DNA of 64,000 nucleotides from Mantamonas sphyraenae STR306 (Eukaryota; Protista; CRuMs): positions 62,001 to 126,000 of the forward strand of contig JAPMXV010000006.1 of NCBI GenBank assembly GCA_026936335.1. Reading direction: 5' to 3'. The notes beneath the pieces were generated by a model that saw only the letters and a program-made list of their open reading frames with translations, searched no databases and had not been told where the DNA came from. Numbering within the stretch: position 1 is the first letter of the stretch; each line of letters opens with the position of its first letter. Below, piece after piece: positions 1-64,000 of the stretch. Position numbers and translations under genes: made by a program.

Positions 1-3000
1 CCCAACGGATTCACGCAGAGCTCGTGCGTCGGCGGCTACTACAGCACAGGCGGCGCCTTCAACTGCACTGCCTGCCCCGTCGGCTACGCCTGCCCGTCCA
101 CCTCGTCCTCCAACCAGCTGCTCTGCACCGCAGGCACCTACTCCACGGGCGTCCAGCAGACCTGCCAGAACTGCCCCGCCGGTTTCTATTGCCCGGACAC
201 GACCTCCGAGCCTAGGCCCTGCTCGCCTGGGTTCTACTCGCTCGGCGGCGCCACAAACTGCTCCGTCTGCCCCGCAGGCTATCAATGCGCCTTTGCCAAC
301 GCCCAGCCGCAGCCCTGCCTCACTGGCTTTTACAGCGACCCACAGGCCGTCGTGTGCCAGCCCTGCTCGCCGGGCTACCTCTGCTCCGGCGCCAGCAACA
401 CACCCACGCCAAGCACCCTGTGCCCGCGTGGCGGCTACTGCTCCTTCGCCTCGCAGTTTACCCAATGCCCTGCAGGCACCTACGGCAACGTCACAGGAGG
501 CACCTCGGAGAGCCAGGCCTGCACAGCGTGCCCAGCAGGCTACTTTTGCCCGCCCGGCACCGCAGACTATCTCACCAACCCGTGCCCGCCGGGTTTCTAC
601 TGCCCAGCACAGACGCAGGCTTCCAACGCCTTCCCCTGCGCAGAGGGCACGTACAGCTCCGCCTATAGCATCAGCTCGCAGAGCCAGTGCACAACCTGCC
701 CGCCCGGACGCTACTGCCCGGCTGCGAGCACAAACGCAAACGCCCTCTGCCCGGCTGGTCACTTTTGCTACGCCTCCACAGGCGACTACCGCCAGACTCC
801 TTGCCCGCCGGGTCTCTACACGGGCAACGTAGCAGGCCTTCAGTCGCAGGACGGCTGTCTGCCATGCCCTCCCGGTGCCTACTGCACCCAGGGCAGCGTC
901 GACCCCACCTTGTGTAATCCGGGCACCTACAACCCGGATTTCAACAGCTCACTCAGCGGCAACTGCCTCAGCTGCATTCCGGGCTACGCATGCCCCTATC
1001 CGGGCATGACCAACGTCAACACCACCTGCGCCGAGGGCCACTACTGCCCCGGCGGCACCGTGTTTGCTACCCAGTACCCGTGCCCTCCTCGCACATACAC
1101 AAACGCCACCAACCTCGTCTCATCCGCTCAGTGCACCTTTTGCCCCGAGCGCTTCGCGTGTGGCTTCGGTACAGGCGGCCAGACAAACCCGCCCGCCCCG
1201 TGTGCACCGGGTTACTACTGCCCCAACGGCACGTCGTACACAACAGAGTACCCGTGCCCGCCGGGCACCTACTCGGCAAACTCCATGCTGGCTAGCGCGA
1301 GCGAGTGCGACATCTGCCCCGGCGGTTCCTACTGCCTCGGCGGCGGCTCCAACATCACAGGTCCCTGCGCTGCAGGACACGCCTGTCCGCCGCAGACGCT
1401 CTCGCCCACTCAGTACCCGTGCCCTGGTGGCACGTACAGCAACGCCACAAACCTGGTCAGCACCTCTCAGTGCACAGCCTGCCCCGAGGGCTTTTTCTGC
1501 CCCGCAGGCAGTTCCTCGCCCACCCCGTGCCCCAGCGGTACCTTTGCAAACACCACCGGCGTCGGCAACAACACACAGTGCAGCACATGCACGGCGGGCG
1601 ACTTTTGTGCTCAGGGCTCCATCGTGCCCCAGCCATGTGGAAAGGGCAAGTACACAGTGGCCGGCGACGCCACATGCCGCGACTGCAAGCCTGGCTTCTA
1701 TTGCCCCTTTGACCGCACCTCGGAAGCCCTCATGCTGGCACACCCGTGCATTGCAGGCACGTTCTGCCCAGGCAACATGACCACCCAGCCCGATCTGCTG
1801 AACAACGCATGCTCCGCTGGCGCGTACTGTGTCAACGCAACCACGTCCGAGGTGCCCTGCCCTGCAGGCTCGTACAACCCGCTCACAGGCGGCACCTCCC
1901 TGCAGTCCTGTCTCACCTGCCCCGCAGGCTACTACTGTATCCAGGGCGCCATCAACGCCACCGGCGAGTGTCAGCCAGGCTACTACTGCCCCGCAGGCTC
2001 CATTGGCCCCACTCAGGTCGCCTGTCCTGCACGCACGTACCGCACGCAGACGCGCGGCACAAACGAAACAGGCTGCTCCGTGTGCCCTGCAGGCAGCTAC
2101 TGTCCGCTCGCCAGTGTCAACCCGACCACCTGCCCGCGTGGCTTCTACTGTATCACCGGCACAGATGCACCCGAGCCCTGCGGCCTCGGCACATACGGCA
2201 ACTCCACCGGACTGCGCTCCGCAGAAGATTGCACTTTTTGCCCGGGTGGCTACTACTGTGATGGTCTCGGCCTCACCACGCCCCGCGGCCAGTGCGATCC
2301 CGGTTTCTACTGCATCCAAAAGGCGTACACCTCGGCACCGCCCGACGGACCCACTGGTGGTCTCTGCCCGCGCGGCGGCTACTGTACCGTCGGCTCTGCC
2401 ACGTCCACGCCGTGTCCCCAGGGCACGTACAGCAACGTCACGGGTGCAAAGAACCCAGAGTCTTGCTTCGCGTGTGACCCTGGCTTCTACTGCGGTGGCT
2501 CGCAGAACCCGTTCCCCACGGGCCCGTGTGACCCGGGCTATTTCTGTTCGGGCGGCGCCTTCAAGTCCACCCAGGAGGTCACGCCTGCAGGCACATACAC
2601 CACGTCTGGCTCCCCGGCGCCCATTCCGTGCAACCCAGGCACATATCAGCCGTCCTCTGGACAAGGATCCTGCCTGCCCTGCCTCGCGGGCTACTACTGC
2701 CCCGACCAGCGCTCGGTCAACCTCACCGCCTGCCCCGTGGGTAACTACTGCCCAGCTGGCACCTTTACCCCGCAGCGCTGCCCCGCAGGAACCTACAGCA
2801 ACACGCCCTTCCTTTCTTCACAGAGCGATTGCTTGCAGTGTCCGCCAGGCGAATACTGCCCCACAAACGGCCTCACCAGCAGCTTTGGCCAGTGCGATGC
2901 AGGTTTCTACTGCTTCAACGGCTCCTCGTCGCGCCAGCCGGTTGGACAATCCTACGGCGACCGCTGCCCGGCAGGCAGCTACTGTCCGCAGGGCACATCC

Positions 3001-6000
3001 GTGCCCAAGCGCTGCCCAGTGGGCACCTTTTCAGGCGCAGTGGGCAACACAAACATCACCGACTGCCTCGACTGCCCGCCAGGCAAGCACTGCAACGACA
3101 CCGGTCTTGCTGCAGCGGCCGGCGACTGTGCCGCAGGCTTCTACTGCTCGGGTCGAGCCAAGACGCCCGCCATCACGCCAGACGACTCCACCGGAGGCAT
3201 CTGTCCGCTGGGCCACTATTGCCCCGCAGGTTCGCCCACCCCCCTTACATGCAGCGCAGGCACCTACGCCAACGTCACAGGCCTCAGCGCCTGCCTGCAG
3301 TGCCCCGGCGGCTACCAGTGCACCTCGCCCTTTATCAACCCCGTTCTGTGTGGACCGGGCCTGCACTGCGCCCCTGGCACAGGCAACACCCCTGGTCAGT
3401 GCAACCCGGGCACGTACAGCTCCCGCTCGGGCCTTTCGTCCCAGCTGGAATGCGAAAACTGCCCTGGCGGCAAGGCATGCACTGTGCCGGGCCTGACTGC
3501 GCCCGACCGCAACTGCTCTGCAGGCTACTATTGCACCCAGGGCCAGAGCTCGCCCACGCCGGCAATCGCAAACGCAAACGGTGGACCTTGCCCTGCGGGT
3601 CGCTACTGCCCCGAGGGCACCAGCATCGGCCAAACGTGCCCGCAAGGCACCTACCTCGGCTCCACAGGCAACACGCAAGAGTCTGACTGTGTCGCTTGTG
3701 ACGGAGGCTACTACTGCAACAGCACCGGCCTGGCTGCGCCCGTGGGCAAGTGTGCGCCCGGCTACTACTGTCTGTCGCGTGCCGTCTCGCGCACGCCCCC
3801 CAACGACGCCACAGGCGCCATTTGCCCTGCAGGCTCTGCCTGTCCCGAGGGCAGCGCCCAGCCCCAGTCCTGCGCCGCAGGCACGTTCTCCAACGTGCAG
3901 GGCCGTGCCGAGTGTGCCGTGTGTCCCTCGGGCTACTACTGTCTGGCCAACTCGACCACGTTCACCGGCAACCCGTGTCCGGCTGGCTTTTACTGTCCCA
4001 ACGGCACTCGCTTTGCCAACGAGTACCCGTGTCCACTGGGCACATTCTCCAACCAGGCCCAGCGCCAGGACGTCTCGTCCTGCCTCGACTGCACACCGGG
4101 CTCCTACTGCGCCACTGTGGGCATCACCAAGCCGACAAACACGTGTGCCCCGGGCTGGTACTGCTTGGGCAAGGCATCCACGCCTACCCCGCCGGGCGAC
4201 AGCACAGGTGGCCGTTGCCAGGCGGGCTCCTACTGTCCCGCTGGCTCGCCCGCTGCCTACACCTGCCCCGGTGGGCAGTACTGTGAAACCATTGGTCTGT
4301 CCGAGCCCACCGGCTCGTGTCTGCCGGGATACTACTGCCCGCCGGGCTCCTCGTCCAAGGTGCAGGTCTCGTGCCCCCAGGGCCACTACTGCCCGGCCAA
4401 CAGCAGCGCCCAGGTGCCTTGTCCCAAGGGCACCTTTTCGTCGGCGACAAACAACCAGAACATCAGCGATTGCATGGCCTGTACTCCTGGCCAGTACTGC
4501 CCCAACGCAGGTTCCACCGCGCCCTTTGGCCCCTGTAACGCCACGTTCTACTGCCCCGCTGGCCAGTTTGAGCCGTCGCCCAGCGCGTACATCTGCCCGG
4601 CCGGCTCTTTCTGCGAGACCGGGTCTTCTTCGCCGCGCCAGTGCTTCCCGGGCACCTATCAGGACCAACAGGGACGCAGCTCCTGCCTGGATTGCCCCGA
4701 AGGCTACTACTGCGGCGTGTCCAACTCCGATCAGTTGCTCGAGTGTCCCAAGGGCTTCTACTGCCCTGCAAAGACAAACGCCAGCAACCAGTACCCGTGC
4801 CCTGCAGGCACATACAACAACAAGACGCGCCAGATCGACTCGGGCGCCTGTCTGCAGTGCACTCCGGGCAAGTTCTGCTCGGGCACGGGCAACCCGCTGC
4901 CCGACGGCGACTGCACGGCAGGCTTCTTCTGCACGGCCGGTTCGCAGTTCTCCACGCCGCTGGCAGGTACCGGAGGCGAGTGTCCCGCAGGCAGCTACTG
5001 TCCTGTCGGCTCTACCACGCCGCAAGCCTGCCCCGCGGGCACTTACTCGCTCACTGCTCGCGGCACCTCGCTCGGCGACTGTCTGAGCTGCGCCCAGGGC
5101 CGCTACTGCCCGACAACCGGCACAGACAACCTGAACAACATCTGCGCAGGCGGCTACGTGTGCACAGGCTCGTCCATCACGGCTACGCCCAACAACAGCT
5201 CCCAGGGTGGCTTCCCGTGCCCGGCAGGCACGCACTGTCCGGCAGGCACCACTCAGGTGCTGGGCTGCCCGCCAGGCACCTACTCGCCCACCGAGGCTTT
5301 GGCTTCCTGTCTCGCATGCCCGCCGGGCTACTACTGCGACCAGTGGAACATGACCTCGTTCCGCGACTGCCCTGCCACCAAGTACTGCCCGCTCAACACC
5401 AGCGTGCCCATCAACTGCCCCGCAGGCACATACAGCAACGTTACCCTGCGCAAGGCAGACACAGAGTGCACGCCCTGTGACACGGGCTACTACTGCAACA
5501 CCACAGGTCTCGCCGCACCCACTGCACAGTGTGCCGCCGGCTTCTACTGTGCCTCCGGCGCTGCCTCGCCCACCCCAGCTGGCGCTTTCCCGTCCAACGG
5601 ACCCTGTCCTCGCGGCCATTGGTGTGCCACAGGCACCCTGGCGCCCACGGCATGCTCAGCCGGCTCGTATCTGCCCTCGCTGCAGAACGACGCCCCCGCA
5701 GACTGTCTTGACTGCGCGCCGGGCTCCTACTGCGCCACCGCAGGTCTGCCTGCGCCCACTGGTCCCTGTGCAGCTGGCTTCTACTGTCCTTCCGGCATTG
5801 CCCAGACGGTGTCCCAGCCCTCGTCGTATGTGTGTCCCATCGGCCACTACTGCCCGCAGGGCTCTTCGCAGCCCCTCGGCTGCGTGGACGGCTACTTCCA
5901 GGACACCATGCAACAGAGCAGCTGCAAGCCGTGCCCCGGCGGATTCCAGTGCAACAACAATGCCACGGCGCCCGTGGAGTGCCCCGTGTCCACGTACTGT

Positions 6001-9000
6001 CCCGTCGCCACAGGCTATGCCATCCTCTGTCCCAACGGCACATTTGGCCAGCGCAGCCAGCTCAACAGCTCCGAGCAGTGCACGCCGTGTCCCCCGGGCC
6101 AATTCTGCCAGGCTGGCATCGTTCAGGGCTTCTGCACCGCCGGCTACTACTGCTCTGGCGGCGCCTCTGTGCCCCGACCCGTCGACGGAGTCACGGGCAA
6201 CATTTGCCCAGCAGGTTACTTCTGCCCCAACGCCTCCTCGTCGCCCATTGTCTGTGCCAACCAGACCTACTCGCCCTCCACGGGTTCCATCGCCTCTTCC
6301 AACTGCTTGCCCTGTCCCGCGGGCTTCCGTTGCGTCGTCGGCGACCCCGTGCCAAAGGCTTGTGTGGCCGGCGAGTACTGCCCCTACGGCGAAGGCCGCT
6401 CGTTGTGCCCTGTCGGCACCTATTCGACCACGCAAAAGGCAACCAACGCCAGCGCGTGTCTCACCTGCCCCGCCGGCTATCTGTGCGACTCGGCAGGCAC
6501 CGGTGACTTCAACACCGTGCCCTGTCCTGCGGGAGGCTGGTGCGAAGCAGGCACGGGCGTTTTTGCCACCTGCCCCGGCGGCACGTACAACCCCAACCTG
6601 CGCGGCACCACCAGCGCCGTTTGTGTGCAGTGTCCGGCTGGAAGGTACTGCCCCGTGGGCACAGGTACCCCCATTGTGTGCCCGCCCGGCGCCTACTGCA
6701 CGGCTGGCTCTGCCAACCAGACCGAGTGTCCGTCGGGCACGTTCTGCCCCTCGGGCTCCTCCACGTTCAGCCAGTGCCCTGCCGGTTTCTACTGCCCGTC
6801 GGGAACCAACAACCCGGTGCCCTGTCCTCAGGGTCACTACTGCCCGACCGGCAGCCGCTTCGCCCTGCTTTGCCCCATCGGCACCTACTCACCCAACGAC
6901 ACGGTGGCTCGCCACAATGTGACCAGCACCTGTGTGGCCTGCCCGCGTGGTACCTACAGCAACTGGGACCGCTTGCGCTGCCTCACCTGCGATGCAGGCT
7001 ACGTTTGCGCAGGGTCGGCCCACAACCCTCGCCCTGCCAACCTCACCGAAGGCGGCTACCCGTGCCCCAAGGGCCACTACTGCCCGGCCGGCATCACTTT
7101 GGAACAGCCCTGCTCGCCAGGCGAGTATCTGCCCACCACAAAGGCCTCTTCCAAGGACGAGTGTATCCCCTGCGCCGCTGGCTCGTACAACCAGCTCAGC
7201 GGCCAACCGGCATGCTTCAAGTGCGGCCGCTCCTCGTTCTCCCTCCCCGGCGCTCTCACGTGCTCGTGCAACGGCACAAACCGCGCCTTCCAGACCTCGG
7301 ATGGCGCTTGCTTGTGTGAGCCGGGCTTCGAGTCTTTCAACATCGATGGTGTGCGCGAGCCGGGTGACTCTACAGTTGCCTGCCAGCCCATCGTCCAGCC
7401 TCGCTGCGCCGTGGGCGTGCCGCGCAACGCCACGGGCGCCTGCGTCCAAGTCGGCTCTCCCTGCGACGACCAGTGTGTCAACGGCCAGGGCCAGTACGAC
7501 AACGATGGCCTCTGCGTGTGTGACACCCTCCAGGATCCGGAGGGCGTCTGCGACTCCAAGTGTCGCCGCGACCAGAGCTACCTGGCCCTGGACTCGACTG
7601 CGCCGGGCTTTGCGCGTCTGTACGTCCCCACAACCAACGCTACCAAGCTCGTGCCGCTGGACACCAACCCGGGTTTTGTCGGTTCGGTCGAGTGCACCGG
7701 CGACACTGTCACCTGCACCTTCCAGGTCATGACCATGAGCGGCCTGGGCTTCCGCGGCGTGTACAACCCGTCCAACGACTACCTCGCCGGCTTGTTTGGC
7801 TTCCTTTCGGCAGCCAATCTGACCAGCGACAAGCCGTTGTCTGTTGTCGGCGGCGGCCAAGCGGGCGACCCGCCCGTCGTGCTCATGGGCAAGGAGAGCG
7901 ATGCGCGCCAGCGCTTTGGCTCGACCACCAGTGCAGGGCGACGCCTGCTCCAGAGTGGCTCGACCACGGTGCAGACGGGCGTCGATCAGCCCCTCGTCTG
8001 CCTCGAACAGAACGAGGGCATGTTCTTTGAGGTCAGCGCCGACCGCCAGCACTACCCGGTGTACGAGAAGGACTCGCTGTTCAACAGCAACCCCAACTTT
8101 GACTATGGCGAGTTCCGTCGCCTGGACACGCGCATGAAGAGCAACCTCACCATCACCACGTTTGGGTACACCTTTACCCAGGCGGGCACCTATGTGTTCA
8201 GCGACGCCGGCAACCCCAGCCTGCGCACCGTCATTGTCGTCCTGGCCACAGGACTGCAGTGCCCTGGCACCGCGCGTATCCAACCGATGACCGCCGCCAA
8301 CCTGGTCAACTACGGCGTCCGCAACTCGAGCAACATCATGCAGGCCCCCGACTGGGTGCTGGTCGGCCTCATCCTGGCTGCGTTGGCCCTTGTGGTCGTG
8401 TCTGTCATTGTGGGCATGCACTACTTCCGCAAGCGCAGCTGGGGATCGGTGGACGCCAAGGTGCCCAAGTACCGCGCCCTCGGCCAGAAGGCCATGATGA
8501 CCGAGTTCTCCAGCAAGGGCTCGCAGCTCAAGAAGATGCTCAAGTACAAGAAGACGCTCGAGTCGGGCAAGACGGTGGTGGACATGGAAGCGTTCGAGTC
8601 GGACATCTGGGACTACGAGAACCAGATCGATCTGGAAAACTTCAACGTCAAGACGCTGTACTCCAAGCTGGACGACTACATCGACCGCGTGTCGGCCATG
8701 ATGCACAAGGCCAACGATGGCGTGCAGAAGTTCTACGACCGTGTGACCGAGGAGACGGAGCAGCTGAAGAACATGGTCAACGCAAAGATTGACATTTTGA
8801 CCGCGCGCGACAAGCCGTCGGCCGAGGCCCTTGAGCAGGCTGCACAGCGCCTGGCAGACACGGAATCCGAAATGGAGCGTCGTGGCATGCTTGCTGTGGA
8901 GATCGATGACGTGCAGAATGCACAGAGCGAACTGCTGAAGGGCGAGGTGGCCAAGCGCACGGCGTACGTTTTGTCGAGCAGCAAGCTGCTTGCGGGTGCA

Positions 9001-12000
9001 CGTCGCCTGCAGGCACGCGTGGTGAAGAACATCAACGAGGTGTTGGACCTGGATCGCACCATGGAGACCTCCGAGTCCCAGGCGCTCCTGGACAACCTCG
9101 AGCTGGTGACCAAGTTTATGCGCCAGTATGCAGACATGGTGCTGCGCGAGGCTGCACGTCGCAACGTCTACCTGAACGGTGCGAGCAACGGCGACGGCGA
9201 CTCTGGTGCCGGCACAGGCAGCGCTGCGCTGGAAGGCGCGAGCGAGGCCCAGCTGGGCGGCCAGCTGCTGGACCCGGACACGGACAAGCCCGTGTCTCTG
9301 GAGCGCCTGACAGACGAAAAGGGCAACCTGTGGGAGGTGGAAGGCATCATCCACGAGGATCGCAACCTGCGTCTGTTTGTGCCTACGCGCGGCGTGAAGA
9401 TGGTGACTGCGTCGGGCGAAGTGATGCGTGTGCCGGATGACTACTTTGTGCACCCGGCCACGGGCCGTGTGTTGCCGATTGCAGGCAACCTGATGGTGGA
9501 TGTGACGCGTGGCAAGCTGGTGTACCCGGGTGCCAAGACCAACGGCAAGGTTGCACCCACCGTTGTGCCGTACGTGTCTGCACCCGTGGACAACGACACG
9601 GGCGCGCCGATGTTGTCCGACGAGCTGCGTGCCATGCGTGCGCAGATGACTCTGGTGCAGGATGGCGAAGCGCAGGTGATTGACGACGACACCGGCATGC
9701 GCGTGCCTGTGATTGCCGCCACCATGGACTTTGAAACGCACCAGGTTGTGCCTCTGGGTGGCACGCACAAGGACATCATCACGGGCTTGCCTGTGCCCAT
9801 TGAGATTGGTGAAATGATGAAGGACGAGCAGTCGCGCGTGGTGCCCATCACGGGCATTCGCATCGACCGCACCTCGGGCAAGCTCAAGGCTGTGGGCGGC
9901 GTGGACACACGTTCGGGCAACGTCATCATGGAGGGTGACACCATGCGCGACCCGCTGAGTGGCCTGGAGGTGTATGTCTCGGGTGCCACAGCCAACGCCG
10001 ACACGGGCGAGCCCGTGGCTGTGAGCGGCGGCGTGCTGGGCATTGTGGACCCTCTGGAACTTGGCAACGACCTGCGCCAGTTTGATGCACTGATCAACAC
10101 GCAGCGTGCGGCTCGCGACGCGATCGACCGCACGGCCAAGTTGTTGGACGAGGACCTGGACAGCCGCGACAAGGTGACCAAGATGCGCACCGAATTCTTG
10201 AGCATCAAGAGCGACCTGAGCAGCACGTTGAACACGTTCGACACGGAAATCCAGTCGCTGCACGCCACGGCGGAGAACGCGCGCGAAAGCGCCATCACGT
10301 ACTTTGTGCGCCGGCAGTACCGTGCCAAGGTGCGCAAGCTGGCCAACGAGCTGCTGAAGAAGACCAAGGGCAAGGAGGGCATGATGATCGACCCGGTGTC
10401 GGGCGACCAGGTGCCGATCCTTGTGGGCGGCAGCATGCTGGACCGCTCGTCTCACCTGGTGTGTCCCATCCTGGGTGTGTGCGAGGACCCGAACACGGGC
10501 AAGATTGTGCCGCTGGGCGGCTCGATGACCGATCCGTTTGGCGGCCAGACGATCCCGATCCTGATTGGTGGCCGCATCCGCGACCCGCAGAGCGGCGCGA
10601 TCCTGTCGATCAGCGGCGCGGCGTTGGATTCGCTCACGAGCAAGGTCATTCCGATTTCGCACAAGAGCAACTACATGAGCAGCGGCCTGATCACGTCGTA
10701 CGACAGCAAGACACTGTCGAACGAAGCTGAATCCCAGATCAAGGACGAGCTGAGTGCACGCAACGTGTATGTGCGCACGCAGAAGCGCCTGTTGGACGCA
10801 GAACGCGGCGACAGCCTGTTGGGTCTGCAGAACAAGCTGCTGGGCATGCTGGAGTCGATCACGCGCATGGACTTTGACGAGGACAGCGCCGACCTGGTGG
10901 CCAGCATGGTTGTGGAAACGTGCCTGTGAAGCAGATGAACGAGACGCTGAAGAAGATGTCGGATGCGTTGGAAAAGGTGAAGGAGCGTGCGGACAAGGAG
11001 CGCGAGCGTCGCAGCAAGGTGGCCGACAAGCTGGAGGACACCATTGGCCGCGTGCGTGCGCAAGAGTTCAAGGAAGCTGCAGATTTGCAGGTTGCCATTG
11101 AGGACCGCTTTGTACAGCTGTCGTCCAAGATCCGTGACCCGCTGCGTGCGGCTGTGGAGTCGATTGCCAGCACGGTGGAGACTGTGCAGCGCGAGCTGGA
11201 AGAGGCCGAGGAAGACGACGAGAGCGCGGGCATGAGCATGGACAAGGCGGAGGACTACGTGCGCATGGTTGTGCAGGAGGCCACACGTGCCATCCAGTCG
11301 TTCCGCCAGCAACAGCGCCGATCGGGCAACGACGGCGACGCCGGCTCGTCGTCCAGCGCACAGGTGCGCGTCGAGGCCAGCTGGGAGCAGCAACAGCAAG
11401 AGGCGCTTGTGGAGCTGCAGCATCTGCAGCTGCGTGGTGCTGTGCGCCGTCTGCATGTCAAGGTTTCGTTTGACGAGGAGCGCGGTGGCCGCCTGCAGGT
11501 GCAGGAGGAGACCAACGCGCCCGGTTCCAACGCAGCTGGTGTGTTGCCGAACGACCTGATGAACATGATGGCCGGCTTGGCGCAGTTGATGATGTCGCAG
11601 CAGCCCGGAGCAGCTGGAGCAGCTGGGGCTATGGGCCCTCAGGGCGAACCCGGTGCAAACGGAGCCAACGCGATGGCATCGTTGTTTGCCAACCTGGCAG
11701 CGCAGCAAAAGGGCGCAGCGGGCGGCCAAGCACCGCCTGCACCGGGCATGTTCTTGCCCGGTGGCATGGGTGGCTCGTCGTCCGCAGGCTTTGGCGCGCC
11801 GGGTAGCCTTGTGGGCGGCACAGGTCTGCCGTCGGCTCAGCCCGCTTCGGCCAACTACACGCCGGGTGCCGAGGGTGGCATTTCGCAGCCGGGCGGCATC
11901 ATCGGCGGAGCGACGGGTGCCGTGGGCAACGCGCGTGCCGTGAGCGGCCAGTCTGGCTCGTCGATGGCCGGCGGAGGCTACATGCCTGGCCAGGGATCCC

Positions 12001-15000
12001 TGGGCGGCATTGGCGGAGGCTTCAGTGCGCCTGCAGGCACGTCTGGTCACGATGGCATTGGCGGCGGTACGTCGTCGTCCATTGAGCTCAAGGGCGGCAT
12101 GGCCGGCCTTGTGGGCGGAGCGTCGCAGGCGCCCAGCCTGGGCCAGTTCTCAGACCCGTCGCTGTTCCCCGAGGGCAACGACGGCGCGGCGCGTGCCAAC
12201 ATGGACGCGCAAGCGCGTGCGGAGGAAGTGCTGCGCAAGAACCGCGAGTACATGGACCAGATGCGAAAGGCCAAGGACAACGCGCGCGCACGCGCGGAGC
12301 AGGATCTGCAGGCACGCCTGCAGGAACGCCAACGCCGCCGCGAGGAACACAACGCCAAGAAGCAGTCTGGAGCTGTGGAGGACAACGCCGAGGCAGACGA
12401 GGAGTTTGAGGCGCAACTGAACGACGAGGTGCCCCTTCCGGAGGACCTGAACGATACGCTGGAGGAAGAGGCAGAGGAGCTGAAGGCAACGCTGCCCGAG
12501 AGCCAGAACATCCAGCTGCCCGAAGGCGGCGACGAGGGAGGCGAAGATCTGTCGTCGGAGGCGGCAGCGCTGATGGAACAGGGTGCGGATGCGGTGCGCA
12601 AGCAGCAGCAGCTGAAGAACAAGGCGCGTGCACAAGCCGAAGCACGTCTGGCAGAGCGTCTGGCGAAACGCCAGGAGCTGCGCGAGGCGTCCAAGAAGCA
12701 GAGCGAGTCGGAGACGGGCGTGGCGGAGGTGAACGTGGCGACGCTGGACGAGCTGGACACGGAGCTGCCGCTGCCGGACATCGACGTGATCACAAACGTG
12801 CAGGTGCCGGAAGACGAGCTGCCGGAGCCTGTGGACGACTCGCTGGACGACCTTGCCGCGGAGCTTGAGCGCGACGACAACGAAGAGGCGCAGCGTCTGG
12901 TGATGGCCAGCACGCAGCATGCACTGGCTGCACAGAGGCAGCAAGCTGAGATGCGTGCTCGCTCGGACGAGGCACTGAAGCAGCAACTGGCAGAGAAGCG
13001 CAAGAAGCGGGAGGAGGAGAAGAAGCGCAAGCTCGCGGCTCTGCAGGCGAAGCAACTGGCCGAGGCCAAGAAGGCCGAGGAGGAAGACGAGGCGGAGCTG
13101 CGCGAGCTGGAAGAGAAGCTGGAGCGCCAGGCGGAGGAACGCCGCCAAAAGCTGGAGGCCCGCAAGAAGCAGATCATCGAGGCGAAGAAGGAGGAGGTGC
13201 GTGCACAGAGCGGCGCGGAACCCGACGAAGATCAGCTGAAGCGCATCATGGAGGAGGCACGCGAGGCCGAAAGCGCGCTGCAGGAGCAGCAGGAGCAGGA
13301 GCGCATCCAACAGAAGGCGCTGATGAAGGAAAAGGTGATGAAGAAGAAGCGGGAGCGCGAACGCCGCCGCCGTGCCGAGGCAGAGAAGACCAAGGCGGAG
13401 GAGGTTGCTCGTCTGCGCGACGAAGATCGCGCCGCACGCGAAGAAGAGGCAGCAGCCATCCGAGCCGCTGTTGAGGAACAAGAGAGGCAGGCGGCCGCCG
13501 AGAAGGAAAGGCAGCTGCAGATCCAGCTTGCTCAAAAGGAAGCACAGGAGCAGGCCAAGATCGAGGCGGAGACGCAAGCCAACCTTGCGGCTGTGCAATC
13601 GCAACGCCAGGCGGCCGAGTCGAAGGGCGACTCTGCGGGAGTGCAACGGTCGGAGCAAGAGGCGATGAAGCTGATGCAGGAGAAGCAAGAGCGCCAACGC
13701 AAGCTGCAAGAGCAAACTGCTGTGAGCCGCATCAAGGCGCAGCAGGAGCTGGAGGAGCGTATCCGCAAGAAGAAGGAAAAGAGGCTGCAGGCTGTGGAGG
13801 CACAGCTGGCGAACGAAGACGACGAGCCGCTGGAGTTGCCGGACGCAGAAGAGGTGGACGATCTGGAGCTGAACGAGATTGTGGAGGAGTTTGCGGCGGA
13901 CGTGGAGGCAGTGGCGGCTTCGGAGGAAGAGCGTGAGGAGAGGCAGCAGCAGGCGGCGGCGTTGAAGGAGAAGGAGGAGGAGAACAAGGAGAAACTGAAG
14001 AAGGAGATGGAGGAGATGGAGGCAGAAGCCGCGGCTGAGGAAGCGCGCCTGGCGGAGGAGTTTGAGAAGGAACAGGCAGCACTGGAGGCGAAGCAGCAGG
14101 CGGAACTGGAGGCAGCGCAACAGGCAGACGGAGAGATGGCAGCTGAGATTGCGGCGCAGTACCAGGAGAACAAGGAGCGTGCCGCACAGGCGCTGAACGA
14201 CGAGCGTCAGCGGGCTCTGGAGAGGCAACGTCGCCTGGTGGAGGAGAAGAAGCGCAAGAAGCGCGAGGAGGCGAAGCGCAAGATGCAGCTGGAGAAGAAC
14301 CGCGAGCTGCTGGACCAGAAGAAGAACAACGCGGAGCAGCGCGAGTCGCAGAAGGAGCGTGAGCGCGAGCGTCTGGAGGCCATGATCGAGAATGTGGCGG
14401 AGGATGCACGCGTGGACTTTATCGAAAACTTTGTGCAGGTGCGCTTCCAGACGGAGATGAACGATCTGCTGGAGCGTCTGCAGAAGGAGTCGCAGCTAGC
14501 TGTGCGTGAGGCGTTGGAGGACCAGCGCGTACGACAGGACGACGAAATCTACGAGGTCCGCAAGGAGATGGAGAACAAGCTGACGGAGATTGCCAAGGCG
14601 ATGGTGGGCAAGGACCCTCTGGAGGTGGACGAGGCCAAGAGCAAGGTGCGCACGGAGTACACGGAGCGCATCGACGCGATGAAGGCGGAGAACACAAAGG
14701 AGAACTACAAGGTGGAGTCTGAGACGCTTGCGGCGAGCGCGGCGACGGTGAAGAGCGAGCGCGAAGCGCTTGTGAGCCGACAGTCGAAGGAGCTGAAACA
14801 GTACCTGCAAGAGTTTGGCCCGCCGGACGCGGTTGCGGAGCTCGAAGAGGCGAAGGAGAAGGCGAAGCGAGAGAAGGAGGAGGCGCTGCTGAAGCTGAAG
14901 CAAGAGCAGGAGGAGATCCTGGAGGCGCAGAAGCGACAGCTGCAGGAGATGCAGGAGCAGAAACTGCGCATGGAGCGGGAGATGAAGGAGAAGCTGGAGA

Positions 15001-17075
15001 AGGAGATGAAGGAGATGGAGAAGCAGTTCAAGGAGGAGGAAGAGCGCGAACGTGCGCAAGCGGCAGACAGGGAGGCGCAGTTGGAGCGTACGCGTCTGCG
15101 CATGGCAGAGGAGGCGGAACGTCGCCGCAAGGAGCAGGAGGAAAAGATGGGCGACGTGACGGAGGAGCAGCGACGCGAGCTGATGGAGCGCTTCAACCAG
15201 GAGATGGAGGAGGCGATGAACCAGGCGCAGACGGAAAAGACACGTCAGCAACTGGAGATTCAGCGTCGCGTTGCAGAGCGCCGTGCACGCAAGCGCAAGA
15301 AGAAGGAGCGGGAGCTGGCACAGAAGCAGTCGCAGCTGGAGAAGGAGAACGCAGAGAAGCTGTCGGAGATGGAGCAAGCGGCTGTGAAGGACCAGCTGGA
15401 GAAGGAGGCGGAGTTGCAACGCAAGAAGGAGCAGGCGTCTGCGAAGCTGGCGGAGGAAAAGGAAGCGAAGGAGAAGAAGGAAAAGATGCGACGTGCGGCT
15501 GCGGCGACGATGGGCAAGGGCCCGAACGCGGGCGGACCGGTGAGCCCGACGAGCAGCGACGAACAAGGGTCGCTGCAGGGAACGGTTGTTGCGTCGCCGA
15601 TGGCAAGCGGTGGAGGCATGGGCAGCAGCAGCGGAAGCGGCATGGGTGGCGGAAGCGGTACAATGACTGCACAGACGGTGCAGGTTGTGCGGGGTGGAGC
15701 GATGTCGTCTGATCAGCCGATGGTTGCGATGCCTGCGTCGATGGCGATGATGGCCGGAAGCGAGGAGCAGCTGTTTGCAATGCTGAAGCAGAGCCCGCTG
15801 TACCGCAAGATGGAGCAGATTGAGGGTATTCTTCGCAGCGCAGGGATGGGTGCGCAGGGAAGCGAGCAGGAGAGCACGGTGGAGGCGTACAAGGGCAACG
15901 AGGGAGCGCTGCATCCGCTGAACGCGGAGGCGATGAGCGCGAGGCAGTTTGTGGTGTACCGCTTTGGCGAGTATGTGATGGAACTGCTGTCGCAGCACGC
16001 GGGCATGTTGCCTGTGGATGTGCTTGTTGCGTCTGCGCTGCCTGCGAACAACTACGCGAACAACGAGTTCCGCTCCGTGATCTTCTTTGACGAGGGAGCG
16101 CGTGTGCTGTACATCCGCGAGAAGTGCCTGGAGAACGTGGGCGAGTACCTGCTGATCCTGACGCACTCGCTGGCACATATTGTGACGTACAGCGGATTCG
16201 ACGACAACAACAGCGAGTTCCGCAAGCAATTCCATGCGGCGCTCAAGGTGATCCTGACGGAGTTCTTTGTGTCGCGCTCGAAGAAATCGATGATTTCGAC
16301 GGGCAACAAGAGCGGCAACGACCCGATCGAGGAGGTGTTTTCGATGGGTGTGGAGAGCGGATCGTCGCGTCTGGCCATTGCCGAGTCGCTGGTGAACGTC
16401 AAGGTGAGCGGAAGCGGACAAGACGACGGCCACTTCAGCAAGGAAAAGCTGGAGGAGAGGATGTCGATGTACGCCGAGTTCAAGCGCAGCAAGAAGCTGC
16501 GAGACTACCTGATGGAGATCGAGGGCAAGATTGCCGAGGGCGAAGCTGCGGACAACACGTTTGTGGACAAGCGCTGGATGGAGCTGAGCAGCGACGCGGA
16601 AAAGGCAGAGGAGGCGGAGTCGCGACGTGCGCGTGAGAAGAAGCGCGAGGAAGAGGCGGCAGTGGAGGCAGTGGAGGCGGCGTCGTCGTCGAGCAGCGGT
16701 TCCGTGGACCAGGACAAGCGTGCGCTTGCGATCCAGTCGCTGGAGAACAAGCTGGAAGAGGTGGAGAACAAGCTGGATGCGCTGAACGCAAAGGATCTGC
16801 AGATGCGCATGAAGCAGAAGAACCTTGTGTCGGAACTGCGCACGTCGCAACCCGCAGTGCAGGCGATCCAGGCCGAGCTGAAGACGATGCAGCCTGGTTC
16901 GGACGAGTACGAGGCGATGAAGCTGGAGCTGAAGAAGCAGGCGATGAAGCTGCAGAAGCTGAAGCAGGTGGTGGAGAAGATCCAGGTGGGCTTGAAGCAG
17001 AACAGTGGCAACATTGAGAAGCTGAAGGAGATGCAGCAGAAGATCAAAGAGCGTTTGGCACCTCTGCGCGCGTGA
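1..17075 (+). CDS. Giant type-I membrane protein (5' partial): long Cys-rich GCC2/GCC3 (ephrin-receptor-like) repeat ectodomain, one TM helix, cytoplasmic DPxSG repeats, very long E/K/R/Q coiled coil and a globular C-terminal domain; broken by an apparent 1-nt frameshift at ~10916-10918
   Basis: Frame 1 is open from base 1 (PNGFTQSSCVGGYY...) to 10929 with dozens of CPxGxYCPxG repeats. RRLL motif at 7939-7950, hydrophobic TM WVLVGLILAALALVVVSVIVGMHYF at ~8353-8427. ORF 10920-17075 overlaps in the -1 frame; adding one A to gtggaaacgtg gives MVVENVPVKQMNE and joins both. Confidence 0.8.
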
Positions 17076-17186
17076 GGATGGTGGAAGTGAAGTGAGATGA
17101 GGAACAGGAAAGGAGGACAATGGAGGGAAAATAGCCTGATAGCCTGTTTTTGTTGATGTGTTGTGTTGGTCGGGCAGGGAGCCAGC

Positions 17187-17831
17187 TCAGAGAAAGACGG
17201 GCTGCTTCTTGGGCTTCTTCTTCTTCTTGGTGCCACCAGACGAGGACGATGATGAAGAGGAGGAGGAGGAAGAAGAAGAGGAAGAGGAGGAAGAGGAGGA
17301 CGACGACTCTTCCTCCTCGGAGTAGCCGTACTCGCTGAGGTCGAGGGTCTCCTTGGGATGCTTGCTCTCAAAGTGCTCTTGGAGCTGCTTCAAGTTTGTG
17401 ACAGGCTTCTTGCAGATGCTGACGTGCGGATGGACGTGTATTATGCAGACATGTGCGGGCGTGTCAGTGGACGAGGCGAGGCGGAGTAGGGCTGTGAAGC
17501 GAAGGGGACAGGCGGTGGGAGAGGCATGCGTGGAATCGCGACCGGAGCGGTGCAGAGCCATGCGCAAGCAGGAGGGCCCTATGGAGACCCATGAGGGGGT
17601 TGATATGGCAATACGGAAGGTAGGTAGGAGGTGCAACGCGTGGAGAGAAAGGGAGCACGATGTGGAGAAGGCGGGCGGGAGGAGCAACGCGAGGGCGGGG
17701 CTGCTCACTCACCTGCAACTCTGTTTGAGAGCCTTTGTGCGATCAGCAAACTGGGACTTTGCTTCCTTGTTCTGCGAAGCCTTCTTGAGGGCCTTTTGAC
17801 GGCTCTGCTCCTTCTGCGCTCCACGGGCCAT
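17187..17831 (-). CDS. Small ZNF706/At2g23090-like C2H2 zinc-binding protein with poly-Ser/Lys tail; exons 17831-17713 and 17418-17187
   Basis: MARGAQKEQSRQKALKK N-terminus. A GT-AG intron at 17712-17419 (gtgagt...cag) joins KQSC-S-ICKK...HFESKHPK, giving CxxC...HxxxxH. Confidence 0.85.
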
Positions 17832-18511
17832 GGTTTGGGGGTTGGACGCGCGGGTGCGTCGGCCGAGCCAGCCGAACAGCAACAACAAAGCAAAGAAGGA
17901 TGTATGTTGATAGCGATGGGAAGGAGCGGATGGAATGTGTATGGAGATGTGCATGAGTGCGTGTGCACGTGTCCTGCGAGCGTGGGAGCGCGTGTGTGCG
18001 AGGGCGTGCACGAAAGAGCACGCTCGCGCGACACGCATGCGCGCAGCACCGCGTTCACCACGAGGACGGCTTGCATGGGAGAGACAACCACGTGGGACGC
18101 ATTGCACATGCACACACACACACACATGCATGCATGCATGGACGTGACACGCCCCGTGGACGCGGCAGCTGCGTGTGCGGGCTGAAGCGAGCCGCATGCG
18201 AAAAATCCAGACGAAGCGCAGCTCCACGGACACACGCCGCCGACGACAAAGAAGGCCATGTGGAAGGGGAGCCACGTCATAGATGTGCAAGTGCGGGGAT
18301 GCACGAGGCCGTTGTGTGGTGTGTGTGCTTGCTGCAGTGTGCTGGGACGCGTGTAGGGAACTGGGAGGCGGAGAGGCTTTTTTCGCATGCGGCCCTCTGG
18401 GGTTTTTTCGCGGGGAGTGGAAAGCGTGCGAGAACACAGGGAGGAGAGGTGTGAGCAGACAATAGGCATGGGCACTGACAAGAAGGAACGTGAACGCATG
18501 GACACGCGCAG

Positions 18512-19715
18512 GTCGCATCGCAAGTTTGAAGCACCCCGCCGAGGATCGCTGGGATTCCTGCCGCGCAAGCGCGCCGCTCGCCACCGAGGCAAGATCAAGC
18601 GCTTCCCGAAGGACAACAAGGATGCGCCCGTGCACCTCACTGGCTTCGCTGGCTACAAGGCAGGCATGACGCACATTGTGCGCGACCTGGACAAGCCCGG
18701 CAGCAAGATGCACAAGAAGGAGGTCGTGGAGGCTGTGACGATCATCGAGACGCCGCCGATGGTTGTGGTCGGCGCAGTTGGCTACGTCAACACGCCGCGC
18801 GGTCTGCGTGCCCTGACCACTGTGTGGGCCCAGAAGCTGCAGCCTCAGGTGCTGCGCCGCTTCTACAAGAACTGGTACAAGAGCAAGAAGAAGGCTTTCA
18901 CCAAGTACGCCTCCAAGTGGACCGAGACCGAGGGCAAGCGCCCGATCGACCGCGACTTTGAGCGTATCGCCAAGTACTGCGCCGTGCTGCGCGTGCTGGT
19001 GCACACTCAGGTGCGCAAGACCAGCGTGGGCCAGAAGAAGGCTCACCTGATGGAGATCCAGCTGAACGGCGGCACCATGGAGGACAAGGTGCAGTGGGTC
19101 AAGGACAACCTCGAGCAGGAGGTGCCTGTGGACGCCGTGTTTGCCAACAACGAGATGATCGACGTCATCGGCGTGAGCAAGGGTAAGGGTATTGAGGGCG
19201 TGACGACGCGTTGGGGAACCACGCGCCTGCCGCGCAAGACCCACAAGGGTCTGCGCAAGGTCGCCTGTATCGGTGCCTGGCACCCGGCCCGTGTGTCGTA
19301 CTCGGTGGCCCGTGCCGGTCAGTACGGATACTACCATCGCACGGAGCTCAACAAGAAGATCTACAAGATCGGAGCTCCGTCTCGCGACGCCGAGGGCAAC
19401 ATCACCCGCAACAACGCCACCACCGACTTTGACATCACCCCCAAGGGCATCACCCCCATGGGTGGCTTTGTCGGCTATGGTGACGTCCTGGAGGCCTACG
19501 TCATGGTCAAGGGCTGCGTGATCGGCCCCAAGAAGCGTGTCCTGACTCTGCGCAAGACTCTGCTGACCCAGACCAGCCGCAACGCCAAGGAGGAGATCTC
19601 CCTCAAGTGGATCGACACCTCGTCCAAGTTTGGCCACGGTGGGTTCCAGACTGCCACTGAGAAGCTGCAGTTTGAGGGCGTGCGCAAGAAGCACCGCGCC
19701 GACGACGACGAGTAA
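18512..19715 (+). CDS. RPL3: 60S ribosomal protein L3 (uL3); main exon, with the start codon probably completed by an upstream micro-exon
   Basis: [21 protein letters not shown]...[11 protein letters not shown]...[10 protein letters not shown] is the unmistakable uL3 sequence. Branch-like CTGAC at 18475 and acceptor cag at 18509-18511 precede G-TCG-CAT. Confidence 0.97.
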
Positions 19716-19792
19716 ATGTAAACCCACTTTGCTTGTGGAGTGGACAAAACGATGATTGATGGAGGTGAAGGGTTGGTGAACAGGGTGTTGAT

Positions 19793-20591
19793 TCAACCGA
19801 ATTGAACGTCGTTGTCCACGCCATCCAGAACGAGGTTGGATGACAAGCCGTGGAGGACAGACACGACACGTGCGACGTCTTGAAACATGGCCTTGGCTTT
19901 GTAGAGGGCGCGTGCGTCTTGCCATCGGCCTTCGCTTTCAAGCCACATTCCTAGCTGGGCAGCCTGGGCCTCGTCGAGGTCTTCGGGCTGTGCGTGGAGG
20001 AGAGACTGGAGGTCGTCTGCGTGGAAGTGCATGGTCTGAGCAAGGTCGCCGATTTGGTTCTGTTCAGCCATGACGTCTGCGTCGATGTGCAGCTGAGCAA
20101 CCTCGGCCACCACGCGCTGTTGGCAGCGTACCGCCCAGTGGTACACCATTTCGTACATGTGGGAGCCTCCGACACGTGCCGCAACAGCTAGGGCAGCCTC
20201 AAAGTTGTGCAGGCGCAGCAGGGTGACGAAAAACTTGTGGTAAAGGTCGCGCAACGAGTCTGCGTACACAGTGCCCATGAGGGGCTTCCAGAACCAATCA
20301 AACACGGCAGTGGCGTCGGCAACCATGTCCGGACTCTGCCATCGGAACAGACGGTTGACCATGAGGCTGACGCAGTCGAACAGTTCATGGCTTTGCCGCC
20401 TTGCGTTGAGACTCTGTGCCAGGGTGTAGGCTTCCGCAAACTGGCCACTGCTCAGGCGATAATTTACAAGCTCCGGAATGCCCAGGAGTCCACGGCTGTG
20501 GGTGCCGAGTTCGAGGCGGAGGACCACAATGGGACCGCGGTCGAGGATGAGCACGAGGTTGTCGGCGGCGTATGCAGGATTCGAAGAAGAG

Positions 20592-20629
<38 letters not shown>

Positions 20630-22297
20630 AGAGGCATATGCAGCGCTGACGGACGAGGTGTTGCGATACAGAGAGTGCATCCACTGCTGCTGCCAAGGGT
20701 AGAGGCCCTCGCCGTTGCAACTCCACTGGGCACACTCGATTCCGGCCATGTAGTTGAGGAGGTGCTGAAGATTGACGGACGGGGTGCTGGCCGAGGCGCC
20801 CAAGAGCTGCATGTCGAGGTGGAGGAGGGCAACGTCGTAGAACCAGAGTTGGGAGTTGGCAAAGCTGACGACAAAGATGTTGCCGCAGGGATGAAAGGAA
20901 ATGGTGCTTGTGCGCTGGCCATGCCACTTGGGCGCAGGCTCACGCTGCAGCAGGGTGTCGTTCCAGTAGTCGTAGAGAAAGAGTTGGCCGGCAAGGGTGC
21001 CGAGGACAACCTTGCTGTCGTTGGGGCTGCTTGCGCAGGTGCATACCTCGTGGTCAGTGTGAAACGAGGTGGACGAGAGGGTGTCCAGCTTGCCCTGGGA
21101 CCAATGAAGGACGGTGAGTTCGATGAGGTAGCACGGGCTCGATTGGGATTGGGATTGGGTGGTGGTGGCGGGCGAGCAGGTGACGACAAAAAGTCGGTCT
21201 GTGCTCTGGGTGTGGAACCAACTGTCGACAATGTACGCACCCTCGGCAGACACGAGTTGGCTCTTTGTGTTGTGGCTGAGCTGGAACCACAACTGGTCGC
21301 CTTCGGGCAGGAGGACGTCCAACAGGTGGAGCGACTGGCCGCTGTAGCCCACGAGATTGCGCATGTTGTTGCTGATGCGCAGCTGTACAAGGGGTTCGTC
21401 CAGCTCCATGCTGACGGTGTGATAGCCATTGGGAGACTTTTTCGAGGGCTGGGCAACGACGAGGTGAGCGTTGGCAAGGGCGAGAACGGCAAAGTCGTCA
21501 CGGAGCACCGCGGCGTGGCAGACAAGATCGTCGGCCACCTGAGTCTGAGAGATGCTTGCAATGTCGCTGCTGTCTTGCGTGAGGTGGAATTGGATGAGGG
21601 CTCCGTTGGTGAGGAGGGTCTGTGTGGTTAGGGTGCAGGAGTGAGCGACGAGATTGCCCCACACACACACACACACTTGTGCATCGACATGGAGAGCAGT
21701 GGGGCAACTCACCTGAAAGGTATTGTCGGGCATCCAACGCATGTCGACGGGTGGGTTGCTGAACAACAGCTCCTCGACCTTTTGCAGGGTCTTGCGCTGG
21801 TTGTCGCTTCGCTTGTCCGGCAGCTTGGTGAGTCTGCCCTGGGCTTTAAGCATGCGAGTCAGATAGTGGTCATACTTGCCGGCCTTGCGTTTGTCGTCAT
21901 GGTAGGTGCGGATCATGGATTTGGAGGCGGCGGAGGTGGCCGCAGAGTCGGAGGAGAAGGCTGAAGACGAACTCTTGGCCGCCTTTTGGCGCGAGAAGAC
22001 CACCATCTCGTAGAAGAGGTCTGGGACGGTGAGGTGGGCACTCGTGGTGCTGTTGAGCCATTGGGTACGCTTTGTGGTGGAGGAGGTTGTGTCTGAGGGG
22101 CCTTGACCTGTGCTTGAGCCGCTGGAGGTGGAGGTGGAGGTGCTGAGGTTGGAGCGCGCGGACAGATTGGAGGCAACGGTCGCGACGGCCCGCATGGAAC
22201 GGAGGAGGCCCTTTGTGCGTTTGCCCTGTGCAGAGTCGGGCAGACGCACCTGGACACGGCCTCCGTTTGGATTGAGGAGGATGGGAGTGGTGGACAT
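19793..22297 (-). CDS. WDPCP: WDPCP/Fritz (CPLANE ciliogenesis / planar cell polarity effector); probable in-frame 93-nt intron 21712-21620
   Basis: Motifs match Fritz: LQKVEELL, KVVLGT..GQLFLYD, ISFHPCGNIF...WFYDVAL...MQLL, RGPIVVLRLELGTHSRGLLG, FFVTLLRLHNFEAALAVA. Intron has gtgagt donor, ctaac branch and cag acceptor. Confidence 0.88.
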
Positions 22298-22480
22298 GGG
22301 TTTGGGCGAGGCAGTGCACGCAGCGGTGGACCCGGTCGTGGCGAGAGGGAGAATGAGGGGGGTAATCTGGCTGGTTGTGAGGGCTGATTAGACAGCTCAG
22401 CTGCCAGATGGGATGGTGGGCCGGGGGGGGGAGGGGAGGGGAGATGCGCTGGGTCTGCCAACCCTGGCGAAGCGCAGAGG

Positions 22481-23050
22481 ATGAGCAGCGGGGCAGGAGT
22501 GGCTCAAAGCGACGCCAAGAAGAGAGAGCTGAGGGCACAGCAAGAGCGCATCAAAGGCAACATGACAGCAGTAATGGAGAACTTTGCACGTCTGGTGGCC
22601 ATGCTAGAGGTAGGAGAGGGAGTGCGGAGAACGTCGAGGAGCGGGTGTGTGGTGGACGAGGGACATGCATTCTGACACAGTGTGTGTGTGTGCGTGTCAT
22701 GTATGGTGATCATACTCGGACGTGCTGGCTGGGTGGTCGTGGTTGGATCGCAGATTAAGGAGGACGAGAGTCAACACAGCGAGCGCATGGAGTTTGAGGT
22801 GCGTGCGAACGGCCTGGTGAGCTCATGCCAGGGTGTGCTGGACGTGATTGCGGAACTGAAGCAGGCGGCACTGCTGAGTGACCTGGATGCGATGGTGGGA
22901 GACATGGAACAGCTGGGCGTCGAGCTTCAGACACAAGAGGCGACGGTAGACCAGAGGTTGGAGGAGTTTCGCAAGGAGCTGGGCTGGGCGTTGCAGGCTT
23001 TGGAGATGGAAGTGCATGGAGACAACGACGGGGCATTGCGCACAAGGTGA
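22481..23050 (+). CDS. MED22: Mediator subunit 22 (Srb6); exons 22481-22609 and 22754-23050
   Basis: RIKGNMTAVMENFARLV...|IKEDESQ...EFEVRANGLVSSCQGVLDVIAELKQAALLSD matches the MED22 pattern. GT-AG intron 22610-22753. Confidence 0.8.
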
Positions 23051-23259
23051 GACAGTGTGAGCGCAGCAGGAGGAGAATGAGGCGGGGGGGGGAGGACGGG
23101 AAGGACGTGCACGACGCTGTGCAGTCCATACGAGCACGAAAATACAAGGTGTGTGTACATTTGGGGGTAGCATTGGAATGTGTGTGTTGCAGACGGGTGT
23201 GGGTGGAGTGCATGGGAGGGTGCGGGACGGTGGGACGGCACGGACCCACGCGTCACACC

Positions 23260-23793
23260 TCAGACGTTGTTGTTGTTGGCAGCAAAGGCGATCTGGATGA
23301 CCGTGACATTGACCTCGCGTGTCTGGCTGCCTGCCTTTGCTCTTCGTTCTTGGGTGATGCGAAAGTCGACGCGTGCGCCTGGAAGGGCGGTGTTGAGCTG
23401 TGGAAGGCGAGAGCGGACTTCGGCGGCCCATTTGTCACGGACAAGGGCGGCTACCCGGAACTGGGCAATGAAACCGACAACCAAGACAACGGCACCAGCA
23501 ATGAGTACGGCCGTGAGGGTGCTTGAGTCCGTGATGGCGAGGGCAGTGATCGCGAAAACCAAAAACAAAAGGACGAGGATGGCCTCGAAGAACCGTAGCA
23601 GGGGATTGACCACAAGGATGGCGTCGATGATTCCGTCAATGGCAGCATTAAGCTGGTCTGCTGTGGCGCCGCCGAGGTCGGATGGAGCCGTTTTGAAGCG
23701 GGGAAACGCAGGACGGGGCAGCATGGAGCGGCACTCGGCGATGTAGAGGTTGCCCTTCTTGGTGGGCTGTTGCGACGCAATGCGGTTGCCCAT
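23260..23793 (-). CDS. Erf4/Golgin-A7/CHIC-like two-TM protein, paralogue A (possible N-myristoylation, MGN)
   Basis: 177-aa ORF with F-x-R...P-x-DL...QLN, two hydrophobic helices, KW...LN and terminal beta strands; same layout as paralogues B-D. Confidence 0.6.
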   Translation of the reverse strand: MGNRIASQQPTKKGNLYIAECRSMLPRPAFPRFKTAPSDLGGATADQLNAAIDGIIDAILVVNPLLRFFEAILVLLFLVFAITALAITDSSTLTAVLIAGAVVLVVGFIAQFRVAALVRDKWAAEVRSRLPQLNTALPGARVDFRITQERRAKAGSQTREVNVTVIQIAFAANNNNV

Positions 23794-24008
23794 ATTGTAC
23801 TACAGGGCTAGGCGGGGGGGGGGATGAACGGGACGGTGATTGGGAGCGGAGAGGCCTTGTTTCGGATGGGCCGTAGGGAGCAGCTGAGCACGCATGGAGG
23901 CCATGGTTGGAAGGGTGCTGAGTGAATGGAGTGGGGTCGATGGTTGGGGACTGGAGGGATGGAGCAGAGGAGGGTGCGCTTAGGCAAACAACACAACGAG
24001 GCAGCAGG

Positions 24009-25202
24009 ATGGGAAACTCCAACTCGCAGGACCAGCGCGATCCCAACGAGCTGGAATGGGTGCACGACTACCCGCAAGAGTTTTGTTCGATGGGCAGCAG
24101 CCGGTTTCACCGGTGGGCAGTGGTTCCTGCGGATCTGGAGCCCGTAAGTGTTTGGGGGAAACGGGGGGAGGCCGGATGGAGTTTGGCAACCATGCCTACT
24201 TTTGGGTGCCCGTGCAAAAAGGGGCCCCCGCCGGCACGACAGTGGGCGGTGGACTGACGCTGATTTGGGATTTCGAGATAGTTGACGTTGGAGCAGCTGA
24301 ACGCGCCGTTGGCGGAGTGTGAGACGGCCATGAGCAACTCGCTGAGTGGGTTCCAGAAGCGAACGGGCGTGGCGGTTCTTGCCGCGGTGGGCCTGCTCAT
24401 CTTCTCCATCATCATCACCAACGTGATTGCAGCCCAAAGCGAATCGGGCCAGACGTCCGGGATCCCCACGGTCATCTCGTTTGTGGTTGTGTTTGTGGCG
24501 GTCATCGCCGTGTCGCAACAGCAGCGGCAGATCCCGGAGAAGTGGAAGGCGGCGTGTGATCCGATTGTCCAGACACACAACAACTCGCCTGCATATCGCA
24601 GTGTGTGCCTTCGCTTGCGCTACGAGAGCATGTTTGTTCGCACGCGCCGCAATGGAAAGAGCAACAGCCGTCTGGAGACAAGGGTTGTGTACACGATGAA
24701 CAAGCTGGAGCGCCAGTCGATGGGACAGGTGCAGCAACCTCCGCAGCCGCAGTATCCACAGGGGCAGCAACCTCAGCAGCAGCAGTATCAGCAGGGTCAG
24801 TACCCTCAGCAGCAGCAGTATCAGCAGCAGCAGTATCAGCAGCAGCAGCAGCCTGTCACCGATGACCCCTACGGCATTTATGCGCAGCAGAACCAGATGC
24901 AACAGCAGCAGTACCACCAGCAGCAGCAGTACCAGCAACAGCAGCAGTACCAGCAACAGCAGCAGTACCAGCAACAGCAGCAGTACCAGCAACAGGGCCA
25001 GTTTCAGCAGGGGCAGCCCATGGTGTACGGCCAACCTGTGCAGGGCCAGCCCGCACAGTATGGACAACAACCGTCGCAGCACTACCAGCAGACATACCAG
25101 CCGACGTACGAGTACAGTCCATCGGTGCCCTCTGCGCCGAATTTGTCTCCGGCCAGCAACAGCGGAAGCGGCAGCGGCAGCGATGCCCCTCCCGCGTACT
25201 GA
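24009..25202 (+). CDS. Erf4/CHIC-like two-TM protein, paralogue B, with Q/Y/P-rich low-complexity tail; exons 24009-24143 and 24282-25202
   Basis: MGNSNS start. Intron gtaagt...tag (24144-24281) joins RFHRWAVVPADLEP|LTLEQLNAPL in frame; QQQQY repeats follow. Confidence 0.75.
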
Positions 25203-25289
25203 TGAACGAATGGGAGATGGGTGATGTGGGACAGTGATGCCCCTCCCGCGTACTGATGAACGAATGGGAGATGGGTGATGTGGGACAGT
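25182..25289 (+). repeat. Perfect 54-bp tandem duplication spanning the stop codon and 3' UTR of paralogue B
   Basis: gatgcccctcccgcgtactgatgaacgaatgggagatgggtgatgtgggacagt occurs at 25182-25235 and 25236-25289. Confidence 0.95.
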
Positions 25290-25366
25290 GAATGCAATGG
25301 ATGATGACGAGAGGAGTCTCGGGTGATTGATCGTTTTGCGCGGGGGCTCCCCCAGGGAAAAAACAC

Positions 25367-26252
25367 ATGGCAACTGTGCTTGGGCCGAAAGTTTGGGAAA
25401 GGGTTTACCCGTTTGAGTACATGGTGCTCGGCAACAGCCAGTTTCCTCGATGGACGGTCGTCCCAGGGGAGCTGCAACCGGTTCGTGACGCTGTGGCGCT
25501 GAGCAGCCACGCTTGGCCAAATTTGGGTCTCCAAACTCACACACTGTCTTGCTGAACAACCACCACAGATGACTCTTCAGGAGCTGAACGAGCCCTTGAT
25601 CCAGTGTGAGCAGGCGATGAGTGCCAACATCAAACCCGGCCAGAAGTACGCCATGGTTTTCAACTATGTGATCACTTTCCTCGCGGTCATCGTCGTTGTG
25701 TCCCTCCCTCGAGACGGTTCAGATGAAGAGCGGTCCACCGTGTTCCTGGCCACGTTCTTGACCTTTCTCGGCCTTGGGATCATCAATTTGATGCTGGCCC
25801 TCTCCGTGCGCAACGTTCCAAACCAGTGGCGAAACGCGTGTGAAGCCGTCTGCATCAACCTCAGCAACTCGCCCTCGTTCCGCCAGGCTGGCCTCCAGCT
25901 GTCCTTTTCCAGCGAGTACTCTCGCTTCGGGTGTCGTCGAGGGATCCACACGTCGTTGTCGTTCATCCAGACCCAGCCGGCCCCTCAGCAGTTCTACGCA
26001 CAGCCGGTCTCTCAAGGATATGCACCATCCCAACCACAAGGGTATGCTCCATCCCAACCACAAGGGTATGCTCCACCCCAACCACAAGGGTATGCTCCAC
26101 AACAGCCGTACGCCCAACAACAACAGCCGTACGCCCAACAGCAACAGCCCTACGCCCAACAACAACAACAGCCCTACGCGTTCCAGAACTACGAGTACCA
26201 GTCCACCTCGCACTTCAACTCACCGACAGACAACAGCAACACCAAATTCTGA
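25367..26252 (+). CDS. Erf4/CHIC-like two-TM protein, paralogue C, with QPQGYAP / QQQPYA repeat tail; exons 25367-25480 and 25569-26252
   Basis: Intron gttcgt...cag (25481-25568) is at the same position as in paralogue B: SQFPRWTVVPGELQP|MTLQELNEPL. Confidence 0.75.
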
Positions 26253-26314
26253 TCGCAAAAATGAACCTGCACATGTCTCTTCAATGCCATCGACACCACA
26301 CCACCATCCTTCCA

Positions 26315-28763
26315 TCAATCCCTCTTCCCCTTCTTTCCCCGCCTCCTCCTCACCACAGCCCCCCACGCCTGTGCGCCAAACACACGCACGGCAAACAACA
26401 CCAGCGCGACCATGCTCACCCACCCTGCACCCAGAAACACCCGGGCCCACGACACACGCTGCTCTGCGTCACACCGGATCACGCTGCGCAGATTCCTCCC
26501 TCCCTCGTGCACCAGCTCGTGCATCGCGTGGATGTCGTGCTGCAGTGACTTGAGGTAGTACAGTGTGTTGTTGAATCCGTGCAGCGACAGATGCAGACTC
26601 GCTTTCTGCAGCTTAAACTTAAACACATTCCATCGCTGCACGAACCGCACATGCTGCTCGTACTCAAACACCTCGTCGATCTCACGGTTGAACTTTACAA
26701 AATGCCCCAGCAAGCTGCCCAGTTCCCCCAGCGTAGAGTTGACGTACGAATACAGCACATGCCGTGCTGCGGCATCCCGCTGCGAAAACGACAGCTTCCG
26801 TGACGTCGAAAACGGCCCAAATGGCGTCAGACCCTGGCTCCACAGGTAGTTATACGCGCTGCGGTTGCTCGCCGCGTTCCACGTCTCGTGCGTAGGCAGC
26901 ACGCCCCATGCACTCTGCAGGATGCTAGCCAGCACACTTCGTGTCGCGTCCCGTGTGTCAAACGCCATGCCTCGCCCGTTGCACACATAGTCGATCATTG
27001 TCCGCCCGCTCTGCGTCTGCACAGCCACCACCATGTTCTCAAACGCCCGTGCCTGGTGGAAGCGGTCCAGCAGCAGGATGTCATCCGTCTTGAGGTTGAA
27101 CAGATACACAGGCAACACACGCACGCCCGAGCCTACATCTGCTCGCTCCTCCTCTGCGTCCTCGAAAAACAGCTCTTGCAGCTGAGTCAGCCAGTGCTCC
27201 GCGGCCACGCTGTCGATGTACTGGTGCACCTGCGTGCGCAACTCGTTGATAAACACCGTACTTGTGTGGCTCTTCAGAGCATGTGCCAGCGCCTGTACAC
27301 ACATCCGGCACTCCCGGAACGACAGGTGCTGCTCCTCAAACTCGATCTCCTGTCCCGCAAGCATCAGCGGGCTCAGCTCTCGCTTGATTGCCTCAAAGTC
27401 AAATCGCTTACGCGCCAACGCAGCCATCTTGGTGTCCTGTGCGCTGTCCAGGTCGCTGATTTCCACCAGCTTAATTCGCAGCGTGTGTACGTCCTCGTTC
27501 ACTGCAATCGGAAAGTGGTCCAGCGCAGGCGTCACCAGATAGTTGCTTGCTGCAGACACAAACGTCACCATGTCTGCCACCAGCGACTTTGCACGCAGCA
27601 CCATACGCGGTCGCTCGCCCTTTTTCTTTGCCGACAGCGCCACGTAGTTCCGCACGTGCGGCACATTAAACTCCGTCACGATGCCTTCACCCACGGTCTG
27701 CGGCCCATAGTTCATCGGCCCTGCACTCAGGTCTGCCCACATGTACCGCTCCCGACCCGCCCACACCGTCGTTGCGCACTTGGACGGCGCCCCTGTCACC
27801 TCGTCCGTTACCATGTAGCTGTACGGCCGCGAACCTTCCGCTCCAGCGGGGCGTGCTGTGTTCAGGATGTACATTGTGTACGACAGCGGACTGCTCTGTT
27901 CAAAGTCCTCCCGAAGCACGGCGTCCATGGCCTCCACAGGCACCGAAAACCGCCTCTGCTTGCCCAGATACTCCTCCAGCACACGGTTCACCTTGTTGGT
28001 CAGCGTGCGCGGCGCATGTTTCACGCTGTACATGTATTTCATCTTGGTGCTCAGCCGGTGTTTCCACGGCAGCTGTGTGCTCACCCGCATGTCAGTGTTC
28101 GTCTCCCGTCTCGCCTGCCCCTCTTTGCAACCTGCCCCGGTGCACTCACATTGTCTCCCACGTCCTCCGCGCCATTCTTTACAAATGTCGTGTTCACCAG
28201 CCGCAGCGCCTTAAAGAAGCGCTCAAACCCGGCCTCAGGCAGTTTGATCTTCAGGTTTCCGTCGCCGTTGAACCCCACCAGCTTCACGTCCACAAAAGTC
28301 ACCACCTCAAAGTTTTGCAGACTCAGCAGCTGTGCCACCGCACAAGTCAGTCCCAGCGCCATACACATTCGCAGCAAAACGCGTGCCGTGTGGTCCCCAT
28401 CGTTTGTGTCAGCCAAAAGAACTGCTGCTCCCCGCTCGTCCCTCTTCTCCCATCTCGCTGCCTCACCTTGCTCTTCAAGCTCGCCTGGGTGTCCTCCGAC
28501 CAGTAATCACGCAGCTGCGCCTCGGTCAGCGTCTCAAACGAGTCTTGTGTCGCCTCGGGGTCCTCTGAGTACCGGTACAGCTGCCGTTCCCGTTCAAAGT
28601 CCAGGTTCTGTGACGTCAACGAGTTGTGCTGATGGCCCGCCTCGCCCTGGCCGTGCTCCATGCTTCCAGGCGCATCTGCATACGGCCCACCTCCCGCAAC
28701 ACACACGCACAGCCATCCAGCCACCACAGCCATTGCCAACAAGCACCACACCTGTTGCCTCAT
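26315..28763 (-). CDS. Conserved uncharacterised secretory-pathway protein (signal peptide, C-terminal TM, basic tail), similar to the plant At3g28720/At4g16180-type family; exons 28763-28467, 28329-28150, 28072-26315
   Basis: Hydrophobic N-terminus, VDVKLVGFNGDG, WAGRERYMWADLSAGPMNYGP, VLPVYLF, TPFGPFS. Two phase-0 GT-AG introns with ctgac branch points. Confidence 0.75.
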
Positions 28764-28937
28764 CCTGTGTCTTCGAGCGTTGCCCCGCCCGGCGTGGCGC
28801 ACCTCTCCCGCTATGAATGCACACAATACATGCACCTCATGCACCCGACCCGTTTCTGATCTCAGAACCGTGCAGCCCTTCCAACGATGGTTCGGATCCT
28901 GTGGTGCTCCGTCGCCGGCAAAACAAACCTTCCAACC

Positions 28938-30234
28938 ATGGGCGGCGCCACAGACATCCACCTGGTCATCAAGAACCTAAAGGCAGAAACTTTTGAGCTG
29001 TCGCGCAGCCGGTCGTCCACTGTCCTTGAGCTGAAGGAGCACCTGCGCGACGCATACCCGGGAAACCCTGCAGTTGCGGCACAGCGTCTCATCTACCGCG
29101 GCCGTTTCCTCGAGGACACCGCCACCCTCGACGAGTCCTTTGCTGGCGTACGTTTTGCCTGTTGTGTTGTCCAATCATTGCCATCCCTGCCTTGCCCTGT
29201 GTCTGTCACCGTCCTCTGCCTCGTCACCGTCCACGGCGGAATCTGACGTCAGCAAACACAGCTGCCCTTGTTTCCGTTCTCACCACCTTTGCTCACCCTC
29301 GACGCCCACCCACCTTCCAACCCACACACACCCCTCTCCCGATCACCGTTCTGTTCATCCCCCTTTTCTCCAGTCTGATCCCACTTCCAGCATCACCGTC
29401 CACATGGTCCTTCGTGCCGAGGCTTCGGGCTCCTCCTCCTCCCCTTCCACCGCCTCTTCCACCTCCTCCCAATCTTCTACAAGCCCATCCGCGCCCCACA
29501 CCCAGCCCCAACAGGCCCAGGTCCAACCTCAATCCCATGTGAATATCAACCAGCCGCACGCTTTGCCCAACACCGCCATGCCTCAAAGCCAACAGGCCGC
29601 AGTCGACTTTTTCAACAGCATGACGCCTATCCAGCAGATGCAGTACATGCAAATGCTTGCACAGCAGCAGGCCCTCCAGATGATGCAGCACATGCCGCAC
29701 CCGGCCAACCAGCACGCGTTTGCGAACCACAACCTACAACAAGCACAGCCGCCGCCACAACAGCCACCAAACCAACAGCAACAACAGCAACAACAACAAC
29801 AGCCACAACAAGAAGACCAGCAGCAGCAACAGCAGCAGCCTCCACGCCAGGCCAACTACTGGAGCGGCTGGTTCAAGGCATTGCTCAAGTTTATTGTCCT
29901 GGTGATGATCTTTGGCCAAAACGGGGACATGTACCAATGGCTGTACATGGGCTTGGCTGCCCTCGCTGTGTATCTCATCACCACACGATCTGTGCCCCTC
30001 TTCTCCGGCCGTCTCTGGGTCCATCCGCACGCACAGGGCAACGGCTTCTTCCCCATCCCGGAAGCCATGCCCAACCAACCAGACTACGACCTCGACGCCG
30101 CCCAACACGCCGCCCAGCAGGCTCTACAAGGCGGCCTCTTCTGGGAGCTCCGCGTACTCCTCGTCTCCCTCCTCAGTTCGCTCTTCCCCACATGGAGGCC
30201 CCTCCAGAGGGCGCCTCGCGAACACGCGGAATGA
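28938..30234 (+). CDS. HERP/HERPUD-like ubiquitin-like-domain ER membrane protein; exons 28938-29147 and 29374-30234
   Basis: UBL: TVLELKEHLRDAYPGNP..QRLIYRGRFLED|...TVHMV; Q-rich linker; hydrophobic LLKFIVLVMIF segment; C-terminal LLSSLFP. Intron gtacgt...cag. Confidence 0.75.
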
Positions 30235-30290
30235 ACACACATGCGTTTTCATTACCCGAGGCCTGTGTTGTTGGCCCCGATCTCATTCGC

Positions 30291-30908
30291 TCACACCTCG
30301 GGAGGCACGTAGCCGCCGCTTGTGCTCGCCAGCGGGGTCCCGCCACTTCCACTCGCTGCTCCACCTCCTTGCTTGGCCTCGCCACCGCTCAGTCGGTACA
30401 AAATGGTCACAATGTGCATGCTCTTCGGGTTGCGTCGTTTCCACGGCCACCGCCACTCCGCCGTCATGCTCACTTTCAGATTGGCGCGATGGAACGCAGG
30501 CGACTCGTTTGTCTCGGTCAGCACAGCCTCACACATCGACGGCCAGCTCAACACCAGGTTGCGACTGTACAGAAGCGTCCACACGTACAGTAGCACGGCC
30601 ACCAACAGCATCAGCATGGCCGTCGTGAACGCCGAATTGCGCGCACTCTCTTCCTGGGCCGCCGCACCGACAATCAGCGGCACGCAGAAGCCAACCACAA
30701 ACACAAACGCAGATGCAAACTTGGTGCTGTTCAGCCACCCCGGCACAGACTTGCGTACCACCTCGTCACACTGTTCCAGCGGGAAATTCAGATCCCGAAT
30801 CGACACCCCGACGCTGTCCAGCTCTCCTGGCACGTACGTCCACTTTTCAAACTGTGACGTGCCCAGTTTCCGACTCTCGTACTCCAGTTGCTGCTGCCAT
30901 TGCATCAT
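30291..30908 (-). CDS. Erf4/CHIC-like two-TM protein, paralogue D (intronless)
   Basis: LGTSQFEKWTYVPGELD...DLNFPLEQC...two TMs...W..CE.V....NESPAF aligns by eye to paralogue C. Start taken at MMQW (30908). Confidence 0.7.
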   Translation of the reverse strand: MMQWQQQLEYESRKLGTSQFEKWTYVPGELDSVGVSIRDLNFPLEQCDEVVRKSVPGWLNSTKFASAFVFVVGFCVPLIVGAAAQEESARNSAFTTAMLMLLVAVLLYVWTLLYSRNLVLSWPSMCEAVLTETNESPAFHRANLKVSMTAEWRWPWKRRNPKSMHIVTILYRLSGGEAKQGGGAASGSGGTPLASTSGGYVPPEV

Positions 30909-31389
30909 CGTCGTTGTGTTGATTGCGCAATCGCTCATACTATTGGCGCTCTGGCTCGGCCAACAAACGGACCATCCCTCTGCCTCTCCTTCCCCGAGGC
31001 CCATGTCTGCCAACTCATCGGGCGTCCACCCGCCCTCCTCCCCAGCAGCCAGCCCGTTCCAACCCATTGCTCCAAGTCCCGCTGCTGGTCCCTTGGCCTC
31101 CCAGGGTCAGCCGCAAGCACACACTTCGCTTTCCAGAGGCCGAACACAAAGCAACGCCACCGTCTCAAACTTCAACTACATGTTTCCGGGCCTCTCTGCC
31201 ATGGTAACTTCCCGTAGCCACTGCCTCCTTCCTCCCCTCTCCCACTCCCATCGCTGGTTCTGTCCTCTCCTCCCCTGGGTGTGTGTCCGTTGCTTCGTTG
31301 GCTCACACTCAACCGTCACCCCACCCTCCCCCACCGCTCACCCATGACCCACCCCCCTTGTTCAGCCTGGAACTGTAGTTGGTGTGCCC

Positions 31390-33084
31390 ATGGCCAATCC
31401 AACAAAGACTGGAGGTGTGCAGCCGGGCGTGCGCAAGATCTTTACTCGTCCGCCCGCCGATGCGTTCGCCTCGGGAAACGCACACACACGCAACCGCCGC
31501 TCCTCCGTCCTCGTCAACCCCCTCAAGCCCAAGATCACACACACAGAAGCCATCAAACGTAACAAGGCCTTTGACTTTTCCGAAATCGTCGACATCGACC
31601 ACGACGAGGCCCTGGACGACTACGTGAGCGAGGAGCTAATCGGGCGCCTCCTCGACTCCAGCGTCTTTCGCATCAGCATCCTCATTGTCATTCTACTCAA
31701 CTCGGTGCTCATTGGCATGCAAACGGACAAGACGCTGGAGAAACAGTTCTCCGGCATCTTCTCCGCCACAGACAAGGTCTTCCTCACCATCTTTGTCATT
31801 GAAATCCTCCTCAAGTTCCAGGGTCTTGGCTTCCGTGCCTACTGGACCGGTTGGAACACGTTTGACCTCATCATTGTGCTCTCCTCCGTGGCCGGTCCCT
31901 CCATCACCTTTGTGAGCAGCGGGCGCGTGCTGCGCATCCTGCGCGTGTTGCGAGCCTTTCGCACCCTCCGCTCCATCTCGGCCCTCAACGGTCTGCAGGT
32001 AGTCGTGCACACAGTACTCAAGTCTGTGCCCGACATGGTCAACATCATCCTCCTGCTCCTCATCATCATGTTTATCTTTGCGGTGATCGGCGTCACCATC
32101 TTTGGTCAGGCCATGCCCGACCAGTTTGGCGACATGGGACGCAACATGTTCACTCTCTTTATTCTGCTCACCCAGGACGGCTGGGCAGACATTTTCATTA
32201 TTGTCCAGGAGCGTGGCTTCTTTGAGAGCGGCGCCGTGTACTTTGCCTTGTTTATTGCCATCGGCGCGTTTGTGTTTGTCAACATCATTGTTGGTGTGAC
32301 GGTGACCAATCTGCAGAGTGCCTACGATGCCATCAACCGTAGCACGCTGAACAAGCACCGCAGTCTCAAGCAGAGCAAAAAGAACAGCGAAAAGAGTGCA
32401 GTGCGCGCCACGCGAGACACATCCAACGTGCCACTGCGTGTGTGGCACAAGCAGTCGCCATTCATGCTTCCTCGATTTGACAAAATCACGCCCAGCCAGG
32501 TGGAAAACTACCTGTTGGTGTTGTCTGCCGTCGAGGACAACCTGTACGAGTACAAGAAGCTCAAGACCCGCCTGGCCACCATCATCCGGGATGTCAAGCG
32601 CATCAACGAAGACTACAACCTGGGAGACGAGAGCTCGGACGAGAGCTCGGACGATTCGAGCAACGAGAACAAGCGCGAGGTGGGCGATGTGCTGTCCCAG
32701 TTGATCAAGGCGTCGGAGGCGAGCAACACGCGTCGCAAGGTCACCGACAAGGTCATCCAAGAGGCAGCAGCCAAGCGAGCCACGCTCATGCAGCGCCAGG
32801 AGGAGCAACAGAGCAAATTGGAGCGTACACGGCAGTGGGCGTCCAAGAGCGACCTGTTGGAAGGCTCTGGGCTTGGCGGGAGCAGCAGTGGCTCCTCCTC
32901 CTCATCCTCCTCCTCGTCTTCCTCTTCTGCCCTGGTCACCGGACCAGTGGCCTCGCCGTCCACACGCGCCAAGCTGCTGCACTCCAGCACAGCCAATTCG
33001 CTGCTGTCCAGCAACCTGCGCCGGCGTCCAGGCAACAGCAACAAAGTGGGGGACGCGCAGATCGAAATGGCCAAATTGCGGTGA
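31390..33084 (+). CDS. CATSPER4: Single-domain 6TM voltage-gated cation channel, CatSper alpha subunit, CatSper4-like
   Basis: S4 RVLRILRVLRAFRTLRSI; pore TLFILLTQDGW (TQDGW is the CatSper4-type filter); S6 IGAFVFVNIIVGVTVTNL; C-terminal ENYLLVLSAVEDNLYEY. Confidence 0.8.
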   Translation: MANPTKTGGVQPGVRKIFTRPPADAFASGNAHTRNRRSSVLVNPLKPKITHTEAIKRNKAFDFSEIVDIDHDEALDDYVSEELIGRLLDSSVFRISILIVILLNSVLIGMQTDKTLEKQFSGIFSATDKVFLTIFVIEILLKFQGLGFRAYWTGWNTFDLIIVLSSVAGPSITFVSSGRVLRILRVLRAFRTLRSISALNGLQVVVHTVLKSVPDMVNIILLLLIIMFIFAVIGVTIFGQAMPDQFGDMGRNMFTLFILLTQDGWADIFIIVQERGFFESGAVYFALFIAIGAFVFVNIIVGVTVTNLQSAYDAINRSTLNKHRSLKQSKKNSEKSAVRATRDTSNVPLRVWHKQSPFMLPRFDKITPSQVENYLLVLSAVEDNLYEYKKLKTRLATIIRDVKRINEDYNLGDESSDESSDDSSNENKREVGDVLSQLIKASEASNTRRKVTDKVIQEAAAKRATLMQRQEEQQSKLERTRQWASKSDLLEGSGLGGSSSGSSSSSSSSSSSSALVTGPVASPSTRAKLLHSSTANSLLSSNLRRRPGNSNKVGDAQIEMAKLR

Positions 33085-33116
33085 TTCGTCAAACAAAAAC
33101 CCACTCACAACAGAGG

Positions 33117-34247
33117 ATGTCGACGTTGGGAGAGAGGTTGATCAACATTCCTGATGCGTTCAGCTGGTTGGATCTGACCAACCTCGTCTACTTTGGCATC
33201 TTCCTGTCGGCGCTGTTCATGTCACGGCTGTTCTTTGTCATCCCATTTGTGGTGTATTCGCGTCGACAGCGTGCACGCGTGGCAGCATCGCGCCGTGCAG
33301 ACCCACGCAACTCGTCAAACACAGCGGACGAAGATGGCAACGACGAGGGGGCGGACACAGAAGCAGTTGGCGGTGAGCTGCCGCCGTTGCGTGAAACGGC
33401 CGGCACGCTCTCGCACCCCCCACGCCTGGTGCGAGAAGATGTGGGTCTCGAGTATGTGACCCTGGCCAACTTTACGGACCATTTGGTGCGCAGGGACAAC
33501 AAATCGCTGGCCATTGCCTATGCGGGCTACCTGGTGGCAGTGGCCCGGATTCTGGCGGCCTCAATGTTTGCCGACTTTATCGACCCTGTGACGGCGCTGC
33601 TGCAGGCTCTGGTGTGGACCTTTGTGGGGATTTCGTGTTTGGTCATTGCACACTATGTCAACGACTACGGTCTGCTTCCGCGCATGTTTTCAAGCGCAGA
33701 AATCGTGCGACGGGAAAACGTGGCCGTTGGCTTGGTGGAAGCCGGCATGAGTGTGGCGACGGGCCAAGTCATTGCGGCAGCCCTGCAAGGCGATGCAGGA
33801 AACTATGTGGACGGGTTTGCCTCTGTGTTTGCATGGTTCCTCATCGGCCAGGCCATGCTGGTGCTGACCGTGTGGATTTACCAGCTGGCGACACGATACA
33901 ACGACCAGACGGAACTGGCCAAGGGCAACGCAGCCGCTGGGTTGAGTATGGCCTTGAACGTGGTGGCCATGGGCAAACTCGTCGCCGTGCCCATCGCCAA
34001 AAGCGATGAGCTGCTGCACTTTTTCCTCGTCTGGTCCATTGGCCTGCTCATCTACCTGTTTGTTCGCATCTTTACCGACAAGGCCCTTGTGCCTGGGCGC
34101 AGCATTGACGACGAGATCCTTCAGGATCAGAATTGGGGCTCAGCCTTTATCGACGGCGTCGTCCTTCTGTCCTTTGTGTTTGTCCTGGAAGCCATCCTGC
34201 CTTCGAACAAGGTTGTGCTCAGGTCGTGCTACAGCCCACTGTTTTGA
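33117..34247 (+). CDS. Multi-pass membrane protein with tandem DUF350 (YjfL/UPF0719-like) domains
   Basis: Repeated E-I...N-x-A-x-G signatures (EIVRRENVAVGLVEAG, ELAKGNAAAGL, EILQDQNWGSAFI) and multiple TM helices; intronless. Confidence 0.75.
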   Translation: MSTLGERLINIPDAFSWLDLTNLVYFGIFLSALFMSRLFFVIPFVVYSRRQRARVAASRRADPRNSSNTADEDGNDEGADTEAVGGELPPLRETAGTLSHPPRLVREDVGLEYVTLANFTDHLVRRDNKSLAIAYAGYLVAVARILAASMFADFIDPVTALLQALVWTFVGISCLVIAHYVNDYGLLPRMFSSAEIVRRENVAVGLVEAGMSVATGQVIAAALQGDAGNYVDGFASVFAWFLIGQAMLVLTVWIYQLATRYNDQTELAKGNAAAGLSMALNVVAMGKLVAVPIAKSDELLHFFLVWSIGLLIYLFVRIFTDKALVPGRSIDDEILQDQNWGSAFIDGVVLLSFVFVLEAILPSNKVVLRSCYSPLF

Positions 34248-34413
34248 GTGTGTTGACGAGGTTGGAGTTGGGCATTCCGGTTTTGGTGCGCAGCGCAAGA
34301 GGAACAAAGTGAACTTTGTCTGGTTTGTTGCTCTTTCATCACGGCACACACACACACACACACACATGATCGCAGGCACCACTGACACACAGCGCCGCTT
34401 CCTTTCTGCAGAC

Positions 34414-37400
34414 ATGTCTGACGAACTCGTGGACATCGTGCCACCGGGCGTGGAAGCCAGCGAAGACTGGACGCGTCCGTGGAGTCTGACGGAACTGCGC
34501 GAGACGACAAGCGAGGGCCGGTGGGGTCTAGTCAGCGACGCAGGAATGTTGAACTATCTGAAGCAGTATGCAGGCAACCTGATTGAGCGCACACAGGCCC
34601 TCGAGAACGAGGTGCACGGCCTGGTGGACGAGTGCGTCACTGTGGACACCAACGTCCACAACACCTTTAACAAGTTCCACATGCTGTCCAACACGCAGTT
34701 TATCGAAAACGTAGGTGGCGAGTCGTGGTTAGAGGGAGATGCATGGCATGTGGCAAGCATGCACAGCCTGCCCGCCAGCCGCCAGGGAGTGCCAGCCGCA
34801 ATTTCGACTTGTGCACGCAAAGCGAGACACACTCACGCACACACTCACTGCACACGCCACACACGGTCACGATCCAACCGGGGTATCACAGCGCGTGGAT
34901 GACCACCAGATTCCCAGCAAGAAGGAGGAGAAGGAGGAGGAGCAGCGAGAGCAGGAGGCCAAGGTGGGTTTTTGTAGAGGGACGAAGAGGGAAAGGCGAA
35001 TTCGGGCGACGCGCTCGTTGCTCCGTGCCACACAGCACAGGGCTGCCACGAGACCAAGTTGCAAACGTTCCCAAGAGTGACAATTCATGGAGAAGCGTTG
35101 AGGAGGCATGCACACGAGAGAAAAGATGATCTGCATGTGGCCAGGGGACTGACACAGTGGCGAAAATGGCATCGCAGGACGAGGAGACGGCGCTTGCGGC
35201 GGAGAATGTGGTGCCAAAGTACTCCAAGGCCATTCTACTGGGCATTGATGTGATGAAAAAGGCGACGGCAGGCGAAGAGCCTCTGCCTGGCGTGCTGGAT
35301 TCGGACCAGGGCGGACCGAGCACTGTGGGTGAAGAACAAGGGGACGAGGCAGGCAAGCAAAAGGTAGACGAGGGTGCGGACAAGGACTCTGTGGAGGAAC
35401 TGGAGCGTGTGGATCCGTACGCCCACCGTCCGCTGCCGTTTATCATCGGCACGCCCGAGTTCAACGAAGACGAATTCTGCGGCTTGTTTGTGGCCCCGGA
35501 GCTGGACGACGGCGAGGAGGACGACAGTGACGAAGAAGATGATGAGGATAGCGACGAAGACAGCGACGAAGACAGCGATGAGGACAGTGGTGAGGAGGAG
35601 GAGAGCGACGAGGGAAGCGTGGGCACACGAACCACGGGCGCCCCGCCGCCTGCGCCGCGCAACACGTTGATGGGAGGGAGCGACAGTGAAGAGGAAGAAG
35701 ACGAAGAGGACGAAGAGGACGAAGAGGCAGAGGAAGGAGATGAGGGTGCAAGCGCAGCGGACCGCAAGGACGCAAGGCCGCCAATGACGCTGCAGGAACA
35801 GCTTGCGGCGCAGCTGGCAGCAGGCAGGCCGGACATGGCGGCAGCAGCACACAAGGATGACGAGAGTGACGAGGGTTGGTCGGACGACGATGAAAGCAAG
35901 AACGCAACGGCAGCGGCGGCGGCAGCAGCACCTGTGCAGGAGGCGGAGGCAGCGCCGGTGGCAGCGGCCGAGGATGCAGCGGACGAGTTGCCTCGCAGCA
36001 AGAGCAAGAAAGGCAAGAAGAAGGGCAAAAAGGGAAAGAAGGGCAAAAAGGGAAAGAAGGGCAAGAAGGGCAAAGACGCAGACGCAGACGCAGCGCAGGC
36101 AGCAGCACCTGCAGCTGTACCCGAGGACGAGGACGAGGGAGGGCTGTTTGGAGCAGGTGGCGACGAGGAGGACGAGAGCCCGTTCCGCAGCAAGAGCGTG
36201 TTTTCGACGACGACCAAGACAAAGGACGTGGACGAGGAGTCGCTTGCCTCGTCGCTCTTGGGCGACGACGACGAAGATGACTTTTTGTTTGGCGGTACGA
36301 GCAAGCGCAGCAGCGGGCTGGCAGGTGGCCGATCTGCGTCCAAGGCTGGTACCAAGTCCATCTGGGATGCGGACAGCGACTCGGACGATGACCTGATGTT
36401 TGGCGGAGGGCGACGAAAGGCATCTGAGAAGCAGGCCGAACCCGAGGCCGAACCCGAGGATGAGCCAGAAGCCGAACCAGAGGCGGAGGAGGAGGAACAG
36501 GCGGTGCAGCAGCAGGCGAAAAAGAAGGGAGCGAGCACGGGTGGTCCGCAGATTGCGACGTCGATTGCAGCGGAGGCGGCCAACAAGCGCAAAAAGACGA
36601 CCAACAGCCTGTTCGGAGGTCTGGATAGCGATAGCGACGACGACGGAGCTGGCGGACTGTTTGGCAACTCGCGCGGGAGCAAGACGACCAAGCGATCGGG
36701 CGGAGGGTTGTTTGGCGACAGCGACGATGAAGAAGAGACGACAAGCAGTGGCAAGGGTGCAACGGGTGCAGCTGCACGCAGCAAGTCGCTGTTTGGAGCA
36801 GCATCGGACGGTGAAGAGGAGAAAGAGACGGAGTCGGCGACGGCGGCTGCTCAAGAAAGCAGCAAGCAGCCTGTGGCCAAGACGGACCGCAGCACATCGC
36901 TGTTTGGTGGCGAGGACGGCGAGGACGAACAGGCTGCGGCGGCGGCTGTGGCAGCGACGGAAGGTGGCAAGAAGAACCGTGCGACGCTGGGAAGCAAGGC
37001 GAAGCCCGACCGTAGCGCATCGCTGTTTGGTGGAAGCGACGACGAGGACACTGGATCTCCGCTGGGTGGGGGAAGTAGTCTGCTGGCAGGCGGCGGCGGC
37101 AAGGCATCGAAAAAGGCGGGTGCAAAGAAGAAGGGCAGCAAGAAGAAGGGCGGCAAGAAGAAGAACAAGGGAGGCAGCATGCTGTTTGGTGGCAGCGACG
37201 ACGAGGAGGAAGGAGGGCCACTGGGCGGCGGTGAGGTGAAGAAGGCAGGCAAGAAGGCGTCGAGTGCCCTGTTTGGCGGCAGCGATGACGAAGAGGGTCC
37301 ACTGAGTGGTGGGAACGTCAAGAAGGCAGGCAAGAAGGCGTCGAGTGCCTTGTTCGGCGGCAGCGATGACGAAGAGGAGGGTCCGCTGGGTGGCAGCGAG

Positions 37401-39986
37401 GTCAAGAAGGCAGGCAAGAAGGCGTCAAGCGCTCTGTTTGGCGGCAGTGATGACGAAGATGACACAAAGAGCCCCCTGGGCGGCGCCGATGTCAAAAAGG
37501 CTGCGAAGAAGACCACGAGTGCGCTGTTTGGCGGCAGCGACGACGAGGACGAGTCCAAGAGCCCGCTAGGTGGCGCTGATGTCAAGAAGGAGGCCAAGAA
37601 GGCAGGCAAGAAGGCGTCGAGTGCCTTGTTCGGCGGCAGCGATGACGAAGAGGAGGGTCCGCTGGGTGGCGCTGATGTCAAGAAGGAGGTCAAAAAGGCA
37701 GGCAAGAAGGCGTCAAGCGCGCTGTTTGGCGGCAGCGACGACGAGGATGACGCAAAGAGCCCCCTGGGCGGCGCCGATGTCAAAAAGGCTGCGAAGAAGA
37801 CCACGAGTGCGCTGTTTGGCGGCAGCGACGACGAGGACGATTCCAAGAGCCCGCTGGGTGGCGCTGGACTGAAGAAAGCCTCTGCAGCAGCCGCACAAAA
37901 GACTTCGACAGCCTTGTTTGGTGACAGCGATGATGAGGACGAGAGCAGTGTGCTGAGCAAGGCGACGAAGGCGAAGGAGGCGGCCCAGAAGCAAGCGGAG
38001 AAGGAAGCTGCGGCCGCAAAGGAGGCTGCAGCGGCGGCAGCAGCTAGCAAGAGCGAACAGGTGATCAACGTGCTGTCGTCATCGCCTGTGGACTCGCCGC
38101 TGGGCGGAGGCAAAGGCAAGACGACGCCTGTGGGAGTAAGCAGCGTGGCAGATATTCTGGGCAGCTCTCCTGCAGCCAGCACGGCGTCGCCTCTGGCCAG
38201 CACCGCCAGTGCAGCTGCGTTGTTTGGTGTCGACGTGAAAAAGAGCGGCAAAAAGGCGAGCGCAGCTGCAGACGACATCTTTGGCGCGGGGGCGAGTGCG
38301 GGCAAAGGCTCAAAGGGCAAGAAGAAGGGCGGCAAGAAGAAGAAGGGAGCCAAAAAGGCATCCAAGAAGGGCACATCGCTGGTCGGATCAGGGAGCACCG
38401 GCGACGCAGACGACATCTTTGCGGCACCGGCAAAGACGACTGCGGAGAAGAAGACGGCAAGCCCCGTGTCTGCCAGCCCCAAGGCCAGTCCCAAGGCAAA
38501 GAGCACGTCGTCATTGTTTGGCGACGATAGCGACGAAGAGACAAAGGAGCCTGTAAAGGTGCAAGCCAAGCGTGCGCCGACGCCGGAACCCGAACCCGAA
38601 CCCGAACCGAAGGCCGAGCCCGAACCCGAGCCCGAGCCCGAGCCGGTGGCGCAGCCGCAGAGCACGAGCACGACAACGACAACAACAACGAGCGTGGCAA
38701 AGCAGGCGTCGCTGTTTGGAGATGAGACCGGGGACAACGAGAAGGAGAAGGAAAGCGAGAAGGAAACAGCGGAGGCGGCCAAGAGTTCGGCACCGGCAGC
38801 AGGCAGGATTGCAGCGTTGCAAGGCCAGCTGAAATTTGGTGCAGGGATGCCGTTTGGAGGCATGGGTGGCGGTCCGCCGCCAGCACGGTCGTCTGGAGCG
38901 AGTGCAGGCAAGACGAGCAGCGGCGGCGGGGCGAGCGCAAGCAGCAGCAACCCTGGCAAGAAGCTGAGCAACCCTGCAGCAGCACGTTCCAAGGGAGCAG
39001 CGCGACGTCGCAGGCCGACCAAGAAGAGTGGCAGTGGAACGGTGGGTGGGGCGGCAGCGCGTCTGTCGTCTTCGTCTGCCTCGTCGTCTTCGTCGTCGTC
39101 GTCGTCTGGAGGCAGCTCGGATGCAGCCAAGCGTGCACAGCAGGTGCTGGAAGCGTCCAAGAACAGCACAGACAGCGCTGGTGAGGACGTGTTTGCCAAG
39201 ATGGAGGAAGCGGCAAAGGAAAAGGCGGCCCAGCCCAAGCCAAAGCCGCGCGGAGGCATGAGTATGCCCGGCATGGGCGCAGGAGGCCTGTTTGGCGCAG
39301 GTGGAGTACCCACTCTGCCGTCCAAGGCCAAGAAGGCTTCCTCCGAGGCTGCTGCAGCCGCAAAGAAGGAGGAGACCAAGGACGCGCAGGAGGTGTCCAA
39401 GCCTGCGATTCCTGCGCAACCGAAGCAGATCCCGGTCAAGGCCAGCCCCTTGGGAGGCGGTGGCAGCCTGTTTGGGTCGAGTGTGGAAGAGGAGGACAGC
39501 TTTGGACTGGGCAAGGAGGACGAGTTCAAGTCGCCGCTGGACGAGCCAGTGGGTCGCAAGAGCAGCGGAGGACGCAAGAAGGTGAGCACAAGCGACTCTT
39601 CGGGGCTGTTTGGAAGCACCCCGGACGACGAGGACCTGTTTGGAGGTGGCAGCAGCAAGAAGAAGGGAGCCAAGAAGAGCGAGAGCGCAGGGGCAGCTGG
39701 GCTGTTTGGCAGCTCACCCGCAGGCGGCGACGACCTGTTTGGCGGAGATAGCACGGGAAGTGGAGGTAAGGGCCGCAAGAAGAAGAAGAAGGGAGGAGCT
39801 GGCCTGGGCGGCGACGACAGCGGCAATTTGTTTGGGGATCCACTGGGCAAGGGCGACGACGAAGAAGGAGACCTGTTTGGTGACCCGCTGGGTGGCGGAG
39901 GAAGCAGTGGCAAGAAGAAGAAGAAGAAGAAGGGCAGCACGAAGCTGTTTGGTGACGACGATGATGATGGAGGACTGTTTGGTTGA
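34414..39986 (+). CDS. WASHC2: WASH complex subunit 2 (FAM21); exons 34414-34710, 34892-34963, 35178-39986
   Basis: N-terminal W.RPWSL..., W.L.SDAG.L.YL, NTFNKFHMLSNTQFIEN|RV; DPY..RPLPFIIGT; many LF-acidic (LFa) motifs; CPI-like LSNPAAARSKGAARRRRPT. Confidence 0.92.
37180..37935 (+). repeat. Coding tandem array of about ten ~60-80-bp units encoding KKAGKKASSALFGGSDDEE(E)GPLGG-type LFa repeats
   Basis: Near-identical repeats of tgtttggcggcagcgatgacgaagag... within FAM21 exon 3. Confidence 0.9.
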
Positions 39987-40019
39987 AGAGCGGCGGAGGC
40001 TCCAAACAAACCGCTTGAA

Positions 40020-40553
40020 ATGTACGCTTACAATGCACAGTGAAGCCTCACGCGCTGATTTCACACATACAGAGGGTTAGGGGTGTCGTTGACACACACT
40101 CACGCACGCACACACACACACACTACAGGAAGATTGACGGGATTGAGATCCCACGCACGCGAAAGCGCCGGGGACGCGCTCCGTGCCTGCCAGAGATGTA
40201 CAGCTTGATGGCCTGCTTCAACAAGTCCAACTTTGATGTGAATCGATGCCGCATGGAGGCGCAGAAGCTTGTGCTGTGTGCGTCGCAAGCAAAGGTGAGT
40301 TGGCTGCGCGAACCAGGTGCGCGTGCATTTCTCCGTTGCGCAGGGCCCCGAAACGCGCGCAGCGTGCTCTGCTGGGAGGCAGCGAGAGCAGGCGGCACAT
40401 ATAGGCTGTGTGGTGCGTTGTGTACATGCACGGAGGAGTATGTGCGTGTGGATACAGGCCCAGGAGAGGAGCTAACACGTAGAGACCACGCAGGCCGCTG
40501 GCAAGAAGACCAACACGATGAACTACCATCTGCTGCGCCTGGCCAAGAAGTGA
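40020..40553 (+). CDS. Mitochondrial ribosomal protein mS37 (CHCHD1/Mrp10-like, twin Cx9C); exons 40020-40021, 40129-40294, 40494-40553
   Basis: APCLPEMYSLMACF...RCRMEAQKLVLC (Cx9C...Cx9C) and the TMNYHLLRL tail. Introns gtacgc...cag and gtgagt...ctaac...cag. Confidence 0.8.
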
Positions 40554-40570
40554 TGAAACACACACACAGT

Positions 40571-41422
40571 TCATTGTTCTCCTTCATCGTTTGCTTCAAC
40601 CTGCACCACTTTGGCTCCGTTGTCTTCTTCCGCAGCCTCTGCCTGCTCTTCCAGCGCGTCCGGCTCACGCACCATGAAGAACATGGGATCGTGAAAGTCT
40701 GTGCGGTCCTTAGGGTTGACCACACGCACGTGCGACCATGTTTCGAAACCACAGTGCTCGTAGATCTGGCGGTCCAGGTCGCTCGGAGTCTCGAGATACA
40801 CCGGCGTTTGGTTCAGCATGCTGACATGGAAAAGCGCACGCATCAGCATCGACCCGAAGCCACGTCCCTGCATGTCTTGCTTGACACCCAGGGTGACCAG
40901 GTACCAAAACGGCGTTTCCGCCATGACCTGCTTGCGCATGGACGGGATGAAGCTTGACACGCCTCGGAATCGGCTGTTGGCAGGTCCCCATGAGCTGTCC
41001 ATAGGCGGCATGCCCAGCTTGGCCATGATGGACAGGCTGACAATGATCCCATCCGGATCGACACCCGGCTTGACGATGCAGGCGCCGCCGACAAGCTTTC
41101 CGTCTTCGTACGCGCCCAAAAGGAAGCCCTTCTTGGCGCCAAGGTACACCGTGAACTTGAGGCCAAAGCGCACCAGTTGCTGGAAGTGCTCTTCCTCCGT
41201 TTCTGCATCCAGTTCCTTGTTGCTGGCCAGCCAGTGCATCATCGCGTCCTTCTGAAATGCATCGACAAGCACGTCCGTCAGCTCGCTGACAGCCTCGTCG
41301 TCTGTGCCCAACACCCGAAGATCCTGGCCCTTGGCCTCCGCATACGACTTTACTGCCGCGTCGATTTCCTCCAACGTCGGCTCTTCAGCCAAAGGGGTTG
41401 TTTTCGAGTTTGAGTTTCCCAT
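40571..41422 (-). CDS. GNAT-family N-acetyltransferase (puromycin-acetyltransferase-like), possible N-myristoylation
   Basis: LVDAFQKDAMM, WYLVTLGV...QGRGFGSMLM (acetyl-CoA motif A), PVYLET, IYEHCGF; starts MGNSNS. Confidence 0.85.
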   Translation of the reverse strand: MGNSNSKTTPLAEEPTLEEIDAAVKSYAEAKGQDLRVLGTDDEAVSELTDVLVDAFQKDAMMHWLASNKELDAETEEEHFQQLVRFGLKFTVYLGAKKGFLLGAYEDGKLVGGACIVKPGVDPDGIIVSLSIMAKLGMPPMDSSWGPANSRFRGVSSFIPSMRKQVMAETPFWYLVTLGVKQDMQGRGFGSMLMRALFHVSMLNQTPVYLETPSDLDRQIYEHCGFETWSHVRVVNPKDRTDFHDPMFFMVREPDALEEQAEAAEEDNGAKVVQVEANDEGEQ

Positions 41423-41618
41423 CCGTCCTGTTCGTCTTGCAGTGCTTCCCATGGCGCGTGGACGGAAGCGCCATGTGTTCCCTTTGCAAGAAGCACCTGT
41501 GTTGCTCAGCCACCCCAATTCCATGCATGGCTGTGTTGAACGGTCACATGGGTGCAGCACACATGGCATGCAGACAGGCGCCCGCCTGGCCACCCACCCC
41601 TTCAACGAGCCCACGGAC

Positions 41619-43637
41619 ATGGTGCGTGTCAAACTCAACTGCAATTTCCCCCCGCCACCGTCGAAACAATGCCCAGCACACACACACACTCACTCACTCA
41701 CACACATCTGTTACACCCATTCCCCATGTGCCTGCAGAGTGAGCAGGCGATGGACGTCGAAGTGCAAAAGGACAGCCCGCAGGAGCTGGAAGCTCTCTTT
41801 GTCCAAGGTACGCAACCAAACGGGCGCACAGTGGCCTCCGACCACATATCCACCTATGGCTTATCACACCCAGTCCACGCTGTCCCCTACCACTGCCCAC
41901 GGGCTCGTGTGTCGCATTCCGGCTTTCGCGCGCACTCGCCTCTCGCTGACACACGAAACACACCGCATGTGTGCACGCACACACACGTCCTCCGTCCACA
42001 CGCCCCTGTGCGGTCGCCACCTGCGCACCATTGCTCGTCCGTGCGTGTCCTGTGCAGAGATGATGACCAAGCTCGGCATGGTGGCAAAGTCGACCAACAC
42101 GCGCGAGGAGCGCTTCCTCTTGCGTGTTCTGCGACAGACCAGCAGCATCCGCAAGAAGCTCAGCGTCAGCAGTCTGACTCGTGTTGTCGAGGCCACGTTC
42201 CCGTCCAACCATGCGTACAAACAGACCCTGCTCAACTCGCTCAAGGTACCGTTTCTGCCCTTGGCCCGCGCGCCAAAGAGGGCAATTCCGCCCTTCCGCA
42301 CCTCCCGTTCCCCGGGCCCCGGCCCCACTCACCACGCCCTCGCCCATCGCTCACCCTCGCATCTCCTGCCCCACCTTGCCCTTGCATGTCCTCCCGCCTT
42401 TCAGAGCGTCGACCAGCAGAGTGCCTCCAAGGCCCAGGCCGTCGCCAAGGACGACGGCGAAATGGAACTGGAAACGCCGATCAAGAGCAAGTCTTCCGGC
42501 TCCCTGCTTCCCGAGGTCGAAGCCTACGTGCGCCTCCTCGTCCTCATCCACCTCATTGACAACAACGCCTACCAGCAGGCTGTGGAGAATGCCACGCAGC
42601 TGCTCGAGTTTCTGGCCAAGCTCAACAAGCGCACCATGGACCCCATCAGCAGCAAGGCCTACTTTTACTTCAGCCGCGCCTACGAACTCAGCGGCCGCCT
42701 CAGTGAAATCCGCTCCACTCTCATCGCCCTCCACCGCACAGCCACCCTACGCCACGACGAACAGGGCCAGGCCACTCTGATCAACCTCATCCTCCGCAAC
42801 TATCTCAACTACAACCTCTACGAGCAGGCCGACAAGTTTGTCGCAAAGACCACCTTCCCTGAAAACGCAAACAACAGCGAGCACGCACGCTACTTTTACT
42901 ACCAGGGCCGCATCAAGGCCGTGCAGCTCGACTACACCGAGGCAGAGACCTTCCTCCAGCTTGCCCTGCGCAAGGCTCCCCAGTCGGGTGTCGTCGGCTT
43001 CCGCCTCACCACCACCAAGCTCATCACCATTGTCCAGCTGCTCATGGGCGAGATTCCCCTCAAGAGCACCTTCCGTGTGCCCGAGCTCGCCCAGGGTCTC
43101 CAGCCCTACTTTGAAATCACCCAGAGCGTGCGCGTCGGCGACCTCGCCACCTTTCACACTGTGGTCGAGGAGTACGCCGACCTGTTCAAGAGCGACAAGA
43201 CATACACCCTCATCGCTCGTCTGCGCCAGAACGTCATCAAGACCGGCCTGCGCAAGATCAACCTCTCCTACTCCCGCATCTCCTTTGAGGACATTTGGAT
43301 CAAGCTCAAACTCGACGGCCCCGAAGATGCAGAGGCCATTGTGGCCAAGGCCATCCACGACGGCGTCATTGACGCAACCATCGACCACGATGCTGGCTGC
43401 ATTCGCAGCAACGAGACCGTGGACATTTACTCCACCCAGGAACCCACAGAAGCCTTTGACAAGCGCATCCAGTTTTGCATCAAGATCTACAACGACTCCA
43501 TGCGAGCTATGCGCTACGCAGACGACGACGATGGCCACCAAGGCGAGAGCCTCGAGGACCGCATTGCACGCGAACACGAAGAGGAGGAGTTTGTCCTCGA
43601 CGATGAAGACGACGATGCTGGTGACGACCTGTTTTGA
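41619..43637 (+). CDS. PSMD3: 26S proteasome regulatory subunit RPN3; exons 41619-41621 (ATG only), 41738-41807, 42058-42245, 42405-43637
   Basis: RTATLRHD..GQATLINLILRNYL, ARYFYYQGRIKAVQLDY, RLRQNVIKTGLRKINLSYSRIS, YSTQEP..AF..RI. Three GT-AG introns restore the frame. Confidence 0.95.
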   Translation: MVRVKLNCNFPPPPSKQCPAHTHTHSLTHICYTHSPCACRVSRRWTSKCKRTARRSWKLSLSKVRNQTGAQWPPTTYPPMAYHTQSTLSPTTAHGLVCRIPAFARTRLSLTHETHRMCARTHTSSVHTPLCGRHLRTIARPCVSCAEMMTKLGMVAKSTNTREERFLLRVLRQTSSIRKKLSVSSLTRVVEATFPSNHAYKQTLLNSLKVPFLPLARAPKRAIPPFRTSRSPGPGPTHHALAHRSPSHLLPHLALACPPAFQSVDQQSASKAQAVAKDDGEMELETPIKSKSSGSLLPEVEAYVRLLVLIHLIDNNAYQQAVENATQLLEFLAKLNKRTMDPISSKAYFYFSRAYELSGRLSEIRSTLIALHRTATLRHDEQGQATLINLILRNYLNYNLYEQADKFVAKTTFPENANNSEHARYFYYQGRIKAVQLDYTEAETFLQLALRKAPQSGVVGFRLTTTKLITIVQLLMGEIPLKSTFRVPELAQGLQPYFEITQSVRVGDLATFHTVVEEYADLFKSDKTYTLIARLRQNVIKTGLRKINLSYSRISFEDIWIKLKLDGPEDAEAIVAKAIHDGVIDATIDHDAGCIRSNETVDIYSTQEPTEAFDKRIQFCIKIYNDSMRAMRYADDDDGHQGESLEDRIAREHEEEEFVLDDEDDDAGDDLF

Positions 43638-43735
43638 GCAGCACCACAGGGTGTGCCTCGTCTGTGTGGAGTGCAGTGCGAGCGATGGACATGCCAACAC
43701 AAGCCTCTTCTTCCACGGTTGATCACACATGACGC

Positions 43736-44074
43736 ATGAACCCTCGCACACTGGTTCACGTGTCGCAAGGCAAGTGGCACGTGTGATGCTTTTGACTGTC
43801 ATCCTATCCATGTTGTTGTCGCAAGGGCGTGGCGATCAAACGCTTCCTCCCCATCTCCCACAGACGGCTCATCGTCCCGTTCCGGCGTCGTGGTCGTCGT
43901 TGCAGGTGCCACAGGTGCCATTGGCAGCCGCGTGGTCCACCATCTGGCCTTGGACGAGCGTGTGGCCGAGGTGCGCACGCTCAGCAGACGGCCGATTTCC
44001 GACCAAGCTGCGACCGAGCTGTTTGAGCTCCCGGAATCCCATCTTTCCAAGGTTACGCGGTTTGTGGTCAATTA
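43736..44074 (+). pseudogene. 5' half of a TIP30/HTATIP2-like NAD(P)-binding oxidoreductase gene interrupted by the Fanzor element
   Basis: VVVAGATGAIGSRVV (Rossmann GxxGxxG), VRTLSRRP, KVTRFVVNY. Probable first exon 43736-43769 with GC-AG intron 43770-43863. Confidence 0.8.
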
Positions 44075-44385
44075 TAGGGGTTTGCGATTGCGCGCGCCCT
44101 CTTTCCCTGGTCCTGGATGGGGAACATACGTTGTCGAATAAAGTGCCTTGCCCGATCCTCTGCCACGACTGGTAGTTGATTGATGTCGCCCTGCGTCCTT
44201 GACCCACAAGGGCGCCGCCGGGCGCGTTGCGCTGCGCTCCCGTCAAGCAAACCATCAGGATCTTTTCCTATGCCGACACGTCTCGAATGTTTGATGATTG
44301 GCCATCCAAAATCACGCTGCAGAGTTGCCAGCATCGGGCAGTCCTTGTGTTGCACGGGGCCCGTTCCTCCACCGGGGCCAAGGAA

Positions 44386-47300
44386 ATGGATTTGGACGAA
44401 GGGTGGGCCGCGGTTTTGGGCTCCTCTCTGCCGGTGTCACAACCGGACTCCAAGCCATCTAGGGGCAATCGTCGGGACCTGCGAGCCTTTGTGAAGAGTG
44501 GCCTGGGTGTCCCCAATGTAGTGTCTGGTCACGCAGACCTTGCCCGAATCACACACGTGCAGGATGTTCCCTTTGGTCTGGTTCTGTTCAAGACGCTGGA
44601 CATGGACCACATTCCTGAACAGTGGAGCAGGGTCTACCCACGCAAGCGTCAGCACCAAGACAAAACCTGCATCCGCAGTGTCGTCCAGGAGCGAAGTGAG
44701 ACGCTGACAGCCTTTGATCATGTCGCAGCAGGCATTTCTGAAGATGGGCTTGTGTCCATAGGCAAGCTGCGCCCAGCCCAGCTGCTGGCGCGAGACGTCG
44801 TGCAGATGGTGAAACTGCAGTCAAAGGCCAGCGTGGTGTCGCAGGTCACGCTGCTTTTCGATCTTGGAGCATACTGTGAGTGCTTGACTGGGTGAGAGCC
44901 AAGCAAACAGTCCAACTCACACCTACATCTCGCACGCCGGTGGCAGACTATGCCCTCCAGGTCCTGCCGCTGGCGTCCACGCTGGTGGCGCAGAAGGCTA
45001 AAGTTGACGTTGCAGTCGAGGGCGCGCTTTCATTTTTCCGTACCTTCCAGGAGACTCTGCTGTCCACTGACTTGGATGTCAAGTGGCATGTTCAGGTAGC
45101 CCTCGATTCACACGGCCTTCTCTTTCCTGGGAAGGGTCAGGCATGGGATGACGGCAAGAGGAGCACGCACCTGCAGGATGTTTTGAAACGGTTTGAGAAC
45201 GCTGCACAACAGGTAGGGTACAGGGGCGATGCACGGGAGCAAAGACGATGCAGTAGGCTCACACACCACCACGACACAGAAAACCCGACCCATGGTGAAA
45301 GACGAGATGTACGGCATGTTCAAAGAGGAGTGGGAGGCACAAGGAGGTTTGAAAGGCGTTTCGCTCCTTTGGGAGGCTGGTGTGTCGGCGGATGACCATG
45401 TGCACGCGAAGCATGCTGAGATTAGCAAAGAGCATGGTCACTTTGGTATCTCAGTTGGGGTTGATAGCGATCTTTATGCACAGGTACCGCTAGCGGATTG
45501 CGCGATTGGCATCATTGACGCCCGCTCTGGCTGTGGGACGCTGGCTTCGCAGAAAGCGCGTCAGCACGGAGCTATTGTGGCCCTTTACGCTGGACGGGGT
45601 GATGCCGCACACGGCTGGCTCCGTCTCCCCCTGCCACTGGCGAAGGCGGCGGCGGAAGCCCTGTCGCTCCCCAAGCGAACGACTGCCAATTCCATGCGCT
45701 CCTGGCTGAATGATGCCCTAGCTCTTCGCAACGAGGACACGTTCGCTTGGTTAGACGACCATATGCAGGCTGCCACGGACGCGGACCTGGTGCTCGCGGG
45801 CAAGAAGATGCAGACGGCGCAAAAGCAGCTCGGGCTCCGCAGCGATCCGTGCGCCCTGGCTGAACCGCACAGTGATGATCTACAGTCAAAGAAGAGCAAG
45901 GAGCTGGCGGCACTGTGGGAACTGGTCAAGTGCGGTGCACGTGGGGGGCGCAAGATTTCGTCGATTTCGTACGTGCGCACTTTCTTCGGCCCGTATTTTG
46001 GTTTGAAGGCCTTGAAGGACTTGCAGGACGAGATTATGGGTGCATCAAAGGACAACGTGTTTCTGGTTTGTTTGAAAAGCCCTTCGAGCGTGGTGATTGA
46101 GCTTGGCGAGGAAGGGCCGAGCCTGCACACGGGTGTCTTCGGGTCGAACAACCACCAGGCCTACGTCCAGTGTGTGCAGCCTGGCAGAATGGCCAAGAAG
46201 AAGCGTGCGAAACACCGTTCCAGGAAGTCTAGGAGAGGCAAGGGAAAGCGGCGGCAAAGTGTACGCGTGAGGTCACTTCACACGGCGGACGCTGGCATGC
46301 TGGAGGCTATGGGAGGGGACATTGATGATGTGCCTGATGAGAAGCTTGTACTTTGTACCGGCGAGGGGAGCGACAGCGACCTACACAACCTTTTTGGTGG
46401 CGACGACGATTCGCAGATGCGCATCGGACGCACGGCCCTGCAAACACTGCACGGGCGACTGCGAAAGGACGCGTTCTTGTGCACGGTGCAGCTGCGGTTT
46501 GAGCTGGAAGGCAACATGTTGTCCATCTATGGCTGTGATGGGGACGTTGTAGTGTTGGCCGTGGCCACCCACGTGCGCGATGCCCTGCTGCGTGCCAATG
46601 CACAGCTCGCCGTCGATGAGGAGCAGCAGGCGCTGGCTGACAAAGAATCTGCACGCAGTATGAGTGTTGCCGAGGCATGCGAAGAGGTGCTGAGGATCGA
46701 GGAGGGCAAAGCAGACGAAGCAACGAAGCTCTTGCCCGACCTGACGGCCAGAGATGTGCAAGCTTACCTGGCTGCCGACCTGCGCAACAAAGAGATGGGC
46801 CATCTGCGCAGTGTGCTAGGGATCGCACAGCACCCAACGACGTTCAACGTTGCCCCGGAAGCAGATACGCTCGGCGATCCGTTGTTCAAGCTCTTGATTG
46901 TGTTTGGCGAGATGGCCAACGGGATGGCGCGAGCTGCCTTTCGTTGCTTGACCATAGCCATGGACGAGCTGGGTTCAAGTGCAGAGGGAGGGACGGAGCC
47001 AGAAGGTACGGTGGTGGAAACAACGCGCAAGCGCAAGCAGGTGGTTCTTCTTGCTGCGCCAGTGCACCAGGGTGAAGACGTGCAAGACGACTTTGAGGAA
47101 GATGATGATGACTTTGTGCAAGTGCTCAGCTCTGGGGAGGAAGATGAAGAGGAGGAAGAAGAAGAGGACGACGATGACGCCGATCATCTGGAGGTGGAGG
47201 AAATGAGCGATGGAGGAGAGGAAGAGGACGAGGACGTGGTGCAAGGTGAAATCGGCACTGCGTTCTTCGAGGATAAGGGCCTGCTTGTGGCCTTTGTGCG

Positions 47301-49950
47301 CCAGCTGGCGCGCCTGGTGGCGTCCAGGTCGGAGGGCGAAAACATTTTGGTGCTGAAACACACGCGTACGGACGACTGGGCCAGCATAGACGAGCAAGAG
47401 GACAACAACCCAGCTGAAACCCCCAACCTTGCCATGGTCAAGGATGCAGAAGACTTGGACGAGGTGCTGCTGGACCTCGGTGATCTTCAGCACATTAGTC
47501 TGCAGCCAACCGCAACGCAGCGTACGCTGTGGATGCATTTTAGGACTTACAACAGTCAGCAATGTGCAGAGGAACTCTATGGTGAGTGGAAGGGCCTTTG
47601 TACTCGGTTTGCACTGCGTGGGGCACTTTGGGAGGCGGGGATCGAAGTATGCCACAAACGGCAGGTGGTAGAGTGGCTCGAGGAGGCTTGGGACATGGAA
47701 TCTGGGGTCATCGAGGAGCGGTTTGACAACATTGGCATGCGCTGGACTGCTCATGCAGGTCTGGATACTTCCACAATGGACAAGGGCTGGGTCATGGCCA
47801 AGCTGAAGAAAGCTGGCATCAGCAAACAAGTTTTCACCGGCGCACGCTCGCTCGCCACTCTGCAGACGTGGACACATCTGGCCAAGGCACATGCTGACGG
47901 GCAAATCACTGGGCTACCGCGCAAGCAGAGGTCGCTGTGCGCCGCAGTGACAATCACACCTACAATGATGCGCAGGGCCATGGAGTACCTCGCGCGTGGA
48001 CCGCAAGAGCAACACAGGGACACCACCGCCAACGACGGGGACGGCATCCTTGCTGAGCTGAGCAAGCTGAACCTTCCCAGCCTCAACGCTCGCTGCAAGA
48101 ACGAGGACTTTGCCACAGCAGTTTCCAACTGGTCCCAACAAGGGTCGTCAACGGAGACGTCGTACCGCGCACAGGTCAAAGCTCGTGTTTGCCGCCTGGT
48201 GGCCCAGTTTTCGGAGACGGATGTGCTTGGCAACAAGGTGTCGCACACCTACCGCGAAGCACGCGCAAGCGCGGCGCCGTGCCTGGCGTTCCTGTTTGGC
48301 AGTGCTGCGTTGTCGACCAAGGACAGCTTGCATCACTTGACTGGTACATTGAGCATTGCTGGCACCACCCTGAAGGCATGCGCGTACTCGATGGATGACA
48401 AACCGGCGAACCTGATGCGAGCGTTTTGGCGGTCTCAAAAAGCGGCGGTGCAGGAGTTGATCCTACGGGATGGCAACGAGGACGGAGCAGGCGACGAGGT
48501 CGGTGATGCAGGCGATGCAGTGGCGGACGGAGACAGTGGCACGGACACAACAGCTGCTGCGGGCGATGGAGGCGAGTGTGATGGCGGAGGTGAAGGGGAA
48601 GGTGAAGCAGAGGCAGTTGATGGGGGAGTGGCTGCTGGTGGAGGCGAGGCTGGGCATGAAAGGGAGATGCAGGTGGGCGATGAAGGCGAGTGTGAAGGGG
48701 AGGAGACAGAGGCAGAGGGTGGAGGGGAGGCAGAAGCAACAGGTGGCGAGGCACAGGACGGAGTGGACGACGGAGGCGAGGCAGAGAGCGGAGACGATGC
48801 AAAGAGTGGAGAGGAGACACGGGCGGCGGATGGAGGAGAGGCACAGGACGGAGTGGACGGAGGCGAGGCAGCAGGCAGCACAGATCCTCTGGTCATCGAT
48901 CTTTCGCTGCTGGAGCTGCTCGTGCCCTCGTCGAGGTCAATGGCGTATGCTTACCATGCCATCAAGACGTGGAAAGAGGCTCTGAACGAGGTGAAAGGAA
49001 AGAAGGCACGAGCCATCAAGGTCGCCATGTTCCTCGGCTTGATTCAACTGGTGGGCAAGGAACGGGCGAAGGAGCTGGCACTGGAACAAATCAAACTACT
49101 GGAAGAGAACGAAGCGCCGATGCCTGAAGACACGCGTGCGAGCGGACAACCGTGCCGCGGTGAGATGCAAGCCAAGAGGCTCCGGCCGCCTGTTGGTCAA
49201 CAACAACTCAAACAGACCATTCAAGTGTTGTCCGAGCACAATCTGGCGTGTTCTGACCCTGGCAAGGGAGAGACAACGACGGTCGCAGTTAATTTTGACT
49301 CGGCGCACGTGCAAGATGCCTGCGGGTCCCTCCACCAGGTCGGCACGTACTTTAAGGTCCCGAGCATCCCACACCAACAGGCGAAAGTGGACAATCACAC
49401 ACGGTCTTCTGCACGCCACACACGCTTCAAGGGAGGTGATGCGACCGCCAAATTCAAGCACATACACAAAGCTCAAGGCAGGCGCCCTGGGCAGCAGCTC
49501 CACCACAACGCCCAGCAGACGACCGTCAAGGGCAACGTCAGGCCCGTCATCCATGTCGGAGGCAAGGTGACATGGAGAGGCGAAAGCGGGGGATTCAACA
49601 ACACCATGACCCAGCTGAGCAGACACACGCTCGTGCTCCGGGTGAACGAGTTTCGGACGTCAAAACGGCATTCCCACGGCTGTGGATCCCATGACCTCGA
49701 GTTCGACGGCACGATGGGCTCTACATCCCCTCTCGGCCGCTACCAGACTTGCCCTCACTGCCCCAGTGGTGCACTGCATTGCTGTTCAGCTTCCGGCGTT
49801 TTGCGCCTGATGCTCTCTGGAGCTACCGCACGAAACCGATGCTTCCAACGAGACGAGAACAGCTGCCTGAACTTTGCATTTATTGTGTTCAGCTATGCCA
49901 CTCGCGGATGCCGACCAGCTCACCTGCAAGGAGCGCGAGGATCCAGCTGA
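44386..49950 (+). CDS. Giant Fanzor1-like RNA-guided endonuclease, ~1,808 aa; exons 44386-44875, 44947-45212, 45280-49950 (alternative ATG at 44287)
   Basis: RuvC-I SDPG (D at 49255), RuvC-II VNEFRTSK (E at 49648), Zn-finger H/C...CPHC, RuvC-III RDENSCLN (D at 49852), terminal G.RP.HL. Introns gtgagt...ctcac...cag and gtaggg...ctcac...cag join three ORFs in frame. Confidence 0.85.
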
Positions 49951-50081
49951 TCCGCCACACGAGCTCCACGGACCAAGCCACGCACACGAACCCTTAGCAA
50001 TGGGTTCACTTGATACATCCTTCGCAGCATCTCGCGTCCAGACTGTTTTCGGTCAAGGGCGAGGTGATTTGCGAAGGACAG
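49951..50081 (+). ncRNA. Putative Fanzor omegaRNA scaffold (5' limit uncertain; guide would derive from the flank beyond 50081)
   Basis: Hairpin gaaccc/gggttc (49988-50007). Long stem tccttcgca/tgcgaagga, catctcgc/gcgaggtg, gactg-tttt-cggtc (50018-50078), ending 3 nt from the right end. Confidence 0.7.
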
Positions 50082-50573
50082 TACGACACGGGGGAGTTGC
50101 CCGACGCCGCCTTTGCAGACGTGGACGCAGGCATTTCGGCGATGGGCATCTACACGGCCCAGGCGGAGAGCGAGGAGCACTTTCGAAAGGTTGAAATTGA
50201 CCAAAATCTGCTCGTGGCAACAAGGGTGGCCAAACAGCGTCCTGGAGTGGCACGATGGTCCTTCCTGTCTGGACAAGGGGCCAAGAAGGGAGGGTGGGCC
50301 ATGTTTGCCCGCGTCAAGTTTGACGCAGAGGAGGCGTTCCGCAACGTCGATGGCATGGGTCTTGCGGTCACTGTACGCCCCGGGGGCATCCGTGGACGCA
50401 AGCAGTACCCGCTGTGGGCCGATTGGGCGGCGGAGTGGCTGCCTGATTTTCTGACGATCCACACCGACCAGATCGCAAGAGGCATGATTGCAGCTGTGCT
50501 TCTGCCCATGGAGGACGTCCAAGAAGTGTATGAAAACCAAGAGATCAAGGAATTGGCCAAGAAGTGGCCCTGA
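50082..50573 (+). pseudogene. 3' half of the interrupted TIP30/HTATIP2-like NAD(P)-binding gene
   Basis: YDTGELPDAAFADVDAGISAMG...FRKVEID..L..A...FLSGQGA...FARVKFDAE...VRPGGI...IARGMI...VYENQEI; open frame with no stops. Confidence 0.8.
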
Positions 50574-50652
50574 ACCCTGCCGAGGGAGGAGAGAAAACGT
50601 CGAAGTGCGCGTTTGCCCAAACGCAACCACTCAAATTCAAGCCACTTTAGCG

Positions 50653-53600
50653 ATGTCACACAATGACGAAGAAATAGACGATGGTCTTGAACAGGAGATG
50701 GGCACGATTGTGCTGATGGGATCGCAGGACAGCGGCAAGAGTTGCCTCGCGGCGACGCTGTGCTTCTCCAGCGACGAGGACGAGGAGCGTCTGAGCAACT
50801 TGAAGTCCGAGTACGAGAGCATGTTCCATGCAGTTTCGCAGTACGAGCACAAGGTGTGGCTCAGCGACACGGGGAAAAACGAACGAGAGGCACAAACCAC
50901 CCTCCGTGGCAACTGCCATCCCCTGACGATTTGGGGCAACCTTTGGAATGTCATCGACACACCCGGTGACCCTCGGTACGGAAAACGCGTGGTCCAGGCG
51001 CTTGGTCTGGCTGACGTTCTCCTCCTTGTCGTGTCTGTGCACGAAACGCAACTCGTTGACCTCTCAGCACCGAGCGGCCTATTTGCACAGCGCCTCAGCA
51101 TGGCGTTTATGTTTGGTGTGCGTCAAGTCATTGTGTGCATCACCAAGCTCGACGAGCTTCCCGCCAAGGACCAGGAGCAGGCGTACGTCGGAGCGTGTTT
51201 TTCTGCTGCCTCGGCACTCAAGTCAGTCGGCTTCCTCGCCAAACGCCACCGCATCCACTTTGTGCCCACGTGCACTGTCAATTCGATGAAAGGGGCCAAT
51301 GTGTTTGCACCGGACCCAAACACGTTTCCGTGGTGGACCGGAACGAGTTTGAAAGAGCACTTGCGAACGTGCACACGGCCGCGTGGCCGCCACGATGCTT
51401 GTGGAGTCATGTTGGTGCACAGCTGGCACTGGAATGAGACTTTGATTGCCAGTGGCTTTGTCCTCCAGGGCTCGTTTGTCCCGCGTCGCCGCCTGCTCTC
51501 CCTGCCTGGGCACAACGAGCTCCCTGTGAGCGTGCTGGAGCGTTGGCGAGAGATTCGGCCACAGGTGTTCCGTGGAGACATGGCTGGTTTGGAGGTGCAG
51601 CGCAACATCTCCCTCGAGAACGCTCAGGAGGTTCTGCGGCAAACGCTGATTTTTGATGCGGACGATCAGTTCGATCCCTACCCAGAAAACCGGCATGTGG
51701 CCCCTGTGCACGGCACGTCGTCGCTTCAACACCATCCAGAGATCCCCGACAAGGTGCGTTTGTTTGTGGCCGACATCCGTCTCGTGCGCACGCGCCTGCA
51801 CAAAAGACGCAAGCATTTTGACATCGGCACCACGTGCACATTCAGCAACATGCTTGTGTGCACAAAGGTCCATGTCGTGGCCATTCTGGCTCGTCTCGAC
51901 GGCGAGTTCAACGTGGTCGAGCGCCACCCGCAGCGTCTGCACCGCAAAGACGTGTTGCGGGTGCTGTTTCGCTCCGACGACCCCGTCTTTGTCCAGAAAG
52001 GACCCTTCATGCCGCGCCTGGAACGTATGGTACTCAGTGATGATCTGGGCGTGGTTGGAGCAGGTGTGGTGCGCAAGAAGGCCCAGGGGCAAACGCTTGT
52101 CGCCGCCATCCACACCAACGGACAAGACTCTGCGTGCCAAGATGGTCTGGCCCAGCTGCTCGAGGAGGACTTTCTCGTGGAATGGCGCCTGATCCCACGC
52201 ACGTTGACAAAGGAAGCCCTGAATGGGGTGCAGCTGCTCGTGACCTGCATGGGCCGTTCCAGGAGCGAGCATGAGGTTTTGGTCGACTTTGTCAAAAGCG
52301 GTGGCTCCTTGCTGAAGCTGGTGGACCATCGACGTGGCACTGACAGGATTGTCACCGAGTATGGATTGGAACGAGTCAAGCGCGAGGAAAGCTTCTTGTC
52401 CGTGGGGCGGCTTTTCTTCCGGGGTGAGGTTGGTGCAGCCAAGCGGCGCAAGGAGCGCGCCGATCAGCTGGTGACTTTTGAATCAGTGCTCCGTGGACAC
52501 GACAGTGGACGTTGGGCCACAAGCAACCACGAAGATCTGGATGATGTGAGCCACACCAGCAGTAGCAGCAGCATCAGCAGCAGCAGCATCAGCAGCAGCA
52601 GCATCAGCATCAGCAGCAGCAGCAACAGTGGTGGTGGTGGCGGCGGCGGCAGTCAGGAACGGGAAATGGCAGTTGCCAGGGAGATGGAGCGATTGGCAGA
52701 GAGGAAGCGCCGCAAGGAACGCAAGAAGCGACGCAAACAACGTCGCAAGGCCATATCCGAGCTCCAGGAGAGCACACGTCACCGATTGTTAACCTCACTG
52801 ACGCAAGAGGAGATCCTTGGCTGGAACCAAGAGGAGGTGATGCGTTTCGTGACTGGACACCGTCAACTGGCCGCGTACCGCAAGAGCATCCACAAGAGTG
52901 GCATGGTGGGCAAGAATCTGCTCGAGTACGGACGCACAGAGTGGGAGGCAGTGTTTGAGGGCGAATTTGCGGGAGAGATCCGTGGCCGCAAGGCCATGGC
53001 CATCATTGCCTCTGTGCTGGAGACCATTGCCGACCGTGTGGACAGGCAAAACAACATCGATGCGGGCAAAGGCAAGACGACATCTGTGCAGCAGCCGTCG
53101 CTCACACGAACCCTCAGCGCCCAGGAGGTGCTGGAGGACGTGGATGGCAGCGGAGCAGGCGAGCTGGGTGAAGCCATGGAGACGCTCACCAGCGAAGCCA
53201 GCATCGAGCTGAGCCTGGAGGAGTCGAACGAGTCGCAATCCCTGCGCCGGACCGAATCGTGGGCACAGACAGTGGAGGAAGACGCAGATGGGGTGGACGT
53301 GGAGGATCTTCCGGATGAGGTGTGGATGCGCGTGTTCAGCTTCCTGCACGACGACGTGCATGCAATGTGTGCCCTTGCCCAAACCTGCGGTCTCTTCAAC
53401 GACTTGGTCGATCGTGAAGAGAACTGGCAGGCCTTGTGTGCCACCCATGGTGCTCTCGGTATGATCCTCCCGCGAAACCTGCTCGTGGACAAGGATCTCG
53501 CCGAAGCCCTGCTGGACATCACTGAGTTCAAGCTGCGGTTTTACGCCTTCTGGGACGTGACCCGTGCCGGGACGTTCGGGTGTTTGTCGCGTGGCGTTCA

Positions 53601-53952
53601 CGGCAAAGGCCGGTGGATGGAATCCGCGAGTCGAGACACAGGCACGTCTCTCGACGTGATGGAATCCCTGCCTGGCGTGAAAATTGTCGCTTCGCGCACC
53701 AAGCGCCGGGGCGGTGGCGCAATGCTCGTCTATGCGCGACCTGGCCATCATCTCGACAACCGAAGAGGACAAGCCCTGTTTCTCGTCGACGACCTGCGCT
53801 TTGGCGAAAAGCAAATGCTTTCACGAACGTCCCTCACAAACCCATCCAACAATGCACGGGTCTGGCTCAAGAATTTCGCGCATGTGGCATCTTTGACGAG
53901 GATCCAGGCGGACAGCGATCAAGCGGGCAGCTCGTCATCCTCTTCTGCCTGA
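50653..53952 (+). CDS. Multidomain protein: divergent EF1A/HBS1-like translational GTPase (domains I-III) + GIFT/GATase-like alpha/beta segment + SAM-like + F-box
   Basis: G1 GSQDSGKS, G3 DTPG, G4 TKLD; domain II GDMAG; domain III end LGVVGAGVV; SAM-like WNQEEVMRFV...GMVGKNLL; F-box LPDEVWMRVFSFL...LAQTC. Confidence 0.75.
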   Translation: MSHNDEEIDDGLEQEMGTIVLMGSQDSGKSCLAATLCFSSDEDEERLSNLKSEYESMFHAVSQYEHKVWLSDTGKNEREAQTTLRGNCHPLTIWGNLWNVIDTPGDPRYGKRVVQALGLADVLLLVVSVHETQLVDLSAPSGLFAQRLSMAFMFGVRQVIVCITKLDELPAKDQEQAYVGACFSAASALKSVGFLAKRHRIHFVPTCTVNSMKGANVFAPDPNTFPWWTGTSLKEHLRTCTRPRGRHDACGVMLVHSWHWNETLIASGFVLQGSFVPRRRLLSLPGHNELPVSVLERWREIRPQVFRGDMAGLEVQRNISLENAQEVLRQTLIFDADDQFDPYPENRHVAPVHGTSSLQHHPEIPDKVRLFVADIRLVRTRLHKRRKHFDIGTTCTFSNMLVCTKVHVVAILARLDGEFNVVERHPQRLHRKDVLRVLFRSDDPVFVQKGPFMPRLERMVLSDDLGVVGAGVVRKKAQGQTLVAAIHTNGQDSACQDGLAQLLEEDFLVEWRLIPRTLTKEALNGVQLLVTCMGRSRSEHEVLVDFVKSGGSLLKLVDHRRGTDRIVTEYGLERVKREESFLSVGRLFFRGEVGAAKRRKERADQLVTFESVLRGHDSGRWATSNHEDLDDVSHTSSSSSISSSSISSSSISISSSSNSGGGGGGGSQEREMAVAREMERLAERKRRKERKKRRKQRRKAISELQESTRHRLLTSLTQEEILGWNQEEVMRFVTGHRQLAAYRKSIHKSGMVGKNLLEYGRTEWEAVFEGEFAGEIRGRKAMAIIASVLETIADRVDRQNNIDAGKGKTTSVQQPSLTRTLSAQEVLEDVDGSGAGELGEAMETLTSEASIELSLEESNESQSLRRTESWAQTVEEDADGVDVEDLPDEVWMRVFSFLHDDVHAMCALAQTCGLFNDLVDREENWQALCATHGALGMILPRNLLVDKDLAEALLDITEFKLRFYAFWDVTRAGTFGCLSRGVHGKGRWMESASRDTGTSLDVMESLPGVKIVASRTKRRGGGAMLVYARPGHHLDNRRGQALFLVDDLRFGEKQMLSRTSLTNPSNNARVWLKNFAHVASLTRIQADSDQAGSSSSSSA

Positions 53953-54081
53953 TCCAGCCTGAATTCTGGGAAGGATGCCGCTGCCCCACACCCGCACATG
54001 GCCGCAAATGTGCCTGGTGGAGGAAAAGCACGAGTTGGATGCTGGCATGGTGCGCCGGCATCGGCACCCAAACAACAAAAG

Positions 54082-56950
54082 ATGAGCCGCAGCGCAAACC
54101 CCTCTGTGATCCGCGTCAAGCCCAATCACTACATTCACATCGCCGATCAGAATGACAACACCACACGGTATGTGCACACCTGCCTCTTGGCCATGTCCTC
54201 TGTCTCCCGTCTCTCCTGCCCCCGTGCTCACCCGCCTGTGCTGCTCTGTGTTCCGACATCTGGGTCCCCACAAATTTCCTCGTGCGCCTCGCCCTGTTCA
54301 GTGTGGAAATCGGCCCGCAGACGTTTGTGCGCAAGGACCACGAGACCCTGGTGTATGGTCCTGCACAGATGATCACTGTGCCCACCCGCCACTACTGCGT
54401 GATCAAGAACCCGGTCATCGTGCAGGTGTGTTTGTGCTCCCGTTCTTTTCGCCTGCTTTTCCCCTCTGAATTCGCACAAACGCGCTTGCCGGCCTTTCCA
54501 ACACACGCACACACACGCACACACGCGCACCACACACGCTCACACCCTTCGCTCGCTCTGCACACACGGCATCCATCTCCTCCTACCCACCCATAGGACG
54601 GTGAGGTGCTCAAGACGGCACACGGCCAGGTGAAGCTGCGCCACGGTGACACAGAGATCCGCGGCGCTGGCGAGCCTTTCCCGCTGTACCCTGGCGAACA
54701 GCTGGTGGGCGACGTCGAGCCGCTGACTGTGGTCAAGGCCAACGAGGCCCTGCGTCTCAAGGCGCTGCGTGACTTTAAGGATGAGTCTGGAGTCATGCAC
54801 GCAGCGGGCGACGAGTGGCTGTTTGCAGGCCCCGCCACATACCATCCCGAGGTGGAGGTGGAAACCATGGAGACGGTGCATGCACGCATCATCAAGCCCA
54901 ACACAGGCCTGCGTCTGCGTGCACGCCGTGAGTTTACAGACACGACCGGCGACGAGGAAGTGGTGCGCAAGGCCGGCGAGGAGTGGATTGTGCGCGACGA
55001 GGGCGCGTACATGCCCTCTGTGTACGAGGAGGTGGTGAGCACCGTGTACGCCGTGGTGCTTACGGAAAAGACTGCTCTGCACCTGCGTGCCATCCGCACG
55101 TTCAACGACGTGTTTGACATCGAGCGCAAGGCAGGTGAGGAGTGGCTGGTGCGCCTGTCCGACGCAGAGACACACATCCCAGACGTCCACGAGGAGAACC
55201 TTGGCGAGGTGCCCATTACTGTGCTGACCAAGCGCCAGTACTGCGTGGTGATCAACCCGTACAAGGACGGCAAGCCGCAGCTGGGCCAGCGCGAGCTGCG
55301 CAAGGGCGAGCAGAGCTTCTTCCTGCTGCCGGGCGAGGAGCTGGAGGACGGCGAGATCAAGAGCATCCATGTGCTGGCCGAGGACGAAAGCCTGCTGCTG
55401 CGCGCCAAGGAGGAGTTTACGGACGAGCAGGGCGTGTCGCACAAGCCCGGTGAACGCTGGATGATCGACGGTCCCGTGGACTACGTGCCGCCCGTGGAGG
55501 TGGAGATTCTGGACACACGCAGCGCCATCCCTCTGGATGACAACGAGGGTATCTATGTGCGTGACGTGCGCACTGGTAAGGTGCGTGCTGTGTCGGGCGA
55601 GTCGTACATGCTGCAGGCTTCGGAGGAGCTGTGGATGAAGGACCTGCCCAAGGCGGTCGAGGATCTGCTGGCCAAGGATCTGGATCCGTATGCAGATCGC
55701 ACGGCAGACAACCACGACGAGAGCTCGTCGTCGAGTGGCAAGCGCCGGGGACGCGGGGGCGGACGCGGCGGACGGGACAAGAGCCGCGTGGTGACATTCC
55801 GCGTGCCGCACAACGCAGCTGTGCAAATCTATGATTACAAGGAGAAGAACGCACGTGTTGTGTTTGGTCCGGAGCTGGTGATGCTGGGCCCCGACGAGCA
55901 GTTTACGGTGCTGAACCTGTCTGGCGGCAAGCCGAAGAAGCCCAACACCATCCGTGCACTGGCACTGCTGCTGGGCCCGGACTTTATGACAGACATTGTC
56001 AAGGTGGAGACCAGCGACCACGCACGCCTGCAGCTGCAGCTGAGTTACAACTGGCACTTTGACACGAGCGAGGGCAGCGAGAGCGCTGCGGCCAAGATCT
56101 TCCAGGTGCCCGACTTTGTGGGCGACGCGTGCAAGGCAATTGCATCGCGTGTGCGTGGCGCAGTGGCCATGTTCTCGTTTGACCAGTTCCACAAGGAGAG
56201 CGCAGACATCATCCGCCGCGCTGTGTTTGGCGACTCTGCGGAGCTGCGCTTCAAGGCAAACAACCTGGTGATCAGCAACGTGGATATCCAGAGCGTGGAG
56301 CCCGTGGACCAGCGCACGCGCGATTCGCTGCAAAAGAGTGTGCAACTGGCCATCGAAATCACAACCAAGTCGCAGGAGGCGTCTGCCAAGCACAAGGCGG
56401 AGCGTGTGGAGCAGGAGGCACGAGGCCGCCTGGAGCGACAGAAGATCAAGGACATGGCAGCAGCGGAGGAGGCACGCAAGGAGCTGCTGTCGCTGCAGGC
56501 CGAGTCGAACGCCATTGAGGCGCGTGGTCGTGCAGAGGCCGACGCACGTGCCAAGGCCGAGGCTGCACAGATTGAGGGTAAGGCTGCAGTGCAGCAGGCA
56601 GACCTGAAGGCTCAGGCGATGAAGATCGAGTCGCAGGCAGACCTGGACCAGGTGAAGAGCCGTCAGGACGCAGAGTTGGAGCACCAGAGGCAGCTCAACT
56701 CGCTGGAGTGGAGAAGTACAAGAGCCTGGCAGAGATTGAGACGACCAAGTTCCAGAACCTGGTGCAGGCCATTGGGGCGCAGACCATCAGCGACATTGCG
56801 CAGAGCGGACCCAAGCTGCAGGTGGAGATGCTGCAGGCGCTCAACCTGAACGGTTTCCTGATTACGGACGGCAAGAGCCCCGTGAACCTGTTCAACACGG
56901 CCCAGGGCATGGTGGCCAAGACGGGAGGCATTGCCGAGCTGGAACAGTGA
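54082..56950 (+). CDS. MVP: Major vault protein; exons 54082-54167, 54302-54425, 54597-56950 with an apparent 1-nt frameshift at ~56708
   Basis: [17 protein letters not shown], vault repeats ([13 protein letters not shown]), LLGPDFMTD...[29 protein letters not shown]. The C-terminus [17 protein letters not shown] lies in the -1 frame. Confidence 0.95.
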
Positions 56951-56992
56951 GCAGTGTGGTGATGCAGTGGCAGAATAGAATGGCTTCAATCG

Positions 56993-57880
56993 TCACAGCT
57001 TGGCCTTCAATTTGAGCAGCTTCTCTGGCAGAAGCAGCGACCGGCATTCAACTGAGCGCCGGTTCGGCTTGGCCACACGCGAAACGGCTGCGTGGGGAGT
57101 GCCCAGTGTGTCGAATATCACTGCTTCCTTTCTGTCTTGTAGCTCAGGGCACAACCATCTTTGCTGGTCTGCGTGCTTGATGCCGACTGCACGGAAGTGG
57201 GAGCCATCCTGCCTCGGCGCAGAATACTGCTGCCTGTCGTCATCCACAATCGTGTCAGGGTGGATGAAACACAATGGAAAGTCTTTTCCACGTGATAGTG
57301 GCACCCAAATGTTCACAAGTTGGCTGTGGGCAAGCAGAGCGTCGTCTATGTCAGCGGCTGCTCGCCAGCCAAAGCGCTCGATGAGGTCCTTCAAGGCCAC
57401 GTCACGTGGAAAGTCCTGGTGAGCAACCACGATGGGCGTGAATTTGCTTGTGCGTGCTGTGTGCCGGACGATGAGGTCGAGTGGGATGCACACAAGGTTT
57501 TGGCCGTGGTTTGCGCAAAAGTGGATCTGCACGTCTCGTGCCATCGCTCTGTGCAGCGGTGCGCGGATCGTCCGACCAGGATATCCCTTGCGACACCGTT
57601 CTGCGATGGTTTGAAAGTGTGTGGACAGCTGAAGGCGTTCAAACCCGTCTTCAGCGAGAGTTGTCCTGATTTCGGGGCCGAGGAATTCGACTTGGACTGT
57701 CCGCTGAACGAGCTGATCTGACGATCGAGAGGCGTAGAAACTCTTTGCATCGACGGCAGGTAGGCTTTCCTGTCCATTGTGAACTGGAATGGTGCTGCTA
57801 CTGCTGTCGTCGGCGTCTGTGGGTTGCCGAGAGCACAGAAACCACACGTCGGCGCTCTCTGTCCAGCGTCCCGACCACAT
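56993..57880 (-). CDS. CmcJ/AsaB/NvfI-like oxidoreductase; start uncertain
   Basis: LAEDGF, AHQDF (HxD), VNIWVPL..DFPL, H...QRW, IFDT..TPHAA, RRSVECR pattern. Confidence 0.65.
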   Translation of the reverse strand: MWSGRWTESADVWFLCSRQPTDADDSSSSTIPVHNGQESLPAVDAKSFYASRSSDQLVQRTVQVEFLGPEIRTTLAEDGFERLQLSTHFQTIAERCRKGYPGRTIRAPLHRAMARDVQIHFCANHGQNLVCIPLDLIVRHTARTSKFTPIVVAHQDFPRDVALKDLIERFGWRAAADIDDALLAHSQLVNIWVPLSRGKDFPLCFIHPDTIVDDDRQQYSAPRQDGSHFRAVGIKHADQQRWLCPELQDRKEAVIFDTLGTPHAAVSRVAKPNRRSVECRSLLLPEKLLKLKAKL

Positions 57881-57997
57881 GGAAGAGATGGCAGTGTCAA
57901 CAGAATCGAGCTGGCTTGTTTGCAGGGTACGTCCGTAGGCTGGAAGCAGCGATGTGTGCGCTGGCGCAGGTCTGGCACCAGCGGAACCATCGAATCG

Positions 57998-60900
57998 ATG
58001 TCGTGGCTGTTTGGAGGCAAAAAGAAGCAGCAACAGAACGAATTGGAGGCTGCAGAACGAGCGGCGCAAGAAGCCAGGGCCAAGATGCGGGCCGAAGCGG
58101 CCTCTAAGCAGGCAGCGGAGGAAGTTCCAGCGGCAAACAACGCAGGCGGAGGCCCAGGGATGTTTGGTGGATTGAACGTGAAGGAGCAAGAAGGAGAGTC
58201 AACAAAGAGCACACAGAGTGGAGGCGGAGGGCCGGGGATGTTTGGCGGACTGGAGGTGCAACAGGAGAGCAGTGCAGGGAGCGGAGGCCCCGGCCTGTTT
58301 GGAGGACTCAATGTGGACAGCCAGGGAGGAGACCTGGGAGGGGACGGTGACGCGGGAGTCAGCACCGGAGGCGGAGTGAGCATGTTTGACGATCTTCAGG
58401 TAAAGCCGGGCCGTAGCAGTTCGACCATTTCGGCCGGCGATTCGCTTTCCGGACTGGACCTGACGAGCGTAGGCGGAGATCTGGGCTCCTCAGAAGCGAC
58501 ACAGGACGGCGCAGACCTGGGTGCAACGGGAGGCAGCGCGTTTTCTTTCATGAGCAACAGCACAGGTAAGGGGAGGGAGTGGAAGAGACGAGAGGGAATT
58601 GGCAACCGGCATCCACTTAGTTGACACGGAACCGCCCCACGCACAGCCACGACGAGCACTGCAGACGGCGAAGAGGAGAGCAGCAAGGATGAAGAGGACA
58701 CGCAAGAGCAACAGGGCGACGAGAGCGAGGGAACACAGACCTCGTTGGCAGGCACACCGAAGCGCGTGTTTGGACGCAAGAACCGAACTGGTGGTGAGTT
58801 GGTGCGAATTGCCCCGGAAAGCGACAAACGGCACAATGGCTGACTCCGACCGGCGTCCATGTGACCCATGTGCGGGGAAATGTATGTGCATTGCAGGAGC
58901 TGGTGGGTCTGGAGGAGCTCAGCCGAGGTCGCCCGGACCACGGGCGCGTGCAGGCGGCGGCCGCAAGAAGAAAAAGTCGTTTGGCACGCTGCGACCAGGC
59001 CAAGCTGCAGAGGAGGAAGACGGTGAGGAGGAAGAGAACGCAGTGAGCACTCCCAAGCCACGCACGCCTGCAGGAGGACGCAAGAAGCGCCCAACTGGGC
59101 CTCAGCCGGGAGTCAGCGAAGATCTTGACCCAGAAGCGGTGCAAGGGCCACAGCGGAGCGATGCACAGGCAACCACCGACCCTACGGCCGCACAGCAGAG
59201 TGTATCGCGTGAGGGCACAGAGCAAACGGAGCAAAGCACGGTGGCTGAGGAAAGCCAGCAACAACAAGTGCAACAGCAGACGCAAGGTGCAGGCGAGGTG
59301 GACGCTGTGCAGGCGGTACTCGATGAACATCAGGCTCGTATCCAGGAGCTGAGCGACAGAGTGGCCACACACCAGCGCAACAAACAGGCGTTGTTGAGCG
59401 AACGGGAGGGGTGCGAACGCAAGGTGCGCGAAACGCTGGAACATATCAGCCAGCTACAGGTGGACATGACGGTGGCAGGCGAAAAGGAACAGTACGAGGT
59501 TGCTGATGCGCTTTCGCAGGACATTGAGGCCTTGCGTAGCGAGCTGGAGGCGTTGGACAAACAGGTTGTTGCGCTGGATGAGCAGTGTGCACAAATCGAC
59601 GACGACCAGAGCGAGCTGTACATGCAAGAGACGGCCATCCGGCAGTCGATGTACGAGCAGTTGAGTGGCCTGGTTGGGAGCAAGCAGGAGGAACTGCAGG
59701 AGTTCCGCACCACGGCGTACTTGCAGGTCGAGGAGGAGCTGGAACAGGTGGACGCGGAACTCGAGCTGCTTGACCGAGATTTTGAACACGTTCGCGTGGA
59801 TTTGGCGGAACTGAAGAAGGACGAGGACGAGATGCAGGCTGTGATCGACGAAGACACGAAGGATATCCGCGAGGAGAAGCAGGGACACATTGCATCCAAG
59901 TATGCGCTGGAAATGGAAATAGAGGCGCTGCTGAGGCAGCTGGAAGAGAAACGCGGCGAGCAGGCTTCGTTGGACGAGGAGATTGCCAAGCTGGACGCAC
60001 AGATCGACGAGGCGCGCAAAAAGTACAGCAAGGAACTGCGCAAGCTGGAACGACGTGCAGAGGCTCTCAAGACAAAGGAGCTGGAGCACGACGAGGCCAA
60101 GCAGGCGTTGATTCGCGAAAAGAACCTCGTGGAAGACGAGACGGAGCGGATTCGCAAGCAAGAGGAGGAGATTGTTGCCAGCGCAAGCAGGATGCAGCTG
60201 GAGATGGAGCGTGCACAGATCCGCAACAAGCAGCTGAAGCAGTTGGAACGCCAGATCGAGGAGTACCGCAAGGCAAGCAAGCATGTGCTGAAGTTGGAGG
60301 AGAGCAACCGGCGCCGATTGAAACGAGTGCGCCAAGCAGCAGCGGAGGTGGAGGGTGACGTGAGCATGTTGACAGAGTCGCTGCTGCAACTGAGCAGCCA
60401 GAAGAAGGATCTGACAAAGGAGCAGGCGGAGCTGGAGACATCGCTGAAGGAGGCCGAAAAGAGCAAAAAGCTGGCTGCAAAAGCACGCAAGTACCGCGAG
60501 GCGGCAGACCTGGCGAAAGAGATCGAGGCGGGTCAAGAGCGACAAAAGGAAATCGAGGCCGATCTGGTCTCGCTGGAGCAGGAGGTCGAACGGACGACGG
60601 CGCGTTTCGAGGAGCAAGAAAGGGAGCTGCAGGAGGTGCAATCGCAGGTGGGTGAGAGTGAGCGTGCAATGGAGCTGCACACGGCGCGTAAGTTGCGTCA
60701 ACGAGTGCAGCAGCTGGCGCTGCAGCTGGAGCTTGCCGACAAGGCTCCCGAGGATCTGATTGGCCACTTGCCGCGGAAGAGCGAGCTGCAAACAGCCAAG
60801 GCTTCGCGCGAGGCGGAGCTGCAGGCGCTGCGCAGCAAGCTGGGCCTGAACGATGATGAGCCGGAAGTGGAGTTTTGGGAAAAGGTGCATCCGCCCGAGG

Positions 60901-62543
60901 TTGTGTTTGTGCAACAGCAGGTGGAGGCGGAGGAGCTTGCCTCTGCGCGGGTGGAAGAAATGGACGTTGCCAACATGGGTGCGTCGACGACAAGTGGAGA
61001 CGACTCGGTGTTGATGTCACCGGTGGGCGAGCTGGACGTGAGCACGGTGGAGGAGCTCGAGGCGGCAGCCGGAGGAGACCAGAGCGTAGAGGCGCTGGAG
61101 GAGGAAATTGAAGGAGTGGTAGCACGCATGGCCACGCTCCAGGAACAGCTGGATGCGCTGAATGCAGAGATGGAAGCGGCAGCAGAGGTGGACGACTTTG
61201 AAAAGGCGGCGGCGCTGGAAAGCGGCCCGTTCCGCGCTGCAGAAGCAAGCATGCAGACGCTGCAGGAGCTGAAGGGATCTCTGGAGGCACGCGTGGCGGA
61301 GAAGAAGGCGGCAGCGGAGGAGGAAGAACGAGCAGCGCAGGAGCAGGCGGAGGCAGAGGAGCAAGCACGCGCTGCAGCCGAGGCCAAGGCCGCGGCGGAA
61401 GAGGAAGAGGCACGCAAGCAAAAGATGGAAGATGCCCTTTCCAGGGAGGGTGTTGTGCAACGTGCCAACAAACTGCGCGCAGCAGTTGAGGAGGCAGAAG
61501 CGCTTGCGGACCAGGCAGCTGAGAAGGAGGACTACGATGCGGCGGCGGAGCATGCTGCAAACGCAGATGCCCTCAAGGAGGAGCTGGTGCAGGTGGAAGC
61601 GCTGGAGGCAGAGTGCAAGCAGCGTCAAGACACGCTGCAAATGGAAATGGCAGAAAAGGATGCCGCCATCGAAGATGCGGCGGACGAGGAGGACTTTGAA
61701 CTTGCAGATAGCCTGCAGCAAGAACTGGATGCCATGGTGGAGGAGTATAACAAGCTGACGGCGATGCTGGAGGGAACCAGTGAAGGCGAGGAGACCGGGG
61801 GCGAAGCCTCAAGTGGCCCCGGCCTCTTTGGCGGCCTGCAGACCAACGGTGCAGGCGATGAGGAGCAGCAGGAGCAGGCGGAGGAGGCATCCAGTGGCCC
61901 CGGCCTCTTTGGCGGTCTGCAAACCAACGATGCAAACGATGAGGAGCAGCAGGAACAGCCCGAGGAGACACCGTCTTCCCCAGGTGGCCCTGGCCTCTTT
62001 GGCGGTCTGCAGACGGGTGTTACAGGCGACGAGGAGCAGCAGGAGCAGGCGGAGGAGGCATCCAGTGGCCCCGGCCTCTTTGGCGGCCTGCAGACCAACG
62101 ATGCAAACGATGAGGAGCAGCAGGAACAGCCCGAGGAGACACCGTCTTCCCCAGGTGGCCCTGGCCTCTTTGGCGGCCTGCAGACGGGTGTTACAGGCGA
62201 CGAGGAGCAGCAGGAGCAGCCCGAGGAGACACCGTCTTCCCCAGGTGGCCCTGGCCTCTTTGGCGGCCTGCAGACGGGTGTTACAGGCGACGAGGAGCAG
62301 CAGGAGCAGCCCGAGGAGACACCGTCTTCCCCAGGTGGCCCTGGCCTCTTTGGTGGTCTGCAGACGGGTGATGCAGGCGACGAGGAGCAGCAGGAGCAGG
62401 GGGAGCAGGCATCCAGTGGCCCTGGCCTCTTTGGCGGCCTGCAGACCAACGATGCAAACGATGAGGAGCAGCAAGAACAGGCGGAGGAGGCACCACCATC
62501 GCCTGGTGGCCCTGGCCTTTTTGGCGGCCTGACAACCGAATGA
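57998..62543 (+). CDS. Long acidic coiled-coil protein with several UVR-like motifs and terminal G[LM]FGGL repeats; exons 57998-58565, 58647-58793, 58897-62543
   Basis: UVR-like EKEQYEVADAL, ARKYREAADL, EVDDFEKAAAL, EKEDYDAAA, DEEDFELADSL. Two phase-1 GT-AG introns join the ORFs. Confidence 0.8.
61810..62535 (+). repeat. Coding tandem repeats (~75-90 bp units) encoding SSGPGLFGGLQT...DEEQQEQ
   Basis: About ten near-identical copies of ggccc(c/t)ggcctctttggcggcctgcagac. Confidence 0.92.
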
Positions 62544-62596
62544 AATCCAATCTCGATTAATTGATTTGTTCCTCTCATTCCCTCCCTTCCCCTCAT

Positions 62597-64000
62597 TCAC
62601 CCATGCACAGGAATCGCCATCTCCTCCTTCACTTCAGCCTGTTCGTGCTGCAACGCAAACGCAAAGAACGCGTCCACCTGCGCCTCTACAGCCTCCTTCA
62701 CCCATGATCTCTCCGCGCCGCTGCTCCCATGCAGCAGCTCTGCCGCTTCGCTACTGCGGAACATCGATTCCAGATCCTCTTCCTCCTCGTCCTCGCTCGG
62801 GATCGACTCGACATCGCTCACGTCATCGTCTTCTTCCGCTTCCTGCTGTTCCACCTCCTCGTCGTCCTCACCCACTTCCACCTCCACCACTTCCTCTTGG
62901 TCATCCTCAAGAGTCTGAGAGACCTGGCCGTTCTCTCTGGCGCGCAGCACGTTCTCTGCTGCCAACCCCTCGTCCAACACCTGCTCAATTGGCTTCCCGT
63001 GCTCCCGAGCCAGAAGCACTTCATACCGGTGCACCACGTCGTTCACAGAGTCGAAGCGCACCTGTTGCCTTCGCGCCTTTGCTTTCGCCTTGCGCTTCAG
63101 CCGCATCGCAGGGATGAGCAGCGCTTTCATCGTCGACTTCTCCTTCGCCGTCATCCTGCTCTCGTCCACCTCGTAATCCTCATCGTCCGACTGCTCGTCC
63201 ATGTCACCACGCAGTGTGTGGTCCTCCACGTCGTCGTCCTCATCTTCTTCGTCCGACGAGTACCGAAGCAGCCGCTTCTTGTTCCTCCTACGAGTTTGGA
63301 ACTCTGCCTCCAGCAGCACATCCACCGCGGCGCGCACCTCTTCTTCCTTCTCCTGCAACAAATCCACCAGCCACAAGTGATCTCTCGTCAGCTGGTACAT
63401 GCGCGTAGACGCCTTGTCCTCCAGTCCGGTGTCCTTGCGTGGCAACGAGCTGACCCTGAGCACAAATTCGTCCATGTGTGCCTGCAACTCGTCCAGCAGC
63501 CCATTCATCGGCCGCAAATACCCAAACTTGTCCCCGTCGCCGAATCGGCGCCCTGTGGCCAGCGCCTGCACACTCTTCATCACCAGGAACAGCGCCCGCT
63601 TCTGCCCCTCATCCGGCTCTTCGTCCACCAGGCCGTGCTCCAACGGCGCATTCAGGGCTGGCACCAGCACACGCACAAACAAAAAGCCCGTCACCGCCGT
63701 GTGGCCCCTTCCTCGGTGGTACTTGTCTGTGTAACGCGCAAGAAAGTAGCATGCCCAGCGCAGACTCAAGGGCACGAGCGCCACGCTTTCAAAGATCAGC
63801 GTCAGCGTGCGCTCTGTAAACGCCATCAAATTGGCCATGTTTGCCTGTGCACTTTGTGCATCCTGCAGCCGCGAGGCTTGCACTTCCACCAGATGCGGCG
63901 ACACAAGCAGGTTCTGTACCACCGAGGCCAGCGTGGCTCGCAGGTATGAGCGGCCCACACGCTTCGCATGTGTCACCAGCACATGTGTGGCCAGGCTGTT
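62597..64000 (-). CDS. RasGAP-domain protein, C-terminal part (5' end outside window)
   Basis: NSLATH at the window edge (follows the arginine-finger FRG motif), YLRATL, GFLFVRVLVPALNAP (FLR motif variant), KSVQALA, LRPMN. Confidence 0.85.
   Translation of the reverse strand, partial: NSLATHVLVTHAKRVGRSYLRATLASVVQNLLVSPHLVEVQASRLQDAQSAQANMANLMAFTERTLTLIFESVALVPLSLRWACYFLARYTDKYHRGRGHTAVTGFLFVRVLVPALNAPLEHGLVDEEPDEGQKRALFLVMKSVQALATGRRFGDGDKFGYLRPMNGLLDELQAHMDEFVLRVSSLPRKDTGLEDKASTRMYQLTRDHLWLVDLLQEKEEEVRAAVDVLLEAEFQTRRRNKKRLLRYSSDEEDEDDDVEDHTLRGDMDEQSDDEDYEVDESRMTAKEKSTMKALLIPAMRLKRKAKAKARRQQVRFDSVNDVVHRYEVLLAREHGKPIEQVLDEGLAAENVLRARENGQVSQTLEDDQEEVVEVEVGEDDEEVEQQEAEEDDDVSDVESIPSEDEEEEDLESMFRSSEAAELLHGSSGAERSWVKEAVEAQVDAFFAFALQHEQAEVKEEMAIPVHG

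Follow-up and report, generated by a model that had tools for sequence, protein, structure and literature searches.

Within the window (the whole 64,000-nt stretch of DNA analysed, from the deep-branching protist Mantamonas sphyraenae), a 6,007-bp element interrupts a host gene for a TIP30-like protein and carries an expressed gene for a Fanzor of 1,808 amino acids. Fanzors are RNA-guided DNA nucleases, the relatives of CRISPR-Cas12 in eukaryotes. As a whole, the locus is best explained, with somewhat better than even confidence, as a non-autonomous Tc1/mariner-type Fanzor1 that resides on one homologue of a diploid genome and homes with the help of break trimming by a PIN domain fused to the nuclease. 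The Fanzor1 with a TA duplication and no transposase is known from SPu-1; the size of the protein, the probable 5' nuclease joined to it and the reuse of a right end on the left set this element apart.

Deletion of the element together with one TA restores a single stop-free frame of 224 codons for the host gene. The upstream half of this frame matches Rossmann/SDR families (Pfam Epimerase, E 3.5e-4; TIGR01777, E 7e-4) and the downstream half matches residues 80-235 of human TIP30 (2bka; phmmer E 0.0012), so that the two halves are collinear. These results bear out the sequence-only reading, which had posited a Rossmann-fold frame broken at 44074 and 50082 and a continuous TIP30-like frame after removal of the insert and one TA: the TIP30 alignment spans the junction, and the boundaries are confirmed by the TA pair in the window sequence and by a second copy of the element on contig C52, which has an overall identity of 72%, shares both terminal nucleotide positions and is flanked by TA on both sides. 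The element termini read TAG...CAG, and the terminal inverted repeat matches at 14 of 27 nucleotides, as do 0.4% of the 27-mers in the window. Related copies were searched for in the assembly of 25,061,354 bases in 78 contigs; coordinates of all features are collected in Table 1.

Table 1. Features of the interrupted host gene and the inserted element (positions in the window)
Feature	Position	Strand	Basis
Host gene, 5' half, start provisional (TIP30/atypical SDR, GxxGxxG strand)	43890..44074	+	Pfam Epimerase, TIGR01777, frame continuity
TA target-site duplication, left copy; predicted 3' part of TAM	44073..44074	+	sequence; one TA in empty allele
Entire element, transposase-free, with a degenerate inverted repeat at its ends	44075..50081	+	identical termini in C52
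Left-end module (inverted, frameshifted family-B Fanzor 3' end)	44075..44335	-	77% nt identity
Fanzor exon 1, 490 nt; ends at first PIN strand and Asp159 (44860)	44386..44875	+	X3 contig from 44404; motif conserved in families A, C-G
Probable PIN/FEN1-XPG-type 5' nuclease domain, spanning both introns	44845..45880	+	conserved columns, profiles
Intron 1, 71 nt, GT..AG	44876..44946	+	absent from X3 contig
Fanzor exon 2, 266 nt; holds second PIN acid, Asp217 (45105)	44947..45212	+	
Intron 2, 67 nt, GT..AG	45213..45279	+	absent from X3 contig
Fanzor exon 3, 4,671 nt including stop	45280..49950	+	
Lys/Arg-rich patch, possible nuclear localisation signal	46174..46278	+	composition alone
Acidic low-complexity insert 1	47035..47292	+	
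Second insert, Gly/Glu/Asp-rich	~48470-48880	+	
Fanzor RuvC and zinc finger	49240..49950	+	motifs, profile, model
Predicted omegaRNA scaffold, including right TA; may begin within coding region	49951..50083	+	fold, C52 conservation
TA duplication, right copy	50082..50083	+	sequence
Host gene, 3' half (TIP30-like)	50082..50573	+	phmmer
Predicted flank-derived guide, ~15 nt	50084..50098	+	position by analogy with PMC10711439, PMC10432273

The empty site predicted from the filled one is present in the reads. We compared read contigs at the left junction, where contig depth does not equal copy number, in four runs (X1-X4) that all come from one study; the assembly may itself have been made from X1 and X2. 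A contig of X3 covers 43855 to 44074 and continues directly in the right flank, with one TA at the join. It is a precise empty junction and differs from the assembly at three places: C>T at 44031, an extra A after 43867, and G>A nine bases past the TA. Because it carries these differences, it represents another allele rather than a splice product; the filled allele itself differs from the X3 and X4 contigs by the 1-nt indel at 43867. In the DNA run X2, the path splits at 44074: one branch enters the element (depth 39) and an alternative branch has 69 nt (depth 19); judged by the geometry of the fork alone (a 39-nt overhang, as in X3), the alternative branch would be the empty junction. M. sphyraenae has been inferred to be diploid in a genome paper whose text does not mention Fanzor (PMC10492846). 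Given the empty allele in the reads and the diploidy, the insertion is probably heterozygous, its presence on one homologue being the simplest reading.

Run X3, labelled DNA with a question mark, behaves as a transcriptome, and one of its contigs (5,477 nt, from 44404) traverses the Fanzor gene with both GT..AG introns omitted. The protein starts outside the long open frame, at the ATG at 44386, which is common to the element and the C52 copy, upstream of two introns. Protein length and the residue numbers used here follow from arithmetic on the three exon lengths, and the exons were searched one by one. The earlier suggestion that the system is probably active gains from transcription, splicing and intact catalytic residues; cleavage and omegaRNA expression are predicted. 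No domain was recognised in the middle 1,200 amino acids of the protein.

At the C-terminus, every motif named by the sequence-only reading was located: DPG at 49255, NEFRTSK at 49645-49665, the Cys-His finger at 49669-49761, RDEN at 49849-49860 and G.RP.HL from 49906. All three catalytic residues (D1578 of the DPG; E1709, 49648; D1777, 49852) are present, as are the zinc-finger ligands H1716, C1720, C1743 and C1746. The Fanzor motif of Bao and Jurka, D-X(125-275)-[TS]-[TS]-XX-zinc finger-X(5-50)-RD (PMC3627910), is matched in its spacing, with 133 from D1578 to TS and 29 from the last Cys to RD. The Fanzor hallmark, namely DPG at RuvC-I and a shifted RuvC-II Glu six residues ahead of the finger (PMC10711439, PMC13565253), is likewise found, six residues intervening between E1709 and H1716. 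The D, G, E, T, C, R and D columns are invariant in an alignment of 19 sequences; the finger is of the H-C-C-C type in the family of this Fanzor and consists of four Cys in family B and in P0048, an outside homologue described below.

Homology of this region was found by the in-genome family profile alone: as a single-sequence query, the C-terminus yielded nothing significant in Pfam (PF07282, E 0.13, weak), in PDB or in a search of 5.8 billion sequences. PF07282 is matched by 18 of the 19 family members (best E 2.3e-5), and the family profile matches 406 library proteins, ApmFz2 at E 9e-5 and, in a weak match along the last 95 positions, PpFz1. As the earlier reading had led one to expect, structure prediction gives a RuvC fold for the C-terminus, in a low-confidence model (pLDDT 56) for which Foldseek lists Cas12f1, ApmFz2, SpuFz1 and TnpB on top at E 0.016-0.03, no single row being significant; structural alignment of the same model yields Z 7.4-7.5 with SpuFz1 and PpFz1, and VIA gives Z 7-9 to Cas12j, RuvC, SpuFz1 and PpFz1. 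Large size, the context of eukaryotic DDE transposons, the lack of an IS607 serine recombinase and the G.RP C-terminal helix all point to Fanzor1. The TDG motif of the Fanzor1 WED domain (PMC10711439) was not found at the matching position in families A, B and C, in which WED and REC are not locatable by sequence, and the protein is therefore classed as a divergent Fanzor1 variant. A quick tree built without labelled references groups the proteins of this genome with P0048 and P0011, another outside Fanzor, across a short branch from the remaining sequences.

The N-terminus very probably adopts a PIN/FEN1-type fold, as judged from conserved columns and profiles; catalytic activity of the domain is predicted with lower confidence. 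Six of the seven expected acids are present and in order (D159, D217, D290, D314, D316, D360). Conserved in families A and C-G are the motifs hhhD-x-G, h-D-[SR]-H, G-x-S-A-D, D-S-D and R-G-D, arranged as in the active site of FEN1/XPG, and the AD, DSD and RGD columns are invariant in the PIN alignment; in these families Ser takes the place of the first Glu in the E-x-D motif, and family B has the canonical EAE and DSD. All seven PDB matches of profile A6 belong to the PIN superfamily at individually weak E values of 0.03-0.65, and the best Foldseek row for the PIN model (pLDDT 52) is T5 flap endonuclease, also weak (E 0.06). The domain scores below all curated family cut-offs, with no single database match significant on its own; the weak matches nonetheless agree in their direction. 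The alignments A1, A2 and A6 and the PIN model were built on loci L055-L068; the outside homologues, as well as an Atlas feature match to viral XRN_N (0.91) at locus L051, are independent of them.

Two such homologues come from other eukaryotes. P0048 (Logan SRR7244345) is an intronless protein of 1,224 amino acids with a PIN-type start and a Fanzor end, and hhalign matches the present PIN domain to it at E 1.5e-4. At locus L070 (ENA ERZ26871208), XPG-like exons, with FEN-1 and XPG_I as their best matches, lie immediately upstream of Fanzor P0011 and match P0048 at E 1e-11; from their position and from the intronless P0048, they would join P0011. Both P0048 and L070 have a textbook XPG-N start and H3TH, and at five columns of the alignment the residues A, D, D, D and D do not vary between this genome and the two unrelated eukaryotes. 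As far as sequence can tell, the same PIN-Fanzor fusion is present in both contigs. No PIN was found upstream of the Fanzor at locus L071 (P0053), and word-index searches for further fusions gave seeds only, which is uninformative under the limits of these searches on length and words. No natural fusion of a Fanzor with a 5' nuclease was found in the Fanzor literature, of which our coverage is incomplete.

The 131 nt past the stop codon fold with z -3.7 (z -2.6 in C52; other families reach -7) into a short hairpin near 49988-50007 and a long terminal stem, both retained in C52, where the region is 90% identical and indels fall in the loop; an Rfam search gave no match. By analogy with characterised elements, the right TA would belong to the scaffold, the adjacent ~15 nt of flank would be the guide and the TAM would end in TA, a role of the left TA that we take over from SpuFz1 (PMC10432273). 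The TAM beyond the TA is not fixable from two copies. At position 9 of the predicted guide (50092), the empty allele has A in place of G, and this mismatch could protect it. We did not adopt an escape mutation as the explanation because such a difference has a chance of ~16% and because GtFz1 tolerates most single mismatches (PMC11423790).

The left end of the element functions as a terminus and was built from the opposite end of another Fanzor. It matches the family-B 3' end with 77% nucleotide identity over 265 bp (E ~1e-52) and comprises the last ~50 codons (frameshifted), the omegaRNA region and the terminus of that family. The same kind of left end is found at C52, C43 and C49, making four copies in two families. 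An assembly error is discounted because C52 and both family-C elements start with the same type of module, and the family-C RuvC is only ~35% identical to the present one. A solo family-B 3' end of 383 bp lies on C51, and solo pieces of this kind could be the source of the recruited left end. The module sits in the presumed place of the promoter, 50 nt upstream of the ATG.

The genome holds 31 related Fanzor C-termini in about nine families, mostly in open frames longer than 1,400 amino acids. The insert itself carries no transposase. Of the 19 DDE_3 genes in the genome, nine sit upstream of Fanzors from families D, F and I, in the same orientation, and eight stand alone. Since nine Fanzor copies sit downstream of Tc1-type transposases, the element is most likely a non-autonomous Tc1/mariner-type Fanzor1 moved in trans by a transposase of the Tc1 type. 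Outside family I, 19 of the 24 copies have a TA after their 3' end. Helitron2 and IS607 types were rejected on the exact TA duplication and the lack of a Rep/helicase and of a serine recombinase. Between the two family-A copies, 4-fold sites diverge by 10-17% over the last ~340 codons and by 43-64% elsewhere, and the left 150 bp are 91% identical. Such a mosaic, in which the ends and the RuvC-omegaRNA part were shared recently and the middle is old and divergent, is what gap repair with template switching among related elements would be expected to leave.

Several other explanations of the junction, the ends and the spread of the element were weighed. That the 'empty' contig is a host transcript with the element spliced out, or a paralogue, is suggested by the resemblance of X3 to an RNA library and by the AG at the end of the element; this reading is largely refuted and extremely improbable, given that the join of 44074 to 50084 lacks a GT donor and carries the three allele differences, that a fork of the same 39-nt geometry occurs in a DNA run, and that the flanks were found once in the search of the genome itself. 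Camouflage of the element as an intron is likewise unsupported by the read contigs. Spread without any transposase, by Fanzor cleavage of guide-like sites followed by repair that copies the element in (RNA-guided ectopic homing), would account for the CG.CAC at the start of both family-A right flanks, the family-specific first base past the TA (P 0.0004), the solo family-B end and the poor inverted repeats. We nevertheless consider it very unlikely: without family H, similarity of the flanks ends after base 1 (positions 2-6, P 0.35), so that guide-directed target choice is unsupported past that base, and DDE transposases produce the exact TA duplication and Tc1-type genes are found in sister families. 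Unlikely in our view is an element with two guides, in which the inverted family-B end would make an outward omegaRNA used by a family-B Fanzor in trans, so that the empty site is hit on both strands. Four copies in two families do keep the whole B omegaRNA region through the terminus and TA, C52 lost the decayed coding part yet retained the terminal 150 bp, and one stem of the joint alignment shows 95% pairing. Against this, B-type base pairs in the module are retained at the rate of random decay (P 0.3-0.5), the terminal hairpin drops from z -2.7/-3.8 in true B ends to about 0 in the left modules, the module of this copy folds worse than 200 of 200 shuffles, its non-coding part is conserved no better than the dead coding part, and the region is covered by no X3 contig (a library of this type would lose small RNAs). 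Thus, a second guide from the left end is not supported by the fold, pair-retention and conservation tests.

The N-terminal domain admits two other readings. It might be a dead nuclease, or a DNA-binding fold that never was a nuclease, in an otherwise ordinary oversized Fanzor1, as the Glu to Ser replacement in families A and C-G, the altered H3TH in this genome and the weak database scores would allow; the five invariant columns resemble selected metal ligands, and we regard this reading as rather unlikely. A higher, though still low, probability goes to the reading in which the element is the same and the PIN domain acts on RNA, either maturing the omegaRNA by 5'-to-3' trimming of the long mRNA or removing R-loop RNA. 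XRN and T4 RNase H would act in this manner, the look-alikes of the domain include viral XRN_N, T4 RNase H and the MARF1 NYN, and the omegaRNA has to be released from a 5.5-kb spliced mRNA. However, small Fanzors mature their omegaRNA without a PIN domain, and P0048 and L070 carry XPG-N and H3TH with FEN-1 and XPG_I as best matches. The H3TH of FEN1-family enzymes binds duplex DNA.

Under the preferred reading, a homing Fanzor1 with fused PIN trimming, the DDE transposase of another element would have cut and pasted the Fanzor element into a TA. The gene, which is transcribed and spliced, codes for the full-length protein, and, by analogy with characterised Fanzor1s, the right-end omegaRNA with its flank-derived guide would steer RuvC to the empty site, to cut just downstream of the TA-ending TAM on the excised sister chromatid or the empty homologue. 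In the least certain step, the PIN/FEN1-type domain would trim the 5' ends of the break, favouring homologous copying of the element. Template-switching repair between related elements would account for the mosaic build, and the left end would be the right end of another Fanzor family recycled as a terminus, not as a second guide. Observations that weigh against this explanation are the persistence of the empty allele despite expression of the gene, the Ser in the E-x-D motif, the weak database scores of the PIN domain, the weak inverted repeats, the missing TDG and a protein middle with no recognised domain.

A wider proposal, which we put forward as possible but tentative, is that these proteins form a lineage of two-nuclease RNA-guided enzymes in several eukaryotic groups that would cut and resect the empty allele and thereby drive homing from one homologue of a diploid to the other and the swapping of modules among Fanzor elements, amounting to a natural RNA-guided gene drive with steering of repair. 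If a 5' nuclease is truly fused to the cutter, the break would be meant for recombination repair, and the fusion would be a natural counterpart to engineered exonuclease-editor fusions. The flipped right end, in turn, shows Fanzor cassettes building new mobile units from one another's ends. Saito et al. call the biological role of Fanzor cleavage unknown (PMC10432273); because the present locus is heterozygous and expressed, the role of a Fanzor in its host becomes testable, with a cultured diploid, a defined predicted guide, a natural empty homologue and some 30 sister insertions making homing accessible both in existing reads and in culture.

Among known systems, SPu-1 with SpuFz1 of Spizellomyces punctatus and other Tc1/mariner Fanzor1s (PMC3627910, PMC10432273) share with this element the TA duplication, the lack of an internal transposase, the order of DPG, shifted Glu, zinc finger and RD, a structured RNA from the stop codon to the right end, ghost-like RNA-only copies and many copies per genome. 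In contrast to SpuFz1 (633 amino acids), the protein described here is ~3 times the usual size, has a probable N-terminal PIN/FEN1-type domain and two introns in its gene, and shows no TDG WED motif that could be found; the clean 30-33-bp inverted repeat of SPu-1 also differs from the degenerate repeat here, with its left end taken from the right end of another family. The chimeric Fanzor1s DFa/PPa (Sola2), PGv-1, ESvi-1B and MCi-2 resemble it in that 5' and Fanzor modules interchange within a genome (PMC3627910), but their shared module carries the transposase, whereas in the present element a flipped Fanzor 3' end serves as the shared 5' module and it is the protein middle that has been swapped. 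FEN1/XPG/EXO1, the T5 and T4 5' nucleases and XRN, the source of all best structure and profile matches to the PIN domain, have the same order and spacing of acidic motifs and an H3TH-like GxD helix; unlike them, the domain is fused to an RNA-guided nuclease, has one Glu replaced and scores below the curated cut-offs. Finally, the restorative homing of TnpB from IS200/IS605 and IS607 (PMC13565253) is directed to the empty site by a guide drawn from the right flank, as predicted here; homing has been demonstrated for bacterial TnpB and only cleavage for Fanzor1, and, unlike the bacterial hosts of TnpB, the host here is eukaryotic and diploid and has a homologue that is naturally empty.

Comparison of the 3'-end flanks of 28 Fanzor copies (extracted loci L016-L045 and L049) showed that the first base past the target dinucleotide differs by Fanzor family (permutation P 0.0004): families A, H and I have C there, B1 has G, and both C and D have A. 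Family I lacks TA at this site; its copies show four different dinucleotides, each followed by C.

The solo family-B 3' end on contig C51, which is surrounded by a tandem array of ankyrin-repeat genes, is 100% identical to the family-B copy on C10. It is an RNA-only locus of the ghost-like kind, and the first 9 nt of its right flank, TA counted, are the same as in the right flank of the window element.

Coordinates of features in the window and elsewhere in the genome (G000; C, contig; L, extracted locus)
Feature	Location	Remark
Solo family-B Fanzor 3' end, 383 bp	G000:C51:218749-219131	L049:7750-8132
Paired element ends	G000:C34:611103-626310	15.2 kb between ends
Region of the host gene start	window 43729-43890	upstream ATG and signal-peptide-like stretch
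TIP30-like host protein	window 50082-50573	Phe in place of TIP30 YxxxK Tyr
EF-Tu/EF1A-like GTPase + F-box fusion	window 50653-53952	neighbour gene
Proteasome subunit Rpn3/PSMD3 gene		upstream neighbour

In the host gene, the public read runs X3 and X4 carry one extra base after window position 43867 relative to the filled allele. This base places an upstream ATG with a signal-peptide-like stretch in frame with the Rossmann fold, so that a frameshift may already be present in the filled allele; this segment could also contain an intron.

The two identical, outward-facing ends on C34 yielded no match in the Fanzor protein search of the genome and possibly delimit a large TA-flanked element. The C43 copy (L018 / L051) has at its right end a few additional bases that are identical to the family-A terminus and absent from C49, possibly through an exchange of ends between Fanzor families. 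In the family G locus L028 (C68), approximately 150 bp of the putative omegaRNA is tandemly duplicated 3' of the stop codon.
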